A DNA stretch of 57,434 nt, taken from contig CAZUIQ010000003.1 of NCBI GenBank assembly GCA_964620085.1, forward strand, positions 16,912 through 74,345, given 5' to 3'. This document shows positions 1 through 57,434 of this stretch, piece by piece. The position numbers and the translations under genes are program-made. The notes below the pieces were generated by a model. That model was given only the letters and a program-made list of their open reading frames with translations, searched no databases and was not told the DNA's origin. This DNA is from an uncultured Candidatus Saccharibacteria bacterium. GTDB taxonomy: Bacteria > Patescibacteriota > Minisyncoccia > Phycocordibacterales > UBA1006. The first letter of the stretch is position 1. Every line of letters begins with the position of its first letter.

Positions 1-1175
1 CCTGTTATGAACAGATTCTCAATTTTCTTGGACCGCATGGTTTTTGTATCAATTTCTTCAAGGGGAATACCACCGTCAGCAACCACCGCTCGATCAAGTC
101 CCATAAGTCCAGTAACCTCTACAGGAAGTTCAGTAAGTAGTCTCACAAGTTTCTTACGAGAATCCTTGGTCACACTGTGAACCTTAGTATCAACTTCCAG
201 GAATGGAATAAATTCTTCTACCAATGGCAAAATTCCCGAAGCCATTCCTGGTGGAACGAGCTCACTAAATACATTTTTAAATGACTTGTTTTTATGTGCA
301 TCAAAGGTGTCGATAATAAATCGCTCTACAGCACCGAGGTCTTGGCTTGGGAAAAGATTAATAGTAGCCGTCACAGAGCCTTCGTGTAATAGATCTCCAA
401 TTTTCTGTGCAGAGTTTAAAATAAGAGGACCTGATAACCCAAAGTGGGTTGCGAGGATGCGTCCGGTTTTGAAAAATGATTTGATCTTGTTTCCATTGGT
501 ATCAATAAAAAATGTAATTTTTACATGATCAAAACTCTTTCCCGAGAGTTCATGAATCCAAGAGTCTGAAACAGCAATAGGAACAATGCTTGGTGTTGGG
601 TCTGCGATATTGTGACCAAGATCCGCAAGCCACTTAAATCCATCCCCTGTTGAGCCTGTTTCTGGGTGTGATACTCCACCGGTTGCAAGGATAAACGATT
701 TTGCAAAATAAGTTTTCCCACCGGCAGTAACACTCGTGATCACCTCACCCTCGCGATGGATTTGAGTCACCGGAGTTTTTGTGAGCACTGTAACACCGTT
801 ATCTTTCAAAAACTTTTCAAGTGTCTTAAAAACATCCAGAGCTTTTTCAGTTTTTGGAAATGCGCGATTAAGTCCTTGGACCACTAACGGTAACTCAAGT
901 TTTTCAAAAAAATCAAACGTATCCTGTACTCCGAATTGTGAAAATGCGGAATAGAGAAACTTTTCGTTTTCCTTGTAAAAAGGAAGGAGTTTTCTTACAT
1001 CAAATTCCGCATGCGTCACATTACATCGTCCCCCTCCAGTAATCTTCAGCTTTGCCCCCATTTCTTTGTTTTTCTCTAATACCAAAACTCGCTTGCCGTT
1101 CTGGCCTGCGATCCCTGCGGCCATCATCCCTGATGCGCCCCCTCCAATAACGATTACGTCGTAGTCTCCTTTCAT
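1..1175 (-). CDS. HI0933/YhiN-like FAD-dependent oxidoreductase; 3' end runs off the window
   Basis: Absent from the ORF track because it is open to the window edge. My translation from the ATG at 1175 reads MKGDYDVIVIGGGASGMMAAGIAGQNGKRVLVLEKNKEMGAKLKITGGGRCNVTHAEF, giving a GxGxxG Rossmann motif and the GGGRCN family signature. Near position 1 it reads ...DGGIPLEEIDTKTMRSKKIENLFITG. Confidence 0.8.
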   Translation of the reverse strand, partial: MKGDYDVIVIGGGASGMMAAGIAGQNGKRVLVLEKNKEMGAKLKITGGGRCNVTHAEFDVRKLLPFYKENEKFLYSAFSQFGVQDTFDFFEKLELPLVVQGLNRAFPKTEKALDVFKTLEKFLKDNGVTVLTKTPVTQIHREGEVITSVTAGGKTYFAKSFILATGGVSHPETGSTGDGFKWLADLGHNIADPTPSIVPIAVSDSWIHELSGKSFDHVKITFFIDTNGNKIKSFFKTGRILATHFGLSGPLILNSAQKIGDLLHEGSVTATINLFPSQDLGAVERFIIDTFDAHKNKSFKNVFSELVPPGMASGILPLVEEFIPFLEVDTKVHSVTKDSRKKLVRLLTELPVEVTGLMGLDRAVVADGGIPLEEIDTKTMRSKKIENLFIT

Positions 1176-1200
1176 GGGCATGAGTATAGCATTTATTTTT

Positions 1201-1237
1201 AAACAAAAAAGCGTTCCTAGTTTAGAACAGGAACGCT
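1201..1237 (-). terminator. rho-independent terminator after the 142-aa gene
   Basis: On the minus strand, AGCGTTCCT-N10-AGGAACGCT is followed by TTTTTTGTTT. Confidence 0.6.
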
Positions 1238-1256
1238 CATGAATTCTTTTTTGTGT

Positions 1257-1685
1257 TTAATTTAGAACTGGATTGAAGGCTTTTAATGTCTCATTATCAT
1301 TTTTAAAAGCATAACTGGTCATTATTCCGGGAAGTATTAGAATACAGATTGGTCGTTGGGCAGAATCAGAGGTGAACCCATAGAGTAGCCATGAAGACTT
1401 CATTAATTTTTCCTGGATTTTGTTTGATGCTCGGTGAAAGCCGTCTGCCTGGTTTGATTCCATAAAATCTGAGGAGCTCTGTTCTATTTTAAGTGTAAAA
1501 TCAGAACAACCTGGCGCGATAATAGAAGTAACACGTACCTTTATTCTCGCTTTAGATTCCTTGAGATGTATTAAGCATTCAATATCCACGTATTGAGTAA
1601 TTCTTTTCGCAAGAAGATTGAAGACATCTTCTTGGATAGGTGTTTCTAAAATGCCTTCCTTAGGTAATTCTAGTTTCTTTTGCAT
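1257..1685 (-). CDS. hypothetical protein (142 aa)
   Basis: Intact ORF with its own terminator. No family recognised. Confidence 0.5.
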   Translation of the reverse strand: MQKKLELPKEGILETPIQEDVFNLLAKRITQYVDIECLIHLKESKARIKVRVTSIIAPGCSDFTLKIEQSSSDFMESNQADGFHRASNKIQEKLMKSSWLLYGFTSDSAQRPICILILPGIMTSYAFKNDNETLKAFNPVLN

Positions 1686-1839
1686 AAGTATTTAACTATA
1701 TTTGATTCTCAAATATTATAACATAGTTACAATATAAATCAAGATTCAGGTAATAAGTCGAAATACTTGACAATATCTAGTATATAAGATATAGTTACCC
1801 GCAGAAATTGATTTTTAAATTTTAAAACAAAATTGCCTT

Positions 1840-2376
1840 ATGCAGAGTAAAAAGACAGAAAAATTATTACAGGGTCTTGACCCTATCCTGATTAAAGAGG
1901 TGAAAGCGGTTACTGACCTTGAAATAGTTGCGATTATTGATCATCTTGAACCCGTAGGGCAACCTGCCGATGAAAAGAGATTGGGTGAACTGTTGCCAGT
2001 TGAAAAAGCGCTTTTGGTTGTAGCTCAAAAAAAGAAGCAGGCTGCCGATAAATTGGCCGAGGAGCACAATGCATTTGTAGATACCGAAGAGTTTGAAAAG
2101 CTTCGAAAAAGAGCACAGAATCAAAGAACTAATAAGGCCCAAGGTGAACATGAAGATTTGATCAAGGTGTATAACATCCTTGTTGGTCTTGTTTGGAATA
2201 ATGCAAAAAAGCGCCTTGGTTATGATTATGAAATTGTAGAGCTTCGTAAAGGCGGAGTGATTGTGGCTCCTACGGTGCAATTCCCTGTATGTCATCGTTG
2301 CAAAAGAAGGCATCCAACTAGTAGTTTGGTAGAGATGCTGTTTGACGGTATAAGTATCGTAGTGATTCGCCCGTAG
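1840..2376 (+). CDS. hypothetical protein (178 aa), charged and helical
   Basis: Intact ORF followed by a strong terminator. The antisense ORFs 1867..2313 and 1934..2116 are treated as shadow ORFs. Confidence 0.5.
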   Translation: MQSKKTEKLLQGLDPILIKEVKAVTDLEIVAIIDHLEPVGQPADEKRLGELLPVEKALLVVAQKKKQAADKLAEEHNAFVDTEEFEKLRKRAQNQRTNKAQGEHEDLIKVYNILVGLVWNNAKKRLGYDYEIVELRKGGVIVAPTVQFPVCHRCKRRHPTSSLVEMLFDGISIVVIRP

Positions 2377-2407
2377 TTCTTTTTAAAATGTAATAGAGAA
2401 TATGGCT

Positions 2408-2447
2408 AAAGCCCTAATTGATTTCTCAATTAGGGCTTTTTTTATTT
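2408..2447 (+). terminator. rho-independent terminator
   Basis: AAAGCCCTAATTGA-tttc-TCAATTAGGGCTTT is followed by TTTTATTT. Confidence 0.65.
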
Positions 2448-2451
2448 CCAA

Positions 2452-3963
2452 TTATTTCTTCTCCATCCCCTTCCCTAAATCCAACACTTCATCAATACGA
2501 ATCTGTGCCACGAATTCTGGAACGTGAGACACGAGAATCATCGCTCCTTTATATTCATCTAACGCCTTGGCAATTACGGGCAAGTGACGGAAGTTGATAT
2601 GGTTTGTCGGCTCGTCGAGGATGAGTAATCCTGGTCGTGTCAGCACAAGCTGTGCGAATGCAACTAACCCTTTCTGTCCTTCTGAAAGTGATCCAATCTT
2701 TGTACGAATCATTTCCCCAGTAATGAGAAATCCTCCAGCAGTCGCGCGCATGTATTCCTCATCTAATTTCCCCGTTACTTCTTTGACCGTGCGTGACAAT
2801 GATTCATACACCGTGTCATTGAAATCAAGTGTCGAGAAATCCTGGCGGTAATACCCAACCCGAACGCCTTTGGTAATCGTGATTCCCTTGGCTCGGCCAT
2901 GCGCCATAGATTCCAAGAGTGTTGTTTTTCCAATTCCATTTGGTCCTACCAACATCATGTGATTATTTTTGCGGAGTTTTACTTTCACGGGAAAATCTTT
3001 TGGCTGGCCTTGTTTCAAAAGCGACACAGAATCTCCTACCACAATATCACCATTTAAATCGTCTTGAAATGGAATCGTAAAATGTTTAATAGTCTTATCC
3101 TCCTTGCGTACATCTACTTTTTCCTCTTCCATTTCTGCGGCGTCATCACGCATACGTTTCGCAACGGCACGTAGATTTCCTCCTTTCATGGCAAATTTAT
3201 TCGCTTGGTCTTTCTTTGCCTGGATTTCTTTTGCAAGCAAGGCATTCTTTCTATTTTCTCGTTCCATTCGTGCAGCAATTTGATCGCGCACGTCAGTGTA
3301 GTTTCCTACATACTGTTCAATTTTTCGTGTATACACATCAAGGTAAAGTACTGCATCAGTAAATGCATTCAAGAATGCCGCATCATGGGAAATAACAATT
3401 ACGGTTTTTTTGTACTGCACGAGGAAATTCGTGAGGTGTTCAATACCCGCGTGGTCGAGGTTGTTGGTTGGTTCATCTAGTAACAAAATATCAGGATCTT
3501 GGATCAAGGCAGAAGCCAACAACAGTCGCGCTTGTTGTCCTCCAGAAAATGAGCGCACGATGCGGTCATGCACCAATTCGTGACCTTGAAGATTTACCAC
3601 CTCCAACACATCATCAATCTTTGGATCAATATCATACACAGGCTTATCAAAACATTTTAAAAAGAAATCGCGCACCGTTAAATCAAGTTCATCTCGTGGA
3701 ATCACTTGTCGAGAAAGGGCGATGGTAGCATTTGGCGATAAAATAACACGACCGTCTTCGGGTTCGTTTTTACCCGTGATCAGGGAAAAGAGTGTCGACT
3801 TCCCTGCTCCGTTTTGTCCCATGATGGTTACCTTCATTCCTTTGCGTACGGAAAAATCCACCTCTTCCATGATGGGTTTATTTTCGCCGTATTCAAATGA
3901 AAGTTTCTCGAATCTGATGATGACTTCACCATGATTATTTGCGGGAGATTTTTGCTGCGCCAT
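2452..3963 (-). CDS. ABC-F family ATPase (two ABC domains, no TM domain)
   Basis: Walker A GQNGAGKST and GPNGIGKTT. Signature motifs FSGGQQARLLLA and LSEGQKGLVAFA. Walker B ILLLDEPTNNLD and LLILDEPTNHIN. The start is probably MAQQKS at 3963 rather than the track start at 4017. Confidence 0.9.
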   Translation of the reverse strand: MAQQKSPANNHGEVIIRFEKLSFEYGENKPIMEEVDFSVRKGMKVTIMGQNGAGKSTLFSLITGKNEPEDGRVILSPNATIALSRQVIPRDELDLTVRDFFLKCFDKPVYDIDPKIDDVLEVVNLQGHELVHDRIVRSFSGGQQARLLLASALIQDPDILLLDEPTNNLDHAGIEHLTNFLVQYKKTVIVISHDAAFLNAFTDAVLYLDVYTRKIEQYVGNYTDVRDQIAARMERENRKNALLAKEIQAKKDQANKFAMKGGNLRAVAKRMRDDAAEMEEEKVDVRKEDKTIKHFTIPFQDDLNGDIVVGDSVSLLKQGQPKDFPVKVKLRKNNHMMLVGPNGIGKTTLLESMAHGRAKGITITKGVRVGYYRQDFSTLDFNDTVYESLSRTVKEVTGKLDEEYMRATAGGFLITGEMIRTKIGSLSEGQKGLVAFAQLVLTRPGLLILDEPTNHINFRHLPVIAKALDEYKGAMILVSHVPEFVAQIRIDEVLDLGKGMEKK

Positions 3964-4121
3964 AAGGCAATTATTATACATTATTTTACCCAAAAAGCGA
4001 GGCTTTTTATAACTCATTCAGGCATTATGTCCTGTAGCATATACTATTACTTGACATAATGTACCAAATATGCTATTATTTGTTATGATTAATTCATCAT
4101 TATTTAATAAAAATTTAACCA

Positions 4122-4520
4122 ATGCTAAAGAAACATGTCGAGCTTTGCGCTCATTTCGGAATTACTCAAAATGAAAAAGAATCTGATTTTTCCTTTAGAA
4201 AACGGGCCTGTATTGAATTTTGTTTCGGCAATGAAAATGGACTTTCAAAAGATGTCATGGCCGGTTTCGAAATTTTATACAAGAAAGAACGCTGGAGTGA
4301 AATACACCTCAAGGAGAGAATGGAGCTCTATCTTGCAATAAAAAATGCATTGAACAGAGAGGTAGTTGAGGAGTTATTTGAAACCCTTGAAGACCCGACT
4401 CTTCCACAGCGGGAACAAACAGTTCCTGTGGAGAAGACTGTAATATCGTTTAAAACACAAGAGAATGTTGCCCATGTACACACTCCATTTGCAAATTTCT
4501 TTTCAAAGAAAAACGATTAA
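4122..4520 (+). CDS. hypothetical protein (132 aa)
   Basis: ORF followed by a terminator hairpin. No family recognised. Confidence 0.45.
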   Translation: MLKKHVELCAHFGITQNEKESDFSFRKRACIEFCFGNENGLSKDVMAGFEILYKKERWSEIHLKERMELYLAIKNALNREVVEELFETLEDPTLPQREQTVPVEKTVISFKTQENVAHVHTPFANFFSKKND

Positions 4521-4549
4521 CTACTTAGGTTGTATTACAAAAACAAAAA

Positions 4550-4585
4550 GCCATACGATTACACGATGTAACGGATGGCTTTTTT
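4550..4585 (+). terminator. rho-independent terminator
   Basis: GCCATACG-N14-CGGATGGC (one mismatch) is followed by TTTTTT. Confidence 0.55.
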
Positions 4586-4601
4586 AGTTACTGAACATTC
4601 C

Positions 4602-5219
4602 TCACGGCTTCACGGTCATGTGAATGATCGATCCCAGAGGAAGTTTTAGTGAGTATGCAGAAATTTCTTTTGCATGGGTTCCTTTGGTGAGGTTTTCAAA
4701 TTCAAAACATGCACCAGATATTTCTTCATACATATCATCGAATACCGATTCTTCCATAACTAAGGAAACATGTTTTGGAATAAGGGGGCCTACAAATGTA
4801 AGATGAGCTGAATGAAACAATGATGCATCAATGATAATAATATCAGTTAAGAACCTATCCCATCTTATAAAATCATCACTGGTGAAAATATCATACTCAG
4901 CCTCCCTGTTATTTAAAATTGCATCATGACTAATACTTGAGACTGTAAATAGAGTAATCTTATATCTACGTTCGAAAATCCTTTTAAAGAGTTCGTGCAC
5001 AGACTTCTCGTGCGCATGATATTCCTCAATTCCTATGGGAGATTCAGGAATAAAGTTGAGCTCTAGTTTAAAAGCAGGATTATCCTTCTTGGTCTCAAGA
5101 ATTTGTTCAATATCAGAGGCGGTGCCTTCTGGTGTAATAAAAGGAAGAGATATCTTCCAGTGGTTTTTGTGGTGCTTCGTAAGGTATTTGCTGGTATTGT
5201 TTTTTATTGTTATTGACAT
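4602..5219 (-). CDS. hypothetical protein (205 aa)
   Basis: Intact ORF. No family recognised. Confidence 0.5.
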   Translation of the reverse strand: MSITIKNNTSKYLTKHHKNHWKISLPFITPEGTASDIEQILETKKDNPAFKLELNFIPESPIGIEEYHAHEKSVHELFKRIFERRYKITLFTVSSISHDAILNNREAEYDIFTSDDFIRWDRFLTDIIIIDASLFHSAHLTFVGPLIPKHVSLVMEESVFDDMYEEISGACFEFENLTKGTHAKEISAYSLKLPLGSIIHMTVKP

Positions 5220-5295
5220 GAGTTCACGTTTTCTGAAATACTACGCCTTTTTTAGGAAAAGTCAAAAAAACACTAATCTTATTTACAAGAAGTAA

Positions 5296-5796
5296 TTATG
5301 CTGTGCACGTCGTGCGTGTGTAGACCATCTCTTGTTTTACTCCTGTTGTATCAGGTACGAGAATCCCGTCTTGATCTTTGAGAGGATAACGATGTTTGAT
5401 TAGTGATATTGGAGTAAGTATATATTCCTCTTGTTCATTAATAGTTGATCCTTCAATGGTGTATGCGAAAATTGCAACAAGAGTATCTCCTGTCTGGGTT
5501 CCTGTAATAGTTCCCTCGTAGCCATTGGTCATATCAGGACCGGATTGAAATCCTGTTTTTGTTCCCGTAACTATTTCATTGCCGATAGTTATTTCTACCT
5601 TTTCATTAACGTCGTAGGGTGCCTCCTTGGTTGCTACATGCTGATACGTATAACACTGGGTGACGGTTTGAATCTTAGAAATTTCTGTACGAGGTGGCGT
5701 AGTCGGTGGTGTACTGTTCTTTTTGAGAAAGTATCCTAATACAATAATTCCTGTAACAAGGAGTATTCCTAAGAGTATCCAAAATGTTTTTTTCAT
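5296..5796 (-). CDS. membrane-anchored secreted protein, paralogue family A
   Basis: N-terminal TM helix MKKTFWILLGILLVTGIIVLGYF. Core QCYTYQHVATKE...TGTKTGFQSGPDMTNGYEGTITG...VAIFAYTIEGS...EQEEY is shared with 11840..12373 and, more distantly, with 7090..7818. Confidence 0.6.
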   Translation of the reverse strand: MKKTFWILLGILLVTGIIVLGYFLKKNSTPPTTPPRTEISKIQTVTQCYTYQHVATKEAPYDVNEKVEITIGNEIVTGTKTGFQSGPDMTNGYEGTITGTQTGDTLVAIFAYTIEGSTINEQEEYILTPISLIKHRYPLKDQDGILVPDTTGVKQEMVYTRTTCTA

Positions 5797-5803
5797 GGGT
5801 GTA

Positions 5804-6064
5804 TTATACCCTATTTATCACAAATTGTTGAACGAGGAGCTGTTTCTCGAGACGACTCATTCTCTTGAGCTCCCCTTCGCGTTTGCGTGCCTCGGCATAA
5901 CTTGCACAGCTTTCCGAATATTGTAAAATCACGGGCCTGCGGATTTTGGTATAGTGCGCACCAGATTTTAAATGATTGTGCGCATGTAGTCTTTTTTCTA
6001 AGTCGTTGGTAGAGCCGATGTAGAAAGTTTTATCGGAGCATTGGAGGAGGTAGACGAAATACAT
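5804..6064 (-). CDS. GIY-YIG nuclease family protein (stand-alone, 86 aa)
   Basis: [28 protein letters not shown] ... [14 protein letters not shown] carries the GIY...YIG motifs plus conserved R and E residues. Confidence 0.85.
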
Positions 6065-6065
6065 A

Positions 6066-7046
6066 TTATTTTTTGTTGATACGCAAAAGCTCTACAACCA
6101 ATGCCGTCATTTTATCTTTGTGTGCAGGATCACTTTCTGCAATGAGGAGGGTTATTGCAACAAGTCCTGTTGGATTGATATTACGCGAACCTTTTACATT
6201 ATGTTTGCGCAAGAACCATACGAATGCAAAAGCTCCCGATCGTTTGTTACCATCAGTAAAGGGGTGGTTTTTCACCATAAAATATAAAAGATGTGCTGCC
6301 TTTTCTTCAAGGGTTTGATAGAGTTCTTTGCCTCCAAATGACTGCATTACGTTCCCAACAATACCTTCAATACTTCCACTGAATCGTTCGTGGGCAAAAA
6401 TATCAGTCGCCTCACCTTTTTTAATAAGCTCCTCACGAAGATTTCTAATAGCAGATAATAATTCTGCACCTGCTAACTTAATTTTTTTCTTAGTTGTACC
6501 AACACTTGATAAATCTTCCCTATCATACGCATCAAGCTTTGCCCAGGTGGTAGAATACTCTTTCACCAAATCAAGAATTGTTGCTGGATCTAGGGTTACA
6601 TGGGTCGGAAGTAGTTCTTGGATATCTGTTACTGTTTTTAAAAATTGGTCATAGTTTTTGAGGATAACTTTTTTGTTTAAAACATATCCTTTTATTAAAT
6701 ATTCACGAAGTGTCTTAGTTGACCATTTGCGAAATTCAATAGCCGTCTTCGAGTTTGTCCTATATCCAACACCTAAAATAACATCCAGAGAGTATAAAAT
6801 TACAGGTTTGTCAGAATTTGCAATATGCACTTTCTGCATATTGCTTTTTTCAGTGAGCTCTCCATCTTTAAAGAGGTTCTTAATATGACGAGAAACTACA
6901 GATTGATCCACACCAAAAAGTGCCACTATTTGTGCCTGGGTAGCCCATAAGGTTTCATGCATAAAATCACCCCGGAGCTCCAAAGCTCCTGATTTTGATT
7001 GATAAATAACTAAATTATTTTGTTTTGGTGTAATCTTTCTCTTCAT
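6066..7046 (-). CDS. RhuM-like N-terminal domain fused to a Fic/DOC domain
   Basis: The N-terminus [32 protein letters not shown] is RhuM-type. The C-terminus carries the Fic/Doc core [15 protein letters not shown]. It lies 1 nt upstream of the GIY-YIG gene. Confidence 0.85.
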
Positions 7047-7089
7047 ATCGATCTATGATACGCCCACTATTTCTATATATCAAGACTTA

Positions 7090-7818
7090 CTATTTCCAAA
7101 CAATAACTACATCATCCCCTGTTCGTGTATAACTAAACGTTGATGTTTCTTGAACATGTCCATCTTCATAGGTTACGGTACCTGTTTTTGCGGTCGTGTT
7201 ACTATTTACTGAGGTTACATACCACGTTCCATCAAGAACTGCTTTTTCCGGTGCGATGATTTTGATATTTTTTCGAATATAATCCTCAACAGCAAGTCGT
7301 TCATCAAGAGTGTCGCAGTCTACTTGTGACATTTGAAATCCATTAGTAAGTTTCGTAACATCTTTGTATACGTATGTTCCGTCGCCTCTATCTACCATTT
7401 CACCAAATTGTGCCGTGGCACTTCCCTCACCAAATACAATTTTCAATTGTTCCGTTACCGTCATTCCTTCGGCCATAGAATTCCACCATACATCAGCCGT
7501 TCGTGCAGAAATAGCTGGGTCCATAGGTCCTACGGTTCCTGTAAACGTCCCTAATTTGGAATCTTTCTCTGCAGGCAGGTTTTTATATTCACCACTTACC
7601 GCTGATCCTTTGTCCCCTGTAATATTCATTTTCAAAATCGCACGATCAGAAAACCCGCTTGGTTGTTTCTGTTCATAGTAGTAACACATCGCAATTGGCT
7701 GTGTTGGGATAGGTTCTGGAATGACCACTACAGGATCTTCTTTTTTACCAGGTATTACAACCACGATAACAATCGCAATAATAACCAAAAGACTTCCAAT
7801 CAGTAGTGTTTTTTTCAT
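7090..7818 (-). CDS. membrane-anchored secreted protein, distant member of paralogue family A
   Basis: The likely start is MKKTLLIGSLLVIIAIVIVVVIP at 7818, so the track start at 7896 is an upstream extension. It shares the CYYYEQ...ITG...SGEY...GTFTGTVG pattern with the family. Confidence 0.6.
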   Translation of the reverse strand: MKKTLLIGSLLVIIAIVIVVVIPGKKEDPVVVIPEPIPTQPIAMCYYYEQKQPSGFSDRAILKMNITGDKGSAVSGEYKNLPAEKDSKLGTFTGTVGPMDPAISARTADVWWNSMAEGMTVTEQLKIVFGEGSATAQFGEMVDRGDGTYVYKDVTKLTNGFQMSQVDCDTLDERLAVEDYIRKNIKIIAPEKAVLDGTWYVTSVNSNTTAKTGTVTYEDGHVQETSTFSYTRTGDDVVIVWK

Positions 7819-7892
7819 ATAACCAGTATACCACGTAAATATTTTTGCAAGAAAAAAAGCGAGCGTTTTTTTCGCTCGCTTTCCCAATGGTG

Positions 7893-8315
7893 TCATATTC
7901 CAAAAGTGGGTATTTTATTAAAAACAAACCATTTTTCAAACCATAAAAGACTGTCTCTATCGAAGCTTACTTCGGAAAGTTCACACTTTCTTGACAGATA
8001 ATCTTTTGCTTTCCATGGCAGAGTCAAATCAACAGTGTCCATGCTACACGAAACTGTTTCTGGGTTACTTTCTTTTAGTCTCATGTGCCACCACCACCAG
8101 TTTCTTAAAATTTTGAAATCTTTTATTAACTCATAAACAAAATAACAAAGAACTATCAGAAACTGATTTAAAATAATGGCATGGGAGAATAATTCTTTTT
8201 TAAAGAAAAAAAGTGCCGGTAAACCAACAGTGACAGTGGCTACAACGAATGCAGTAAGGTTGTGTAATACGATGAGTCTTACGACTTTACGAAGTATTTT
8301 TTTATCATTTTCCAT
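7893..8315 (-). CDS. hypothetical membrane protein
   Basis: The likely start is MENDKKILRKV at 8315. The 22 codons upstream in the track ORF are encoded by the terminator-promoter repeat. Two hydrophobic helices and a WWWWH motif are present. Confidence 0.45.
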   Translation of the reverse strand: MENDKKILRKVVRLIVLHNLTAFVVATVTVGLPALFFFKKELFSHAIILNQFLIVLCYFVYELIKDFKILRNWWWWHMRLKESNPETVSCSMDTVDLTLPWKAKDYLSRKCELSEVSFDRDSLLWFEKWFVFNKIPTFGI

Positions 8316-8321
8316 TCGGGA

Positions 8322-8385
8322 AGATTTTTTTTGTTTAAAAATATTTACTTTCTTTGTACCAAAAAACCGCTGACTTGTCAACGGT
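8322..8385 (-). repeat. terminator-promoter module, copy A
   Basis: The minus strand reads ACCGTTGA-CAAG-TCAGCGGT then TTTTTT. TTGACA, a 17-nt spacer and TACAAA are embedded in it. It is about 60 nt long and near-identical to 9797..9858. Confidence 0.6.
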
Positions 8386-8394
8386 CTCTCAATC

Positions 8395-9039
8395 CTACCC
8401 TCGTACCTCTTGCTTCGTCAGTAGTTGTGTTTTCTCATCAAAAATATACGTTTCGTATTTGGTCGTAGGTGTATGGTCAAATGTATCTTTTACGGTAATG
8501 TACAATTTCCCCGCAACACTGTCGTATCCGTATGCCTGATGAAAATGAGGCAAGATAGTTGCAGGTAAAGGAATTTCCTTGATAGAATTGTTCGCAAAAT
8601 CCTTGATAACCAATTTTGGTTTATCTGTCGCTAACGCATCTACCCCAGGCGATGACCAGATCAATAATTGATTATTACCAAGGATACTCACGAATTGTTG
8701 AACCTCGATATAATTACTATTTCCGATGCCGGTAAATAATTCATTCGTCGTATAATTATATACTCCAAATTGTGAACTTTCTTGACTGGTTCCATAGCGA
8801 AACACCATGACATCCAATTCAGGATTAAACGACAAAACCACAGGCGTTCCCACATCTCGATTTTTCGTAAATGTATCTGCAAACTCGAAAAATTTATTCG
8901 GTGCAGGCGCCGTGTTTTCCGTAGTATGTATATTCACACTACTTGATCGCATTGCTGTCGTGCGTGTTTCAGGTAATAGTGCCCAAGCGGTTGCAAAGCC
9001 AATAATAAGAGTAATGATTGAAATGATCAGGGTTTTCAT
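8395..9039 (-). CDS. secreted or membrane-anchored hypothetical protein (214 aa)
   Basis: N-terminal signal/TM MKTLIISIITLIIGFATAWA. The hairpin of repeat copy A lies directly downstream of it. Confidence 0.55.
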   Translation of the reverse strand: MKTLIISIITLIIGFATAWALLPETRTTAMRSSSVNIHTTENTAPAPNKFFEFADTFTKNRDVGTPVVLSFNPELDVMVFRYGTSQESSQFGVYNYTTNELFTGIGNSNYIEVQQFVSILGNNQLLIWSSPGVDALATDKPKLVIKDFANNSIKEIPLPATILPHFHQAYGYDSVAGKLYITVKDTFDHTPTTKYETYIFDEKTQLLTKQEVRG

Positions 9040-9076
9040 AGTGCTATTGTATCATAAAAATTTGTAATATTTTTTT

Positions 9077-9115
9077 CAAAAAAACACCTATTTCGTTTTG
9101 GGACGAAGTAGGTGT
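9077..9115 (-). terminator. rho-independent terminator
   Basis: The minus strand reads ACACCTACTTCGT-cccaaa-ACGAAATAGGTGT then TTTTTTTG. Confidence 0.6.
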
Positions 9116-9140
9116 TTGGAAATGGCTGTAATTTAGATGT

Positions 9141-9791
9141 TCAAGAAAAGATAAAACGCATTAGAGTGTCTACAGCATCCATTGCATTATTTACCGTCTT
9201 AACCTGATCAGTTTTTGACAATAAGACAATTTCAGCAAGTACTGCCTGTTTGGCTAAATTTGCGTGTTTGATATCAGCGTGTCCATGTTTTTCAATGTAG
9301 GTAACATCTACCTTATTACCACTGTCTTTGAACTCCTGTATTGCTGCATCATGCATCCATACCAAGAAATCTTGAGACAACTGTTCGAGTGCATAAATAA
9401 TAATCGAAACACCTGCACCATTGAATGTTTTAATGCTACGAAGTATTACAATCTCATTAATAGTATCAATCATTGGCAGTGCTTCTTGGTATACTTTTAC
9501 GTTCGGGTACACTCCAAACTGTCCCGTAAAATTAAAAAGCATTTTTTGGTGATCCTCTGAAAGCTCTACTAAAACATTATCCATTGCAGCGTATTTACCA
9601 ATAGGTGTTACACAGCTGTTTTGCATTGCAGATACCCATACAATAAAATGTGGATGCATGACTGTTACGTATTTTTCAAATACTCGTAGACGAACTTTTC
9701 TGTTCTTAAATGAGCTATTGGATTTAAATACATTAAACGCTACTGTTGTTTCGCGCAGGCGTCTCATAATATAATCTTCCGTACTTTTCAT
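9141..9791 (-). CDS. hypothetical protein (216 aa)
   Basis: Intact ORF, preceded by repeat copy B and followed by a terminator. Confidence 0.5.
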   Translation of the reverse strand: MKSTEDYIMRRLRETTVAFNVFKSNSSFKNRKVRLRVFEKYVTVMHPHFIVWVSAMQNSCVTPIGKYAAMDNVLVELSEDHQKMLFNFTGQFGVYPNVKVYQEALPMIDTINEIVILRSIKTFNGAGVSIIIYALEQLSQDFLVWMHDAAIQEFKDSGNKVDVTYIEKHGHADIKHANLAKQAVLAEIVLLSKTDQVKTVNNAMDAVDTLMRFIFS

Positions 9792-9796
9792 TTTGA

Positions 9797-9858
9797 AGGA
9801 TTTTTTTGTTTAAAATATTTCCTTTTATATACCAAAAAACCGCTGAGTTGTCAACGGT
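9797..9858 (-). repeat. terminator-promoter module, copy B
   Basis: The minus strand reads ACCGTTGA-CAAC-TCAGCGGT then TTTTTT. TTGACA, a 17-nt spacer and TATATA lie about 35 nt upstream of the ATG at 9791. Confidence 0.6.
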
Positions 9859-9869
9859 TTCGTATAAGT

Positions 9870-10778
9870 CCAATAGCTTAGCACCACTCTCTGTCATATC
9901 ATCAAGATATGCCATATACCAACAACAAGAACATGCCCCGCATCAGAAGGGATGCGGTAGAGATGGTACGCAGAGGTGCTAGTGCCAGAAAGACAGGTAG
10001 GTACTTTGGATATCACCATACCGCCATCATGAAGTGGGTACGACTCTCAGAAAAGATTGGTAATCACCCCATTCCTACACGGTCTTCTCGACCAAAATCA
10101 CATCCCAAAAAACTACCGGGTAATATTGTAGACAAAATCATTGCTAAACGATTGGAACGTGGAAGATATGCAGAAGCGGTTCACAAAGAACTACAAAAAG
10201 ATGGGATCATTGTTTCTTTGTCATCAGTAAAACGAACCTTAGATCGAAATTTTCTCACCAAAAAGAAGAGTCCGTGGAAACGATTCCACCCACACCAAGA
10301 CCGTCCCAGAGCCTTGAAATCAGGTGATTTGGTACAGATTGACACCATTCATCGAATGATTAGTGAGAAGAAACGGTTGTATGTATTTGTACTCATCGAT
10401 GTATATTCGAGATGGATCTATGCAAAAGCATATGAAAAAATGAATGCAGCAACCACCCTTCGATTTGTGAAGGAGGCACAGCATCATGCACCGTTTCATT
10501 TCCAAATGTTACAAAGTGATCATGGACCAGAGTTTGGAAAATGGTTTGTCACAAGGGTTTCAAAAAACCATCGCTACACAAGAATTGGTAAGCCAAACGA
10601 CAATGCACATATTGAACGCGTAAACAGAACCATTCAAGAAGAGTGTTTAGACAAATTACCGAACGATGTAAAAAAGATTAATTGCGCTTTGAAGAAATAT
10701 CTGCGATATTACAACCATGACAGAGTTCATGGAGGGATTAATTATCTAACTCCTATGCAGGTGGTGTGAAGCTATTGG
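9870..10778 (+). mobile_element. compact IS481-like (IS3-superfamily DDE) insertion sequence, 909 bp
   Basis: Imperfect 18-bp terminal inverted repeats (16 of 18 positions match): CCAATAGCTTAGCACCAC at 9870..9887 and GTGGTGTGAAGCTATTGG at 10761..10778. They enclose a single transposase ORF. No clear target-site duplication was seen. Confidence 0.7.
9909..10769 (+). CDS. DDE transposase / integrase core domain (IS481-like)
   Basis: N-terminal HTH region, then QIDTIH, LIDVYSRW, LQSDHGPEF, NDNAHIERVNRTIQEE and YYNHDRVHGGINYLTP. Confidence 0.9.
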   Translation: MPYTNNKNMPRIRRDAVEMVRRGASARKTGRYFGYHHTAIMKWVRLSEKIGNHPIPTRSSRPKSHPKKLPGNIVDKIIAKRLERGRYAEAVHKELQKDGIIVSLSSVKRTLDRNFLTKKKSPWKRFHPHQDRPRALKSGDLVQIDTIHRMISEKKRLYVFVLIDVYSRWIYAKAYEKMNAATTLRFVKEAQHHAPFHFQMLQSDHGPEFGKWFVTRVSKNHRYTRIGKPNDNAHIERVNRTIQEECLDKLPNDVKKINCALKKYLRYYNHDRVHGGINYLTPMQVV

Positions 10779-10804
10779 TTAGGATACGCGGTTTGGCGGT
10801 GCTA

Positions 10805-11341
10805 TTATTTCTTCTCAAACACCATCACATTCGAAGTCCCCCCAAGAACCACAACGAGGTTACCTTCAGTATCCTTGGTGAGTCGTGTTGCTTGAGCAAG
10901 ACTACCAGTAAAATCAGCTTCCTGAGATCCTTCACAGTACATCATGGTACTCATAAACGGACCAAATGAAACAATTCCCTCAGAAGCTAGTTTGTATTCC
11001 CCACCGAATCCATTACAGTCTGTTGTTCCAGAAACATTCCCATCAGCACCAAAAGTTATTGAAAATTTTTCAGGATTTTTTGGTGTCGCAATAGCGTCAC
11101 CACCGATGATGTTGTGTTTCCATACCCAAGTCGTCCCGGCAAGCTCTGAACTCGGGATTGGTGGATTAGTATCAGCAGGCATTTTCCCCATCATACGATC
11201 TGAATCAGTGGGCATGGTTGCTGTGATATCAGAATTTGGTACTTGGCCTTGTGGTGCAGTATTTAAGGCACGAATACCGAAAAACAGCGCGATAGCAACG
11301 ATGATAATAATTGCAAATGAAATGGTTGTTTGTTTATTCAT
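10805..11341 (-). CDS. META domain (HslJ-like) membrane-anchored protein
   Basis: FSITFGADGNVSGTTDCNGFGGEY ... FGPFMSTMMYCEGSQ, preceded by an N-terminal TM helix. Confidence 0.8.
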   Translation of the reverse strand: MNKQTTISFAIIIIVAIALFFGIRALNTAPQGQVPNSDITATMPTDSDRMMGKMPADTNPPIPSSELAGTTWVWKHNIIGGDAIATPKNPEKFSITFGADGNVSGTTDCNGFGGEYKLASEGIVSFGPFMSTMMYCEGSQEADFTGSLAQATRLTKDTEGNLVVVLGGTSNVMVFEKK

Positions 11342-11359
11342 ATGAATAAGTATACCATA

Positions 11360-11833
11360 TTAGTTTTTAAATGAATTACCTAGTTCCATCAGCTCCTTGA
11401 AGTGTTTCTCTGACACAGGCTGAATAGATAGTCGTGAGCCTTTCTGGGTGAGTATCATTCCTGACAGACTTGGTTCGAACTTTATCTGTTCAAGAGTTAT
11501 AGGTACTTTAAATTTTTTTACGAATGTAATATCTACACATTCCCAGATTGGTTTTTCGCGAGTCGCTTTTGGATCATAATGATCATCTTTCTTATCAAAC
11601 TGAGTTTCATCTGGATGGACTTGTGCAGATACTTTTGCAAGTCCGTAAATTCCAGCGGGATCTTTAGGTGTTCCATTTGAATGATAGAAAAAAACCTGAT
11701 CATTTTTTTTCATGTCACGCATAAAATTGCGTGCTTGATAATTGCGCACACCGGTCCATGATGTCTTCTTGTCTTGTTTTAAATCATCTATTGAATAACA
11801 AGATCCTTCAGATTTTACGAGCCAATAATTCAT
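11360..11833 (-). CDS. EVE domain (PUA-like) protein
   Basis: MNYWLVKSEGSCYSIDDLKQDKKTSWTGVRNYQARNFMRDMKKNDQVFFYHSN. Confidence 0.85.
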   Translation of the reverse strand: MNYWLVKSEGSCYSIDDLKQDKKTSWTGVRNYQARNFMRDMKKNDQVFFYHSNGTPKDPAGIYGLAKVSAQVHPDETQFDKKDDHYDPKATREKPIWECVDITFVKKFKVPITLEQIKFEPSLSGMILTQKGSRLSIQPVSEKHFKELMELGNSFKN

Positions 11834-11839
11834 AGTGTT

Positions 11840-12373
11840 CTAATTTACTCCTTTACATGTTACTCGTGCATAATGCAACAAGTGATGTTCCTTGCTCGTA
11901 TCAGGAAACAATCCATCCTTATATTTATCAATCAACGGATACTGCAACTTATCAATTCCTGTGAGACTTGGTTTATAAATTTCTTGCTCGGTATTTTGTG
12001 AACCTTCAACCGTGTAGGCAAAAGCCACAGTAATCGTATCATCTGCAAGACTTCCCGTGAGGATTCCTTCCCATCCATTGCTTAACTCTGGGCCTGATTG
12101 GGTGCCATATTTGGTTCCTGTAACCTTGGTCCCTGTAATGGTCATATTGATAAATTCAGTCGAGGTCACAGGTTCTTCCTTGGTGGCTTCGTGCGAATAG
12201 GTATAACACTGTTGCCCATCGGCGAACGTGATAGGTTGCTGAATAGGTTCAGTTACAATCGGATCAGGAACGACATCGGTGGTTTTTTTATGAGATTGAA
12301 TAATGAAATAAGTTCCCACGGCAATGATGGTAATCGCAGCGACAGTCAGACTGATGATGAGTGGTTTTTTCAT
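11840..12373 (-). CDS. membrane-anchored secreted protein, paralogue family A
   Basis: Likely start MKKPLIISLTV at 12373. QCYTYSHEATKEEP...TGTKYGTQSGPELSNGWEGILTG...VAFAYTVEGS...EQEIY aligns along its length with 5296..5796. Confidence 0.6.
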   Translation of the reverse strand: MKKPLIISLTVAAITIIAVGTYFIIQSHKKTTDVVPDPIVTEPIQQPITFADGQQCYTYSHEATKEEPVTSTEFINMTITGTKVTGTKYGTQSGPELSNGWEGILTGSLADDTITVAFAYTVEGSQNTEQEIYKPSLTGIDKLQYPLIDKYKDGLFPDTSKEHHLLHYARVTCKGVN

Positions 12374-12429
12374 AGGGTAAGTATACCACAACCAAAAAGA
12401 ACCCTTTCGGGCTCCTTTTAAATTTCATA

Positions 12430-12723
12430 TTAATTACGCTTGCGTAAAAACTCAGTGCGTAAAATAATTCCCTTCATATTGTCATATCGACATTCTACTT
12501 CCTCTACATCACCCGTAAGTTTAATACCTTTGATCACAGTTCCCTTCTTGATCGTCAGTTTTGTCCCACCTACTTTTAAGTCTTTGATGACAGAAACTTC
12601 GTCACCTGATGCGAGTAGTTTCCCTTCGCAGTCTACGCAGGTTTCTGTGTCGGTGTCCTCGTCGTCATCTTCCTTGTCGTCTGCATTGTCTCGTGCATCG
12701 TAGTCGGTTGTCATAATATACAT
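12430..12723 (-). CDS. PhnA/YjdM-family protein (C-terminal domain type) with an acidic N-terminus
   Basis: CVDCEGKLLASGDEVSVIKDLKVGGTKLTIKKGTVIKGIKLTGD...ILRTEFLRK matches the PhnA C-terminal domain pattern. Confidence 0.75.
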   Translation of the reverse strand: MYIMTTDYDARDNADDKEDDDEDTDTETCVDCEGKLLASGDEVSVIKDLKVGGTKLTIKKGTVIKGIKLTGDVEEVECRYDNMKGIILRTEFLRKRN

Positions 12724-12737
12724 TAAATTAATTATTA

Positions 12738-13346
12738 TTAAATAGTTTTAAAGGTAATGGTTGAGGGTAATGTAAATACTGAAACGTCAGTCGTCCATGC
12801 CTTGCAGTCATAATCCCCGATCATGTCACTATTCCAAGAAAAGGTTCCTTGAGGTGTGGTCCCACCCGCAGAAGTCTTCCCTGTGGTATCTGTTGCAACA
12901 GGAACTTTGTATCCAGTAGACATCATATTGGTCCACGTATATGCAAATCCATCACGTACAATTACTGAAGTGTCAATACTCATTCCTTGCACCTTTACGT
13001 TGTAATTCCCACGAATGTTTCCAGCTGAAATGTAAACAGTGCCTTTGGTGGTAGAAGTATAACTTGAATCGATATATTGGTTCACGGTACATTGATACGA
13101 TCCTCCTTGTTTTGCAAAATCCATAAACGCCATTTTCTTGCCTTCTGGTGTAAGTGCAGACGAGGTATCAGACGTAGTGGTTGTGGTGTCAGGAGTCTGT
13201 ACCCCGTCTGACATTTGGGTTGTGGTCATACCTGCCTCTCCAGGCGCCTTGTCTTTGGGACGAGTTGCTACAAAAGTAACAATAATTCCAGCGACGATAA
13301 TAATACCTATTAATGAAAAGATGCTTGTTTTTGTCATATGGAGCAA
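12738..13346 (-). CDS. membrane-anchored secreted hypothetical protein with a Thr-rich linker
   Basis: TM helix IFSLIGIIIVAGIIVTFV followed by TPDTTTTTSDTSS. The start could instead be the second Met at 13337. Confidence 0.55.
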   Translation of the reverse strand: MLHMTKTSIFSLIGIIIVAGIIVTFVATRPKDKAPGEAGMTTTQMSDGVQTPDTTTTTSDTSSALTPEGKKMAFMDFAKQGGSYQCTVNQYIDSSYTSTTKGTVYISAGNIRGNYNVKVQGMSIDTSVIVRDGFAYTWTNMMSTGYKVPVATDTTGKTSAGGTTPQGTFSWNSDMIGDYDCKAWTTDVSVFTLPSTITFKTI

Positions 13347-13388
13347 GTATACCAGATTTTAAATAAGAAAGAATTCTTGTTTTTTATG

Positions 13389-13425
13389 TAAATAAAAAGG
13401 GCTCTACCAAGTATCGGTAGAACCC
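13389..13425 (-). terminator. rho-independent terminator at the 3' end of a long structured intergenic region
   Basis: The minus strand reads GGGTTCTACC-gatactt-GGTAGAGCCC then TTTTTATTT. The single non-Watson-Crick pair is G-U only on the minus strand. Confidence 0.65.
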
Positions 13426-13657
13426 TTAGATTGATTGAACACATCAAGAAGAGATGTGCGTTACTTCACGGCATGAGGAGTAACTTCTTTGGTGCCTTGC
13501 TTATAAGGCTGTGATAACTTTTTTCGCCCTATTGAGACTTGCTTTCGCTATCATCACCCAAAGCACTTTCATTCAGGTACAATCTTATTACTAGGTTAGC
13601 ATTTTTTATGAAAAAATCAACCCATGGTATGAGTCAATATTTTGTCGGGTTCTTTGT

Positions 13658-14407
13658 TTATTTACGCTCAAGATAAATATGAAAATCTAGATGCTCCTCT
13701 TTCTTTTCTAAATATTCTTTAATCAATTCATCTATATTACAATCTTCAAGTATCTTACCATTGGATGGATTGAGAGCTGCCTTTGGTACAAAACCTAAAC
13801 GAAAAAATAATTTCAAAAGCGAAAGACTAGGTGCTTCTTCTTGTTTTATCTCACCAAAGATTTTTTCTTGAAGCCTATAGAGTCCATAACCTAGTCCGGT
13901 ACCTCTCTGCTGCGATGAGACCCATAGGCCATTATGAGGAGTATCACCTTTATTCCCGAAACGACTCATAATACCGCCAGATGACCAAGTTATTCCAGTT
14001 ACTCTTTCTTTCTGAGACTCCCCAACTAAATTATCGATAGCGTTTTTTGCGGCATAGGGAATGTTTTCTTCATCAAACTCTTCATTAAATGAAGAGTAGG
14101 GATCAAAAGTGACACAGTGTCCCGATTCACCACCAGAGTCAATAGTAACGTCTAGTTCTTGCCCAGAAAAATACTTCATAACAAATTTATTCATAATTAT
14201 TCCCAAAGGAAATTCATTCCTATTTTTCATGCACTCTTTAAATGATTCCAGAGAATCAATCTTCACATAGTTCAATATGTTATTAATAGCTTGTTGAATT
14301 TCAGGTTCGAATTTTTTCTCAAGCTCTGCCCCTTCTGTTCGGTACTGCAAAAGAACCTTTTCAAGGATAAAGCTGTTTTGTTTAAATAAGGAGTTTTCGT
14401 TGATCAT
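13658..14407 (-). CDS. putative GNAT-like acetyltransferase (tentative)
   Basis: The C-terminal half has a Q/RxxGxG-type motif in VSSQQRGTGLGYGLY. The rest is unassigned. Confidence 0.45.
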   Translation of the reverse strand: MINENSLFKQNSFILEKVLLQYRTEGAELEKKFEPEIQQAINNILNYVKIDSLESFKECMKNRNEFPLGIIMNKFVMKYFSGQELDVTIDSGGESGHCVTFDPYSSFNEEFDEENIPYAAKNAIDNLVGESQKERVTGITWSSGGIMSRFGNKGDTPHNGLWVSSQQRGTGLGYGLYRLQEKIFGEIKQEEAPSLSLLKLFFRLGFVPKAALNPSNGKILEDCNIDELIKEYLEKKEEHLDFHIYLERK

Positions 14408-14513
14408 ATTGCAAGGATTATATAATAAAAGTTAAAATCATGCATATTTATTCCCCCAAAATGTCCACACCACCTCATCTAAGGATCGATACATCTTCCC
14501 TGTTTATTTTTCA

Positions 14514-14546
14514 ATAAAAAAAACCACACAGCGCAATGCTATGTGG
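14514..14546 (-). terminator. rho-independent terminator
   Basis: The minus strand reads CCACATAGC-attgc-GCTGTGTGG then TTTTTTTT. Confidence 0.6.
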
Positions 14547-14573
14547 CTTAACTTCTTTAAAAATAATTCTTGG

Positions 14574-15209
14574 TTAGCGAGCCTCTCCATTCTTCAATTT
14601 AGGAAGCGGTCTGGAACCTGCATACTGGTTTATGATTACCCAAGTGGTCAAAATTCCTGCAAGTAGTGCCATCACTACGAGTAGTAATAGAATCATCCCG
14701 CCCTTGTCCTTACCTCCTTTGCCTCCAAAGAATCCTTTAACAGATCTCAGAGCTTCAGGTATGCCTTCTATGGCCCTATACGTGTTATGCACTTGGGCAA
14801 ACGTATTCCATCCCGCAATGCCTGCACTTGGTAAATCTCTATGTCTCCATGCCTCAATCAATGAATTGATCCAGATCATAAGACCACTGATTAATACCCC
14901 AGGAATGATAATGAGATATCCTAATGAAAATCCTGCCTGAATCGACTCGATTGTAATCACCGGAGGCTGTCCTGGATCCAAAAAAGAATCCTGGGTATAA
15001 AAGCCACCGATCAGAAATACAAATAAATACGTCCAGGTAAAACCTGATGCAGACATCACCGCACCTGCCCATGCCATAACTCGTTGCCAACCGCCAATGT
15101 GCTTTACTTCAACCCATACCAGTCCTACAGTCCTGGCATTTAGCCAAGAAATAAAGGTATTGAATCCAAGAATCAAAATAATAATAAATAAAGAACCTAC
15201 ACTTTCCAT
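14574..15209 (-). CDS. polytopic membrane protein, hypothetical (211 aa)
   Basis: Several hydrophobic helices. No family recognised. Confidence 0.5.
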   Translation of the reverse strand: MESVGSLFIIILILGFNTFISWLNARTVGLVWVEVKHIGGWQRVMAWAGAVMSASGFTWTYLFVFLIGGFYTQDSFLDPGQPPVITIESIQAGFSLGYLIIIPGVLISGLMIWINSLIEAWRHRDLPSAGIAGWNTFAQVHNTYRAIEGIPEALRSVKGFFGGKGGKDKGGMILLLLVVMALLAGILTTWVIINQYAGSRPLPKLKNGEAR

Positions 15210-15280
15210 GATGAGATGGTTTGTTTGTGATTGTAATATTAGTGGTATTATAGCACCTTTTTTGTTTTAAGTCAAGCCGT

Positions 15281-15664
15281 TTAATTGAGAAAGAAAACCA
15301 CGAGCACTGCCATTGCAAACATTGCCATCGCAGGCACCATCTTGATAAATGGATCACGTACTTTGATGTGCATAGAAACCGCTCCGATCATGAGGACTGC
15401 AAGCACTGTAGCTGCAGGCGCTATTACTACTGGAATCCAGAGTCCAATAACCAAAAGTGCGGCAATGATCATTTTTGCCGTTCCAATGAGGTACATAAAC
15501 CATGTTGGTAATCCATACGCACGGAATTCTTGGTCCATATTCGCGGCACCTTTGCCTCGGTATTTGGTTGGTTTGCGAAATCGCACAAGCCAGACGTTAA
15601 CGAGTCCGATAGCGAGGATAATTTGTAAAATACTTACGATGTAGAGTTCTGTAATGAAGTTCAT
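15281..15664 (-). CDS. DoxX-like small membrane protein (tentative)
   Basis: Four predicted TM helices, 127 aa, with overall DoxX-like topology. Confidence 0.5.
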   Translation of the reverse strand: MNFITELYIVSILQIILAIGLVNVWLVRFRKPTKYRGKGAANMDQEFRAYGLPTWFMYLIGTAKMIIAALLVIGLWIPVVIAPAATVLAVLMIGAVSMHIKVRDPFIKMVPAMAMFAMAVLVVFFLN

Positions 15665-15682
15665 AGGGATGTATTAATTTAT

Positions 15683-17185
15683 TTATAATGTTGTTGCTCC
15701 ACACGAATTATTCAACAATCCTCGTGTAATAGGTCCTACCATTCCATCAGCATCAGTCTTCAAAAAGATTTGCATGCGCTTGATAGCGCTATCAGTAATA
15801 GGTCCAAGGATTCCATCAACAGTCCCTGCATTAAATCCAAGTCGGTTCAAGTGATCCTGTAAAATTTTTACTTCGGTTACGATTGCTTGAGTATACGGAT
15901 GATAGCTACCATTTTGCGCTCCTGTTCGCAGATTCTGCGTAAGCAGCTGATTTGCAGAACATATTCCTTCCTCGCCAAGTGATGGAGCAGTTGATGGGTT
16001 CGTCGTAGATGGCGCATCATTGGCAAGCGTGATGCCCATACTTGCTAAATATGCAGGCGATGCCATTCCGCTCACTGATGTGCGGCGACGTGTTGGTGTA
16101 GGATCTGGTTCAGGGTCTTCTGTTGGTGCAGCGGTAGTAAAATTCCATGCGGTACTCGAAGAAATTCCTGGATACGTATTTCCTACATTGTCTTCAAAAG
16201 CTCCTTCGGAAATAAGGACATAGTATTCTGTTCCTTCTTCAAAATCCGCAGTTGGATTAATAGTCATAACATCGTCTGCTTTGGTAACTTGCAGAGACGT
16301 AACATCAATCGTTTCAACAAGAGAATCATCATCTGCTTTGTAAATTGAAACGGTTCCCGTTGCAGGAATTACTTCCGCGGTGCTAAACGTCATTTCTAAA
16401 TTACTATCCACTGCAACATCGCTTGCATTATCAGTAGGACTCAGGGTTGCACTAATGGTTCCCAGTGATTCGTTCGAGTTTTGATTTGCTTCCTCTGAAG
16501 TGATAGCTCTGCTATAAATACGAACGTCTTTTACATCTCCCTTGAACCATCCGTGATTATTATCGCAACCTGGTGCGTTTACTCCGGCAAATACATACAC
16601 ATCCTGGTCAGCTGCAGTAAAGTTGCTCATAGGTGCAGAACTTACCAATGCTCCGTTTACATATAATTCCATTTCTTGAGTTTCTGGGCTCCAGGTATTT
16701 GCAATGCTGTACCATTCCCCTGGTGTAGCTACAGTGGGGTCAAGTGCGGTCACCGGTCCATCATTCCAACCAATGGCACGGAAATGACCATCTTCAACAT
16801 GTAACATGGCAATACACCATCCGCTTCCACCTGCTCCACTTGAAATATGAATAATGTTTCCATTTTCCTCGGCATCGGGAAGGCGTACTGATGCTGATAG
16901 TGTATATCCTTGATCAGAAACTCCCATAGAGTCACTGAGTGGCGAATTCGTTCGTGCGTAATCATTAATTCCGTCAAAGGTAAGTCCTCCTTCTGGAATC
17001 CATGTTGGTCCACCCGTTAATGTTCCTGGATATCCTGAAGTAGTTCCCACATCGGTTCCAGTTCCTTCATCAAAGGGCCAGTAGAATTTTAGAGTTGGAT
17101 CAACGGCATAAGCAGTAAATGAATTACCTATCACTAATGCGGTTACTAAAAATAACGAGAAAATAACGCGTGTGCTTTTGATCAT
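15683..17185 (-). CDS. secreted LamG (concanavalin-like) / Ig-like / peptidoglycan-binding domain protein
   Basis: Signal peptide. The LamG-type region ends ...WFKGDVKDVRIYSRAIT. An Ig-like segment reads LSPTDNASDVAVDSNLEMTF...YYVLISEGAFED. A PEPDPTP linker precedes the PG_binding_1-type C-terminus VKILQDHLNRLGFNAGTVDGILGPITDSAIKRMQ. Confidence 0.8.
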   Translation of the reverse strand: MIKSTRVIFSLFLVTALVIGNSFTAYAVDPTLKFYWPFDEGTGTDVGTTSGYPGTLTGGPTWIPEGGLTFDGINDYARTNSPLSDSMGVSDQGYTLSASVRLPDAEENGNIIHISSGAGGSGWCIAMLHVEDGHFRAIGWNDGPVTALDPTVATPGEWYSIANTWSPETQEMELYVNGALVSSAPMSNFTAADQDVYVFAGVNAPGCDNNHGWFKGDVKDVRIYSRAITSEEANQNSNESLGTISATLSPTDNASDVAVDSNLEMTFSTAEVIPATGTVSIYKADDDSLVETIDVTSLQVTKADDVMTINPTADFEEGTEYYVLISEGAFEDNVGNTYPGISSSTAWNFTTAAPTEDPEPDPTPTRRRTSVSGMASPAYLASMGITLANDAPSTTNPSTAPSLGEEGICSANQLLTQNLRTGAQNGSYHPYTQAIVTEVKILQDHLNRLGFNAGTVDGILGPITDSAIKRMQIFLKTDADGMVGPITRGLLNNSCGATTL

Positions 17186-17234
17186 TATGAAATTATATCA
17201 TAGCCGAGGTATTCGTCACAATAAAAAACACCTT

Positions 17235-17477
17235 TTACAAAGTGTTTTTCGAATTTTCTTCAAGCGCCATTTGATGCTGTACTGTCGCAATATAGAGCTC
17301 TTCTACTTTCAATCTTGCCCAAGGCGTTTTGCGCAAGAATATGAGGCTCGATTTAATACTTGGATCAGTTGTAAAACACTTAATCTTGATATCTTGACCC
17401 AATGTTTCCCATCCGTAATACGCCACAAGTTCGTTGAGGATGTTTTCGAGGGTTTTGTTTTGGAGTGGGTTGGGCAT
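17235..17477 (-). CDS. DUF2132 (VF530-like) small protein
   Basis: LVAYYGWETLGQDIKIKCFTTDPSIKSSLIFLRKTPWARLKVEELY. Confidence 0.8.
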   Translation of the reverse strand: MPNPLQNKTLENILNELVAYYGWETLGQDIKIKCFTTDPSIKSSLIFLRKTPWARLKVEELYIATVQHQMALEENSKNTL

Positions 17478-17479
17478 GG

Positions 17480-18046
17480 TTATTCTATATTGTCTTGGTG
17501 ATTAAGTTGATATTCCCAAATAAGTTTAATAAGTCTTTTTAATTCCAGGTCAAATTTCACAAGAGACAATTCTGGTTGAAGGTGAATTCTTTTACGTAAA
17601 TTAAACTTTGCATGAACCACAAACTCATGCCAGTTTTTCAATTCGAGTCTGAATATTTCCAGTTGAGACTGGACTATAGGAATATTTTCAAAGTAGATAT
17701 CCATTTTCGATTTTATCTTAATATTAAGTGCTGGTATCTCATCGTTTACCTTGTTAGAGAAATCAGGAAGTTCTAACTTTATATCATTTTCAAAAAAATC
17801 TCTATCAGATCGATCTGTTTTAATATAGGTATGAGCAATACGATCAATAATTAGTAAAACATAATGACTCTTCTCTTGTAAAAGAATGAGATCATCAATA
17901 ATGTCTTTCTTAATCTCAGTATCACGATCTATGTCTTTCTGTTTAGAATATTCAGTTGTTGCAAGATATGCAGCAAGAATTACCCCTGCAATAGCAGCGA
18001 AAGTAGCATTATTTGTTATTTGGTATAGATAATTACAATCAAGCAT
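17480..18046 (-). CDS. hypothetical protein with one N-terminal TM helix (188 aa)
   Basis: TFAAIAGVILAAYLATT followed by a helical, charged body. It is divergent from the RT locus. The sequence is AT-rich. Confidence 0.5.
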   Translation of the reverse strand: MLDCNYLYQITNNATFAAIAGVILAAYLATTEYSKQKDIDRDTEIKKDIIDDLILLQEKSHYVLLIIDRIAHTYIKTDRSDRDFFENDIKLELPDFSNKVNDEIPALNIKIKSKMDIYFENIPIVQSQLEIFRLELKNWHEFVVHAKFNLRKRIHLQPELSLVKFDLELKRLIKLIWEYQLNHQDNIE

Positions 18047-18266
18047 ATATTCATATAATTACACCAACCCACCTCGAAACGCATCCATCAGATAGGTTTT
18101 TTTAAGTCTTCCGCAGTAGTCGAAACGGATGCCTAATTAAGGATCAGCTGGATAGCCATATTGTTATTATAGCATTATTCTTAAAAGAGAAATAAATACA
18201 TACTATATTCGTGCACCCTCCCAGCAGCTATCCACAGGTAATCCTCAGAAAATAAGATCCTGGTAT

Positions 18267-18294
18267 TTGTTAAAAAATCAAAACTGTTTATAAT
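18267..18294 (+). promoter_or_regulatory. sigma70-type promoter in the RT upstream region
   Basis: TTGTTA at 18267..18272, a 16-nt spacer, then TATAAT at 18289..18294. Confidence 0.5.
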
Positions 18295-18299
18295 GTCTG

Positions 18300-18757
18300 T
18301 GTGGAATTTATTTTCTGCAGATGAGTTATCATCTTGAACTTTGACATGAACGAATAGACCAGCACCAAGCGATTTTTGGGTACGAAAGTATCAGGTAGTA
18401 ATACCTTTATCGGGGCATGTGGGGGTGATGATTATCACCTAAAGGATTTGTAATTCGCTCAATGAATACAATACCTAATCCGCATTGATATACAGTATTA
18501 ATTTATACTATCCCGGAGCACCAATCGATAGACATGTTAAAGTCATTAAAAAGTCGTTTGGTGCATCCGAGTATGTTTAAAAAGCGTATTAAGGAGATCA
18601 TTTCTCAACCTGAAAAGGTTCAGGCATGGTTGCATATTGTTTTTACAATTGCAAAGGTTGTTCATAAATTCTTTTAATTTATGAACTCTATTCATAATGT
18701 ATTATTGTTGCTCTTTGCCACGAAATTATTTTGGTTGCAAAGAATAACAATAAAAAC
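18300..18757 (+). ncRNA. candidate RT-associated structured non-coding leader RNA (unclassified)
   Basis: No ORF of 60 aa or more. Multiple hairpins include GGTAC-GAAA-GTATC, AGGTA-GTAA-TACCT, GGTGAT-gatt-ATCACC, CCTGAA-aagg-TTCAGG and GTTCATAAA-N9-TTTATGAAC. A 14-bp imperfect stem spans 18704..18749, and 18341..18350 pairs at long range with 18533..18542. Confidence 0.3.
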
Positions 18758-19696
18758 ATGTTCAAGTACAACACAGCCCCCGCGGTATTTACAGAGAAGA
18801 GTTTTCTTTTCTTAATCAGGACAAAGAAAAAAGAATTCCGAGAAATGTTGAAAAACAAAGGTAATTTTTATTCGAAAGAAAAAGTTTTTAAAAAGAACGG
18901 CATAGATTTTCGCGAGATTTACAGACCGAAAGCTGATTTGAAGTTGCTCTTGAAAAAAGTAAACAAAAAGTATCTTTCCGGATTTAATTTCCCATCGTTT
19001 GTGCACTGTGGACCTGCAAAAAAATCTATCGTGACGGCTGCAAAGGGCCATGAAAAGTTTAATCATCATATATCACTGGACATAATAGCGTTTTTTGATC
19101 GAGTCACCAAAGATACGGTTGAAAAGACGCTCCGCGAACGAGGTGTGAAAAAAAACGTCATAAAAACACTGACTGATTTAGTTGTGGAAGACAACCGGCT
19201 CCCGCAAGGATTTCCTACGAGTCCATTATTGTCTGCAATGGTTATCAGCTGTGCACTCAAAAGTTTTTGCAATATGTTTCCAAGGGAAAATATATTGTTA
19301 TCTGTGTACGCAGATGATTTGCTTTTATCTTCCGAAGATTTGAAGCTCCTAAAGAGTGCGGAGGAGTACATAAAAGAGAAATTATCTCTCCTAGGATTGG
19401 TGCTTAATGATAGTAAAAAGATTGCAGGGAAAAAAGGAAGTAGGTTTACATGGCTTGGTCTTCAGATACATCCCTGGATTAATCTACCGAGAAAAAATCT
19501 ACAAGATTTGCAGAAGAAGGCTCACTTATATCGTACGAAGAAGATTATCCCAAACGATTTCAAACGTGATAAAAACAAGAAAACAAAAACAAAGACTCAG
19601 TGGAAGGAATCAATGAGAGGTAAAATTACTTTCGCAAGATACATAAATGGAAACAATAAGTTGATCAAAAAAACGGAGCGCTTATTAGGAAATTAA
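18758..19696 (+). CDS. compact stand-alone reverse transcriptase, retron-like (about 312 aa)
   Basis: RT motifs HISLDIIAFFDRV (A), RLPQGFPTSPLLSAMV (B'), VYADDLLLS (C), LGLVLNDSKK (D) and FTWLGLQI (E). A retron-like SIVTAAKGH element precedes motif A. The track start is a TTG at 18731 and the first ATG is at 18758. Confidence 0.85.
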   Translation: MFKYNTAPAVFTEKSFLFLIRTKKKEFREMLKNKGNFYSKEKVFKKNGIDFREIYRPKADLKLLLKKVNKKYLSGFNFPSFVHCGPAKKSIVTAAKGHEKFNHHISLDIIAFFDRVTKDTVEKTLRERGVKKNVIKTLTDLVVEDNRLPQGFPTSPLLSAMVISCALKSFCNMFPRENILLSVYADDLLLSSEDLKLLKSAEEYIKEKLSLLGLVLNDSKKIAGKKGSRFTWLGLQIHPWINLPRKNLQDLQKKAHLYRTKKIIPNDFKRDKNKKTKTKTQWKESMRGKITFARYINGNNKLIKKTERLLGN

Positions 19697-19757
19697 TCAT
19701 TCGGCGGGTTTTATACTCTTCTTTACCTTAACATCATATAATTATACATAGCTGCCT

Positions 19758-20507
19758 TTATTTCTGAAACACAAACAAATGTTCGTGCATTATTAACAAA
19801 AAGTTCGCTTCTTTTGATTTATTTACCCAAAACCCAGTCGCCTTGCAATTAAACTGTCGTTTAATAATATCTTCTTTTAATTGAAACCCTGCATCAAGAA
19901 ATTTTTGCATAACTTTATATGCAAGAGGTTGATACATTTTATTTCTTCGAGTATCACCAATCAAAACTGCACAGAATTTTCCAGGTTTTAAAACTCGATA
20001 CAGTTCCCCTGCAACCTTCCCCATTTCGTCTGCAAATTTATCAATATTATGAATCCCTGAAATATCCTCAGGGATTTTTCCGTCACTGTATTTAATAATA
20101 TCTGCGTACGGTGGATGAGTAAGAATGAAATCAATACTGTCAGGTTCGGCTTTTTTCAAGTCTCGAGCATCTCGTTTTAAAACTTTCTGCCATGACGTAT
20201 TATCAACTTTAAATTTCAAGGACTCTTTCGTTCGTTCAAGAGCTATGTCGTTTACATCAGAACAGATAATGTTTCTATTTAAAATCTTTGCTTCAATGGC
20301 AGTTGTCCCTCCGCCAATCATTGGATCAAGTAAAATATCACCTTCTTTTGAATATCTCAAAATCAAGTTACGAACAACTTCTGGTGCCCAATTCCCTCGC
20401 CAGTCAGATTTATGGGTCGCCCAATTCCCCCTACGAGGAAAAGCCCAGACAGTGGTGCACTCTAGGTCGAATTCTTCGGGATGAAGTTTTAGTTCGTTTT
20501 TACTCAT
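19758..20507 (-). CDS. DNA methyltransferase (N4/N6 family), last gene of the RM operon
   Basis: AdoMet motif LLDPMIGGGTTAIEA lies upstream of catalytic motif ILTHPPYADII. An N-terminal TVWAFPRRGNWATH segment is typical of the N4/N6 MTase domain. Confidence 0.85.
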   Translation of the reverse strand: MSKNELKLHPEEFDLECTTVWAFPRRGNWATHKSDWRGNWAPEVVRNLILRYSKEGDILLDPMIGGGTTAIEAKILNRNIICSDVNDIALERTKESLKFKVDNTSWQKVLKRDARDLKKAEPDSIDFILTHPPYADIIKYSDGKIPEDISGIHNIDKFADEMGKVAGELYRVLKPGKFCAVLIGDTRRNKMYQPLAYKVMQKFLDAGFQLKEDIIKRQFNCKATGFWVNKSKEANFLLIMHEHLFVFQK

Positions 20508-20514
20508 TTTTAAA

Positions 20515-21372
20515 TTACCAAGTTAAAGTATCTAGTACATTATTTTCAAGCATGGATAGATTGAAAACGTAGTCATTATGGTTGTATGTTTCCTCGAGTG
20601 GTCTTTTTGTTGTATGCCAACCTAATCCATCGGTTACCCAAATAAAATCAATATTTTGTTCTTTTAGTTCATTATGTAAACTTCGAAACTCCCCGCAGAC
20701 AGCTTTTAGTTTTGAACCTCCTCCATTATAAAAGTTTGCTTCAAATAATTTAATCCTGTTGCTTTTGGGGTTGTATACAGCAAAATCAAAACTGCGACTA
20801 GATTTATCCACGCGAATATTTATACCCCAACGGTCATGAATTTTCTTTGCATTGGCCTGGGATAAATATTCTAAGCCGTGTTTGTTTGAAAAATCTGATA
20901 TGAAAACCTCTGTTATTTTCTCCATTAATTTACCTCCGCGATTCTTCCTTCCATTACTGTCGAGCCCTACTTCTACTCCAATGACATAGTCTACAAGGTT
21001 TTTAATTCCATCCTCTTTGAACAATTTAATTAACCCAGACTTTTCAATAAATTCGAACCATGCTTCTGGCGATTTTTCATTTGCGGTGAAATTATAAAAT
21101 TCTGATTCTTTGGTTTCTATATCAAAAACCTCGAGATTATTTTCTCGTATTGCAAGTAGTACAGGCAATGCTTTGATAATATCAGAATTAGTTGAATAGA
21201 GTCTTTTAAACTCATCCTTTAGGTTTTGTTTACCTAATAAGAAGTTAAGCTTGTTTAGTGTAATTTCTAATTCTGAACTATTAGAGAAAACTTTTTTCCA
21301 GTTCACAAAATAGTCCCAGGTCTTGATGGAGTTTTTTAGGGTCGATATTAAGTTATTAAAATCTTTTGTCAT
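20515..21372 (-). CDS. dpnB: type II restriction endonuclease, DpnII/MboI family (GATC)
   Basis: From memory, it resembles R.DpnII along its whole length: LVDYVIGVEVGLDSNGRKNRGG, FEANFYNGGGSKLKA and WVTDGLGW. Confidence 0.9.
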   Translation of the reverse strand: MTKDFNNLISTLKNSIKTWDYFVNWKKVFSNSSELEITLNKLNFLLGKQNLKDEFKRLYSTNSDIIKALPVLLAIRENNLEVFDIETKESEFYNFTANEKSPEAWFEFIEKSGLIKLFKEDGIKNLVDYVIGVEVGLDSNGRKNRGGKLMEKITEVFISDFSNKHGLEYLSQANAKKIHDRWGINIRVDKSSRSFDFAVYNPKSNRIKLFEANFYNGGGSKLKAVCGEFRSLHNELKEQNIDFIWVTDGLGWHTTKRPLEETYNHNDYVFNLSMLENNVLDTLTW

Positions 21373-22979
21373 AATTTTTTCTTAACATTCTGCCAGGTTT
21401 GATTAGTTTTGGTAAATACCTTGTTTTCGTTTAGGTCAGGATTTGCTAAAATCTGCTTCTTATAATAATCATTAAATAGTGCGTAGGTTCTGTTGAATTC
21501 GGTAGTATTTTTTGAATCTAAATGAAATAGTGCCGCTATTAAATGTAGATCCATATGTCTTAATTTAGATTTTTTGCTTTTTGATTTCTCTTTTTTAATT
21601 GCACCCTCTACAAATAGTCCAATACTGCAAAGCTTCCAAATATCTCCCAGTCTTGATCTAATCTTGTTTTCTATTAACACAAATTTGCCTTTCGGACTCG
21701 TCATATCAAATAGAAACTGCCTGTCGTTTTTAGCCGAAGAAGGTTCTTCAAGAAATGCTGCGTACACCCATTGAAATAGCCTGGTTGATGTTATTGTATC
21801 CTTACCATCGCTATGACCTTTCTTTCTTTTATATTTTATTTGCCCTTTACTTATTTTGTTAATATAGTTTTCTAAGAAAATATTGATTTCCTCATTTGAT
21901 ACCAAGTCTTCCGAACTGACTGCGTTTTGAGTGTTTGAGGTCTCACAAATTTTTTTGGAAAGTTTTGTATCTGCCTCAATTATTTTACAAATTATTGAAC
22001 CCTTTTTAATTTGTGACTTTGTTACAATTCCTTTATTGTAAGCCTCAAAGAGTCCAAATAAGGTTTGTGCCCCGTTAACAATTTGTGGATTTGTTATAGT
22101 AACCATTGTTGCATTTGGGGTCAGCGGACTTATCTTGGTACATGTTATGGTTATGCCGTTATGAAATATCCAAAAGTTATTTGGATTATGACGCAAAGTT
22201 GCTACTATTTTTTCAGAGAAAGCCTTCTTATTTAAATGACCTCGTATGTTTGAACTTATAATTTTTGTGCCATATTTCTGAATGAACTGCTTGAAAAGAG
22301 TCTCTATTGATATTTTTGCAATAATCTCTTTAGATCCAGACTGGTTTTTTGCAAGTAGATCAGATTCGATTGCAAGGGTAATATTACCAGTCACTGTTTC
22401 TTGATTAAATTTTTCAAGGAATAGTGTGTTTATGTCTTTAAAAATCACCTCTATCCCCATTTCTTCTTCTATGCTCCTAATTAATTTTTTTATCTTGGCA
22501 TTTCCATGACTATCATTCATCAATTCGATTTTTGTGAACGGGTGTTTTTTTCTTACAATAAAAAGTCGAACCTTGCGACGTGTCTGTTTTTTTAGCTTTT
22601 TTATATTTTTTTTAATAGCTTCGTCTCCTATAAAATCAGTGTTGCCTCGTTTTAAATATTTTTCTAAAGAATTTTTTATTTTATCGATATCTTTGTCTGA
22701 AATTCCGCCGGTGCCAAATTTAAATTCAAAAATATCAACTGACGTTTTATTTCCAAAGTAAAAGGCATCAATGCCCCCGTCGCACGCAGAGTCGGTGATT
22801 ATATTTGATAACTCTGTTAAGGAGAAATTTTTATTATAAAACAGTATTAAAAAGGTAATAATAAATTGATATGACTCTAAACTAGAACCTGGTCCATATG
22901 TATCTAAAGATTTTTTAAAAAGTATACTGGGTAAACTCCCCAATTCATTTTTATGTAATTCAAAGAGGTCTGTGTACAT
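21369..22979 (-). CDS. AIPR-family abortive-infection protein (536 aa)
   Basis: N-terminal ACDGGIDAFYF and central IVNGAQTL motifs are typical of AIPR. Its stop overlaps the endonuclease start by 4 nt (ATGA). Confidence 0.65.
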   Translation of the reverse strand: MYTDLFELHKNELGSLPSILFKKSLDTYGPGSSLESYQFIITFLILFYNKNFSLTELSNIITDSACDGGIDAFYFGNKTSVDIFEFKFGTGGISDKDIDKIKNSLEKYLKRGNTDFIGDEAIKKNIKKLKKQTRRKVRLFIVRKKHPFTKIELMNDSHGNAKIKKLIRSIEEEMGIEVIFKDINTLFLEKFNQETVTGNITLAIESDLLAKNQSGSKEIIAKISIETLFKQFIQKYGTKIISSNIRGHLNKKAFSEKIVATLRHNPNNFWIFHNGITITCTKISPLTPNATMVTITNPQIVNGAQTLFGLFEAYNKGIVTKSQIKKGSIICKIIEADTKLSKKICETSNTQNAVSSEDLVSNEEINIFLENYINKISKGQIKYKRKKGHSDGKDTITSTRLFQWVYAAFLEEPSSAKNDRQFLFDMTSPKGKFVLIENKIRSRLGDIWKLCSIGLFVEGAIKKEKSKSKKSKLRHMDLHLIAALFHLDSKNTTEFNRTYALFNDYYKKQILANPDLNENKVFTKTNQTWQNVKKKL

Positions 22980-22985
22980 AATTCT

Positions 22986-23957
22986 CTAGTAGTTGGTTAC
23001 CACAACTTCCAGCACCTTCCCTCGACCACTTCCCTTCGAATTAATCGCCCTCCCCGCCTCAACTTTATGAATCTGAATTTTCTTATCTTTAATCTCAGAA
23101 TAAATCTTGTTAATAAATGGCGCATCAGAGTTTGAAAGCATCACAAGGCAACCTCGTTTATGAAGCTCTACAAAAATATCTCGTAATTCAATTTGCTCCT
23201 TGTCCAAGAATGCGTCCTTGGTATATGAAGTAAATGAAGCGGTTTTACTCATTGGGTAATAAGGAGGATCAAAATAAATAAAATCTCCTTTCTTAGCTTT
23301 TTTCAAAACTTCTTTATAGTCCTGATGTTTTATCGTTACATTTTTTAACACCTTAGAAACTCGTTCTAAATTAACCTCATCACAAATAAGAGGGTTTTTA
23401 TTTTGTCCAAAAGGAACATTAAAACCACCAGACTTGTTTACTCGATACAAACCATTAAAACAAGTTCTATTAAGATAAATAAATCGTGATGCTATTTCTA
23501 CATCAGAAAGTTTTGAGATATCTTTTGACCGGATTTTTAGGAAATACTCTTTGTTTACTTTGTGTTTCTTAAGAGATTTAATAAGTGATTCAACATCATT
23601 TTTAATAACATTATATGTTGTCACTAATTCATTGTTCATATCAGACAAAACCGCATGTTTAGGCATGAGATCAAAGAAAACAGCACCGCCACCTACGAAT
23701 GGTTCAAAATAGGTATTCTTTGTAGGATCAAAAAGTTCTGGTGGAAACAAGTTTCTTAATCGAAACTGTGTCAAAAGCTGACGTTTACCCCCAACCCATT
23801 TTACAAAAGGTTTCGGTTTCTCGGAGATAATTTTTTCAGCGTCTTTAAACCAATTATTCTTACTCAAAACACGAGAAATAACCATTTGCGCATAAATGTT
23901 ATTTATGGCAAATTTCTGCTCAATTTCATGAACTTTAGAAATGTCTTGCTTATTCAT
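22986..23957 (-). CDS. dpnM: Dam-type N6-adenine DNA methyltransferase, DpnM-like (GATC)
   Basis: FVKWVGGKRQLL, FEPFVGGGAVFFDL, FIYFDPPYYP and the C-terminal SGRGKVLEVVVTNY. The N-terminus extends about 35 aa beyond DpnM, so an internal start is possible. Confidence 0.9.
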   Translation of the reverse strand: MNKQDISKVHEIEQKFAINNIYAQMVISRVLSKNNWFKDAEKIISEKPKPFVKWVGGKRQLLTQFRLRNLFPPELFDPTKNTYFEPFVGGGAVFFDLMPKHAVLSDMNNELVTTYNVIKNDVESLIKSLKKHKVNKEYFLKIRSKDISKLSDVEIASRFIYLNRTCFNGLYRVNKSGGFNVPFGQNKNPLICDEVNLERVSKVLKNVTIKHQDYKEVLKKAKKGDFIYFDPPYYPMSKTASFTSYTKDAFLDKEQIELRDIFVELHKRGCLVMLSNSDAPFINKIYSEIKDKKIQIHKVEAGRAINSKGSGRGKVLEVVVTNY

Positions 23958-24066
23958 ATCTCTATTTTCTCACAATACAAACCTGATAGCAACTTGACGC
24001 AAGTGGAACTTTATCAAAACTTTATTATCACAAAAACCCTCGAAAATCGAGAGTTCCATTAATCCC

Positions 24067-24561
24067 CTATCTCAACTCCGCCTTCACAAAAGGCACACTA
24101 AACGCCTTGCACCAGACCCAAACCTCACCATATTTATTCGGATCAAAGTCCGCTGGTAGTTCATAGTTCTGGGCACCGTTGGTACCTTTGAGTTTCGCAA
24201 TCTCGCTCCCCTTGGCATATATGCCGTCATTCCCAAATCCTACATACAAATCAGGACCATTGGTAACGGTAAAATCTGATTCGAATCGGATGAAATAGGT
24301 GCCGTCTATTTGGATCAGAGACGCTGTACCTGATCCGTTATGTAATCGATCAAATCCCGTAAAGGTTCCCGTTTTAACGGTGGTAAGGGTTGGTGGTGTG
24401 ACAGGACTTGCGGTTGTGGTGTCAGTGACAGATTCCGGAGTCGTTGCAACTGGCAAGGCTTCGTTAACATAGACCTTGCGCCACAAGGGCGACACGAACC
24501 AATACGCAATGGCAAGAATTGCAATGGTGATGATGGCAATGATGAGGTGTTTGAGTTTCAT
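24067..24561 (-). CDS. DM13 domain protein, membrane-anchored
   Basis: Likely start MKLKHLIIAIITIAILA at 24561. TGTFTGFDRLHNGSGTASLIQIDGTYFIRFESDFTVTNGPDLYVGF. Confidence 0.8.
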   Translation of the reverse strand: MKLKHLIIAIITIAILAIAYWFVSPLWRKVYVNEALPVATTPESVTDTTTASPVTPPTLTTVKTGTFTGFDRLHNGSGTASLIQIDGTYFIRFESDFTVTNGPDLYVGFGNDGIYAKGSEIAKLKGTNGAQNYELPADFDPNKYGEVWVWCKAFSVPFVKAELR

Positions 24562-24565
24562 AAAA

Positions 24566-25000
24566 TTAGTGTACGTTATGATTCTTATAAAAGGTGCGCA
24601 CAAGATCAAATGTTTTCTGATTGTTGAGGTTTGCAGGAAGTGATTCAATTGGACACCAAGCCCATTCTGAAAATTTTTCTGGTTCCATGAGAACAGGTTC
24701 TTGATCAGTGATTCCTAAATAAACATATACCTGGTCGCCTGGATATGCACCGTCAACACTACCTAAAAAATGAGTGATCGTAATATCATGAATTCCAACT
24801 TCTTCGGCAATTTCTCGACGAAGCGCTTCTTCAATGGATTCACCTGCATCACACCTTCCTCCAGGAGAAGTCCACACTGAAGTCACCTCACCAGAATCTT
24901 TTTTATAATTACGTAATCCTATCATAATACTGTCATTACGAATAAACATAATAACAGGACACGTAGTAGGAGTTCCTAGTTGATTGAGATGTTCTAACAT
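24566..25000 (-). CDS. NUDIX hydrolase
   Basis: Nudix box GGRCDAGESIEEALRREIAEEVGI. Confidence 0.85.
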   Translation of the reverse strand: MLEHLNQLGTPTTCPVIMFIRNDSIMIGLRNYKKDSGEVTSVWTSPGGRCDAGESIEEALRREIAEEVGIHDITITHFLGSVDGAYPGDQVYVYLGITDQEPVLMEPEKFSEWAWCPIESLPANLNNQKTFDLVRTFYKNHNVH

Positions 25001-25120
25001 AAGTTTATAGTTGAAAGTCTAGTATAATTATAAAGTATATTGGCAATAGTAAATTCACGTTTTAAGTCAATATATCGTGAAAAAGACCTTCTAAACTTGT
25101 ATAATTCACGATTATCAAGT

Positions 25121-25164
25121 AAAAAACCGTAAATTTGACCCTTTTGGAGGTATAATTTACGGTT
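25121..25164 (-). terminator. hairpin terminator (bidirectional architecture)
   Basis: AACCGTAAATT-N18-AATTTACGGTT is flanked by an A-run and a T-run. Confidence 0.55.
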
Positions 25165-25175
25165 TTTACTCCTTA

Positions 25176-25397
25176 TTACTCATGTGAATGCTCTGTATGC
25201 TCATGTCCTTTAACTGCTTTCGGCACAATAAACAGCGCAATTACATACGCCAATATCCCAGGAACAAGTCCTGTAATGAGGATAAGGAATACAAAAGCTA
25301 ATCGAAGGACCACAGGATCAATATCCCAGTATTCTCCTAATCCGCCGAGGATGCCTGCAGCGACTTTGTTTGTAGATGATCGGTAGAGTTTTTTCAT
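25176..25397 (-). CDS. PspC domain-containing membrane protein
   Basis: KLYRSSTNKVAAGILGGLGEYWDIDPVVLRLAFVFLILITG. Confidence 0.8.
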   Translation of the reverse strand: MKKLYRSSTNKVAAGILGGLGEYWDIDPVVLRLAFVFLILITGLVPGILAYVIALFIVPKAVKGHEHTEHSHE

Positions 25398-25410
25398 AGA
25401 ATTTATTTTT

Positions 25411-26220
25411 TTAATCTTTTAATTTCGATCGTTTATTAGTAGTACCCTTAATTCGTTTCTTTGACTCCTTTACATGTTCAACATTGGGCAATTTTTCTGG
25501 CATGGTTCCCCCAAGTTCTGCAATGGTCGCACGTACCTTTTTACCAACCTCGAGGTGTGCAGTGCTCGCTGCTTGTTGCCCATGGATACCCTCACGTTTC
25601 AGTTTCGCCTCGGCTTGGGTGGCACGGAACAGGTTGGCTGCAAGCTCTTCACTTCCCATATGATCAAGGATACTTGCCTTGTCTGGTAGGTGTTTTCGAT
25701 CCTTGATATCCTTTTGGCGTAATCCGCCATAAAGTCCTATATATCCAGCATCCTGAAATCCTGCATAGTTGGTTACTCCGGCACTTTTTGCAGCACTAGC
25801 AAGGTTTTTATTATGTTCCTTCATTTCTTCACGGAGGAAGACTCGTTTGGTATCCTCGACGAGTTGGTCGCTAGTCTCTTGACGGCGTGTTTGGATGGCG
25901 AAATAGGTTTTTGCCTTACCTACGATTACTTTGCCAGAATCTGCGCTCTGTAGGGTCAGATAACAGGCGTAACGAGACATATTTACATCCTCAACTTCAC
26001 GCTCAGCACCAGATCCAATGATGACCATATCGTGCACATCCTCGAAATGGTCATCTGATGAAAAGTCACTGTTTTCACAGGCTCGTTTAGCTTTTTCAAT
26101 AACAGGAACGAAAAAACGGTATTCGGAATATCCCAATATTTTCCCTAGTTCTCGAGCACTCCAGTATTCTTGCCCGTACTCGTTCAGTTTCTTGATTTGT
26201 TCAAAAATATTCTCTGGCAT
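25411..26220 (-). CDS. dinD: DNA damage-inducible protein D
   Basis: From memory, it resembles E. coli DinD closely: QEYWSARELGKILGYSEYRFFVPVIEKAKRACENS, YFAIQTRRQE, ILDHMGSEELAANLFRATQAE and IAELGGTMPE. Confidence 0.9.
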   Translation of the reverse strand: MPENIFEQIKKLNEYGQEYWSARELGKILGYSEYRFFVPVIEKAKRACENSDFSSDDHFEDVHDMVIIGSGAEREVEDVNMSRYACYLTLQSADSGKVIVGKAKTYFAIQTRRQETSDQLVEDTKRVFLREEMKEHNKNLASAAKSAGVTNYAGFQDAGYIGLYGGLRQKDIKDRKHLPDKASILDHMGSEELAANLFRATQAEAKLKREGIHGQQAASTAHLEVGKKVRATIAELGGTMPEKLPNVEHVKESKKRIKGTTNKRSKLKD

Positions 26221-26291
26221 AACTAGTTTTTGTTATACCATATTCATAATAAAACTACACGCCCATTTTTTTTAGTCAGTTTATCAAAAAT

Positions 26292-26495
26292 TTATTCCAC
26301 CGGACACGTATTCTTCCCCATCAATTGATAGAGTACACACCAGCTTGTAATGGCTTGGTAGAAAGAAAAGAGTGCAAGGATAATGAGGACGATTTTGAGC
26401 CATAGTGCATTTACTACCACCAGTGCAACAGCTAGTAAAATAATTCCTAGTCCAAGGCGTATAATGCGATCAAAGGTTCCGATGTTTTTTTTCAT
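26292..26495 (-). CDS. DUF2892 (YgaP-like) small membrane protein
   Basis: GTFDRIIRLGLGIILLAV followed by a second TM helix. It lies next to a rhodanese gene, as is typical for this family. Confidence 0.75.
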   Translation of the reverse strand: MKKNIGTFDRIIRLGLGIILLAVALVVVNALWLKIVLIILALFSFYQAITSWCVLYQLMGKNTCPVE

Positions 26496-26504
26496 ATAAA
26501 ATAA

Positions 26505-26750
26505 TTAGGATGATAGTATGTCTGCAAGACCTCCTGCGTTCGTTACCTCAGTAAATCCTGCTTGGGTTAATAATTGCTCTGCAACCGTTGAGCGACCTCC
26601 TGATCGACAATAAACCATGATAGGAGTATCTTTTGAAATATCAGGGAAGATGCCTTGTTCTAAGCGATCAAGAGGATGATTTATAGCTGTAGGATAATGA
26701 CCTGTTTCAAATTCTTCAGGTGTTCGTACGTCGATATAATAAGGATTCAT
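26505..26750 (-). CDS. single-domain rhodanese sulfurtransferase (copy 1)
   Basis: IDVRTPEEFETGHYPTAIN and the active-site loop YCRSGGRS. Confidence 0.85.
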   Translation of the reverse strand: MNPYYIDVRTPEEFETGHYPTAINHPLDRLEQGIFPDISKDTPIMVYCRSGGRSTVAEQLLTQAGFTEVTNAGGLADILSS

Positions 26751-26783
26751 AGAAAATAAAGTTACTCTAATAATTTATAATAC

Positions 26784-27182
26784 TTACCAATTCAATACTG
26801 TAATCGTGACCTGCAACACCGTGGCAAAACATACCCAGGCAACATACGGAATATTTACATAACTAACCCACGGAGCATGAGGATAAATAGCTACCAATGC
26901 CCAAATAAGCGTTCCAAGGACGAGGAAGATATCAATCATCGCAAGGACATTGTTCTGTAATCCAAATTGAAGGGGTGTAAACAGTGCGTTGAAAATAAGA
27001 TTAAGGATAAATGGGAGAAGGACGATAAACGGAATCTTCTTGGTAAAAAACAAATACGCTACATATCCGTATGATCCTGCAATGATCACATATAAGACTG
27101 TCCACACCGGACCAAAAAGCCACGATGGTGGTGCCCAAGTCGGTTTGATAAGTGTCTGGTACCAGAGGGATGATGTGTTCAT
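26784..27182 (-). CDS. tspO: TspO/MBR family tryptophan-rich sensory protein
   Basis: WYQTLIKPTWAPPSWLFGPVWTVLY. Confidence 0.85.
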   Translation of the reverse strand: MNTSSLWYQTLIKPTWAPPSWLFGPVWTVLYVIIAGSYGYVAYLFFTKKIPFIVLLPFILNLIFNALFTPLQFGLQNNVLAMIDIFLVLGTLIWALVAIYPHAPWVSYVNIPYVAWVCFATVLQVTITVLNW

Positions 27183-27228
27183 GTGATAAGTATATCACGT
27201 ATGAAAATGTCCATGATATACTTGAGCA

Positions 27229-27792
27229 ATGAAACTTATTTTCGCACTCGTTGCAGCAGCGCTCGCTATTATCGGTAATGTCCCCTATTTACGCGACATG
27301 TTCCGTGGCAAAGTAAAACCCCATCCGTATACTTGGTTTATCTGGTCAATTGTATCCGGGGTAACATTCGCAGGACAATGGATCGGTGGTGCTGGATGGG
27401 CATTGATCGCATTCGGAGCTTCTGAAATTTTTACCTTTATCATATTCCTCTTTTCACTGAAATATGGATTCAAAGATATTCCTCGCGCAGATACCTGGTT
27501 CCTTGTAGTTGCCATTCTAGGACTCATTCCTTGGATTATTACCAAGGATCCAACATGGTCAGTAGTGATTATGGTGATCATCGATTGTATCGCATTTATT
27601 CCAACACTCAAGAAAGGCTGGCAGCATGCCAATACCGAGGATGCCATTCTCTATGAATCAAATGTGTTGCGACATATCCTTGCCCTCCTCGCACTCGGGT
27701 CGTATAACATTGCGACCATGTTCCATTCTGTAGCGATGATTATTACCAACAGTGCCATGGTGTTCGGATTACTTACTCACAAGAAAAAATAA
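27229..27792 (+). CDS. polytopic membrane protein, hypothetical (187 aa)
   Basis: About six hydrophobic helices. No family recognised. Confidence 0.5.
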   Translation: MKLIFALVAAALAIIGNVPYLRDMFRGKVKPHPYTWFIWSIVSGVTFAGQWIGGAGWALIAFGASEIFTFIIFLFSLKYGFKDIPRADTWFLVVAILGLIPWIITKDPTWSVVIMVIIDCIAFIPTLKKGWQHANTEDAILYESNVLRHILALLALGSYNIATMFHSVAMIITNSAMVFGLLTHKKK

Positions 27793-27821
27793 AACCCCTC
27801 GAGTGGGTTTTATTTTTGAAA

Positions 27822-28061
27822 TTATATAATGTCGGCTAATCCCCCAACATTTTCTAGGTTAGTAAATCCAGCTTGTTCAAGGAGTTTTTGTGCAGCTCCT
27901 GCACGAGCTCCTGATCGGCAATATATTTTTATCTCTGCATCCTTTGCAATATCGGGCACATTGCCGCCAATAATGAGGTTTACATCGAAATTGACTGCGT
28001 GAGGATAGTGCCCACCGGCAAATTCTTCTGGTGTGCGGACATCTAAGTAAATAGTATTCAT
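27822..28061 (-). CDS. single-domain rhodanese sulfurtransferase (copy 2)
   Basis: LDVRTPEEFAGGHYPHAVN and YCRSGARA. A clear paralogue of 26505..26750. Confidence 0.85.
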   Translation of the reverse strand: MNTIYLDVRTPEEFAGGHYPHAVNFDVNLIIGGNVPDIAKDAEIKIYCRSGARAGAAQKLLEQAGFTNLENVGGLADII

Positions 28062-28075
28062 AAGATGAAAAAAGA

Positions 28076-29452
28076 TTATTTTATGTTAAGTCCCCAACTA
28101 TTCGCTGTTGCGTTACGATAATACCGAGAAATAAAGAATTGAGCAGCTCCAAATATGATTAAAATAATCAGTACGATGAATTTGTAGGTTACCCATTCTG
28201 GAGCTGACAAAAATACGCGGGCAATTTCATTAGATATCGCAATGAGCGCCATGAAAAGTCCCCAGTTTATCGATACTATAAACCATCCCTTGTCAGTAAT
28301 ATCAAAAATTTGATTAAACATTTTTTTAAGTACTAATTTTTTGAAGAAGAGTGGAATGAGAATCCCAAGGGCAAATATTCCAAAATAGAGAGTATCCTTG
28401 AAAATAATAAAAAATGGATTATTGAGTACAATCGTTAGTATTCCAAAAACAATAACACTACCGCTCGCAATTAATGGGAAAAACGCGATTTTCCCATAGA
28501 TTTTTATACTTGCGATCAAGGCAAAGACCATGGCTCCTATAAGGATCGCTACTGATGTCATGAAATTGAAAATTTCAAAGGTAATGAAGAACAGGATGAG
28601 TGGTCCAAATTCTATAGCAATAGACGCTAGTGTTTTTGCCGGAATTTCTGGAACTAAAAAGTACGGAAGTGGAATCAAGACGCTTGTTTTGTTTTTGTAG
28701 TCTTCAAATTCTGGATTCCTAGCCATGCTTTTTTCTGCAAGAGGAATTCCTGAAACAAATACAATAAGTCCGGTGATAACAAGTGGTCCGATGATTCCAA
28801 CGAACCCTAAGCCTGTCCCAAGTCCAATGATGAAGATCCCCCACCATTGGGTTACCTCACCAAAATAATTGGGATGACGTGAATACTTCCAGAGACCTGA
28901 TTGCATAATGTGACCCTTGTTTGTAGGATCTGCAAGGAATGATTTTAATTGTGTATCTGCAATAGATTCACACAGGAATCCTCCTATCCATACCAATGTT
29001 CCAATAATCACCCATATGAGGTTTAAGGTGACTAATTGAGCCGTGATAAGGATCACAGGTGTTGCAATAACCATGGCAAGGATGCCTTGTAAGAGAAAAA
29101 CTTGAACAAAAGACCGTGCATAAAAATACCATCCACTCCCCCACGCATTTCGCCAGGCAACATACCGAGCGTCTTCGTCCGTATGTAAGTGTCGTGTAAA
29201 AATATGTGATGACAACCGTATTCCCCAAATGAGTACTAATACAATAGGGACAATACGTAAATCAAAAGCAGGATTGTTCAAAATAAAATGAACCAAGGCA
29301 AGTGCGATGAAATAAGTCCCCCATCCAATATCGGCAACATCATTTCGTCCTCGCACAAGGCTTATCACATACCAAAAAATTGATAGCACAACAACGGTGA
29401 TGATGCTGATAAGGAAAAGAGATATCATATTATTTAAGAATCGCCCAAGCAA
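28076..29452 (-). CDS. DUF1295 (steroid-reductase/ICMT-like) membrane domain fused to a YciB/IspZ-like C-terminal domain
   Basis: The N-terminal part has GLWKYSRHPNYFGEVTQWWG. The C-terminal 190 aa or so (FGPLILFFITFEIF...FKDTLYFGIFALGIL...) resembles septation protein A (YciB). Confidence 0.65.
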   Translation of the reverse strand: MLGRFLNNMISLFLISIITVVVLSIFWYVISLVRGRNDVADIGWGTYFIALALVHFILNNPAFDLRIVPIVLVLIWGIRLSSHIFTRHLHTDEDARYVAWRNAWGSGWYFYARSFVQVFLLQGILAMVIATPVILITAQLVTLNLIWVIIGTLVWIGGFLCESIADTQLKSFLADPTNKGHIMQSGLWKYSRHPNYFGEVTQWWGIFIIGLGTGLGFVGIIGPLVITGLIVFVSGIPLAEKSMARNPEFEDYKNKTSVLIPLPYFLVPEIPAKTLASIAIEFGPLILFFITFEIFNFMTSVAILIGAMVFALIASIKIYGKIAFFPLIASGSVIVFGILTIVLNNPFFIIFKDTLYFGIFALGILIPLFFKKLVLKKMFNQIFDITDKGWFIVSINWGLFMALIAISNEIARVFLSAPEWVTYKFIVLIILIIFGAAQFFISRYYRNATANSWGLNIK

Positions 29453-29825
29453 TCAATGCAGTAACACCAGTGATGGTTGCACCCCAGATCATATCAACAA
29501 CCGTGATAATAGTCGGCCAGTTGATAATGGTTGCATGATTCGTAAGGTCGTAGGTTGCGTACGCAATAAGTCCAAACAATGCCCCACGAAGGAGTACTTC
29601 ATACCATGAAAGTGATCCTGCAACGGCTGGACCAACAATGAAATACGCAATACCTGCTGCATACAGCAAATAGAATAAAATCGCAGCAAGCCACACAGGA
29701 TTAGGAGTCATGAGTGATCCGAGGTGTTTTGCATAAAATGATTTAGCAATAACCGCAAGCCACAATCCGTCGAGGACAAGCATAGGAATAAGGACAGCAA
29801 AATACGTTTTTATAAAAGTAATCAT
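29430..29825 (-). CDS. DUF2177 family membrane protein
   Basis: The start is probably MITFIKTYF at 29825, because the track extension to 29861 covers an AT-rich hairpin and T-run. LDGLWLAVIAKSFYAKHLG. It overlaps the downstream gene by 23 nt. Confidence 0.65.
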   Translation of the reverse strand: MITFIKTYFAVLIPMLVLDGLWLAVIAKSFYAKHLGSLMTPNPVWLAAILFYLLYAAGIAYFIVGPAVAGSLSWYEVLLRGALFGLIAYATYDLTNHATIINWPTIITVVDMIWGATITGVTALIAWAILK

Positions 29826-29886
29826 GAAAAAAGTATACCAAAAAAATCCCTGTTTCCGCAAGGATTTTTTTATTCAACCAGTCCAA

Positions 29887-32800
29887 TTATCTTTTTAAAC
29901 CATCACTTCCACACGAATTATTAATTAATTCTCGAGTAATCGGTCCTACATATCCATCAGGTGTTGTTTTCAAATACATCTGCATGCGTTTAATCGCACC
30001 AGTTGAAAGCGGTCCAAGGATTCCATCTTCTGGTCCTGAATTAAATCCAAGTCGGTTCAAGTGAGCTTGCAAGATTTTTGCTTCAGATACAATTCCTTGA
30101 GTATATGAATTGTATACCCCATTTCTACTCGGTGCTCTTAGGTTTTGTGTAAGCGTTTGAGTTGCGGTACATACACCTTTGTTACCTAGAGATGGCGAAG
30201 TCGAGTTTGTAGATGAATTTGTAAGCGTGATTCCTTGTTGTGCAAGGAATGTTGATGATGTATACCCACCGACACTTCGTTTGCGCGGTGTTGGTTCTGG
30301 CTCTGGTTCAGGCTCTTCATCACTACACGGCAATGTCGTAAATGAGAGTTCGTTTTCAGCACTCACAAGACCTTCCTCGCCGAAACTAATATACCCAATC
30401 GCAATATAGTAATATGTTGTATTACATGTCAGATCCGTGAGTCCAAGATAGTTATCTGGGGTCATGAAAGCATTTAGATCAAAGGTATACACCCCTGTTT
30501 CCTCATTAACGGTTCCAAAATCATCAGCAGGACCCATGAGTAATGCACCACCCAGCTCAAGAGGCTCTTCTGAAAATGCAAATCCGAGTGTTCCTGGTCC
30601 GAAACTGCCTGAAATAACTTGTCCTCGTAATACCGCTGATCGTTCAGTAATATCAGTTGCTGATAGTGAAAAAAGCTCAGGCTCTCCCTCTTCAAAAGAT
30701 TCCCACATGAAATGAGGATAACGACTATTGTTACTATTCATCTGCCAAATAGTATCAAAATCCCAATCGGCATCAGTATAGGTAGACTGTGTTCTTGCTT
30801 GCGCAGTAGTTAATTCAGTAAGCCCCGAACATGCACCCGTGTGACATGCATCTTCTTGTTCAGTTGATTCGCCATCCCAGAATGAATCAGTGAACAACGT
30901 ATCAGTTGCATCATTTGCAAATCCACCCACAAGAGTTCCTGCGTCGGTAAGAATCACCAATCCACGAGCGTATGCATTCGTAACGTTTCCAGAGTTTATT
31001 GTTCCTGCAAATGATCCTACCTGATCATTACCACTTACTGATCCACCTGAATACACATTGATAAATGTTGAACCGTAGCCTTCTCCGATAAATCCTCCGA
31101 TCACATTATTCCCCGTAACGTCTCCATGTGCGGAAGCTTGGGTAAATGTAGATCCTGGACCCTCACACCCATCGAATCCTACGAATCCTCCGGCGTTTCC
31201 ATTTCCTGCCGTGACATTACCTGATGCTGAAACACGTAGGAACGTACTTTCGCACAAGCTTTGTCCTGCGAACCCTCCAATGTTGCCTCCAACAGAATCA
31301 ACATCTCCTATCGCAGTACTGTCTATAATATCACTGTTAAATATCGCTCCACCAAAACCTCCAACACTTTCATTTCCTGAAACATTTCCCGTAGCATAAC
31401 TATTGGTAATGGTTGCTTCATAGGTATATCCTACGAACCCTCCGGTATTATTACCTTCTGCTGAAACACTTCCGGTTGCACTCGCATCGTCAATAGTAGA
31501 ACTTGCAATATATCCCGCAAATCCTCCGGTATAGTTTCCTGATTTACTAATATCTGGTATATACTCGTCTTCATTACTATTTGATACAACATCTCCAGTT
31601 GCATCAACACCACTGATTTGTGAGTTATTAATTTCTCCGAATGCACCTCCGATATATTCTCCTCCATCAATGTCTGCACTGGTTTCACCAGTAGTCACGG
31701 TACTGGTATCAACTCCCCCGATCAGCCCTCCAATAATATTTCCTGATCCGTGCACATTTCCTTCGATAACGGTCAAGTTTTCTGCGGTACTCTCACTCAT
31801 CATTCGCCCTGCGATACCTCCTCCATAATATGCGAGATACGCGCGCACCATTCCTTGGTTGTTCGTAAGATTTTGTAAAGTAACCCCATTTCCTTGCCCT
31901 AGAAAACCTCCCGTATTTGCACCTCCAACAATACGCGCGTTGCTTAGCGTAATATTTTTAATCGTTGCATTATTCGCATATCCAATGAGTCCTCCTGATT
32001 CGCGACCTTTTCTAAAAATCCACAGGTTTGAAATAGTATATCCTTGTCCATCAAGACTTCCCGTGAATCCTGTTCCTTCGTTGTAATAATCAACTTGTCC
32101 GATAGGTTCAAACCCAAAATACCCATTGTTTTCTACAATAGTATATTCATCAGGGATAAGTTCTCCTCCAACTACCCCGTCCACCCATTCTTCTTCATTA
32201 CCATTCCATGTAGCAGTAGCCGCACAGTCAATAATACTGCTCGTCAAAATATAGTGTGCATCAAGATCCTCATTAATATTTTGTAATTGCTGACAAGTTG
32301 TAATCTGATACGGATCAAGTTCGGTCCCATCACCTCCAGCAAACAACGGCTCCGGTGTTGGTACATCATATGCTGATTTTGCAAAACGCACATCATCAAT
32401 TACTGCATTAGCAAAAAAAGTTGGAGATGAGCCAAATGCACCAATCAAAAATGCTGCAGTGGAGTCAGTATGTTCTGGTACATCATTAAGCGTGTCTGCG
32501 ACACCGTCATTTACAATAATTGAGTTTGTATTTGTTTCCGCATTATGAGTAGCTACAATGTAATACCATGTTCCTACCTCAGGTGAACCTAACTGATCAG
32601 CTTTTACAAAATAGTTATCTTCTGATGAATAGGTAGAAAATACAAATCGATCAAACGTATTTTCAAAATAGAGCGCATATTCACCACCCGTTCCATACTT
32701 AGAAACAAACACCTGGGTTCCTGTTTTGTCATTTAATTTTACCCACGCAGAAACAGTAAAGCTCGTTTCACCCCCGGTACTGAGCGACGCATTATCTGTA

Positions 32801-33366
32801 ATTGAGAGATAATCATTAGTTGCAATACCTACTCCATCGTTAAATGGAGACGTAAGAACTGACGGACTTCCTGTTACGGTCAGATCATTATCACCTACAC
32901 TATCGACACGGGTTCCGCTCGGTTCGTTTAATGTCCAGTGACTCACGGTATTATCAAAATAGCAAGGTGATGTTGTGAAGGTATCATCAGCACTATAGCC
33001 ATCAAGTAATCCATTATTTCGCACTCTAAAACGATAATGGTACGTAGTATCACAAGTCAGTCCTGTGATAGGTACATCAAAATTCCCTGGAATGGTGAGT
33101 TCGTTGAGGTTATATCGCTGAACTTCGCTTCCATACGTATTATCTACTCCATATTCAACCCAGATACCAATTACTTCAGCAATTCCTTCGTCGGTGATCT
33201 CACCTGTTGGTGTTGCTGATGTGGGAAGAATGCTCTGGGGAAAAACGTTTACTACAACTGGTTCACCGACCGCAAAAACATGAGAGGCTCCAGAGAGAAT
33301 TCCGACCGCTAATAATACGAATAAAGAAAACGTACGCACGGTACGAATGATACGTTGGGGTTGCAT
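29887..33366 (-). CDS. large secreted surface protein: FN3-like, LamG, GLUG-motif repeats, FN3-like, peptidoglycan-binding domain
   Basis: Signal peptide. LamG-type region ...FTVSAWVKLND...AVIDDVRFAKSAY. At least 12 repeats with GG(F/L/I)xG (GGLIGY, GGFLGQ, GGFAGY, GGFVGY, GGFGGA, GGFAGQ, GGFIGE and others). PEPEPEPTP linker. C-terminus AKILQAHLNRLGFNSGPEDGILGPLSTGAIKRMQ. Confidence 0.8.
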   Translation of the reverse strand: MQPQRIIRTVRTFSLFVLLAVGILSGASHVFAVGEPVVVNVFPQSILPTSATPTGEITDEGIAEVIGIWVEYGVDNTYGSEVQRYNLNELTIPGNFDVPITGLTCDTTYHYRFRVRNNGLLDGYSADDTFTTSPCYFDNTVSHWTLNEPSGTRVDSVGDNDLTVTGSPSVLTSPFNDGVGIATNDYLSITDNASLSTGGETSFTVSAWVKLNDKTGTQVFVSKYGTGGEYALYFENTFDRFVFSTYSSEDNYFVKADQLGSPEVGTWYYIVATHNAETNTNSIIVNDGVADTLNDVPEHTDSTAAFLIGAFGSSPTFFANAVIDDVRFAKSAYDVPTPEPLFAGGDGTELDPYQITTCQQLQNINEDLDAHYILTSSIIDCAATATWNGNEEEWVDGVVGGELIPDEYTIVENNGYFGFEPIGQVDYYNEGTGFTGSLDGQGYTISNLWIFRKGRESGGLIGYANNATIKNITLSNARIVGGANTGGFLGQGNGVTLQNLTNNQGMVRAYLAYYGGGIAGRMMSESTAENLTVIEGNVHGSGNIIGGLIGGVDTSTVTTGETSADIDGGEYIGGAFGEINNSQISGVDATGDVVSNSNEDEYIPDISKSGNYTGGFAGYIASSTIDDASATGSVSAEGNNTGGFVGYTYEATITNSYATGNVSGNESVGGFGGAIFNSDIIDSTAIGDVDSVGGNIGGFAGQSLCESTFLRVSASGNVTAGNGNAGGFVGFDGCEGPGSTFTQASAHGDVTGNNVIGGFIGEGYGSTFINVYSGGSVSGNDQVGSFAGTINSGNVTNAYARGLVILTDAGTLVGGFANDATDTLFTDSFWDGESTEQEDACHTGACSGLTELTTAQARTQSTYTDADWDFDTIWQMNSNNSRYPHFMWESFEEGEPELFSLSATDITERSAVLRGQVISGSFGPGTLGFAFSEEPLELGGALLMGPADDFGTVNEETGVYTFDLNAFMTPDNYLGLTDLTCNTTYYYIAIGYISFGEEGLVSAENELSFTTLPCSDEEPEPEPEPTPRKRSVGGYTSSTFLAQQGITLTNSSTNSTSPSLGNKGVCTATQTLTQNLRAPSRNGVYNSYTQGIVSEAKILQAHLNRLGFNSGPEDGILGPLSTGAIKRMQMYLKTTPDGYVGPITRELINNSCGSDGLKR

Positions 33367-33438
33367 GTATAAATTATCTCACATTGTATGATAGGGTGCA
33401 ATAAAAAAAATACTCGTCACGAATGACGAGTATTTTTT

Positions 33439-33840
33439 TTATTCAGTTGTCTCCCCTTCAAATTCTTCATCATCATGGATCGCATCAGCCTTGGTCATGT
33501 GCACGGTACCATCCTCATGGTGTGCTGGGCTGTAAATAGTATACATCTTCAAGGATTCCGTCTGGGAAGTATTAATGACGTTATGTTGAGATCCTGCAGG
33601 AATAATAACTGCATGACCATCACCTACGATATATTCTATGTCGTTAATAATTACTTTACCCTCGCCTGCTTCGAATCGGAAGAATTGATCATTGTCAGGA
33701 TGTGTTTCAAGTCCAATATCCTCTCCAGGTTGTAAGGTCATAACCACGAGCTGGCAATGTTGCGCTGTATACAAAACCGTACGAAAGGTTTCGTTGCTTT
33801 CAGTTACTTGTTCAATGTTGTCATGATATCCGTGTTTCAT
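33439..33840 (-). CDS. cupin domain protein
   Basis: MTLQPGEDIGLETHPDNDQFFRFEAGEGKVII...AVIIPAGSQHNVIN, which carries the cupin motifs. Confidence 0.8.
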   Translation of the reverse strand: MKHGYHDNIEQVTESNETFRTVLYTAQHCQLVVMTLQPGEDIGLETHPDNDQFFRFEAGEGKVIINDIEYIVGDGHAVIIPAGSQHNVINTSQTESLKMYTIYSPAHHEDGTVHMTKADAIHDDEEFEGETTE

Positions 33841-33873
33841 AAGTATGATTTTATAGTAATTTGAATAAAAGTT

Positions 33874-34407
33874 CTAATTTTTCTTGTTCAGTAATGCATG
33901 AATTCCTATTCCTACCCACGTCACAAATAATGCAGAATAGTTCGTGATCATAAACCAGGGCGTTCCCCATGAAATTCCGTACAGGAACTTCCAGTTTGAA
34001 AGTGGGAAAAGGACTGGTGTTGCGTAGAAATTTGCTGCATGGGTGGGTATATCAATGATGATATGCAATGCCCACCCGAGGAGTTCCCAGCGCGGTCGTT
34101 TTGAAAGAATCCAAGTAATGATAAATACGACGGCCCAGATCACCAAACTATGGCTATAGTTATAGAGCGATGGAGCAAGTCCGCTTGCTATGGAATCTCG
34201 TCCATAGATAAATCCGTTTCCTGATATCCATCCAAAAATTCCAATAATAAATGGAACCGTAAATGCAAAGAGGTCTGGGAAAACTCCCCAGAAGGTTGTC
34301 CATCCAATCGATAGGAGATATCTCCGATATTTTTCAGCTTGTGCTGCCTTGCGTTTTGCAAGGCGAGCCAAGGCGTTCGTCCAAAGTGCGTGTGCAAATA
34401 TGTCCAT
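33874..34407 (-). CDS. membrane protein, possibly DUF457/YdjM-like metal-dependent hydrolase (tentative)
   Basis: Polytopic. His/Asp pattern AH...PD...SHSL...HIIIDIPTH. Confidence 0.4.
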   Translation of the reverse strand: MDIFAHALWTNALARLAKRKAAQAEKYRRYLLSIGWTTFWGVFPDLFAFTVPFIIGIFGWISGNGFIYGRDSIASGLAPSLYNYSHSLVIWAVVFIITWILSKRPRWELLGWALHIIIDIPTHAANFYATPVLFPLSNWKFLYGISWGTPWFMITNYSALFVTWVGIGIHALLNKKN

Positions 34408-34421
34408 AGTAATAGATAAAA

Positions 34422-34640
34422 TTATTTAGGTCGATTAATCGGCTTCTTCCCGTTTGGTTTAAACGGTCGAGCATTTTTGAATTGAGAAATTGTGTGATCA
34501 AGTTTCTTCAAGGAAAAGGTGGTAGATCGACCAAGTGTTTTTGCTTTGAGTTCGTCCCAGGCTTTTCCATTAGCAATACGCTTGGCTTTACCCGGAGTAT
34601 TGCGATGACGACCTTTAGGATTAGATGTTGGATTTTTCAT
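34422..34640 (-). CDS. small, very basic hypothetical protein (72 aa)
   Basis: ORF preceded by the extended -10 TGaTATAAT, which ends 7 nt before the ATG. Confidence 0.45.
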   Translation of the reverse strand: MKNPTSNPKGRHRNTPGKAKRIANGKAWDELKAKTLGRSTTFSLKKLDHTISQFKNARPFKPNGKKPINRPK

Positions 34641-34699
34641 TACCTAAATTATATCACAAAACCACCTCGTCAGGTGGTTTTCGTTGTAAGATATTCTGT

Positions 34700-34849
34700 T
34701 TATTTGATCGGATTGCGTCCCTGGATAATACGAACCAAGAATACAATTATAGCAATAACGAGGAGGATGTGAATAAACCAACCAATAGAATAAATACCAA
34801 TAACCCCGAGAAGCCACAAGATAAGCAAGATAACACCAAAGGTATGCAC
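34700..34849 (-). CDS. lmo0937-family small membrane protein (49 aa, GTG start)
   Basis: Below the 60-aa track cut-off. My translation is (M)HTFGVILLILWLLGVIGIYSIGWFIHILLVIAIIVFLVRIIQGRNPIK. A TGA stop lies immediately upstream in frame. Terminators flank it on both sides. Confidence 0.7.
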   Translation of the reverse strand: MHTFGVILLILWLLGVIGIYSIGWFIHILLVIAIIVFLVRIIQGRNPIK

Positions 34850-34853
34850 TCAT

Positions 34854-34882
34854 AAAAAAAGCCCCTCGGTATGTTGAGAGGC
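34854..34882 (-). terminator. rho-independent terminator
   Basis: The minus strand reads GCCTCTC-aacatacc-GAGGGGC then TTTTTTT. Confidence 0.65.
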
Positions 34883-34898
34883 TTTGTAAGGTTGTTAC

Positions 34899-35621
34899 TT
34901 ATTTCGTAAGAGGTCCAAAAACTCCAGGAAGATTAAGATTCTTGCTCGTTGTCTGTACCTTGTGTTTTTTTCTGATTTTTTGCATAGGTGTCGCACCAGT
35001 AGCGATCCTTCTTTTTATGGTCGCTTTTTTTCTTGCGATAAACTTGGTTACATAAGTAGTAAGTTCCGGGTCATGAGGTAGTGATATGAAGAAATTTTTC
35101 CGTTCAATAATTCTTCCGTTCTTTCTAGTCACAAACTCATGTTTACCAGCCTTGTTCCTGAAGGGGACCATAAGGCTGGGCACCGTTGTTTTAACCGAAA
35201 CAGGACGGTGACGAATGCACCATTCAACCGCACGCAAATGCAATATGATGTTCTGTGCAAAATTTTTACCATAACAACGCAAAGGTTCGCGATAGTAGCG
35301 CTTGCCTTTAATAACTGGTAATGAATCAGTTACTACAATCCATGCTTCGTTGACGCGATAGAAGTCCTGGTCCTTATTGTTGTAAGGAATGTGGAGATAA
35401 ATCGCAAGACCGTCAAGGTCTTTTTTGTAACTTACTCCATGAAGCGTCACCTCCCCACGTTTAGTTTTAGGAGCTAAATAGCTTCTTAGTGCTGCATTAC
35501 GAATAGCAAGAGGCATCGTTGTTTGTAAATCAAATCCAAGTAGTACCGCAGCCTTGCTTAGTTTATTAAACTGCGAGATCGCATTAGAAACTTTTTTCTT
35601 AAAACTTTTTCCCTTTTCCAT
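34899..35621 (-). CDS. hypothetical basic protein (240 aa), divergent from the lexA operon
   Basis: Intact ORF. No family recognised. Confidence 0.5.
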   Translation of the reverse strand: MEKGKSFKKKVSNAISQFNKLSKAAVLLGFDLQTTMPLAIRNAALRSYLAPKTKRGEVTLHGVSYKKDLDGLAIYLHIPYNNKDQDFYRVNEAWIVVTDSLPVIKGKRYYREPLRCYGKNFAQNIILHLRAVEWCIRHRPVSVKTTVPSLMVPFRNKAGKHEFVTRKNGRIIERKNFFISLPHDPELTTYVTKFIARKKATIKRRIATGATPMQKIRKKHKVQTTSKNLNLPGVFGPLTK

Positions 35622-35728
35622 AGGTTATATTATTTTTTTAAATTGTGAAAAATTTAACATGATCCTAACATAGAATCCTTGACAAATCAAGTTGATGTAT
35701 CATATTTCATTATCCACAGCATTAGTAC

Positions 35729-35757
35729 TTGCATGTGAACGTACGTTCACATAGAAT
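35729..35757 (+). promoter_or_regulatory. lexA-operon promoter with an embedded SOS (Cheo-type) box
   Basis: TTGCAT at 35729..35734, a 17-nt spacer, then TAGAAT at 35752..35757. The spacer contains the perfect palindrome TGAACGTACGTTCA at 35736..35749, which has the form GAAC-N4-GTTC. Confidence 0.65.
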
Positions 35758-35840
35758 GTAATTAATACCAAGAGACGGTATTGTGAGTCCGCGAGATCCC
35801 TATTATCATTGTATACACAACTAATTTTTATTCTAAACCT

Positions 35841-36041
35841 ATGTCACAACAACAATACATTCGAACCCTCTATGATCAAATTGCTCGCCTGAATTTAATT
35901 ATTGATCGCAAAATCATGATTGGTAAAAGTTATAAGCTTGAGGCTCGTCATCACAAGGCACTTCTTATGAAAGTTCGTAAGTTTAAGAATCCTGGATTAT
36001 TTGATAGACTATCATCAGTGTTCTATCGAGAATATGCATAG
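35841..36041 (+). CDS. small hypothetical protein (66 aa) upstream of lexA
   Basis: The ORF lies between the SOS-box promoter and lexA and ends 15 nt before the lexA start. Confidence 0.4.
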   Translation: MSQQQYIRTLYDQIARLNLIIDRKIMIGKSYKLEARHHKALLMKVRKFKNPGLFDRLSSVFYREYA

Positions 36042-36056
36042 TTCGATTCACTCACT

Positions 36057-36632
36057 ATGAACAACGATCAAGCAAAAAAACTTATAGACTTTCATGCATC
36101 CAAGAAGCGCATGCCCACCTATTCTGAAATGATGGGACTTTTTGGGTTCAAGTCTAAAAATGCTGTATTCCGTCTCGTACAGAAATTCCTTGATGCGGGT
36201 ATTGTTGCTAAGGATGCTATGGGTCATCTCATTCCTACTCATATCTTCTCAGAAGTTCCTATGCTTGGATCAGTAAAGGCGGGCTTCCCTTCAGCTACCG
36301 AAGAGATGGTAGAAGAAACGATTAACTTGAATGATTTCCTTATCCAGAGACGTGATAGGACTTATATGATCGAGGTAGACGGTGATTCCATGATTGATGC
36401 GCATATTGCCGATGGTGATATGGTTATTGCCGAACGTGCAACCACTGCTCGTGATGGGCAGATTGTCATTGCGAACGTTGATGGTGAATTTACGATGAAA
36501 TATTTCAGATGTGACCCGAAAAATCCACAGAAGGCATGGCTGGAGCCGGCAAATAAAGATTTTGAAAATATTTATCCAGAAAACGGTATGGAAATTGTGG
36601 CAATTATTAAAGGTGTGGTACGGAAATACTAA
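36057..36632 (+). CDS. lexA: LexA repressor (S24 peptidase)
   Basis: N-terminal winged-helix region, cleavage region VKAGFP, catalytic Ser in GDSM and catalytic Lys in FTMKYF. Confidence 0.9.
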   Translation: MNNDQAKKLIDFHASKKRMPTYSEMMGLFGFKSKNAVFRLVQKFLDAGIVAKDAMGHLIPTHIFSEVPMLGSVKAGFPSATEEMVEETINLNDFLIQRRDRTYMIEVDGDSMIDAHIADGDMVIAERATTARDGQIVIANVDGEFTMKYFRCDPKNPQKAWLEPANKDFENIYPENGMEIVAIIKGVVRKY

Positions 36633-36946
36633 CACGTGGTACCGTTTGACTCAGGTGAGTCGTTGTGCTAAGATACTTCAAATTCAATTAATTGATGACA
36701 ATATTATTCCTAGCCATGATGTTCATGAGCCAAGGGCCTTATGACATCGATTATTTTTCATTTAGTAAAAATTACGTGGGCACTGAACAGTTATTTAGCA
36801 ATAGCAAAATAACTGGGCTGATGACACCCATAACAGCATTAGAATACGAGAGTATGCTCACACTCGTGAGGATACTACAAAGAAAACAGTGTCTTTCTAT
36901 TTTCTGGTGTACAACAGAAAGTGATCATCTGAAATGGAAGCCGCCT

Positions 36947-36984
36947 AAAATAAAAAGCCTGCTTGGAATTTTCCAAGCAGGCTT
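36947..36984 (-). terminator. rho-independent terminator (bidirectional hairpin) after trhO
   Basis: AAGCCTGCTTGG-aatttt-CCAAGCAGGCTT. The minus strand continues with TTTTTATTTT. Confidence 0.7.
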
Positions 36985-37004
36985 TTCTATAGTGTTATAA
37001 TATC

Positions 37005-37985
37005 TCAACTAAAGTCGGTATCGGTTTGTTTTGAAATGATCCTAGACAGTATACGCCTCCATGGAGATAGGTGCATATTGCAACGGTCTTTACAATAAAC
37101 CTTTCCGTGATTTGTAAGACAATCCTTACAAAGGATGACTTGTCCATGACACGAAACATTTTTACAGTCCACAACGTTTTCACTTGAAGCACTACACTCA
37201 ATACACTTCCCGATGACTGGATGATTTCCCTCGTCATAATCAATTACGACTCGGTTATCAAATGAATACATAGCCCCAAGGAAATTTTGTCCTGGATATT
37301 GTTCCATATACGAAACCATTCCACCATCGAGCTGATAAACATTTTCAAATCCTTTTTTCTTTAAATATCCGGAAGCCTTTTCGCAACGGATACCTCCCGT
37401 ACATACCGTAAGTACTTTCTTGTTCTTGAGTGACTCGAGCTCAGGAAGTACTTTAGGTAAGTCTCTGAAGTTTTTTAAACGAGGAAGTACTGATTCTGGG
37501 AAATGACCCACCTGGTGTTCATATTCATTACGCATATCAATAATCACAAAGTCATCTTCACCTTTGTTTTTCTTCTCAAACCACGTATGAAGTTCTTCTG
37601 GTCTGAGATGTGTTCCCGTGAGTTCATTTGGATTTACATCATCCTCACCCAGTCGCAAGGTTACAATTTCTGGTCGTACACGAATCTTAAGTTTTGGGAA
37701 TGAGTGACCGGTTCCTTGGCTGTATTTAATATGAGTGTGTGCAAATCGAGGATCACTCGTGAATTCCTGTACATAGGCATTAATACTTTCTGGGGTTCCC
37801 TCACAGGTACCATTAATTCCTTCTTGGGCGATGATAAAGCGTCCCTTAATACCAAGTTGCTCACAGAGAGCTTTGTGGGCGTCTCTAAAAGATTCAGGAT
37901 CTTCAAGAGGTACATACTTATAGAAAAGAATTACCACAAAATCCCAGTTTTTGATAATTGGTTTTGTTTCGAATGGGATTTGCAT
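37005..37985 (-). CDS. trhO: rhodanese-domain tRNA uridine(34) hydroxylase (UPF0176/YceA family) with a Cys-rich C-terminal tail
   Basis: ILFYKYVPLEDPESFRD, IIAQEGINGT, IDMRNEYEHQVGHF and CTGGIRCEKASGYL. Confidence 0.85.
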   Translation of the reverse strand: MQIPFETKPIIKNWDFVVILFYKYVPLEDPESFRDAHKALCEQLGIKGRFIIAQEGINGTCEGTPESINAYVQEFTSDPRFAHTHIKYSQGTGHSFPKLKIRVRPEIVTLRLGEDDVNPNELTGTHLRPEELHTWFEKKNKGEDDFVIIDMRNEYEHQVGHFPESVLPRLKNFRDLPKVLPELESLKNKKVLTVCTGGIRCEKASGYLKKKGFENVYQLDGGMVSYMEQYPGQNFLGAMYSFDNRVVIDYDEGNHPVIGKCIECSASSENVVDCKNVSCHGQVILCKDCLTNHGKVYCKDRCNMHLSPWRRILSRIISKQTDTDFS

Positions 37986-38003
37986 ACGTGATACGGATTA
38001 TAC

Positions 38004-38723
38004 TTATTTTTTCTGATATGTAAAACACACAAGATATTCTTGATTTCCATCACCTCCACGTACTGGGCATAGTTTTACTTCGTCAAAGATTCTAAGATTG
38101 TGTTTTTTTGCACAAGTTACAATATCAGTAATGATTTCTATTACGCGCATCTCATCTGTGACAATACCCCCTTTTCCTAAGAAATCTCTCCCTACTTCAA
38201 ATTGTGGTTTAATCAAAAGAATGACGTATCCGTCTCTCTTTGCAAAACGTGGAATTTCTGGAAGTATATTTTTAAGCGAAATAAATGAGGCGTCGCAGAC
38301 AATGAGGTCATATGTTTGAGTGTTTTGAAATACACGAATATCGGTTTGCTCGTACAGCGACACTTGTGGATTATTTCGTAATGACGGAGCGAGCTGTTCC
38401 GTGCCCACGTCTACCGAATCTACATGAAGTGCATTTCTTTGAATCAAACAATCAGTAAATCCCCCTGTTGATGATCCAATATCAAGGCAAGTCATACCAT
38501 TTGGATTGATCTGAAAGATATCGAGAGCGTATTCAAGCTTCAATCCTGCTCGTGAGACGTATTTAATAGTATCGTGAAGAGATAATTGGTCAGAGGTCTT
38601 TACATCATAATTTGGTTTTGTTACGGGAATGTTATTCACCAAAACGGCTCCATCCTTGATCAGGAGCTGCGCACGGCTTCGTGTGAGGTTCTGATGAGCT
38701 ACCAGATAGTGATCAAGTCTCAT
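38004..38723 (-). CDS. tlyA: TlyA-family rRNA 2'-O-methyltransferase (S4 domain plus FtsJ-like domain)
   Basis: MRLDHYLVAHQNLTRSRAQLLIKDGAVLVNN and DIGSSTGGFTDCL. Confidence 0.85.
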   Translation of the reverse strand: MRLDHYLVAHQNLTRSRAQLLIKDGAVLVNNIPVTKPNYDVKTSDQLSLHDTIKYVSRAGLKLEYALDIFQINPNGMTCLDIGSSTGGFTDCLIQRNALHVDSVDVGTEQLAPSLRNNPQVSLYEQTDIRVFQNTQTYDLIVCDASFISLKNILPEIPRFAKRDGYVILLIKPQFEVGRDFLGKGGIVTDEMRVIEIITDIVTCAKKHNLRIFDEVKLCPVRGGDGNQEYLVCFTYQKK

Positions 38724-38771
38724 GATGCTACCTTATCAAAAAACTACCCTTTTGCAAGGGTAGTTTTTATA

Positions 38772-39509
38772 TTAGGCACTCTGTGCTTCCTTCAGATTCT
38801 TCAGGTATTCGTAAAGTTTCACTTCGGCAAGTTTTGTAGTAGGAATAGTTACGAAGAGACCTACTACTAAACAGATCAGTCCAAGGAGATTTACGAGTCC
38901 GAGAACAATCATAAATCCAAAGAGTTTGAAGAATGCTCCCTTTGTGAGAGATCCTGATTTCTTGAAGATATCATGACTTGCTAATCCTTGATTATCGAGG
39001 ATTACATAATCAGTAAACCAATAGCGAACTTTGAAATAAACAGTGATAACTATAAATGCAATGACTCCTAAAATAATTCCCGTAATTGCAAGCCAAGTAA
39101 TACCTGTAGAAAATCCAATGATTGCCAAGAGTGCAAAGATGATTACTGCAGCAATTGCAAAAGCCAAAAAATATGCAAGATACCAGAGATAGGTTTTAAT
39201 AAAGACGAGCCAGAGCTTGGGTTCAGATTTAAAATCATTCCACAATGCGACTTGGTTACGAGTCAGTTTGAGAAAGACCTTTGACCATCCAATAGCAATA
39301 AGGAGCCCAATAAGTCCGACAAAAAACATTGTTAAAATTTCAATAAATCCTCCACGGTTCATGCGTGCACCGTTTTGAATAAGTTGAAGTAATATTTGTA
39401 CAATAACGGTTGCTAGTCCTGCGAGAATAATGAATTTTGTATGCTTTTTAAACAGGTGATATCCTGATGTAATCATCGCACCAAATGAAAATGATGTTTG
39501 TGTGTTCAT
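38772..39509 (-). CDS. polytopic membrane protein (DUF975-like, tentative)
   Basis: The likely start is MNTQTSFSFGAM at 39509. The track extension to 39647 runs into the tRNA gene and its terminator. Confidence 0.5.
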   Translation of the reverse strand: MNTQTSFSFGAMITSGYHLFKKHTKFIILAGLATVIVQILLQLIQNGARMNRGGFIEILTMFFVGLIGLLIAIGWSKVFLKLTRNQVALWNDFKSEPKLWLVFIKTYLWYLAYFLAFAIAAVIIFALLAIIGFSTGITWLAITGIILGVIAFIVITVYFKVRYWFTDYVILDNQGLASHDIFKKSGSLTKGAFFKLFGFMIVLGLVNLLGLICLVVGLFVTIPTTKLAEVKLYEYLKNLKEAQSA

Positions 39510-39588
39510 GGGGATAGTATACCGTGCTGTGCACTGCGAAGCAAATAAGGTGTCCTGCTTCGCTAAAGCTACGGCAGGATTACTACGC

Positions 39589-39608
39589 AAAAAGAACCCC
39601 GGAGGGTT
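39589..39608 (-). terminator. hairpin terminator downstream of the tRNA
   Basis: The minus strand reads GAACCC-tccg-GGGTTC then TTTTT. The stem can extend to about 16 bp (TACGCAAAAGGAACCC...). Confidence 0.5.
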
Positions 39609-39623
39609 CCTTTTGCGTAGTAG

Positions 39624-39696
39624 TGCGCGTGCTTGGATTCGAACCAAGGACCCTCCGAGTATCAGTCGAATGCTCTACCAACTGAGCTACACGCGC
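39624..39696 (-). tRNA. tRNA-Ile (anticodon GAU), 73 nt, no encoded CCA
   Basis: Hand-folded cloverleaf. Acceptor GCGCGTG/CACGCGC, D arm GCTC-AGTTGGTA-GAGC, anticodon arm TTCGA-CTGATAC-TCGGA, and T arm CTTGG-TTCGAAT-CCAAG. Confidence 0.85.
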
Positions 39697-39765
39697 ATGT
39701 GAAGAAAATCATAACAAATTTTCCTCTAAAAATCAAACAGATCCCTCTCCTTGAATAAGGAGAGG

Positions 39766-40698
39766 TTATTCTTCATCACTCTCCCCAACTTCCCCTGCCT
39801 GCAATGCCTCAATCATTTTATCAATATTTCCATTCATAAATCCTGGAATATTAGACCAAGATTGTTTGATACGATGATCAGTAATACGGTCTTGAGGATA
39901 GTTATACGTACGGATTTTTTCTGAACGGTCTCCTGAACCGATCTGGTTCTTACGGGTATCAGCATGTTTTTTTGCCTCTTCCTCGTCATGGATTTGCTGG
40001 AGCTTAGATTTCAAAAGTGCCAGAACACGTTCCCGGTTCGCAAGTTGTGATCGTTCTACGGTCGATCGGAATGAAATATTGGTTGGTTTATGAATGACAC
40101 GAACCGCTGTTTCTACTTTGTTTACGTTCTGTCCTCCAGCTCCTCCTGCTCGTGAGGTTTCGAATTCAAGGTCGGCTGGATTGATTTCTACGGTAAATTT
40201 CTGACGTACGGGCATTACCGCAACCGTTGCTGTTGAGGTGTGAATACGCCCCTGCTTTTCTGTTGCAGGAATACGTTGTACGCGGTGTACACCTGTTTCC
40301 CATTGTAATAACTTGAAACAGTCTTTACCCTTAATTTCTAAAGTAAGGTCATCAATTTTTTTACACGACCAGCCTTGTTTTGCGGCAAAACGTTCGTACA
40401 TTTCTGTAAGATTTTCTGCAAACAGTCCCCCTTCCTCTCCCCCTGCACCAGCACGTAATTCAATAACAACTTCATTGGGAAATTCTTCCTCCTCTTTTTC
40501 CTTATCAAGAATTTCTTGGAGCTGTGCCTCGAGGTTGTTTATTTGTTCTGCAATATTTTTCAAATCATCTGCAACAAGTTCGGTCATTTCTGGATCACTT
40601 GCAAGTGCTTCGGTCTCAGATTTCTGAGCATGCAAACGCTCCAGCTCGAGAGCTAGATAGTGAGTTCGTGGATTCTTTTTGAGTTCGTCGATGTTCAT
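39766..40698 (-). CDS. prfA: peptide chain release factor 1 (short form, 310 aa)
   Basis: The RF1-specific PAT tripeptide occurs in [18 protein letters not shown]. The GGQ motif occurs in [15 protein letters not shown]. Confidence 0.9.
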
Positions 40699-40732
40699 GG
40701 GTAGAAATAAATAAGTTATATGTTAGTTTAGC

Positions 40733-40834
40733 ACAAAAAAATCGCCCCTACGCGCCCGCGCGTACACCTTCTTTCTCGAACGAGTTTATCGAGTAAGAGA
40801 AAAAGGTGTGAGCGTGGAAAGCGAGGCGATTTTT
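40733..40834 (-). other. GC-rich extended imperfect hairpin with a U-tract between rpmE and prfA
   Basis: On the minus strand, AAATCGCCTCGC...ACACCTTTTTCTC-N19-GAGAAAGAAGGTGT...GGGGCGATTT is followed by TTTTTT. Confidence 0.4.
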
Positions 40835-40839
40835 GAGAT

Positions 40840-41055
40840 CTACTTTTTTGTGGTCTTCTTTGCAACTCGAGCCTTGAATTTTTCTGCTCGTCCTGCAACA
40901 TCCAATTGCTTGTCCTGTCCTGTATAGAACGGGTGGCAATTACTGCAGATTTCTACGTTAAATGACTCTACATTTGAACCTACGTGAAATTTGGCACCGC
41001 ATGCGCAGGTAACCTCGGTATCGTTAAAATAGGTTGGGTGAATATCTGTTTTCAT
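40840..41055 (-). CDS. rpmE: 50S ribosomal protein L31
   Basis: [28 protein letters not shown]...[10 protein letters not shown]. Confidence 0.9.
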
Positions 41056-41105
41056 AGTGTTGTTATAGTAGCAAATTGTCTGAAATTGTCAAGAATTTGC
41101 CATGA

Positions 41106-42491
41106 TTATCGTGCAGATTCGATGATGTCGATATCCTTTTGAATAGTGGCTTTTATGTTCATAACCGAGTTTCCATAGAAGGCGTTCTGAACTCCAGGGA
41201 CACTACATCCACGCCCTGAATAGTACTTACACCCCGCATCACGCTGCCCTTCCTTATTTTGCCCTCCAAGGTCCTTCATGTAGATTGCAGTAGCCATAAT
41301 CGCGTGTTCTGGGTTCCAAGGGTTTGCGTGAGGTACCTTAAGGGCTGCCTCGATGCGTGCCTTTACCCCAAGCCATGTTGAAGGGATAAATTGAGATGGT
41401 CCAAGAGCTCCACCGTAATCAGAATATCTCCCATCAACTTTTTTAGCAGTAATCGGACACGAGAATTGCTGTTCTTTGTAATCAAAACCAAGATCCTTAA
41501 CTACTTGCAAGAATGGCGCAAGGTCTCGAGTTGGTTTCATAACATTTGGAATAATTTCTCCATTCGACAATCGCTTCCCTGTTCCTTGTAAATCAATTAA
41601 CACACATCCTCCATCGTATTTTCCAAAGTTGGATTCTTGTTTCAAAACCGCAAGAATGAAAGCCGTTTCTACACCCGTTGCTTTACTTGCCGTCTGAGCA
41701 TAGCGATACGCGTCTCCGAATGGAATTCCTTGTCCACCTTTGAATTTGAAGAGTGCCGCAGAAATTTTTGAAGCTTGTGCTTTCTTTTGGGCTAATAAAT
41801 CAGCATATGATTTTTCTTGAGCCTGACTACTTGCAAGGAGGGTTTTTTTGTCAGCTTGTTGAGACTCTGTTTTTTTCTTGTCCGTCTCGATTTGATTTTT
41901 CAAATTAGCTTGTTCCAGTTTATTTTTCTCCAAAGCCGCTTTTTCTTCAGCAGTTGTTGTGCGTACTCCTGTAATGACATTAACCGAATTCTGAATAGCT
42001 TTGTTAATTGATTGGAAATTATCAATATCTAAAAAGAATTCTGAAATTCTACGATTTATAAGGAGCATTTCTGTAAGACTGGTATTATCAATCTCATTCT
42101 TCTTTCTTAAGATCTGAGCAAGAGAATCTCGTTCGCGCTCAAGCTTTTCAGACAAGCTTTCAATCTTGCTTTGTTTTTGATTGATCTGAGTTCCCAACTG
42201 TTTGATAATTTTATTTTTAATATCGATTTGCTGAGCTGCTTTCTTGATCAGTGAATCAAGGAGTGCTACGTCAGAGGCGATTGTCGAAGATTTAGCTTTT
42301 TGCGAACTGAGCTGCTTTTCAGTTTCTTTACTTTCAGCATCACAAATAGCAAGGAGTTTTCTCAAGTCATCATCTGATCGCTGGATCGTGAGATCAAACG
42401 AAAGACATCCTGTTGCTGCAGCAACAGTAAAAGGGCTTCCAAATCCAAAGGAAATAACTACGAGACAAAATAAAAAGACGTACTTTCGCAT
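41106..42491 (-). CDS. secreted coiled-coil protein with a C-terminal lytic transglycosylase-like domain
   Basis: Signal peptide and a long coiled-coil region. The C-terminus has AVLKQESNFG (catalytic Glu context) and GALGPSQFIPSTW. Confidence 0.7.
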   Translation of the reverse strand: MRKYVFLFCLVVISFGFGSPFTVAAATGCLSFDLTIQRSDDDLRKLLAICDAESKETEKQLSSQKAKSSTIASDVALLDSLIKKAAQQIDIKNKIIKQLGTQINQKQSKIESLSEKLERERDSLAQILRKKNEIDNTSLTEMLLINRRISEFFLDIDNFQSINKAIQNSVNVITGVRTTTAEEKAALEKNKLEQANLKNQIETDKKKTESQQADKKTLLASSQAQEKSYADLLAQKKAQASKISAALFKFKGGQGIPFGDAYRYAQTASKATGVETAFILAVLKQESNFGKYDGGCVLIDLQGTGKRLSNGEIIPNVMKPTRDLAPFLQVVKDLGFDYKEQQFSCPITAKKVDGRYSDYGGALGPSQFIPSTWLGVKARIEAALKVPHANPWNPEHAIMATAIYMKDLGGQNKEGQRDAGCKYYSGRGCSVPGVQNAFYGNSVMNIKATIQKDIDIIESAR

Positions 42492-42511
42492 GTCTTGATA
42501 TTATACCTCTA

Positions 42512-43165
42512 TTATTTTGAATCTTCAACTGCATCATCCCCAGTTTCCTCCTTTTTACCTTTTTGTTCTACTTCGATAGCATCAAAGTCAATAGTTGTAG
42601 GTGTTTCTACTTCGTCAGCAATGACTGATATAAGCGCAACCACATCCTCCGCCTCGTATCCCTTGAGCTCCACACCTTTAGGAAGGGAGATGTCAGAAAT
42701 ATGGATTTGTGAATGAGTGTCAACCAATGATGAGATATCTACGGTAAGTGATTTTGGAAGGTTTGCAGGAAGGGCTTCAACTTCGATTTCATGAAGCGCC
42801 TTTTCAAGGATTCCGAGACCTGCTTTAACTGCTGGAGAAATTCCTACGAATTCAAGTTCAACCGTTACGGTAACCTTGGTGTTCTTGTCGAGTGCAAGAA
42901 GGTCTGCATGGATTACCATGTCGGTTCGAGGGTCGATTTGGAAATCATGGATAATTACGTCATGGTCTTCACCTGCGCCAGTTACGGTTACAGAGGTTGA
43001 TGATCCTGCAGATGCCCAAGCTTTCTTGAAAGCCTCGCGTTCAATGGTAATAGAAATAGGTGTAGTAATCCCTGATCCATAAATAACCGCAGGGATTTTA
43101 CCTGAGGCACGGAGAGTTGCTACGTTCTCGCTCGCTGTTCGATTGGTTGCTTGAAGTGTTGTCAT
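42512..43165 (-). CDS. rplY: 50S ribosomal protein L25/Ctc form with an acidic C-terminal tail
   Basis: Likely start MTTLQATNRTASENVATLRASGKIPAVIYG at 43165. The track extension to 43330 overlaps the neighbouring gene's terminator. Confidence 0.85.
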   Translation of the reverse strand: MTTLQATNRTASENVATLRASGKIPAVIYGSGITTPISITIEREAFKKAWASAGSSTSVTVTGAGEDHDVIIHDFQIDPRTDMVIHADLLALDKNTKVTVTVELEFVGISPAVKAGLGILEKALHEIEVEALPANLPKSLTVDISSLVDTHSQIHISDISLPKGVELKGYEAEDVVALISVIADEVETPTTIDFDAIEVEQKGKKEETGDDAVEDSK

Positions 43166-43202
43166 AGTGGTTCTACTATACAGATTTTCTAAAAAAATGC
43201 AA

Positions 43203-43231
43203 GAAAAAGCCCCTGGATTGCTCGAGGGGCT
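43203..43231 (-). terminator. rho-independent terminator
   Basis: The minus strand reads AGCCCCT-cgagcaatcc-AGGGGCT then TTTTCTTGCATTTTTTT. Confidence 0.6.
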
Positions 43232-43256
43232 TCTGATTCTGTTGCGGGTATCAGAC

Positions 43257-43850
43257 TTACGTTCCTTTTTTTGGTAGAAGAGGAGAAGTGCTTTTAAGAA
43301 TAATCGGAATCCACCGCATCCACTCGTCAAAATCTTCTTCGAATTCAGGCATTGCCAAATTGTTTTGTTGAGCTATAGCCTTGAAAAGTGCCACCCATCC
43401 TGATTTCATGTCACGCTCTGCTGTTTCCGCATTGGACATAGGGATCATTGGAAGTGTGTAAGATTTCAAATGATAATGAATAAGGTGAAAATTTTTCTTA
43501 GATCGCTCTAATAATTCATTAAATGATGCAGCGCGTTCGCTGATATTTGAAGGTTGGACTGTCCAATAGAGATTCTTTGCTGACTGTTCACTAAATATTG
43601 CAACAATCTCAGGCATTGTTTTACTGAAATAAATCAGTTTTCTCCAATAGGATAATGAAGACCGATGTGACTCTTCGCCACAAACCGGACAATCTCCATG
43701 ATAAACATGAATATCCCCTTTATGTCTACTGATCTCTTCACTGTAGTATAGTTTTAAACAATGCTCACAGATAAATCCATCTTCAGGCTTATTTATAAAA
43801 GCATCGACTTCTGATTTAGGTACCATAATATTTATTTTGTTTGAAAACAA
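43257..43850 (-). CDS. hypothetical protein with a CxxC...CxxC zinc-ribbon-like N-terminus (197 aa)
   Basis: CEHC...CPVCGE. No family recognised. Confidence 0.45.
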   Translation of the reverse strand: MFSNKINIMVPKSEVDAFINKPEDGFICEHCLKLYYSEEISRHKGDIHVYHGDCPVCGEESHRSSLSYWRKLIYFSKTMPEIVAIFSEQSAKNLYWTVQPSNISERAASFNELLERSKKNFHLIHYHLKSYTLPMIPMSNAETAERDMKSGWVALFKAIAQQNNLAMPEFEEDFDEWMRWIPIILKSTSPLLPKKGT

Positions 43851-43878
43851 AATACCACAGATGTGGTATTTTTACAAG

Positions 43879-45657
43879 TTATCGAATCTCCCACCCGTTC
43901 CCTTTCAGTTCAGCATAAATTGCATCCATAATCGGGGTAATTTCTTCCTCGGTTAAAGTTCGGTCAAATAATTGAAATACCATACGAAACGCCACAGATG
44001 TTTTTCCATCTTTGGTAAAGGTATCAAATAACCGTGGAGGAATTACCAATAGATCTCCTCCGTGTTTTTTTAAGATGTCGGATACTTGATCAGGATTCGT
44101 TGATTCAGAAACCCACACCGCAACATCACGCGTCATATGTGGATACAATGACCATGGTTTAAAGAGCGTATTTTTTACCTCATTTTTTATTTCAGAAACT
44201 TGATTTTTGAAAACATAGTCTTCAAGTTTCATTTCTCGCACCCCTTGTTTATCCGCAATTCCTACCAATACTTTTTCACCATCTTTCGTAAACACACTTC
44301 CGATTTCAAAAATTTTCATATCGTCAACATTCACCAGATCCTTGTTCATACGATTCATTTCAAAAGACTCTTTCAATCCATCCACAAGATTTTTTCGCAG
44401 CGCAGATTTTCCAACCGGACCTCGCGCAACCTCATAGTCACCTTTTTTACAGAAGGTATAGGTAATAACTTCGTGATATCCTTGAGTAATTAAATCAGAC
44501 CTCACGGCGTTTACTTGAGAAAATTGTGAATCATTTAACACATGCTTAGTATCAAGTTCCGGTAATACTGCTTGAATATTTCCGTAACCATACACCTTTC
44601 CAATTTCTTCTGCCATGTCATGAGCTCCTGTAATATCAATACGTTCATACGGCACAGTCAGGGTAATTTCTTCACCCGAGACAGTATAGGTATATGAGAA
44701 CCGATTCAAAATAGCCGCCATTTCTGAAACCGAAAGATTGGTTCCCAGTAATCGATTAATAGTTGATACAGAAAAAGTAACCGTTCGCTGTTCTGGAACA
44801 TGCGGAAATTCATCAACGGTTTCGGTTGGTTGTCCGCCTGATAATTCGGTAATTAAATCGGTTACCAGATGCATCGCATCATCACATAAAAACGGCGTAA
44901 TTTCGTTTTCGAAACGCTTGGTCGAGTCATTATGGATTCCACATTGCTGTGCTGTTTTTCGCACTGAAACCGCATCGAAATTTGCAACTTCGATGATAAT
45001 ATTTTTTGTATTTTTATCTACCTCAGCATATTTACCACCCTTTACCCCCGCAATTGCAAGCGGTTGGTCTGCCTGGTCATTAGTAATAACGGCATTGGAT
45101 TCGTTTAGCGGAACAAGTTTTCCATCCAAGGTCAGCATTTCTTCCCCTTCATATGAATGACGCACTATAATTTTTCCATTGGCTAATTTATCCGCATCAA
45201 ATGCATGGATTGGTTGACCCAAGGTAAACATCACATAATTTGTCGCATCAACCACATTATTAATACTGCGCGCACCGATTGATTCAAGTCGTTCCTTTAA
45301 CCAGTCAGGAGATTCGGTAACCGATACGTGTAAAATTTTTCGTGCAAGGTAACGATTACAGATATCAGTTTTCAAAGTAACCGAAACATCGCTTTGTGCC
45401 AAGGTGTGTTGTTTAAATTCTAAAGGTTTCAAAGTAAGCCCTAGAATCCCTGCGACTTCACGTGCCATTCCATAATGACCGAGACAATCATGGTTTCTAT
45501 CAGGAAGAGTCTTGATATCCAATACCTTTCCACCTTCATTTATCTCATCGGTATTCTCAACCTCAAAAGCACTGAAAATAATTTTTTCAGCAAGTTCCGA
45601 AACCTTCGGTAATGGCTCTACGATATATTCTTGTAACCAGTCATAGTTAATTTTCAT
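43879..45657 (-). CDS. pheT: phenylalanine--tRNA ligase beta subunit (short form, no N-terminal tRNA-binding domain)
   Basis: MKINYDWLQEYI start. B3/4 and B5 regions are recognisable. The C-terminus (FRMVFQLFDRTLTEEE) is anticodon-binding-like. It lies in a pheS-X-pheT operon. Confidence 0.9.
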   Translation of the reverse strand: MKINYDWLQEYIVEPLPKVSELAEKIIFSAFEVENTDEINEGGKVLDIKTLPDRNHDCLGHYGMAREVAGILGLTLKPLEFKQHTLAQSDVSVTLKTDICNRYLARKILHVSVTESPDWLKERLESIGARSINNVVDATNYVMFTLGQPIHAFDADKLANGKIIVRHSYEGEEMLTLDGKLVPLNESNAVITNDQADQPLAIAGVKGGKYAEVDKNTKNIIIEVANFDAVSVRKTAQQCGIHNDSTKRFENEITPFLCDDAMHLVTDLITELSGGQPTETVDEFPHVPEQRTVTFSVSTINRLLGTNLSVSEMAAILNRFSYTYTVSGEEITLTVPYERIDITGAHDMAEEIGKVYGYGNIQAVLPELDTKHVLNDSQFSQVNAVRSDLITQGYHEVITYTFCKKGDYEVARGPVGKSALRKNLVDGLKESFEMNRMNKDLVNVDDMKIFEIGSVFTKDGEKVLVGIADKQGVREMKLEDYVFKNQVSEIKNEVKNTLFKPWSLYPHMTRDVAVWVSESTNPDQVSDILKKHGGDLLVIPPRLFDTFTKDGKTSVAFRMVFQLFDRTLTEEEITPIMDAIYAELKGNGWEIR

Positions 45658-45660
45658 ATA

Positions 45661-46362
45661 TTATTTATTTTCATACTTCTGTTTTAAGAATTTATTAAAA
45701 GCCGTCATTGTTTTAATACTTTCATTTTGAGAGGTTTCAAGTATTCTAGGTTCTTTTTCAATAAGATTATTATAAAATAATTGATAATTAGCTTCATTCG
45801 TAAAATAAATATTAGGTGAAGCTAAATCTTTATTAATATAAATTTTATCTCCATATTCAGGAAAAGCGATTTTAAAATCCTCTATAAGATTAATCACTTT
45901 GTTTTTTTCAAATTCTATTTTTTTATTTTCCTTTACCTGTTCAGTTAAGTATTCATTATATTGTGGATGTTTTTTAAAACCCTCGTCAATATTTTTAAAA
46001 AAGAAATCATCAATTTCCTGGGAATATGTTTCAGGGCTACCGTCAAATTCAGGAAATCTTTCTTTTTCTAACCTAAAAGCATTATCTCGTAATTCATTAT
46101 CGATCTTATTTATAATAAAATCTGATTTAAATTCATTTTCAGTACCAAATAGTATATATCCAAAAGGATATGCCCAACCATCTATGTGTCCTTCGCATGA
46201 AGCAGATGTGTGAAATCCTAATAAGTTTAGATAAGTTACCTGTTCTATAATTCCTGGTTCAATCTCTTTTCCTAATCCATCAGTCTTATGAGAAAAATAT
46301 TCTAATTTCTCTTCAAATAATTTCCGTTTTGAAATATTTATATTTTCTAAATTTTGTTTCAT
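45661..46362 (-). CDS. hypothetical protein (233 aa) inserted between pheS and pheT
   Basis: Intact, visibly AT-richer ORF with 3-nt gaps on both sides. No family recognised. Confidence 0.5.
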   Translation of the reverse strand: MKQNLENINISKRKLFEEKLEYFSHKTDGLGKEIEPGIIEQVTYLNLLGFHTSASCEGHIDGWAYPFGYILFGTENEFKSDFIINKIDNELRDNAFRLEKERFPEFDGSPETYSQEIDDFFFKNIDEGFKKHPQYNEYLTEQVKENKKIEFEKNKVINLIEDFKIAFPEYGDKIYINKDLASPNIYFTNEANYQLFYNNLIEKEPRILETSQNESIKTMTAFNKFLKQKYENK

Positions 46363-46365
46363 AGT

Positions 46366-47094
46366 CTAGAATTGATTAATACGCACATCTCCTTGGAAGA
46401 AGAATCGGATGTCGGTGACGCCGTATTTAAGCATTGCCAATCGTTCAATTCCCATTCCAAATGCAAATCCTGAATATTTTTCTGCATCTATTCCTACATT
46501 TTTTAATACGTTTGGATGTACCATTCCCGCACCTAATACCTCGACCCATTTTTCTGTTCCATCTTTCATGGTCATTTTCACATCGACTTCAACTCCTGGT
46601 TCTACGAATGGGAAGAAACTTGGCCGTAAGCGAATTTCAGCCTCAGGTCCTGCAAATCGTTTAAAGAACTCAAGAAGTGTTCCCTTGAGATGGGCTAATG
46701 AAATATTTTTCCCAACCACCAGTCCTTCTACTTGGTGAAATTGTGCCTCATGCGTTGCATCGGTTGCCTCGTTACGAAATACTTTTCCGGGAACGATAAT
46801 AGCAATGGAATGATCATCCAAAGATTTTCCTGATTGTACAAATTCCTCCATAAATCGAATCTGGACTGGACTGGTATGAGTACGCAATACTTTTCCCTGC
46901 TCTCCACGAATCCAAAATGTGTCTTGCATATCACGCGCAGGATGGTCTTTCGGAACATTCAATGCATCAAAGTTATACCATTCGGTTTCCATTTCTGGAC
47001 CGGTTGCAACCGAAAATCCAAGATCGTTAAAAATACGCACGATATCATTAGTGATATGTGTTAATGGATGTAACGTTCCCTGTGACGGTGTCAT
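46366..47094 (-). CDS. pheS: phenylalanine--tRNA ligase alpha subunit (catalytic core only, 242 aa)
   Basis: [30 protein letters not shown] and [14 protein letters not shown]. Confidence 0.9.
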
Positions 47095-47132
47095 ATAGCG
47101 CTTATTCTATCAAAATTATACAAAAAAGCGAG

Positions 47133-47387
47133 CTAGTTGCTCGTTTCTTGGGCACTTTCTTCGTTTAACGATTCAGGCAATTCTTCGTGAGAGGAAATGT
47201 CGTGGTAGTGCACGGTATTTGGATCATCTTCCCTATGATCATTACTGGTTTCAAGCACCCCAGTTGTTGGACCTTGGGCAAGAAATTCTTTGTGATCTTT
47301 TACCGCTTCATCTGCTTTAACAGCAATACTGGTCCCCAGTGCTGCGGCAACTCCTCCAAGTCCTAAATTTTTAATCCATTCTTTCAT
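47133..47387 (-). CDS. small hypothetical protein (84 aa)
   Basis: The ORF has a hydrophobic N-terminus GLGGVAAALGTSIAV and an acidic tail. Confidence 0.4.
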   Translation of the reverse strand: MKEWIKNLGLGGVAAALGTSIAVKADEAVKDHKEFLAQGPTTGVLETSNDHREDDPNTVHYHDISSHEELPESLNEESAQETSN

Positions 47388-47410
47388 GACCTCATTGTAC
47401 TCCTTTTATG

Positions 47411-48832
47411 TTATTGCAACAACTTTTTCAAGATCTCTTGAACCAATCCTGGATTTGCAGACCCTTTAGTCTGTTTCATAATCTGTCCTACGAAGAACAT
47501 GAGGAGTTGTTCCTTCCCTGCTTTGTATTCTGCAACCACGTTTGGATTTGCATCTACGGCAGCCTGCGCAAGTGCCTTCAATGCACCTTCGTCATTCTGC
47601 TGAATAAGTCCTTTCTCGTTTGCAATGGTTTCTGGATCAGAATCATTTACAGTAATGATTGCAAGAATATCTTTTACTCCTCGTGAATTTAATTTTGCAT
47701 CTACACTCATCTGAATAAGCTTTGTAAAATTTTCTGCACTTGGATATGAAAGACTTGCATCCTTGGCAAGGAGTCCCAATAAATCAGAAGTAATATAGTT
47801 CGATGCTGTCTGCGCAAAATTTTTTTCTTTTCCACGTACCACGTGTTCAAAGTAATCTGAAAGTTTTGGATCATTGATATAGACCTCCACATCTCCTTCC
47901 TTGATTCCTAATAAGGTAAGTCGTTCTCGTTTCACCCAAGGCAATTCTGGAAGACCCGCTTGTAATGCTTCAAGGTTAAACATTTCATGCAGTTGCATCT
48001 TTGCAAGGTCGGGATCTGGGAAATAGCGATAATCATTACTGTTTTCCTTGCGACGCTGTGAATAGGTTCCTTGTTTCTGCTCATCCCATCCACGTGTTTC
48101 TTGAACAATTTCATCGCCTCGTCCTGCCTCATATAATCCAATCATTCGCTGGATCTCATAATCAATAGATTTTCCTGCCGCAGAGAAACTGTTGATGTTT
48201 TTTACTTCGACTTTGGTTGCGAATGTATTTGGATCTTCTGAAACAGAAACGTTTACCTCTACACGCATTTCACCTTTTTCCATGTTTGCATGACCTACAC
48301 CAAGGGTTCGGATTAATAACTGTAATTCTTTCCCAAATTTCATGGCTGTTTCTGCATCATGAATTACGGGCTCAGTTACCAGTTCCATAAGTGGTACTCC
48401 GGCACGGTTAAAATCAACTAACGAGAAATTTCCCTGGTCGTGTTTACTGTTCGCAGTGTCTTCCTCGAGGTGAATACGAGTAATAGCTACACCACCAAGT
48501 TTTCCCCCAGAAACGATAGGATATTTGTATTGAGAAATTTGGTAACCTTTTGGAATATCTGGATAGAAATAGTTTTTACGATCGAATTCAGAAAAATTGG
48601 CAATGTCTGCACCAATAGCAAGACCTACCTTGATAACGCTTTCAATAGCTGTTTTATTCGGCACGGGTAAAGTCCCTGGATGCGCCATACACACCGGACA
48701 AGTATTCACGTTCGGACGTGTTTCGTCTGCGTCATTTTTACATGCACAAAACATCTTTGTTTTTGTTGCGAGTTCAGCATGAACCTCCAACCCAATGGTT
48801 GGATAATAATTTTTCCCATTTACGGTAATCAT
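47411..48832 (-). CDS. gatB: Asp/Glu-tRNA amidotransferase subunit B
   Basis: Likely start MITVNGKNYYPTIGLEVHAEL at 48832. CPVCMAHPGTLP. YqeY-like C-terminal tail. Confidence 0.9.
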   Translation of the reverse strand: MITVNGKNYYPTIGLEVHAELATKTKMFCACKNDADETRPNVNTCPVCMAHPGTLPVPNKTAIESVIKVGLAIGADIANFSEFDRKNYFYPDIPKGYQISQYKYPIVSGGKLGGVAITRIHLEEDTANSKHDQGNFSLVDFNRAGVPLMELVTEPVIHDAETAMKFGKELQLLIRTLGVGHANMEKGEMRVEVNVSVSEDPNTFATKVEVKNINSFSAAGKSIDYEIQRMIGLYEAGRGDEIVQETRGWDEQKQGTYSQRRKENSNDYRYFPDPDLAKMQLHEMFNLEALQAGLPELPWVKRERLTLLGIKEGDVEVYINDPKLSDYFEHVVRGKEKNFAQTASNYITSDLLGLLAKDASLSYPSAENFTKLIQMSVDAKLNSRGVKDILAIITVNDSDPETIANEKGLIQQNDEGALKALAQAAVDANPNVVAEYKAGKEQLLMFFVGQIMKQTKGSANPGLVQEILKKLLQ

Positions 48833-48846
48833 GACGCTATCATAGC

Positions 48847-48919
48847 AAAATAAGGGTTTTTCAGGTACTTGACATCTTTGAATAGTCATGATAAGCTAGA
48901 ACCAGAACAATGTCGTTCT
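48847..48919 (+). promoter_or_regulatory. promoter plus palindromic operator module, copy 1
   Basis: A 28-nt block AAAATAAGGGTTTTTCAGGTACTTGACA is identical to 49325..49352. TTGACA, a 17-nt spacer and TAAGCT follow, then AGAAC-aatgtc-GTTCT at 48904..48919. Confidence 0.6.
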
Positions 48920-48936
48920 AATAAAATTTAATTAAC

Positions 48937-49233
48937 ATGGAAAATAACATGGAAAACAAATCTGATTCATGTTCTAAAAAAGTAGCGACCTTAGGGGCTT
49001 TAGCGTTTATTGCTGGACTAATTGCAGTACTCTCATTCTGGGGATGCCTTTATTACAAAGGCAAATACGAATTAACTCAAAGTAAAATTGACCTCGAAAT
49101 TGAAATGAAAAAAATTGAAATGGCTGCTGTTGCAAACCCGCGACCTTCTTCTACTGAAGAATCACAGCGAAATAAAACAGAATTTGATAAACTCAGAAAA
49201 GAGTCTGATAAACTGCTCTACTTAAAACGCTAA
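48937..49233 (+). CDS. small membrane protein (98 aa)
   Basis: MENNMENKSDS...KK N-terminus and one TM helix LGALAFIAGLIAVLSFWG. It has its own promoter module and terminator. Confidence 0.5.
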   Translation: MENNMENKSDSCSKKVATLGALAFIAGLIAVLSFWGCLYYKGKYELTQSKIDLEIEMKKIEMAAVANPRPSSTEESQRNKTEFDKLRKESDKLLYLKR

Positions 49234-49265
49234 AACGCTAAAACGTTAAAAGGTCTTCGATGGTT

Positions 49266-49299
49266 AATTACCAATCCTGTAAGGGTTGGTAATTTTTTT
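49266..49299 (+). terminator. rho-independent terminator
   Basis: AATTACCAA-N11-TTGGTAATT then TTTTT. Confidence 0.6.
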
Positions 49300-49324
49300 A
49301 TATTGAAACACTAGTGCAGGAAGT

Positions 49325-49398
49325 AAAATAAGGGTTTTTCAGGTACTTGACACTTATGTATAAACGTAGTAATCTATTCATAGAACGATATTGTTCTA
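49325..49398 (+). promoter_or_regulatory. promoter plus palindromic operator module, copy 2
   Basis: The same 28-nt block is present. TTGACA, a 17-nt spacer and TAATCT follow, then the perfect palindrome TAGAAC-gatatt-GTTCTA at 49381..49398. Confidence 0.6.
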
Positions 49399-49410
49399 TA
49401 AAAAAAACGA

Positions 49411-49848
49411 ATGAATATGGAAAATCAATCTAGTTCTATTTTTAAAAAAGCAGGTATCTTCGTAGTTATTGTTGTAACGTACATCCTGCTCAATATGATT
49501 GCCTTCTTTACAGAAAATTTAAGGACCTCATTGGTACTAGTCCTTGTGGCTACTTTTGTTGCCGGGGCGGCATTTTTAGAAGTTACCTATCCAGGAAAGT
49601 ATCTCAAATTATTACCTCTAAGAATGTTGATTGAGCGTTGGGTTGCTGCGATCATTATAGCAATTGCCTTTTTAGTAATCGCTGTGCTCATTATCGTAAA
49701 TGGACATGCGATAAAGAAAATAAAAACAACACAAAAAACCTCTGCGGTGACAGCAGAGGTTTTTCATTTGGTTGTATTGTCTCCCTTCTTCGCTAAGGCT
49801 ACGAATGGGCACGCAAAAATTTTACTAACCCATCAGAGATCTCCTTGA
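49411..49848 (+). CDS. small polytopic membrane protein (145 aa as an open frame)
   Basis: MNMENQSSS...KK N-terminus resembles the preceding gene. Three to four TM helices. The last 30 codons or so lie beyond a terminator hairpin and overlap the obg 3' end. Confidence 0.45.
   Translation: MNMENQSSSIFKKAGIFVVIVVTYILLNMIAFFTENLRTSLVLVLVATFVAGAAFLEVTYPGKYLKLLPLRMLIERWVAAIIIAIAFLVIAVLIIVNGHAIKKIKTTQKTSAVTAEVFHLVVLSPFFAKATNGHAKILLTHQRSP
49733..49765. terminator. bidirectional hairpin terminator
   Basis: AACCTCTGC-ggtgaca-GCAGAGGTT is flanked by AAAAAA and TTTTT. It lies about 35 nt downstream of the obg stop. Confidence 0.6.
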
Positions 49849-50779
49849 TACTTGCATCATCAAACGCAGAAATGACAAACGAAGATTTTCCTTTGGTATA
49901 TTTCGCCATCGATTTCAACTTTGCTTGTAATGTTTTTTCATCAACAGAGTCAGATTTAGTAAAGATGATGATTTCATTCTTCTCGAGCAATGTTGGATCG
50001 TAATGTTCCAATTCAGCCTTTACGGTTGTATAGTCACTTACTAAGTCTTCTGAATCAAGTGCTAGTACATGGGCAATAGCCTTGGTACGAGAGATATGTT
50101 TCAAGAATTTTGTTCCAAGTCCCTTCCCTTCACTTGCTCCTTCAATCAATCCTGGAATATCAGCAATAATAAATTCATAAAAAGCTCCGAGGTGTGGATC
50201 AAGGGTGGTGAAATGATACTCAGCCACTTTTGATTTCGCATTGGTAAGTGCATTGATCAGTGTAGATTTACCTGCAGACGGTAACCCAACCAGTCCTACA
50301 TCAGCGAAGAGTCGTAACTGAATATCAAATTCAGCAAATTCACCTGATTTTCCAGGAGTACATTCTTTAGGTGTTGTGTTTCGTGATGATTTAAAATATT
50401 CATTTCCAAGTCCACCTCGTCCACCTTTAAGAATGAGGGTTTTTTGTCCTGCACGTTCCATGAGGAATGCTTCGCCTGTTTCCTTGTTCGTCAAAACGGT
50501 TCCTACAGGGAATTGAAGCACGAGCTCTTCACCATCAGGACCTTTACGTCCCCAGTTTGCTCCAGGCATACCATGAGGTGCTTGGAAATCTTTTTTTGTA
50601 CGATAAAAATCAAGGTATCCAATGTCAGGTACCGCAAGGGCAAATACATCGCCACCCGTTCCACCGTTACCGCCTCCTGGGCCTGATAATGGCTTCCCTT
50701 TTTCCTGGCGCCATCGAACGACCCCATCGCCTCCGCGACCGGCTCGTAAATTTAGTTGGACTTCATCGAGGAGTGCCAT
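49799..50779 (-). CDS. obg: GTPase Obg/CgtA
   Basis: Glycine-rich Obg fold GRGGDGVVRWRQEK and GGGNGGTGGDV. G1 motif GLVGLPSAGKSTL. Confidence 0.9.
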   Translation of the reverse strand: MALLDEVQLNLRAGRGGDGVVRWRQEKGKPLSGPGGGNGGTGGDVFALAVPDIGYLDFYRTKKDFQAPHGMPGANWGRKGPDGEELVLQFPVGTVLTNKETGEAFLMERAGQKTLILKGGRGGLGNEYFKSSRNTTPKECTPGKSGEFAEFDIQLRLFADVGLVGLPSAGKSTLINALTNAKSKVAEYHFTTLDPHLGAFYEFIIADIPGLIEGASEGKGLGTKFLKHISRTKAIAHVLALDSEDLVSDYTTVKAELEHYDPTLLEKNEIIIFTKSDSVDEKTLQAKLKSMAKYTKGKSSFVISAFDDASIKEISDGLVKFLRAHS

Positions 50780-50823
50780 AAGGTAGTTACTTTACATCAT
50801 TTTTGATAAAAAGTCCAGTTTTC

Positions 50824-51732
50824 CTATGACTCAAGTGCTATTCGTGCCATTTTTAAGGCATTCTCTTTTGATACGGCAGCAAAGAGAAATCCTGATGAGT
50901 GACAGAAGGTTGCATCTGGAATACCGCTCACCTGTTGCAGTGCCTCACCATTGAGTCCACGCCACGCATGAGGTGCTAATTTTCGTGAATCCATTACCGT
51001 TGGAGTTAGTGGAACAGCTTCTACTTTCCAGTAGTCAGATCCTTTATTGTAGTACACGGCAAAAATTGGTTCAGAATATTCTGCAAGACGCTTCCATGTG
51101 GGTCGTGCATAGTTTTTATCAAAAACAATAATTTGTTTATCTTCTGAATTTCTATAAATAGCAGAGGCGTCCTGAAATGCTTTTTCTAATACTTCACAAG
51201 CATTTAGTGCTCTCAAGAGGATGCCTCGTATAAATTCTGAAGCTTGTTCAAATGCAGTAAGGATCTCATCGGGGTTTATTTCTGTATCAAATGTGAGAGT
51301 TTCAAAATTGGCAACATGAATACCAAGACTGGTGTACCCTGTATTTTCAAAAAGAAGTTTTCCAATATAATTCTGACCATTATCAACCGCATCGAGTTCC
51401 GAGATGATTCCCTTGTCTATTTGTGACCAAACCGTTTCATTTGAACAGAGTTCCATTCCAAAATGTTTCCATATAAGTCCGGCAGATGCGTATAATATTC
51501 CATTCTCTCGGGCACCAGCTCGTTCTCGTTGGTGATGGTCGTAACGGTTTGTTTCTGGATCATAGATATCGCCTACATCAAAAACAATATCAGCAGTAGT
51601 AATAATTTCTGGATCACGACTACGAATAATTTCCCAAGTTTCACCTCGTCTAGTTAATACTTCTTTTAAAATTGCATAGGCGGTTACATCATCGGCATGG
51701 AATCCATTACTATGAGTTACAAGTTTTTTCAT
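50824..51732 (-). CDS. MYG1 (UPF0160) family metal-dependent hydrolase/exonuclease
   Basis: VTHSNGFHADDVTAYAIL ... YDHHQRE. Confidence 0.85.
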   Translation of the reverse strand: MKKLVTHSNGFHADDVTAYAILKEVLTRRGETWEIIRSRDPEIITTADIVFDVGDIYDPETNRYDHHQRERAGARENGILYASAGLIWKHFGMELCSNETVWSQIDKGIISELDAVDNGQNYIGKLLFENTGYTSLGIHVANFETLTFDTEINPDEILTAFEQASEFIRGILLRALNACEVLEKAFQDASAIYRNSEDKQIIVFDKNYARPTWKRLAEYSEPIFAVYYNKGSDYWKVEAVPLTPTVMDSRKLAPHAWRGLNGEALQQVSGIPDATFCHSSGFLFAAVSKENALKMARIALES

Positions 51733-51806
51733 ATAATGTCATTCTAGCATACAGTGGATAAATTTGACCTACCTTGAATAATATGTTTATATAAAAAGAA
51801 AAAAAT

Positions 51807-52343
51807 ATGGAAATGAACAAGATTCTTTATATTATACGCAGCCTCCCTGGTGCAGGAGGAAGTACTACTGCAAAAATCCTTGCTCATGGAATTCCATCAG
51901 CAATTCTTTCACTAGATGATTACCGTAAGGATGGTTCTGGGAATTATAAGTACACACCCTATGATCCAACCAAGGAGAACTTTATTCTTAATGCGTTGGA
52001 TCAGAAATATGATCACCATCTTCAGAATGGAACTCCCTTGATTATTATTGATAATGTTAACTACAGAAAGTGGCACGTAGACCATTTTAGAATTCCCGCT
52101 GAAAAGTATGGCTATAGGGTAATCATTCTTGAAATTCCTCACGAAGATCCTGCGGTACTTACTACAAGAAGTATCCACGAAGTACCTATTGAGAAAATTG
52201 AGAAAATGATGATTCGTTGGGACTACATCGGACACACGGTACGATGGAAACGATTAGTTCGTTTTGTACGAAAAAGCCTCAAGTACCCATTCCATCTCAT
52301 TTTTCCAACTTGGATAAAAGACCCATTTCCTCAAAAAGGGTGA
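51807..52343 (+). CDS. P-loop NTPase/kinase-like protein (AAA_33-like, tentative)
   Basis: Degenerate Walker A in IIRSLPGAGGSTTAKIL and a Walker-B-like LIIIDNVN. Confidence 0.5.
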   Translation: MEMNKILYIIRSLPGAGGSTTAKILAHGIPSAILSLDDYRKDGSGNYKYTPYDPTKENFILNALDQKYDHHLQNGTPLIIIDNVNYRKWHVDHFRIPAEKYGYRVIILEIPHEDPAVLTTRSIHEVPIEKIEKMMIRWDYIGHTVRWKRLVRFVRKSLKYPFHLIFPTWIKDPFPQKG

Positions 52344-52375
52344 GTTAAAAAGCGCTTCGTGCAGAGGCGCTTTTT

Positions 52376-52990
52376 TTATATCATGTCTTTTGTCATAACG
52401 AATTCGTGCAAGGATCCGTTTTTAATACGCAAATGCCTCAGGAGGGTCGGTGCTGTTTTTGCAAATAGATTGTGATAGGTTGATTTAATTGATTCAACAC
52501 TTGCAACAACAAGAACTACTTCATCAGGATGTTTAGTGAGAAGTTCTTTGAGAAATCCTTGTACGCGCATATGTACATCAGCTGCAGATTCGCCACCCCA
52601 AGGATGAAAATTGAAGGTATCATCATTGATGGTTTTTTGAAAATCAATTCCAGTAATTTCTTGCATTTCGTCAAAAGATTTATGATCAAGTGCTCCACAA
52701 AATGAGGCATTCATGCGTTCATCGATAACGTAAGGCACGTCTAAATATTTTTCTTGGATGATGTCTGCTGATTGTTTGGTCCGGATGTGGTTATTGCAAT
52801 AAAATACGTCGATAGAATCGGGTAGTTTTTGTAGTACCTTTTTAATCTGTTCAATTCCTTCTTCAGTCAACGGTAAATCGCGACTGTCTACCGGAGAACT
52901 ACTTCCGGTACCACTTTTTTTATGCTCCGTGAGTTCACGGAGATGTTTGTTGTGCTCGCTTTCCCCGTGACGAATCATGTAAAGTTTCAT
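52376..52990 (-). CDS. histidine phosphatase (phosphoglycerate-mutase-like) family protein
   Basis: Likely start MKLYMIRHGESEHN at 52990, which includes the RHG motif. Confidence 0.8.
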   Translation of the reverse strand: MKLYMIRHGESEHNKHLRELTEHKKSGTGSSSPVDSRDLPLTEEGIEQIKKVLQKLPDSIDVFYCNNHIRTKQSADIIQEKYLDVPYVIDERMNASFCGALDHKSFDEMQEITGIDFQKTINDDTFNFHPWGGESAADVHMRVQGFLKELLTKHPDEVVLVVASVESIKSTYHNLFAKTAPTLLRHLRIKNGSLHEFVMTKDMI

Positions 52991-53011
52991 GGTTGTAGTA
53001 TACTGAAATAT

Positions 53012-53416
53012 ATGCAAAAAACCATATTCGAGAAAATTATCGATCGAGAGATTCCGGCGGATATTGTCTACGAGGACGACATTTGTATTGGATTTCTAGA
53101 TATTTCACCGGTTAAAAAAGGTCACGTACTACTTGTTTCCAAGTCTCCCTTTACTTGGATTCAAGACGTTCCTGATGCTGAACTCTCCCATATTATGATA
53201 GTTGTTAAAAAAATTATTGAAGGAATGAAAATTGGGATTTCTGCTGATTATGTACAAGTAGGAATTGTTGGTACTGAGGTTCCGCATTTCCATATACACC
53301 TTATTCCTCACATGTTGAGTGATCAGATTGAAACATCACATACGCGCCCAGTTGATCACTATAAGGACAACTTCGAAAAGAATGAGTATGTTCAGAAAAT
53401 AAAAAACTCCTTGTAA
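53012..53416 (+). CDS. HIT family protein
   Basis: Likely start MQKTIFEKIIDREIPADIVYEDD at 53012. Histidine triad HFHIHLIP. Confidence 0.85.
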   Translation: MQKTIFEKIIDREIPADIVYEDDICIGFLDISPVKKGHVLLVSKSPFTWIQDVPDAELSHIMIVVKKIIEGMKIGISADYVQVGIVGTEVPHFHIHLIPHMLSDQIETSHTRPVDHYKDNFEKNEYVQKIKNSL

Positions 53417-53430
53417 CAAGGAGCTTTTTA

Positions 53431-53775
53431 TTAATCTACGAGCAGGTGTACTAACCAAAGCACAAGAGAAATCAAGAGAGATCCCAAGAGTGCTGCAATG
53501 AAACCAGAAATAATAAATCCTGGAACAAAATAGGCCGCTCCCCAGAAAAGAAGTGCATTCAACACGATTCCAAATAATCCGAGAGTAAGAATATTAATAG
53601 GAAGCGTAAGGAGTGTGAGTATTGGTTTGATAATCAAGTTTATAAGACCGAGAACGAGTCCGGCAATAAGTGCGGTGCTTAACGAAACTATGGTAATTCC
53701 TGGAATGAGACGTTCAGCAAGAACAACTGCCGCAGAGAGGATAATCCATTTAAAAATAAGTTTGAGGATAAACAT
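53431..53775 (-). CDS. 4-TMS holin-superfamily-IV-like membrane protein (YvlD/PF04020-like)
   Basis: LLTLPINILTLGLFGIVLNALLFWGAAYFVPGF. Confidence 0.7.
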   Translation of the reverse strand: MFILKLIFKWIILSAAVVLAERLIPGITIVSLSTALIAGLVLGLINLIIKPILTLLTLPINILTLGLFGIVLNALLFWGAAYFVPGFIISGFIAALLGSLLISLVLWLVHLLVD

Positions 53776-53781
53776 AAATAA

Positions 53782-54234
53782 TTAGAAAAGTGATTCTACA
53801 ACCGCTTTGACATCATCTCCATTTGCCTTCCCTTTTAAATCTTTCATAAGAGCACCAACAAGTTGTCCAAGTTTAGATTTATCATCGGCACCCAGCTCAG
53901 CCTTTTTAGCTGCTGCAATAGGGCGAATCTCATCAAGGGTCATCATAGTGGGAAGGTATTCTTCAAGTACTGCAAGTTCTAATTTTTCATCAGCAGCGAG
54001 ATCTTCTCGTCCTCCTTCGGTGTACTGTGTAATAGAATCCTTGCGACGTTTTGCTTCGCGGGTAATGATCGCAATAACTTCCTCATCGTTGAGTTCACCT
54101 TGAGGACCTCGGCCGAGGTTTACGGCTTCGTTCATGAAGGCACTTGAAAGTCCTCGGAGAACTGTAAGTCGTGTCATATCTTTGTTCTTCATAGCATCCT
54201 TGATGCCGTCTTTGATCGTTGTTTGTAGTGACAT
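53782..54234 (-). CDS. yqeY: GatB/YqeY domain protein
   Basis: MSLQTTIKDGIKDAMKNKDMTRLTVLRGLSSAF ... KGKANGDDVKAVVESL. Confidence 0.85.
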   Translation of the reverse strand: MSLQTTIKDGIKDAMKNKDMTRLTVLRGLSSAFMNEAVNLGRGPQGELNDEEVIAIITREAKRRKDSITQYTEGGREDLAADEKLELAVLEEYLPTMMTLDEIRPIAAAKKAELGADDKSKLGQLVGALMKDLKGKANGDDVKAVVESLF

Positions 54235-54294
54235 AGGTTTATATTATAACATAAAAAAAGCAGCACTCAAGGAATGCTGCTTTATCTCGCTCAA

Positions 54295-54936
54295 CTAAGC
54301 AATTTTTTTATCTGGAAATTTTCCAAGAGGTAAACCAGTAAACCATGTTCCTGTTTTGGTACCATCACGATAAAAATCCACGTTACAGCGACTGCAAGTA
54401 AATAGTTTTTTCTTTGAAACCTTATTAAAGAATTTCCCGGTACCATTGCCACAACTTGGACAAAATACTTGACGCTCTTTCCAGTTATCATAGAAATCTT
54501 TTAGTAATTCATCATTATCCAAAAGTTTTGCAAGGGATACAATGCTTTCCCGTCCAACATTGGTTCCAAACCAACGAAAAACCGAATGAATCACAACGTC
54601 TACTAAGTCTTCATTTTCTCTAAGTCTTCTTGCAAGATCCTGCTCTTTTTTATCAAGCAATGAGAAGGCACTTCCCCCAAAGGGTGAAAATGGTGCTGGG
54701 CGTTCTGGATTCAGATCCATACAAAGCGAGAACTTTTTGAGTCCGTGAAGTATATTCCCGTCACTCGCTCGATCGTTGAGAAGCCAGTTGACAGCAAATC
54801 TTTCACGCATTGAGGAAAATGTCCCATCCTCCATTTTGATTTTGAGAATGACTTTGAATGTTCTGTTGTTTAAATCAGTACGATAGGCCTCAGGAGGCCT
54901 AGGAACTGTGGTCGTTGATTGCTTTAAAGCTGTCAT
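54295..54936 (-). CDS. hypothetical protein with a C-terminal CxxC...CxxC zinc ribbon (213 aa)
   Basis: CPSCGNG...CSRCN. No family recognised. Confidence 0.45.
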   Translation of the reverse strand: MTALKQSTTTVPRPPEAYRTDLNNRTFKVILKIKMEDGTFSSMRERFAVNWLLNDRASDGNILHGLKKFSLCMDLNPERPAPFSPFGGSAFSLLDKKEQDLARRLRENEDLVDVVIHSVFRWFGTNVGRESIVSLAKLLDNDELLKDFYDNWKERQVFCPSCGNGTGKFFNKVSKKKLFTCSRCNVDFYRDGTKTGTWFTGLPLGKFPDKKIA

Positions 54937-55064
54937 AATTATGAAGTTTGTTTGATTTCATAATACTTTACTTAATACTATTTGTCAAATAGCTCGTATA
55001 CTTTACATATATTATAATATGTGCTATTATCTATATTAGAAATTATTCACTAAAAATATTTGTC

Positions 55065-55385
55065 ATGACAAAATTAGAAATGGAAGAAAATGACCGTTGG
55101 GCTAAAAAATGGGCAGGCGTAGCCACAGTCATCATACTTTTCCTAATCATTACTAGTGCAGTATGGAAAACCATATACCCAGATAAAGCCCCGACCATCA
55201 TTCTTGTTAGTGGGATTGTCGAGCAAAGCCATATCGGATTTGAAGGAAAAGGCAGAACATCTTATCCTTCGGTACGCATTATTGGAGATGCCTCGGTCTA
55301 TGTATTCGATCCTATACATGTAGAAGTTGGGATGCCAGGTAAGATCTGGCGACTCCATTTCCCTCACATTCAGAGACTCCAATAG
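55065..55385 (+). CDS. small membrane-anchored hypothetical protein (106 aa)
   Basis: One TM helix WAGVATVIILFLIITSAVW. Confidence 0.4.
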   Translation: MTKLEMEENDRWAKKWAGVATVIILFLIITSAVWKTIYPDKAPTIILVSGIVEQSHIGFEGKGRTSYPSVRIIGDASVYVFDPIHVEVGMPGKIWRLHFPHIQRLQ

Positions 55386-55502
55386 AGATTCTGTTTATGA
55401 AAAGGGTGAGCAAATTACTGGATTTAAGTTCCACCGAAAAAATTAAGGTTAAAAAAGCGAGTAGAATTCTGCTCGCTTTTCTTGTGCTATAATATTCTAT
55501 AT

Positions 55503-56573
55503 ATGGAACTTGCAATAATCATTCTCTTGGTAGTTATGTTACTCTTCATCGCCTATCTGGCTTTTTTCAAGCAATCAGATATTCCTGAAATCAAACAGGA
55601 CGATACGGGATTGAAATTAATCCTTCAACAATTAAATGAAGTAACACGAACCATGGACCATAAAATGAATCGATCGTCTGATATGGTTCAAAAATCCTTG
55701 GAAACACAATTTTCTGAATCACAGAAATTGATTCGTGAAATTACACGTGAATTGACCGAGGTAAAAGAAACAGGAAAGCAGGTAATGTCATTTGCTGATC
55801 AATTACAAAACCTTCAGGATATTTTGAAAAATCCAAAACAGCGTGGAATCCTTGGAGAATATTATTTGGAGACATTACTGACCAATACCCTTCCGCCGGG
55901 GTCCTATGAGATGCAGTATAAGCTTGGAAAAAGCGAAGATGGTGATGACTTGATTCCTGATGCGGTGGTATTTGTAAAAAATACTATTATTCCGATTGAT
56001 TCGAAGTTTTCTCTTGAAAATTATAACAAGCTCGTAGAGGAACGCGATCCAGCACAGAAGGAAAAATATGAAAAATTATTCGTGAACGACTTGAAAAATC
56101 GCATTGCAGAAACCTCAAAATATATTCAGCCAAGTCTGGGGACATTAGACTTTGCCTTTATGTTCATTCCTCACGAAGCAATTTATTATGATTTGCTGAC
56201 GAATAAGGTAGGTGCCTTACGTGAAGAAACTGAAAATTTGATTCAGCGGGCAGCTTCGAAATACAAAGTGATTATTGTATCCCCTACTTCGTTTCTTGCG
56301 TATTTACAAACCGTGCTTCAAGGATTAAAAGCGATGCAAATCGAGGAGACTGCAAAGGATATTATTAAGCGCGTAGATGAACTTGGAAAGCATTTGAAAT
56401 CATATGAGGAGTATCATGGTAAGCTTGGTAATGCACTCGGAACGACTATTAATCATTTTAACGCTTCGAATAAGGAATTGAGAAAAATTGATAAGGATGT
56501 GATGCGTATTACAGGAGCTTCTGTAGAAATAGAAACTCTTGAATTACCAAAACCAGAGCGTGATGAGGAATAA
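55503..56573 (+). CDS. rmuC: DNA recombination protein RmuC
   Basis: Likely start MELAIIILLVVM at 55503. IPDAVVFVKNTIIPIDSKF, FAFMFIPHEAIY and IVSPTSFLAYLQTV. Confidence 0.85.
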   Translation: MELAIIILLVVMLLFIAYLAFFKQSDIPEIKQDDTGLKLILQQLNEVTRTMDHKMNRSSDMVQKSLETQFSESQKLIREITRELTEVKETGKQVMSFADQLQNLQDILKNPKQRGILGEYYLETLLTNTLPPGSYEMQYKLGKSEDGDDLIPDAVVFVKNTIIPIDSKFSLENYNKLVEERDPAQKEKYEKLFVNDLKNRIAETSKYIQPSLGTLDFAFMFIPHEAIYYDLLTNKVGALREETENLIQRAASKYKVIIVSPTSFLAYLQTVLQGLKAMQIEETAKDIIKRVDELGKHLKSYEEYHGKLGNALGTTINHFNASNKELRKIDKDVMRITGASVEIETLELPKPERDEE

Positions 56574-56576
56574 AAC

Positions 56577-56609
56577 ACCCTTGCAAACACAAGGGTTTTG
56601 TGTTATTTT
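56577..56609 (+). terminator. rho-independent terminator
   Basis: ACCCTTG-caaaca-CAAGGGT then TTTGTGTTATTTT. Confidence 0.65.
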
Positions 56610-56738
56610 GACTAAGTTCTTTTATCAGCCCGCTTCCCTTGCCTAACCCTGCTTTGTCCCGCGTAGCTCCGAATAGGAGCGTAGTGGGATTCCTGTTACG
56701 CTTCAAAGCAAAAGCATTGGTCGCATTTTAAAACAACT

Positions 56739-57434
56739 ATGAAAAAAGAATTAACAAAAAATGCGGTGACTCCATTTCTAGGTTCAGAAGACTCTGCAAC
56801 CATGAAGGATCTCGTATTGAGTGAGTCTATTAAACCCTTAGAGGTTGGTGAATTAGTAGAAGGTACCGTACTTTCTATTGATAATATGGAAATGTATGTA
56901 GAAATCCCTCTCTACGGAACAGGTATTATCTACGGTCGCGAATACATGAATGCCCGAGATATGATCAAGAACATCAATGTTGGTGATTCAATCAAGGGTA
57001 AAATTGTAGAACGTGAAAATAAAAATGGGTATATCGAATTATCACTCAAGGAAGCTCGTCAGGCACTTGTTTGGTCTGATGCTGAAAAAGCAATGAAGTC
57101 AGAAGAAATTCTTGAACTTCCTATCAAGGAAGCAAACAAGGGAGGACTTATTGTGGAATGGCAAGGTATTGCAGGATTTCTTCCTGCGTCACAGCTTCGT
57201 GCGGATAACTATCCTCGCGTAGATGACGGAAATAAAGATGAAATCCTCAAGGAGCTTAAAAAGCTTGTGGGTAAGAAACTTGCACTTTCGATCATTGGTG
57301 TTAATCCAAAAGAAGGAAAACTTATCTTCAGTGAAAAAGGAAATACTAAAGAAGACAAGAAGGAGATGATTACAAAATACACTGTTGGTGATGCACTTGA
57401 TTGTGAAGTTACCGGAGTGGTTGATTTTGGAATC
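56739..57434 (+). CDS. rpsA: 30S ribosomal protein S1 (5' part; runs off the window)
   Basis: Absent from the track because it is open to the window end. My translation is MKKELTKNAVTPFLGSEDSATMKDLVLSESIKPLEVGELVEGTVLSI... with repeated S1 (OB) units: GDSIKGKIVERENKNGYIELSLKEA and GDALDCEVTGVVDFGI. Confidence 0.85.
   Translation, partial: MKKELTKNAVTPFLGSEDSATMKDLVLSESIKPLEVGELVEGTVLSIDNMEMYVEIPLYGTGIIYGREYMNARDMIKNINVGDSIKGKIVERENKNGYIELSLKEARQALVWSDAEKAMKSEEILELPIKEANKGGLIVEWQGIAGFLPASQLRADNYPRVDDGNKDEILKELKKLVGKKLALSIIGVNPKEGKLIFSEKGNTKEDKKEMITKYTVGDALDCEVTGVVDFGI

Follow-up and report, generated by a model that had tools for sequence, protein, structure and literature searches.

Positions 18267-19696 of the window (the whole 57,434-nucleotide stretch of DNA that was analysed) appear to form one self-contained retron-type module of about 1.4 kb, which would work much as a Type VI retron does with a small protein (SP) as its effector, a reading to which we give a probability of about 0.6. 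Comparison of 15 related loci (this one included; two of them are shown to be Patescibacteria) established the module's anatomy, that this anatomy is conserved and covaries, and that SP bears a coding signature; the Type VI-like working is inferred. The elements, in their order along the DNA, are the following:

18267..18294, + strand: predicted sigma-70-like promoter (TTGTTA, 16-nt spacer, TATAAT), with 10/12 matches in a promoter scan
18319..18334, + strand: first hairpin (helix 1), with 100% of cells paired over the 15 loci and, in 6 of them, a double change from A-U to G-C
18362..18377, + strand: a1, the 5′ arm of a long-range inverted repeat (GCACCAAGCGATTTTT), 16 nt, 88% complementary to 18549-18564
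18379..18406, + strand: SL1 (18379-18392) and SL2 (18393-18406), adjacent msr-like 5-bp hairpins with GNRA tetraloops
18411..18515, + strand: msd-like region, a variable hairpin domain opened by a conserved CGGGGCATG, with conserved flanks and a variable interior
18516..18528, + strand: a1′ (GAGCACCAATCGA), a second copy of a1 in direct orientation, placed at the msd-like region's 3′ end and recognized as both a direct and an inverted repeat
18549..18564, + strand: a2, the 3′ arm of the inverted repeat, identified from the repeat itself, folds, duplex energies and covariation
18573..18677, + strand: SP, a micro-ORF of 34 aa (MFKKRIKEIISQPEKVQAWLHIVFTIAKVVHKFF) and candidate effector, identified by its conserved position and coding signature
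18660..18686, + strand: hairpin around the SP stop codon (GTTCATAAATT/AATTTATGAAC), an 11-bp perfect inverted repeat
18702..18753, + strand: a2′/RT-start hairpin, a 24-nt inverted repeat
18758..19696, + strand: retron-type reverse transcriptase (RT) gene, 312 aa, YADD intact, with a Pfam RVT_1 match and full-length matches to PADLOC retron RT models

The original prediction described a compact RT with every catalytic motif intact and no fused effector domain, and this description held. The motifs ISLDIIAFFDRV, RLPQGFPTSPLLSAMV, VYADDLLLS, LGLVLNDSKK, FTWLGLQI and SIVTAAKGH are all present in the + strand ORF 18731(TTG)/18758(ATG)..19696, and a Pfam search of the protein returned RVT_1 (5.5e-20) without any second domain. 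The gene likely begins at the ATG at 18758, judging from its homologues, among which the first 29 N-terminal residues counted from this codon are kept. The TTG at 18731 was rejected as a start, being in frame in some loci only, and the N-termini of the homologues align with the ATG. The public gene call P0001 (283 aa) begins downstream of this ATG, and an identical-sequence look-up of its product gave no match.

Following the general definition of retrons by Mestre et al. 2020 (PMC7736814), and going by its sequence, the enzyme is a retron-type RT and not a DRT2- or UG-like one. The best 25 of the 53 PADLOC matches listed are all retron RT models aligned over their full length, as the retron-like character first proposed for it would have it. 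When the family profile was compared with the PDB, the best match was the Ec86 RT (105 bits, E = 4e-29; a group II intron RT reached 44 bits), and the Ec86, Kva2, Ec83 and Ec67 RTs made up the best matches. The kinship with UG or DRT2 enzymes that had also been suggested was not upheld: NCBIfam Drt2 gave 16.1 bits (cut-off 390) and Drt5 gave 20 (cut-off 550), and the best solved relative is the Ec86 RT. Retron region X (NAxxH, between RT2 and RT3) is recognizable in the family consensus as S-I-V-T-A-A-[RK]-G-H, in which the His is invariant, the Ala nearly so, and Thr or Ser stands in place of the Asn. Retron region Y (VTG in RT7) is absent family-wide; F-x-W-L-[G/S]-L is found instead, its Gly not being invariant, which confirms the replacement of VTG by WLG noted at this locus and extends it, as WL[G/S], to the family.

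To place the RT among retrons we used its scores on the PADLOC models together with a crude NJ tree. Its top model was RT_III-A at 143 bits, with RT_VI at 121 bits, whereas true members of retron types score 158-470 bits on their own models; the best NCBIfam match, retron_St85_RT, was below the model cut-off. In the crude NJ tree, which was built without reference Type IV and V sequences, the family groups with one unclassified RT, outside all labelled types. The earlier view that this RT lies outside the characterised classes agrees with these scores, and the lineage is small and sharply isolated. About 40 homologues were found at 40-55% identity, a metagenome scan with the RT gave six close loci, a scan of genome contigs gave distant RTs only (22-37% identity), and tblastn of the RT over 72,556 plasmids found nothing at 1e-8.

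The region upstream of the RT gene had been taken for a non-coding leader of about 680 nt. It is indeed free of any ORF of at least 60 aa over about 700 nt, from 18047 to the RT start, but it holds the 34-codon ORF at 18573-18677, which was overlooked because of the 60-aa threshold. The layout is common to 15/15 loci: a covarying hairpin stands downstream of a -10 box and is followed by a1, a pair of GNRA hairpins, the variable msd-like hairpin, a1′ and a2; then come an ORF of 34-42 aa, a stop-codon hairpin, an RT-start hairpin and the RT. Transcription is predicted to start at about 18301, and in a 12-locus alignment the -10-like box stands equally far upstream of the first hairpin. The loops of SL1 and SL2 are GAAA, GTAA, GCAA or GGAA in nearly all loci, and the G at the base of SL1 is kept in most; retrons by general definition have a priming (branching) G where a1 ends. 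With 46-140 nt separating the conserved blocks on either side, the msd-like region varies more in sequence and in length than any other part; it folds into long stem-loops in single-sequence predictions (z <= -2 in 7/14 loci) and is presumed to be the template for reverse transcription. The end of a2 lies 8 nt ahead of the SP start codon, and a1′ is able to pair with a2 or with a2′. The stop-codon hairpin has an equivalent in single-sequence folds of all 15 loci, its arm sequences differing by locus, and the a2′/RT-start hairpin carries an a2-like TTGTTGCTC in its 5′ arm while its 3′ arm covers a purine-rich stretch just 5′ of the RT start codon.

This upstream block shows 70-87% nucleotide identity where the RT proteins are only 43-55% identical, and the fold z-score of its RNA is -5.0. 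Over the 15 loci, 44 pairs were scored, with 93.6% of cells paired and double changes at 25 pairs; none of 500 shuffles reached as high a value, a statistic inflated by the kinship of the loci, and slid controls were 39-47% paired. Of the single helices, SL1 and SL2 (helices 2 and 3) have 96-100% of cells paired and double changes at 5 pairs, the a1′:a2 helix (helix 4) has 13 pairs with double changes at 7 (90.8% of cells paired), and the a2′/RT-start helix (helix 6) has 15 pairs with double changes at 11 (90.7%). Structure and covariation are thus found on both sides of the SP gene. The SP start itself has a predicted paired probability of 0.74, compared with 0.65 for the whole transcript, so that its predicted sequestration is only modest, a point against the proposed control of SP.

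The a1:a2 pairing appears in minimum-free-energy folds. Because MAFFT loses register in the variable region, we judged it by comparing cognate with non-cognate duplex energies and not column by column. Among 14 loci, the cognate duplex had a mean of -18.1 kcal/mol against -9.6 for non-cognate ones (permutation p < 1e-4), and the cognate partner was the best of all in 11/14. The same comparison gave -15.6 against -12.6 kcal/mol for a1′:a2′ and -11.3 against -7.7 kcal/mol for a2′:RT-start (p < 1e-4 in both), and p < 1e-4 for a1′:a2 as well, while three negative-control pairings gave p = 0.23-0.55. What these comparisons point to is a retron-type msr-msd RNA, bounded by a1/a2, directly upstream of the RT and on the same strand.

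A covariance model of the 5′ module gave one match per family locus, always upstream of the RT (79-123 bits), and no significant match in 62 other retron loci, RT_VI-class loci included. Rfam, searched with an E-value threshold over 16.5-20.5 kb and with gathering scores over the whole window, returned only a tRNA-Ile at 39.6 kb. A single match to the P0 hairpin pattern on a viral contig was put down to chance, since it lies inside an opposite-strand ORF of 334 aa with no RT nearby and scores 16.6 bits on the covariance model.

The claim that no co-oriented effector gene accompanies the RT proved wrong, because the leader carries the conserved 34-codon ORF. This ORF is intact, co-oriented and in the same position in 15/15 loci, with a length of 34-42 aa and a gap to the RT of 56-84 nt in every one. 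Pairwise differences at codon positions 1, 2 and 3 are 0.47, 0.33 and 0.60 (0.24, 0.19 and 0.44 in the close group), and two homologues are already called as genes in public data (37 aa at locus L106 and 41 aa at L111). An in-frame ATG upstream, at 18534, was discarded as the SP start, as it is missing from most loci. The peptide has an invariant Trp and a W-L-E and I-H-[YF]-F pattern, a net charge of +3 to +7 and a hydrophobic moment of 0.44-0.65. AlphaFold2 modelled helices at residues 2-11 and 13-33 (pLDDT 85), and the 19-residue C-terminal helix is cationic and amphipathic throughout loci whose SPs are at 19-45% identity. SP is thus predicted to be a cationic amphipathic two-helix peptide, and it is likely the effector of the module. 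It showed no similarity to any family in PADLOC or Pfam, and its profile matched that of the collected Type-VI-like SPs with a probability of 0.1%.

Type VI retrons include Retron-Vpa2, Retron-Sen3 and Retron-Eco12 (PMC7736814; Zhang et al. 2025, 10.1101/2025.10.22.683967; Garcia-Rodriguez et al. 2026, 10.64898/2026.04.27.721009). Their RTs form a monophyletic lineage (clade 3), and their hybrid RNA combines template and SP coding sequence in a single structured transcript, SP being controlled at the translational or post-translational level. In Vpa2, a hybrid RNA of about 470 nt joins the msr-msd to a translationally repressed toxic SP, direct repeats have been proposed to enable the msDNA to expose the SP start, and toxicity requires the hydrophobic amphipathic C-terminal helix of SP (10.1101/2025.10.22.683967). 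The module described here has the same succession of ncRNA, small helical protein and RT on one strand, a structured RNA contiguous with the SP coding sequence (about 460 nt predicted, compared with about 470 nt for the Vpa2 hybrid RNA), direct repeats that connect the msd end with the region that would control SP and, between the ncRNA and the RT, an SP with a hydrophobic amphipathic C-terminal helix. However, the gene for a Cro/C1-type HTH protein, which is found upstream of or overlapping the RT in about 78% of Type VI entries, is absent here (0/15 loci), and some RT_VI-class loci (L005, L025, L030 and L032) likewise have SP and RT without an HTH gene. The SPs are shorter (34-42 aa against 55-99 aa) and homology was not detected between them; known Type VI SP clusters are themselves mutually dissimilar, with 1.9% identity between Sen3 and Vpa2. 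The RT scores 121 bits on the RT_VI model whereas RT_VI-class RTs score 158-242, does not cluster with them in the crude NJ tree, and has WL[G/S] in place of VTG. The layout is closest to that of Type VI retrons, minus the HTH partner, a comparison that the original prediction had not drawn.

Other known systems were compared as well. Type III-A retrons, whose RT model scored best in PADLOC, have a PRTase-like protein and a winged-helix DNA-binding protein as associates; true III-A RTs reach 316-469 bits on the model that gives 143 here, no PRTase-like protein is present among the neighbours in the window, and the 15 loci have no conserved neighbour. Retron-Eco1 (Ec86, type II-A3), the closest solved RT, resembles the family in its compact RT of about 310-320 aa and in what lies directly upstream of that RT: msr-like hairpins and an msd hairpin of variable kind, flanked by a1/a2 inverted repeats. 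Ec86, however, has a large NDT-plus-DNA-binding effector and makes its msDNA constitutively, as an antitoxin, whereas in this family no partner is conserved except a micro-peptide encoded within the RNA, extra a1′/a2′ repeats are present, and VTG is missing. With Type IV retrons (Retron-Eco6/Ec48, 2TM effector) the module would have in common a presumed membrane damage by a hydrophobic effector, but its RT is of another clade. Toxins of type I toxin-antitoxin systems such as Hok and TisB are cationic, hydrophobic, helical peptides of 30-50 aa whose translation is restrained by mRNA structure; SP is likewise small, cationic and helical with a translation that may be restrained in this way. The likeness is one of analogy only: no antisense RNA gene is evident here, the retron RNA and cDNA would have to exert the control, and SP comes linked to an RT.

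We hypothesize that a single promoter gives rise to a structured 'hybrid' RNA of about 460 nt, followed by the RT gene. In this RNA the long-range a1/a2 duplex would enclose the two msr-like hairpins and the variable msd-like hairpin, and the same molecule would encode SP, a growth-arresting effector whose translation the RNA fold would block or hold at a low level. The RT would bind its own RNA and prime cDNA synthesis from the a1/a2 duplex. The a2 arm, which ends close to the SP start, could pair with either a1 or a1′, while a2′ could pair with a1′ or instead close the hairpin over the RT start. Upon phage infection cDNA would accumulate; its 5′ part would be the complement of a1′ and hence complementary to both a1 and a1′. 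By remodelling the mutually exclusive helices, the cDNA may then release translation of SP (and of the RT) and so abort the infection, probably via membrane damage by SP. The module encodes no protein antitoxin, which would leave RNA and cDNA as the only means of control. Constitutive transcription of a toxin gene under these conditions calls for very tight control by RNA, and we assume such control here. A stronger claim is tentative, and we would put it at somewhat under even odds: that this is an undescribed retron type, so far only in Patescibacteria, and the smallest complete retron (about 1.4 kb), whose sole RT partner is a cationic amphipathic peptide of 34-42 aa encoded in the retron RNA and whose toxin release is gated solely by a four-way RNA switch (a1, a1′, a2, a2′) flipped by its own cDNA.

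SP could instead be a regulatory leader (a uORF or arrest peptide) that controls the downstream hairpins and hence RT translation, the output of the system being the cDNA/RT complex or an unlinked host factor. Its stop codon is inside a conserved hairpin, 56-84 nt upstream of the covarying RT-start hairpin, no antitoxin is encoded, and its conserved Trp and aromatic residues are typical of arrest peptides, e.g. TnaC. We nevertheless find this explanation rather unlikely: a cationic amphipathic C-terminal helix kept at 19-45% identity is a better fit to a folded active peptide than to a short arrest motif, and in the Type VI precedent SP is the toxin. It is also improbable that SP is a non-toxic cofactor, such as an RT/RNA-binding subunit or an antitoxin-like or anchoring peptide of the RT-RNA-cDNA complex, with toxicity coming from the RT/cDNA or a host target. 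The small HTH partner of Type VI systems does bind RT and RNA, and the basic N-terminus of SP (KK, R) could bind nucleic acid, but neither PADLOC nor Pfam gave a match to a DNA/RNA-binding fold or family, and the amphipathic hydrophobic C-terminal helix is the very feature needed for Vpa2 SP toxicity.

That the RT and its ncRNA act without a protein effector of their own, the templated cDNA making a new gene or a toxic DNA product as in DRT2, seems very unlikely. In both, a single, standalone RT gene is preceded by a long structured RNA and lacks a large partner gene, but DRT2 belongs to the UG/Abi class of RTs, and the Drt2 and Drt5 scores and the all-retron best 25 of the 53 PADLOC matches listed speak against such an RT here. 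Moreover, the RNA has the retron a1/a2 architecture and contains a pre-existing conserved ORF, SP, and its candidate template is the least conserved part in sequence and length, the opposite of a protein-encoding template.

The genomic neighbourhood also bears on the choice of effector. As noted originally, the module lies beside a restriction-modification cassette (DpnII-type RM) and an AIPR/AbiU-like gene in an AT-richer stretch (GC 0.31-0.36 across 17-24 kb, about 0.38-0.44 in the flanks), and a gene for an N6_N4 methylase, convergent with the RT, has its end at 19758, 61 nt beyond that of the RT. About half of the loci have defence or mobile-element neighbours (RM and AIPR here, and elsewhere GmrSD, a ResIII restriction gene, SocA, or a serine recombinase with Rep), and some are flanked directly by housekeeping genes (gyrA, rpsB-tsf/prfA), so everything needed must fit in about 1.7 kb. 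A BLASTP comparison of ORFs within 3.5 kb of the RT found no neighbouring protein gene common to the 15 loci. It had been proposed to check whether the upstream region and the divergent 188-aa TM protein (17480-18046) co-occur and covary; the first is conserved and covaries in the 15 loci, but the TM gene does not accompany it. A Type IV-like or III-like tripartite retron in which this protein serves as effector, alone or together with the VF530 DNA-binding protein (17235-17477), is hardly credible, even though both genes adjoin the RT, VF530 is a DNA-binding family and the TM protein has a weak PADLOC match to the 2TM effector model (E = 0.006, 14 bits), because neither has a BLASTP match (E < 1e-4) within 3.5 kb of the RT in the 14 other loci, several of which have only housekeeping genes beside it.

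If SP is the effector of a Type VI-like module, retron immunity would be reducible to one enzyme, one RNA and one micro-peptide, without a protein antitoxin. Such a module would offer a clean setting for studying the toxin-releasing remodelling of an mRNA by cDNA, a step that the Type VI studies have not settled, and the 312-aa RT with its compact cognate RNA would be a candidate for retron-based editing tools. It would also follow that classifications built on neighbour annotation miss effectors below ORF length cut-offs, and other 'orphan' RTs may therefore hide similar micro-ORFs. For candidate-phyla-radiation bacteria, whose tiny genomes carry few known defence systems, it would be an additional one.

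The reverse transcriptase (RT) ORF ending at position 19696 of the window is real and intact, and every motif quoted in the original prediction is present. It starts at TTG 18731 or, more likely, at ATG 18758, since homologues keep the N-terminal 29 residues, which are absent from the public gene call (283 aa). As had been described, no domain is fused to it, Pfam giving RVT_1 alone (5.5e-20). The 25 PADLOC matches listed (of 53) were all to retron RT models and full-length, the best among those listed being RT_III-A (143 bits), then RT_VI (121) and RT_II-A (119). The top NCBIfam match was retron_St85_RT, at 122 bits and below its cut-off of 235, with the group II intron RT model at 50 bits, while the best solved relative of the family profile was the Ec86 retron RT (105 bits, vs 44 bits for group II intron RTs). 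On these scores the enzyme is of retron type and not UG/DRT. Because true type members score 158-470 bits on their own models, it appears to fall in no typed retron group, as first suggested.

When the profile was searched against 1.84 billion representative proteins, only four full-length clusters at 50% identity were found (346-483 bits), after which scores fell to 163 bits and ran on without a break through other retron RTs. The RTs closest to the family from outside it are a mix of VI, III-A, XIII and XI-like, and in a crude neighbour-joining tree the family is monophyletic (88%), paired with one other unclassified RT outside all labelled types. Region X is present (TAA[KR]GH), and the replacement of the VTG of region Y noted in the window extends to the family as WL[G/S]. 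The paired RT, P0044 (309 aa), is the nearest outgroup at 163 bits, had no match to PADLOC RT models at 1e-45, and may represent a second unclassified retron-like lineage.

The stretch from 18047 to the RT indeed lacks any ORF of at least 60 aa, and every family locus has 400-1000 nt upstream of RT without a called gene or with very short calls only. BLASTN of these regions revealed a conserved block of about 110 nt (about -445 to -331 from the RT start), 70-87% identical between loci whose RTs are only 43-55% identical in protein. Alignment uncovered one architecture common to all family loci, given here for the window (first feature from a promoter scan):

18267-18294, + strand: predicted promoter TTGTTA-16-TATAAT, with its -10 box
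18319-18334, + strand: P0, the first hairpin
18362-18377, + strand: a1, long-range inverted-repeat arm
18379-18406, + strand: two 5-bp hairpins with GNRA loops
between the GNRA hairpins and a1', + strand: CGGGGCATG, opening a variable hairpin domain of 46-140 nt
18516-18528, + strand: a1', a direct copy of a1
18549-18564, + strand: a2, the arm facing a1
18573-18677, + strand: small ORF (SP)
18660-18686, + strand: hairpin over the SP stop codon
18702-18753, + strand: hairpin pairing an a2-like 5' arm (a2') with a 3' arm lying over the RT start region, RT being next

The upstream region, first read as an ncRNA, is thus a conserved, structured RNA, but it is not wholly non-coding, for it holds a gene, the small ORF at 18573-18677. 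Across the helices that align locally, bases pair in 93.6% of cells and 25 of 44 pairs change on both sides, values matched by 0/500 shuffles; when helix partners were slid as a control, pairing fell to 39-47%. Pairings that MAFFT cannot hold in register were judged by cognate vs non-cognate duplex energies, and the cognate means were stronger for a1:a2 (-18.1 vs -9.6 kcal/mol), a1':a2 (-13.8 vs -10.2), a1':a2' (-15.6 vs -12.6) and a2':RT-start (-11.3 vs -7.7), each at p < 1e-4, whereas three control pairings gave p = 0.23-0.55. The window upstream RNA folds with z = -5.0, and the a1:a2 duplex is present both in this fold and in that of the full transcript. R1, a covariance model built on the 5' module, had a single match in each family locus (79-123 bits) and no significant one in 62 other retron loci; Rfam had no match to the window upstream RNA. 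The retron-RT module is real and beyond chance. Two weak, identical R1 matches (14.8 bits, E = 0.7) at L001 5179-5254, a Prevotella locus, and L024 962-1037, whose RT is type-XI-like, sit about 540-615 nt upstream of RT and are probably chance, though placed where an ncRNA is expected.

The original prediction saw no co-oriented effector gene, but the small ORF before RT is a candidate effector and is intact in 15/15 loci. It encodes 34-42 aa, and its codon-position differences are highest at the third position, both overall (0.60 vs 0.47 and 0.33) and among close relatives (0.44 vs 0.24 and 0.19). The Trp is invariant within the pattern KK..F..P[ED]K[IV]K.WLE......I[IL][KR].IH[YF]F.K. AlphaFold2 predicts helices at 2-11 and 13-33 (pLDDT 85); net charge across the peptides is +3 to +7, and their C-terminal helix averages 0.8-1.6 on the Kyte-Doolittle scale, with hydrophobic moments of 0.44-0.65. 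An in-frame ATG at 18534, within the a1'-a2 loop (18534-18572), would add 13 codons (MLKSLKSRLVHPS...) in the window, L019 and L021; it is absent from most loci, and so probably reflects RNA-level conservation and not the true SP start.

All ORFs within 3.5 kb of RT were compared across the 15 non-identical family loci, and no protein gene is common to the whole family. Some RTs are flanked by gyrA and a tRNA-binding gene, or by rpsB-tsf and prfA; others adjoin GmrSD, a ResIII restriction gene, SocA/Prim-Pol, or a serine recombinase with a Rep protein. The serine recombinase (Resolvase + Recombinase) occurs in three loci (L019 2410-4074, L102 6961-9155, L111 1-1141), adjoined by a REP_ORF2-G2P replication protein in L102 and L111, all 1-3 kb from RT, which suggests that the module sometimes rides a small integrative element. 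The window GatB is 64-66% identical to those of Candidatus Nomurabacteria and Paceibacterota, and the GyrA of locus L098 80-85% identical to those of Paceibacterota, Pacebacteria, Adlerbacteria and Parcubacteria, placing two divergent family members in Patescibacteria; the window host appears to be Paceibacteria/Nomurabacteria-like. The window also has many ORFs without a family and a short pheT (592 aa, 43879-45657). One homologue, P0009, is labelled 'Segetibacter sp.' and comes from a 2.5-kb MAG contig; the label may be a binning error.

The described neighbourhood was borne out: the convergent N6_N4 methylase gene stops 61 nt past RT, beyond it come genes for a DpnII endonuclease, an AIPR/AbiU-like protein and a Dam methylase, and the DNA over 17-24 kb is richer in AT than on either side.

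19758-23957, - strand: DpnII-type RM cassette (Dam-class methylase, DpnII endonuclease, second N6_N4 methylase)
21369-22979, - strand: AIPR/AbiU-like gene, inserted between the Dam methylase and endonuclease genes
25411-26220, - strand: full-length homologue of DinD (DNA-damage-inducible protein D), 353 bits vs cut-off 242

A 4-nt overlap between the AIPR/AbiU-like stop and the endonuclease start makes the gene look co-translated with the RM genes. The DinD homologue is about 1.5 kb farther along than the RM/AIPR genes and sits at the border of the AT-rich stretch. The TM gene and the retron promoter are separated by 220 nt (18047-18266) outside the conserved module. Short repeats occur there: TCGAAACGCAT and TCGAAACGGAT are spaced by 46 nt, and TGGATAGC/GCTATCCA form an inverted pair about 80 nt apart. 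They may be a divergent promoter/operator, or the scar of an insertion.

We propose, with a probability of roughly 0.6 for the model as a whole, a cDNA-gated RNA switch that would free SP to arrest the cell, its steps being ones we infer. A single transcript would carry template, SP and RT; the RT would prime from the a1:a2 duplex and copy the variable, msd-like region. Copying would begin with a segment that contains a1', so the cDNA's 5' part would be able to pair with a1 and a1' alike, and since a2 abuts the SP start while a2' competes between a1' and the RT-start hairpin, cDNA binding would re-partition the helices. This would open SP and RT translation, and SP, a cationic amphipathic helix, would then arrest the cell. 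The SP start is predicted to be only modestly occluded, with a paired probability of 0.74 vs 0.65 for the transcript as a whole.

The small ORF, whose stop always lies 56-84 nt before RT in the 15 loci, could instead encode a leader peptide, or an arrest peptide, through which translation of RT is controlled, which we consider unlikely; for a peptide with zero family matches in Pfam and PADLOC, a role as non-toxic cofactor is slightly less likely still. A DRT2-like system without an effector of its own is very improbable, the RT scoring 16 bits on the Drt2 model against a cut-off of 390. That the divergent 188-aa TM protein (17480-18046) is the effector is hardly credible, neither it nor its VF530 neighbour having a counterpart among the ORFs compared in other family loci. 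The first reading was partly right: it holds for a retron-like RT with an upstream RNA, but DRT2 likeness and a TM partner are unsupported and an effector gene is probably present.

The cDNA-gated switch has a close parallel. Type VI retrons have the layout SP-HTH-RT, and the Retron-Vpa2 hybrid RNA (about 470 nt) carries msr-msd and a translationally repressed toxic SP, the msDNA accumulates only upon triggering and is required for SP translation, and direct repeats in msd and riboregulator form the proposed switch (10.1101/2025.10.22.683967). In predicted layout the window family matches it point by point. However, it lacks the HTH, its SP is about half the size with no detectable homology, its RT is not demonstrably inside the Type VI clade, and its ncRNA differs and is family-specific. 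The HTH is present in about 78% of Type VI entries, and its loss is not unprecedented, because among the RT_VI-class loci sampled SP-HTH-RT occurs in L004, L007 and L035 and SP-RT without HTH in L005, L025, L030 and L032. An SP of 91-99 aa directly precedes RT in L005, L025 and L032, which have no HTH gene. Five of the RT_VI-class loci (L005, L007, L025, L032, L035) also have a common conserved stretch about 500-900 nt upstream of RT, appearing as spurious ORFs with a '[FV]GLHG.Y' peptide and presumably their own ncRNA, missed by R1. None of the thirteen retron types catalogued by Mestre et al. (PMC7736814) has a partner as small as this SP. Judged from sequence, we classify the module as a Type-VI-like retron with a putative hybrid RNA, pared down to an RT and a micro-peptide, in bacteria of the candidate phyla radiation.

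Follow-up and report, generated by a model that had tools for sequence, protein, structure and literature searches.

A conserved, folded leader RNA with the coding sequence of a 34-residue peptide: an apparent reduced relative of the Type VI retron phage-defence systems

Retrons of Type VI invert the logic of the usual retrons, since their cDNA activates a toxin instead of keeping it silent. Only two such systems have been studied so far, both described in preprints of 2025-2026 and both HTH-dependent. In Retron-Vpa2, a hyRNA of ~470 nt contains the msr-msd together with a repressed SP toxin of 55 aa; the RNA has conserved direct repeats and a 3' end that folds back on its first arm, and SP is derepressed by msDNA (Zhang et al., 10.1101/2025.10.22.683967). 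In Retron-Sen3, the inverted repeats IR1 and IR2 flank SP, with IR2 directly after the stop codon and IR1 forming part of a variable SL3; ssDNA is made constitutively, and the 79-aa SP is controlled post-translationally, being neutralised by HTH (Garcia-Rodriguez et al., 10.64898/2026.04.27.721009). The HTH protein of both systems represses reverse transcription and neutralises SP (10.1101/2025.10.22.683967; 10.64898/2026.04.27.721009). Of the Type VI entries, 78% have an HTH gene of the Cro/C1 type that lies between SP and the reverse transcriptase (RT) gene or overlaps the latter, and the Type VI RT clade is Mestre clade 3, together with Types IV and V.

The locus described here lies in a window of 57,434 nucleotides (the whole stretch of DNA that was analysed) from an uncultured Candidatus Saccharibacteria bacterium, within a defence islet that holds a DpnII R-M system and AIPR. 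One conserved folded RNA, also encoding a 34-residue peptide, precedes an RT gene, so that the locus looks like a reduced relative of the Type VI systems. Public annotation places the start of this gene 29 codons too late; its full extent is as follows.

18758..19696, + strand: retron-type reverse transcriptase, 312 aa, with a YADD catalytic motif (Pfam RVT_1, 5e-20)

The affinity of the RT is with retrons. Its top PADLOC matches are all retron RTs (III-A, 143 bits; VI, 121 bits; RT_V, 69 bits), and its best solved relative is the RT of Retron Ec86 (5e-29). In an alignment of the RT family, region X reads T-A-A-x-G-H, with an invariant H, and the W-L-G of region Y is aligned to V-T-G; the most conserved residues of the two regions are kept and the motifs are degenerate. 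Canonical retrons (Retron-Eco1/Ec86) share the H of region X and the G of region Y, but have NAxxH and V-T-G at these places. Among retron types, the RT scores higher on the III-A model of PADLOC than on the VI model, and the tools used do not allow its lineage to be placed in Type VI. RT_VI is the best model for the nearest non-family RTs found by tblastn (29-36% identity), and in a rough NJ tree, built with no references for Types III, IV and V, the family forms its own branch. A scan of GTDB genomes returned distant RTs only (22-37% identity) and no member of the family.

Leaders were compared across 14 distinct loci, out of ~40 RT homologues. The RTs of these loci are just 40-55% identical to one another, and every one is preceded by the same leader (~460 nt in the window), whose nucleotide identity is above expectation for RT proteins so diverged. 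From 5' to 3', a conserved -10 element is followed by two 5' hairpins and a single-stranded tail of invariant sequence; next are the long-range a1/a2 pairing, a pair of hairpins with GNRA caps and an arm that varies, and then come an a1'/a2 hairpin, a small ORF (SP) and a long hairpin adjoining the RT start. Compensatory changes lie behind nearly every helix; covariation across homologous leaders, which the original prediction proposed as a check, is seen in the hairpins labelled H2, H3, H4, H6, H7 and H8 in the lists below. The fold energy of the 463-nt leader is -141.5 kcal/mol, compared with -97.8 ± 6.0 for 100 dinucleotide shuffles, none of which is as good (z = -7.3), and the structure is therefore beyond chance. 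Furthermore, the MFE fold of the window sequence alone gives H1-H4, a1/a2, LR, H7 and H8. Long-range pairings were tested by cross-locus duplex permutation, in which own-locus energies are set against cross-locus energies over 5000 permutations: a1:a2, a1':a2, P1 and LR each track their own partner (0/5000 in every case), and controls are flat. For a1/a2, this test replaced MAFFT pair counts, which gave 58% paired because a1 is misaligned. Rfam searches, permissive for the leader and at gathering thresholds for the whole window, returned only chance miRNA-like matches and one tRNA, and the viral contigs scanned with an invariant 27-mer of the leader gave no match. R1, a covariance model built on the 5' domain, has matches confined to this RT family (78-124 bits) and finds nothing in RT_VI-like loci.

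The 5' end of the leader contains four features.

18289..18294, + strand: -10 hexamer TATAAT, with a TATAAT-like hexamer in 14/14 loci
18300..18319, + strand: H1, the 5'-terminal hairpin (GTGGAA / TTCTGC stem), recognised by eye and also in the window fold
18319..18334, + strand: H2, hairpin AGATGA-GTTA-TCATCT, 100% of cells paired
18336..18348, + strand: the near-invariant tail GAACTTTGACATG, 5' strand of P1, invariant among the closest loci

The leader had been proposed to have its own promoter, formed by TTGTTA at 18267 and TATAAT at 18289. Both sequences are present, and the -10 is kept in all of the loci, 17-26 nt upstream of H2 and with a TGn extension in nine of the 14, but the possible -35 (TTGTTA, 18267-18272) is not conserved. 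A simple promoter scan alone shows no enrichment (7 sites vs 7.6 expected). Transcription would start at about 18300. H1 has 4-7 bp and a sequence that differs per locus, and by eye it ends directly before CAG(A/G)TGAG in every locus; it has no pair statistics because MAFFT leaves it out of register. In H2, three of the six pairs show compensatory changes (GATGA/TCATC to GGTGA/TCACC to GGCGG/CCGCC).

The features of the ncRNA core follow directly.

18352..18358, + strand: LR-5' (GAATAGA), 5' strand of the helix enclosing the ncRNA core and the small ORF
18362..18377, + strand: a1 GCACCAAGCGATTTTT, 5' inverted repeat of the ncRNA, 88% complementary to 18549-18564
18379..18392, + strand: H3, msr-like GNRA-capped hairpin GGTAC-GAAA-GTATC, 96% paired
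18393..18406, + strand: H4, msr-like hairpin AGGTA-GTAA-TACCT, 100% paired
18411..18512, + strand: conserved G-rich motif CGGGGCATG.GGGG, then the variable arm
18513..18569, + strand: H6, the a1'/a2 hairpin, 91% paired, whose loop holds the P1 3' strand CATGTTAAAG (18533-18542)

Terminal inverted repeats and msr stem-loops beside an RT gene characterize retron ncRNAs, and both are found here: a1 tracks a2, and H3 and H4 covary. The a1/a2 repeats span 16 nt (18362-18377 and 18549-18564), and their duplexes average -16.1 kcal/mol within a locus and -9.3 kcal/mol across loci (0/5000). Compensatory changes affect four of the five pairs of H3, whose first G (18379) is invariant; the closing pair of H4 is A-U in seven loci and G-C in seven, with two more compensatory pairs in L106. 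H6 has compensatory changes in 10/14 pairs and own-locus duplexes of -22.0 vs -13.5 kcal/mol across loci (0/5000). Within it, a1' (18513-18528) is a direct repeat of a1 and, through 18518-18528, an alternative partner for a2 (18549-18569), and in the window the 3' end of a2 lies 4-9 nt upstream of the small-ORF ATG.

The tail pairs with the loop of H6 to form P1 (own-locus mean -11.6 vs cross-locus -7.9 kcal/mol; 0/5000), and by eye CTTTG/CAAAG becomes CCTTG/..AAGG. P1 bears out the long-range pairing of CTTTGACATG with CATGTTAAAG in the original prediction, since own partners are tracked across loci, and two details of that prediction are revised. The sequence CTTTGACATG is present, but its true place is 18339-18348 and not 18341-18350. 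An a1/a2-like pairing is also present, but the retron-style pair is 18362-18377/18549-18564, and CTTTGACATG/CATGTTAAAG is a separate, pseudoknotted contact. The individual stems were well placed: GGTAC-GAAA-GTATC (18379), AGGTA-GTAA-TACCT (18393), GGTGAT-gatt-ATCACC (18424), CCTGAA-aagg-TTCAGG (18609), GTTCATAAA (18660) with TTTATGAAC (18678), TTGTTGCTCTTTGC (18705) with GCAAAGAATAACAA (18737), and CATGTTAAAG (18533) all occur within 2 nt of where they had been predicted. The stronger a1/a2 pairing, a1' as an alternative partner of a2, and the helix enclosing the ORF had been missed.

Beyond CGGGGCATG.GGGG, the arm varies in length and sequence among loci and contains GGTGAT-gatt-ATCACC (18424-18439). 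On the model of the variable SL3 in Retron-Sen3, we take 18411..18512 as a candidate reverse-transcription template (msd). No long msd-like hairpin was seen in the arm, and its folds are multi-branched and inconsistent between loci. No unpaired conserved branching G was found, the sole invariant G after a1 (18379) being paired in H3. Canonical retrons (Retron-Eco1/Ec86) share the order of a1/a2 inverted repeats and then short msr-like hairpins upstream of the RT. They differ in the long msd hairpin, whereas here a1 comes after a structured 5' extension of 60 nt, the RNA fold encloses the putative effector ORF and the distance from a2 to the RT is ~190 nt.

A direct repeat of ~8-13 nt flanks a unit of ~156 nt in the window, as would be expected if, in the manner of DRT2 (UG2), the a1/a1' repeats permitted template jumping and gave a concatemeric cDNA encoding a long Neo-like repeat protein. 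The earlier hint of such a cDNA is not borne out. Only 6/14 loci have repeats spaced by a multiple of 3; a single stop-free frame was found (L019, minus strand), with no locus having a consistent open frame; and the Drt2 model scores 16 bits (E = 0.0045) against 120-140 bits for retron models. We consider this explanation scarcely credible.

The small ORF and the structures around its 3' end are given next.

18573..18677, + strand: small ORF SP MFKKRIKEIISQPEKVQAWLHIVFTIAKVVHKFF, 34 aa, open in 14/14 loci
18660..18686, + strand: H7, hairpin GTTCATAAATT / AATTTATGAAC, covering the last ORF codons and the stop
18687..18693, + strand: LR-3' (TCTATTC), partner of 18352-18358, beginning 10 nt past the SP stop codon

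SP has the same position in every locus and a length of 34-42 aa. Pairwise differences among the 14 loci depend on codon position (0.54/0.36/0.63; permutation p < 5e-5), while a non-coding control is flat (0.38/0.41/0.37); the second codon position is conserved most strongly, and the motifs W-L-E-I and I-H-Y-F come back in several loci. Judged by these sequence comparisons, the ORF is coding and SP is under purifying selection. A longer version of this ORF, with 47 codons from an ATG at 18534 to 18677, had been proposed together with a test of its conservation. It is present in the window, but only the 34-aa part from the conserved start at 18573 is open and periodic across the loci. Conservation is lacking in the first 13 codons, the frame being closed in L098 and without an ATG in L018, and the ATG of the 47-codon version is part of the P1 RNA element. 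Whether the leader acts as RNA, as a micro-protein or as both had been left open; compensation in the helices and codon periodicity in the ORF, each across 14 loci, point to both.

SP has a net charge of +3 to +7 and an amphipathic hydrophobic C-terminal helix (mean KD ~1 and muH ~0.5 for this segment), and its AF2 model has two helices (pLDDT 82). It has no match in Pfam, PADLOC or NCBIfam. We regard SP as a likely candidate for a toxic effector. Its position directly past the ncRNA and its predicted helices agree with the SPs of Type VI, which are small helical proteins with a hydrophobic C-terminal core; at 34-42 aa it is shorter than the SP of Retron-Vpa2 (55 aa) and than known SPs in general (55-79 aa).

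The coding sequence is embedded in RNA structure. A clear SD upstream of SP is missing in most loci, and the region from -20 to -1 of the start has a mean pairing probability of 0.79 vs 0.63 overall. One hairpin (18609-18624) lies inside the coding sequence; H7 is a perfect 11-bp stem in the window, 77-80% paired across loci and with compensatory changes. The LR helix (18352-18358/18687-18693) has energies of -9.6 kcal/mol within a locus vs -5.7 kcal/mol across loci (0/5000) and is part of the MFE fold. Provided that the transcript is contiguous, as we infer, the LR helix, the two hairpins in the coding sequence and the MFE fold give the leader an architecture that looks like the hybrid RNA of Type VI, as in Retron-Vpa2 and Retron-Sen3. 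With Retron-Vpa2 it shares a structured transcript of ~400-470 nt that holds the ncRNA and the ORF of a small helical protein upstream of the RT, a 3' end brought back onto the 5' part by inverted repeats, a sequestered small-ORF start region, a hydrophobic C-terminal helix in the small protein, and conserved short direct repeats through which cDNA could remodel the RNA. The repeats differ, being a1/a1' and GGGGCAT here, with a1' in a stem and not in a loop. With the Retron-Sen3/cl2075 lineage it shares inverted repeats (a1/a2) that close the ncRNA, an SP translation start in or beside this basal stem, an internal arm with a non-conserved centre, an SP coding sequence under RNA structural constraint (here the hairpin at 18609-18624 and H7), and a long-range IR1/IR2 pair flanking SP, with LR-3' as the analogue of the IR2 that lies directly past the stop codon. 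In Retron-Sen3, however, IR1 is inside SL3, whereas LR-5' lies upstream of a1, and its 79-aa, HTH-neutralised SP is found in Proteobacteria hosts. No similarity to Retron-Sen3/cl2075 was found at the level of RNA sequence, and the ncRNA predicted for a Levybacteria Type VI retron in the retron census shows no resemblance to the leader by eye.

The hok-type mRNAs of type I toxin-antitoxin systems combine long-range 5'-3' pairing with a sequestered start. The mRNA of this cationic amphipathic mini-peptide has similar properties, and so a type I-like module could lie beside the RT by chance, with control by fold-back of the mRNA itself or through an antisense RNA, and no part for reverse transcription. 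In hok/sok, as here, a mini hydrophobic or amphipathic peptide has its translation start hidden by long-range pairings; the differences are that here no antisense RNA is evident, linkage to the RT is strict and the proposed activator is cDNA. Homologues of SP (6 matches among 5.8 billion proteins) are all on contigs of this RT family, the order and spacing of leader, SP and RT are fixed in 14/14 loci, and neither an antisense promoter nor an antisense gene was seen to be conserved. A chance association of this kind is very improbable.

Between SP and the RT lies one further structure.

18702..18753, + strand: H8, long hairpin, 92% paired, 13/16 pairs compensatory, 0/500 shuffles

H8 ends 4 nt upstream of the RT ATG, its 3' arm carries a purine-rich, SD-like tract, and the ATG is in or beside the H8 stem in 6/14 loci. 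Retron-Vpa2 differs in this region, where an HTH gene otherwise precedes the RT; here H8 would gate the RT start. The whole leader might then be cis-regulatory, setting only the level of RT translation, with a functionless peptide and a template or effector elsewhere; for example, ribosomes finishing the small ORF could open H7, LR and H8 and so expose the RT start. The SD-like tract of H8 beside the ATG fits this scheme, as do the distance of 56-83 nt from the SP stop to the RT start in all 14 loci and the position of LR-3', which a ribosome terminating on the small ORF could reach. The sequence of SP is under purifying selection, however, which a peptide that served only as a leader would not require; the a1/a2 repeats and msr-like hairpins are hallmarks of retrons, and there is no other conserved gene or RNA nearby to act as template or effector. 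A purely cis-regulatory leader is thus an improbable account of the locus.

An all-vs-all comparison of neighbouring ORFs in the 14 loci found nothing conserved besides the RT and SP. In particular, none of them has an HTH gene, the gene that lies between SP and RT in Retron-Vpa2, and the canonical SP-HTH-RT order is visible in two control loci (L004 and L027). The mechanism published for Retron-Vpa2 and Retron-Sen3 therefore cannot carry over unchanged. Two neighbours in the window were considered as effector or HTH and rejected, being unconserved in the other 13 loci: a divergent 188-aa ORF (17480-18046; weak 2TM match, E = 0.006) and the VF530 gene.

The usual position of a retron effector is a gene between the ncRNA and the RT (e.g. 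Retron-Sen2 rcaT). SP occupies this position and the RT is of the retron clade, so the locus might work as a canonical retron toxin-antitoxin system, the mode of most characterised retrons. In such a system, msDNA would be constitutive, RT-msDNA or the RT alone would neutralise a constitutive SP post-translationally, the SP helices would only tune expression, and phage proteins that disturb msDNA would release the toxin. Retron-Sen3, with its constitutive ssDNA and post-translational control of SP, provides a precedent, but its neutraliser is the HTH protein that is absent here. Moreover, the start region of SP is more paired than average, and the three-way complementarity of a1, a1' and a2 would be without an obvious role in a purely post-translational scheme. 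On balance we regard this reading as rather unlikely.

Instead, the window probably carries a minimal retron-type defence module of two genes and one RNA that works as a hybrid-RNA switch. An extended -10-type promoter at 18289 would drive a transcript of which the first ~400 nt form the hybrid RNA. Its first part would be a retron-like ncRNA, with the 5' hairpins, a1/a2, two msr-like GNRA hairpins and the variable arm as the likely template; its second part would be the coding sequence of the 34-aa cationic amphipathic two-helix peptide, the likely toxic effector; and its third part, the LR helix, would act as a clamp, holding the 3' end of the ORF against the 5' part. In the proposed resting fold, the 20 nt upstream of the SP start codon would be held in the a2 helix, with the start codon often in a hairpin, so that SP would be poorly translated, and the SD-like tract and start codon of the RT would sit in or beside H8. 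The trigger may follow the Retron-Vpa2 model, with the RT copying the template arm. The resulting cDNA would be complementary to a1' or to the GGGGCAT repeat, the equivalent of a2 in DNA form, and could compete with a2 for a1 and a1', freeing the translation start of SP, whose peptide would stop the infected cell. More tentatively, the family may be a separate retron lineage, independent and HTH-less, whose single RNA acts as RT template, as mRNA of a cationic mini-toxin (34-42 aa) and as translational gate of the RT, and in which a cDNA mimicking a2 flips the a1/a1' switch and so starts translation of the toxin.

The putative effector ORF of 34 aa is mostly missed by gene callers and few of its homologues are recorded, and as a consequence such RTs are filed as orphan 'retron-type' genes without an effector. 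As a compact RT-plus-RNA module of ~1.4 kb, the locus may be of interest for engineering. If the proposed switch is correct, hybrid-RNA logic would run without the HTH protein that is central in current models. With the hybrid RNA and the small protein retained and the HTH gene absent, the family is a natural minimal version and would reveal the RNA-intrinsic parts of the mechanism. If the RT is truly outside the Type VI clade, hybrid-RNA logic would either predate the split of retron types or have arisen twice.

The window's reverse transcriptase (RT) resembles the enzymes of retrons.

18758–19696, + strand: RT, 312 aa, YADD, Pfam RVT_1

Its top PADLOC matches are all retron RTs (III-A, 143 bits; VI, 121; II-A, 120; XI, 113), and, when the profile of its family is compared with solved structures, the Retron Ec86 RT is the best match (5e-29), followed by Kva2, Ec83, and Ec67. 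In NCBIfam the best match is the retron St85 family, with a score under that family's cut-off, and the Drt2 model gives only 16 bits. Together with the lack of a stop-free template frame kept across loci, this score directly disfavours a DRT2-like, concatemer reading of the locus that we regard as extremely unlikely. Region X of the family alignment is T-A-A-x-G-H, with the H invariant, and region Y is W-L-G, at the place of V-T-G in retrons. Relatives are few (~40 among 5.8 billion clustered proteins, at 40–55% identity), and in a rough neighbor-joining tree they form a separate branch beside an RT_VI-like group, not within it; the RT cannot clearly be assigned to Type VI. The public (NCBI) protein has 283 aa and starts 29 codons (18758–18844) 3' of the ATG at 18758. 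Since the alignment with homologues of 304–345 aa already begins at the longer start (M-x-W-x-Y), this annotation seems to be truncated at its N-terminus.

The leader upstream of the RT was compared among 14 distinct loci with related RTs. Their flanking genes all differ, and an all-versus-all comparison of ORFs of at least 45 aa over ~4 kb found nothing conserved except the RT itself and, immediately 5' of it, a small ORF (SP, 18573–18677, + strand, 34 aa). The leader DNA is recognisably alike across loci despite ~50% protein identity; CAGATGAGTTATCATCTTGAACTTTGACA, for instance, does not vary between the closest loci. All the leader features listed in the original prediction are found in the window, with only small errors in position: CTTTGACATG lies at 18339–18348, and the arms of the long stem begin at 18705 and 18737. 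The check for covariation in RT-upstream helices was borne out, with compensatory changes in most of the leader hairpins (numbered H1–H8). The 14 leader sequences were aligned and trimmed, and pairs were counted with 500 shuffles as a control.

Leader hairpins across the 14 loci
18319–18334, + strand: H2, cells paired 100%, 3 of 6 pairs compensatory
18379–18392, + strand: H3, GNRA hairpin, cells paired 96%, 4 of 5 compensatory
18393–18406, + strand: H4, cells paired 100%, 3 of 5 compensatory; closed by A-U in 7 loci and by G-C in 7
18513–18569, + strand: H6, formed by a1' and a2 (see the next list), cells paired 91%, 10 of 14 compensatory
18702–18753, + strand: H8, arms of 24 nt, 92% paired, 13 of 16 compensatory; stops 4 nt short of the RT start

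None of the 500 shuffles matched the pairing values of H2, H3, H4, and H6, and the same structures shifted by 1–3 columns gave ~40% pairing. H7, in the 3' part of the leader, is 77–80% paired across loci and also has compensatory changes. The leader as a whole (18295–18757) has a predicted folding energy of -141.5 kcal/mol compared with -97.8 ± 6.0 for shuffles (z = -7.3). The proposal that it has its own promoter was sustained in part: a TATAAT-like hexamer is present at the predicted position in all 14 loci, 17–26 nt 5' of H2, the second hairpin, and follows TGn (an extended -10) in nine of them, but the -35 element is not conserved. Because the -10 element is conserved in all loci, a putative transcription start at about 18300 is well supported.

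Beyond the stems originally listed, a repeat finder identified two 16-nt segments, a1 and a2, that are 88% complementary, and a1', which holds a near-copy of a1 (18518–18528), can pair with the same a2; a1 and a1' are competing partners. Since the variable a1 segment could not be aligned by MAFFT, the duplex energy of each locus's own partner was compared with that of partners from other loci, using 5000 permutations that ignore phylogeny and so show co-variation, not exact probabilities.

Long-range pairings, own versus cross-locus partners (0 of 5000 permutations as good for each)
18362–18377 with 18549–18564, + strand: a1:a2, -16.1 versus -9.3 kcal/mol
18513–18528 with 18549–18569, + strand: a1':a2 (H6), -22.0 versus -13.5 kcal/mol
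18339–18348 with 18533–18542, + strand: P1, CTTTGACA:TGTCAAAG, -11.6 versus -7.9 kcal/mol
18352–18358 with 18687–18693, + strand: LR, GAATAGA/TCTATTC, -9.6 versus -5.7 kcal/mol; 3' strand begins 10 nt past the SP stop

Two control pairings were flat. P1, the long-range pairing first proposed from the window, favours its own-locus partner and is a pseudoknot-type contact, because its 3' strand sits in the H6 loop. The LR helix surrounds the ncRNA core and the SP ORF. On visual inspection, where a1 has A and a1' has G, the a2 base tends to be U, which suggests that the constraint on these segments acts at the RNA level. Each leader contains two copies of a 7-nt motif, GG(G/A)GCA(T/C), one directly after H4 (18412–18418 in the window) and one within the H6 5' arm (18515–18521).

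A 47-codon ORF had also been noted, and it was suggested that the leader could be RNA, a micro-protein, or both. This frame is open in the window and its last 34 codons are conserved, but the upstream codons are not: the opening ATG lies within the P1 element, one locus (L018) has no ATG at this position, and the frame is not open in another (L098). With the ATG at 18573 as the start, an ORF of 34–42 codons is present in 14/14 loci, varying in length by whole codons and ending 56–83 nt 5' of the RT start. Pairwise differences at codon positions 1, 2, and 3 of SP are 0.54, 0.36, and 0.63 (position 3 minus 2, permutation p < 5e-5), compared with a flat 0.38, 0.41, and 0.37 in the non-coding 5' domain. 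This codon-position signal and the conserved hairpins in the coding sequence (H7 and, by eye, CCTGAA-aagg-TTCAGG) indicate that the SP region is both coding and structured; with covarying helices and a coding signal across 14 loci, the answer for the leader is both.

The SP consensus is M..LKK.F..P(D/E)K(V/I)K.WLE(I/V)......II(K/R).IHYF.K, with a net charge of +3 to +7 and a hydrophobic, amphipathic C-terminal segment; an AlphaFold2 model predicts helix 2–10, a break at Pro13, and helix 13–33 (pLDDT 82). Only six homologues, none with a name, were found in a profile search, apparently all on contigs of this RT family, and we consider it very unlikely that SP belongs to an unrelated type I toxin–antitoxin system beside the RT. 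In predicted ensembles, the 20 nt 5' of the SP AUG have a mean pairing probability of 0.79 versus 0.63 overall, and for the AUG itself this probability exceeds 0.5 in 10 of the 14 loci. H8 holds a purine-rich, SD-like tract in most loci, with the RT AUG in or next to the stem in 6/14; that the leader is a mere uORF-type regulator of the RT is nevertheless improbable.

A design of this kind is described for Type VI retrons in two recent preprints. The Retron-Vpa2 hybrid RNA (~470 nt) joins an msr-msd to the gene of a small toxic protein whose translation is repressed. The 3' end of this RNA pairs back with its first arm, and through conserved direct repeats of 7 nt, it is proposed, cDNA could open the riboregulator; resting cells have no msDNA, which SP translation requires (10.1101/2025.10.22.683967). 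In Retron-Sen3, IR1 pairs with IR2, located directly past the stop codon of SP, whose coding sequence is under structural selection (10.64898/2026.04.27.721009). The window leader likewise has H1/H2, a variable arm, and a1/a2 adjoining the SP start; LR resembles IR1/IR2, H7 and the internal hairpin resemble the structured Sen3 coding sequence, and the GG(G/A)GCA(T/C) pair might correspond to the Vpa2 repeats.

In contrast, Type VI operons have the order ncRNA-SP-HTH-RT, where the HTH protein represses reverse transcription and neutralises SP (10.1101/2025.10.22.683967; 10.64898/2026.04.27.721009). This SP-HTH-RT order is readily visible in more distant RT_VI-type loci, whereas in the window family none of the 14 loci shows an HTH gene or leaves space for one. 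Furthermore, the window RT scores higher with the PADLOC III-A model than with the VI model, and a covariance model built from the 5' domain, which gives 78–124 bits for every family member, has no match in Type VI-like or XI-like loci; no Rfam family matches the leader RNA. H8 may stand in for part of the HTH control found elsewhere. Three more distant RTs (L002, L076, L093; 294–301 aa; best PADLOC model RT_VI, 130–158 bits) have no ATG-started HTH-sized ORF within 900 nt upstream, L002 having no ORF of at least 28 aa there, and may represent another HTH-less group.

Beyond the observed anatomy, we infer by analogy a template, a trigger, toxicity, and a role in defence. At rest, SP would be held untranslated by LR, by the hairpin at its start codon, and by either a1/a2 or H6 plus P1, while H8 would restrict RT synthesis. 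Once triggered, the RT would copy the template arm into cDNA that, being complementary to a1' or to GGGGCAT, resembles a2; this would compete for a1 and a1' and so release a2 together with the start of SP, whose cationic, amphipathic product would then arrest the cell. The converse, in which constitutive msDNA acts as an antitoxin for SP, we think rather unlikely.

A defence islet (19758–23957, − strand) lies immediately past the 3' end of the RT gene, in convergent orientation.

19758–20507, − strand: N6_N4 DNA methylase
20515–21372, − strand: DpnII restriction endonuclease
21369–22979, − strand: AIPR abortive-infection protein
22986–23957, − strand: D12-class Dam-like methylase

Genes for D12 and N6_N4 methylases are also found beside the RT in the related locus L112. 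On the other side are two genes that were left out as parts of the system, as neither is kept beside the RT in other loci.

17480–18046, − strand: 188-aa ORF, divergent from the leader, no Pfam match, weak PADLOC 2TM-effector match (E = 0.006)
17235–17477, − strand: VF530 DNA-binding protein gene, next after the 188-aa ORF

Two loci (L099, 1–1141; L109, 4961–6960) carry the same mobile-element gene pair, a REP_ORF2-G2P replication protein and a serine recombinase, <2 kb from the RT module, a hint that a small integrative element can carry it between genomes. Two large proteins in the window each have a lectin-like Laminin_G_3 domain and, at the C-terminus, a domain for peptidoglycan binding (15683–17185, − strand, 500 aa; 29887–33366, − strand, 1159 aa, also with a GLUG motif), and these, along with a short PheT (592 aa), suggest a small-genome, possibly episymbiotic host. 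Judged by its sequence, the locus looks like a new form of hybrid-RNA retron, lacking the HTH and with a mini-SP; the hybrid-RNA design has been known only since 2025–2026, and the carrier of this form is a small, so far unannotated RT lineage.
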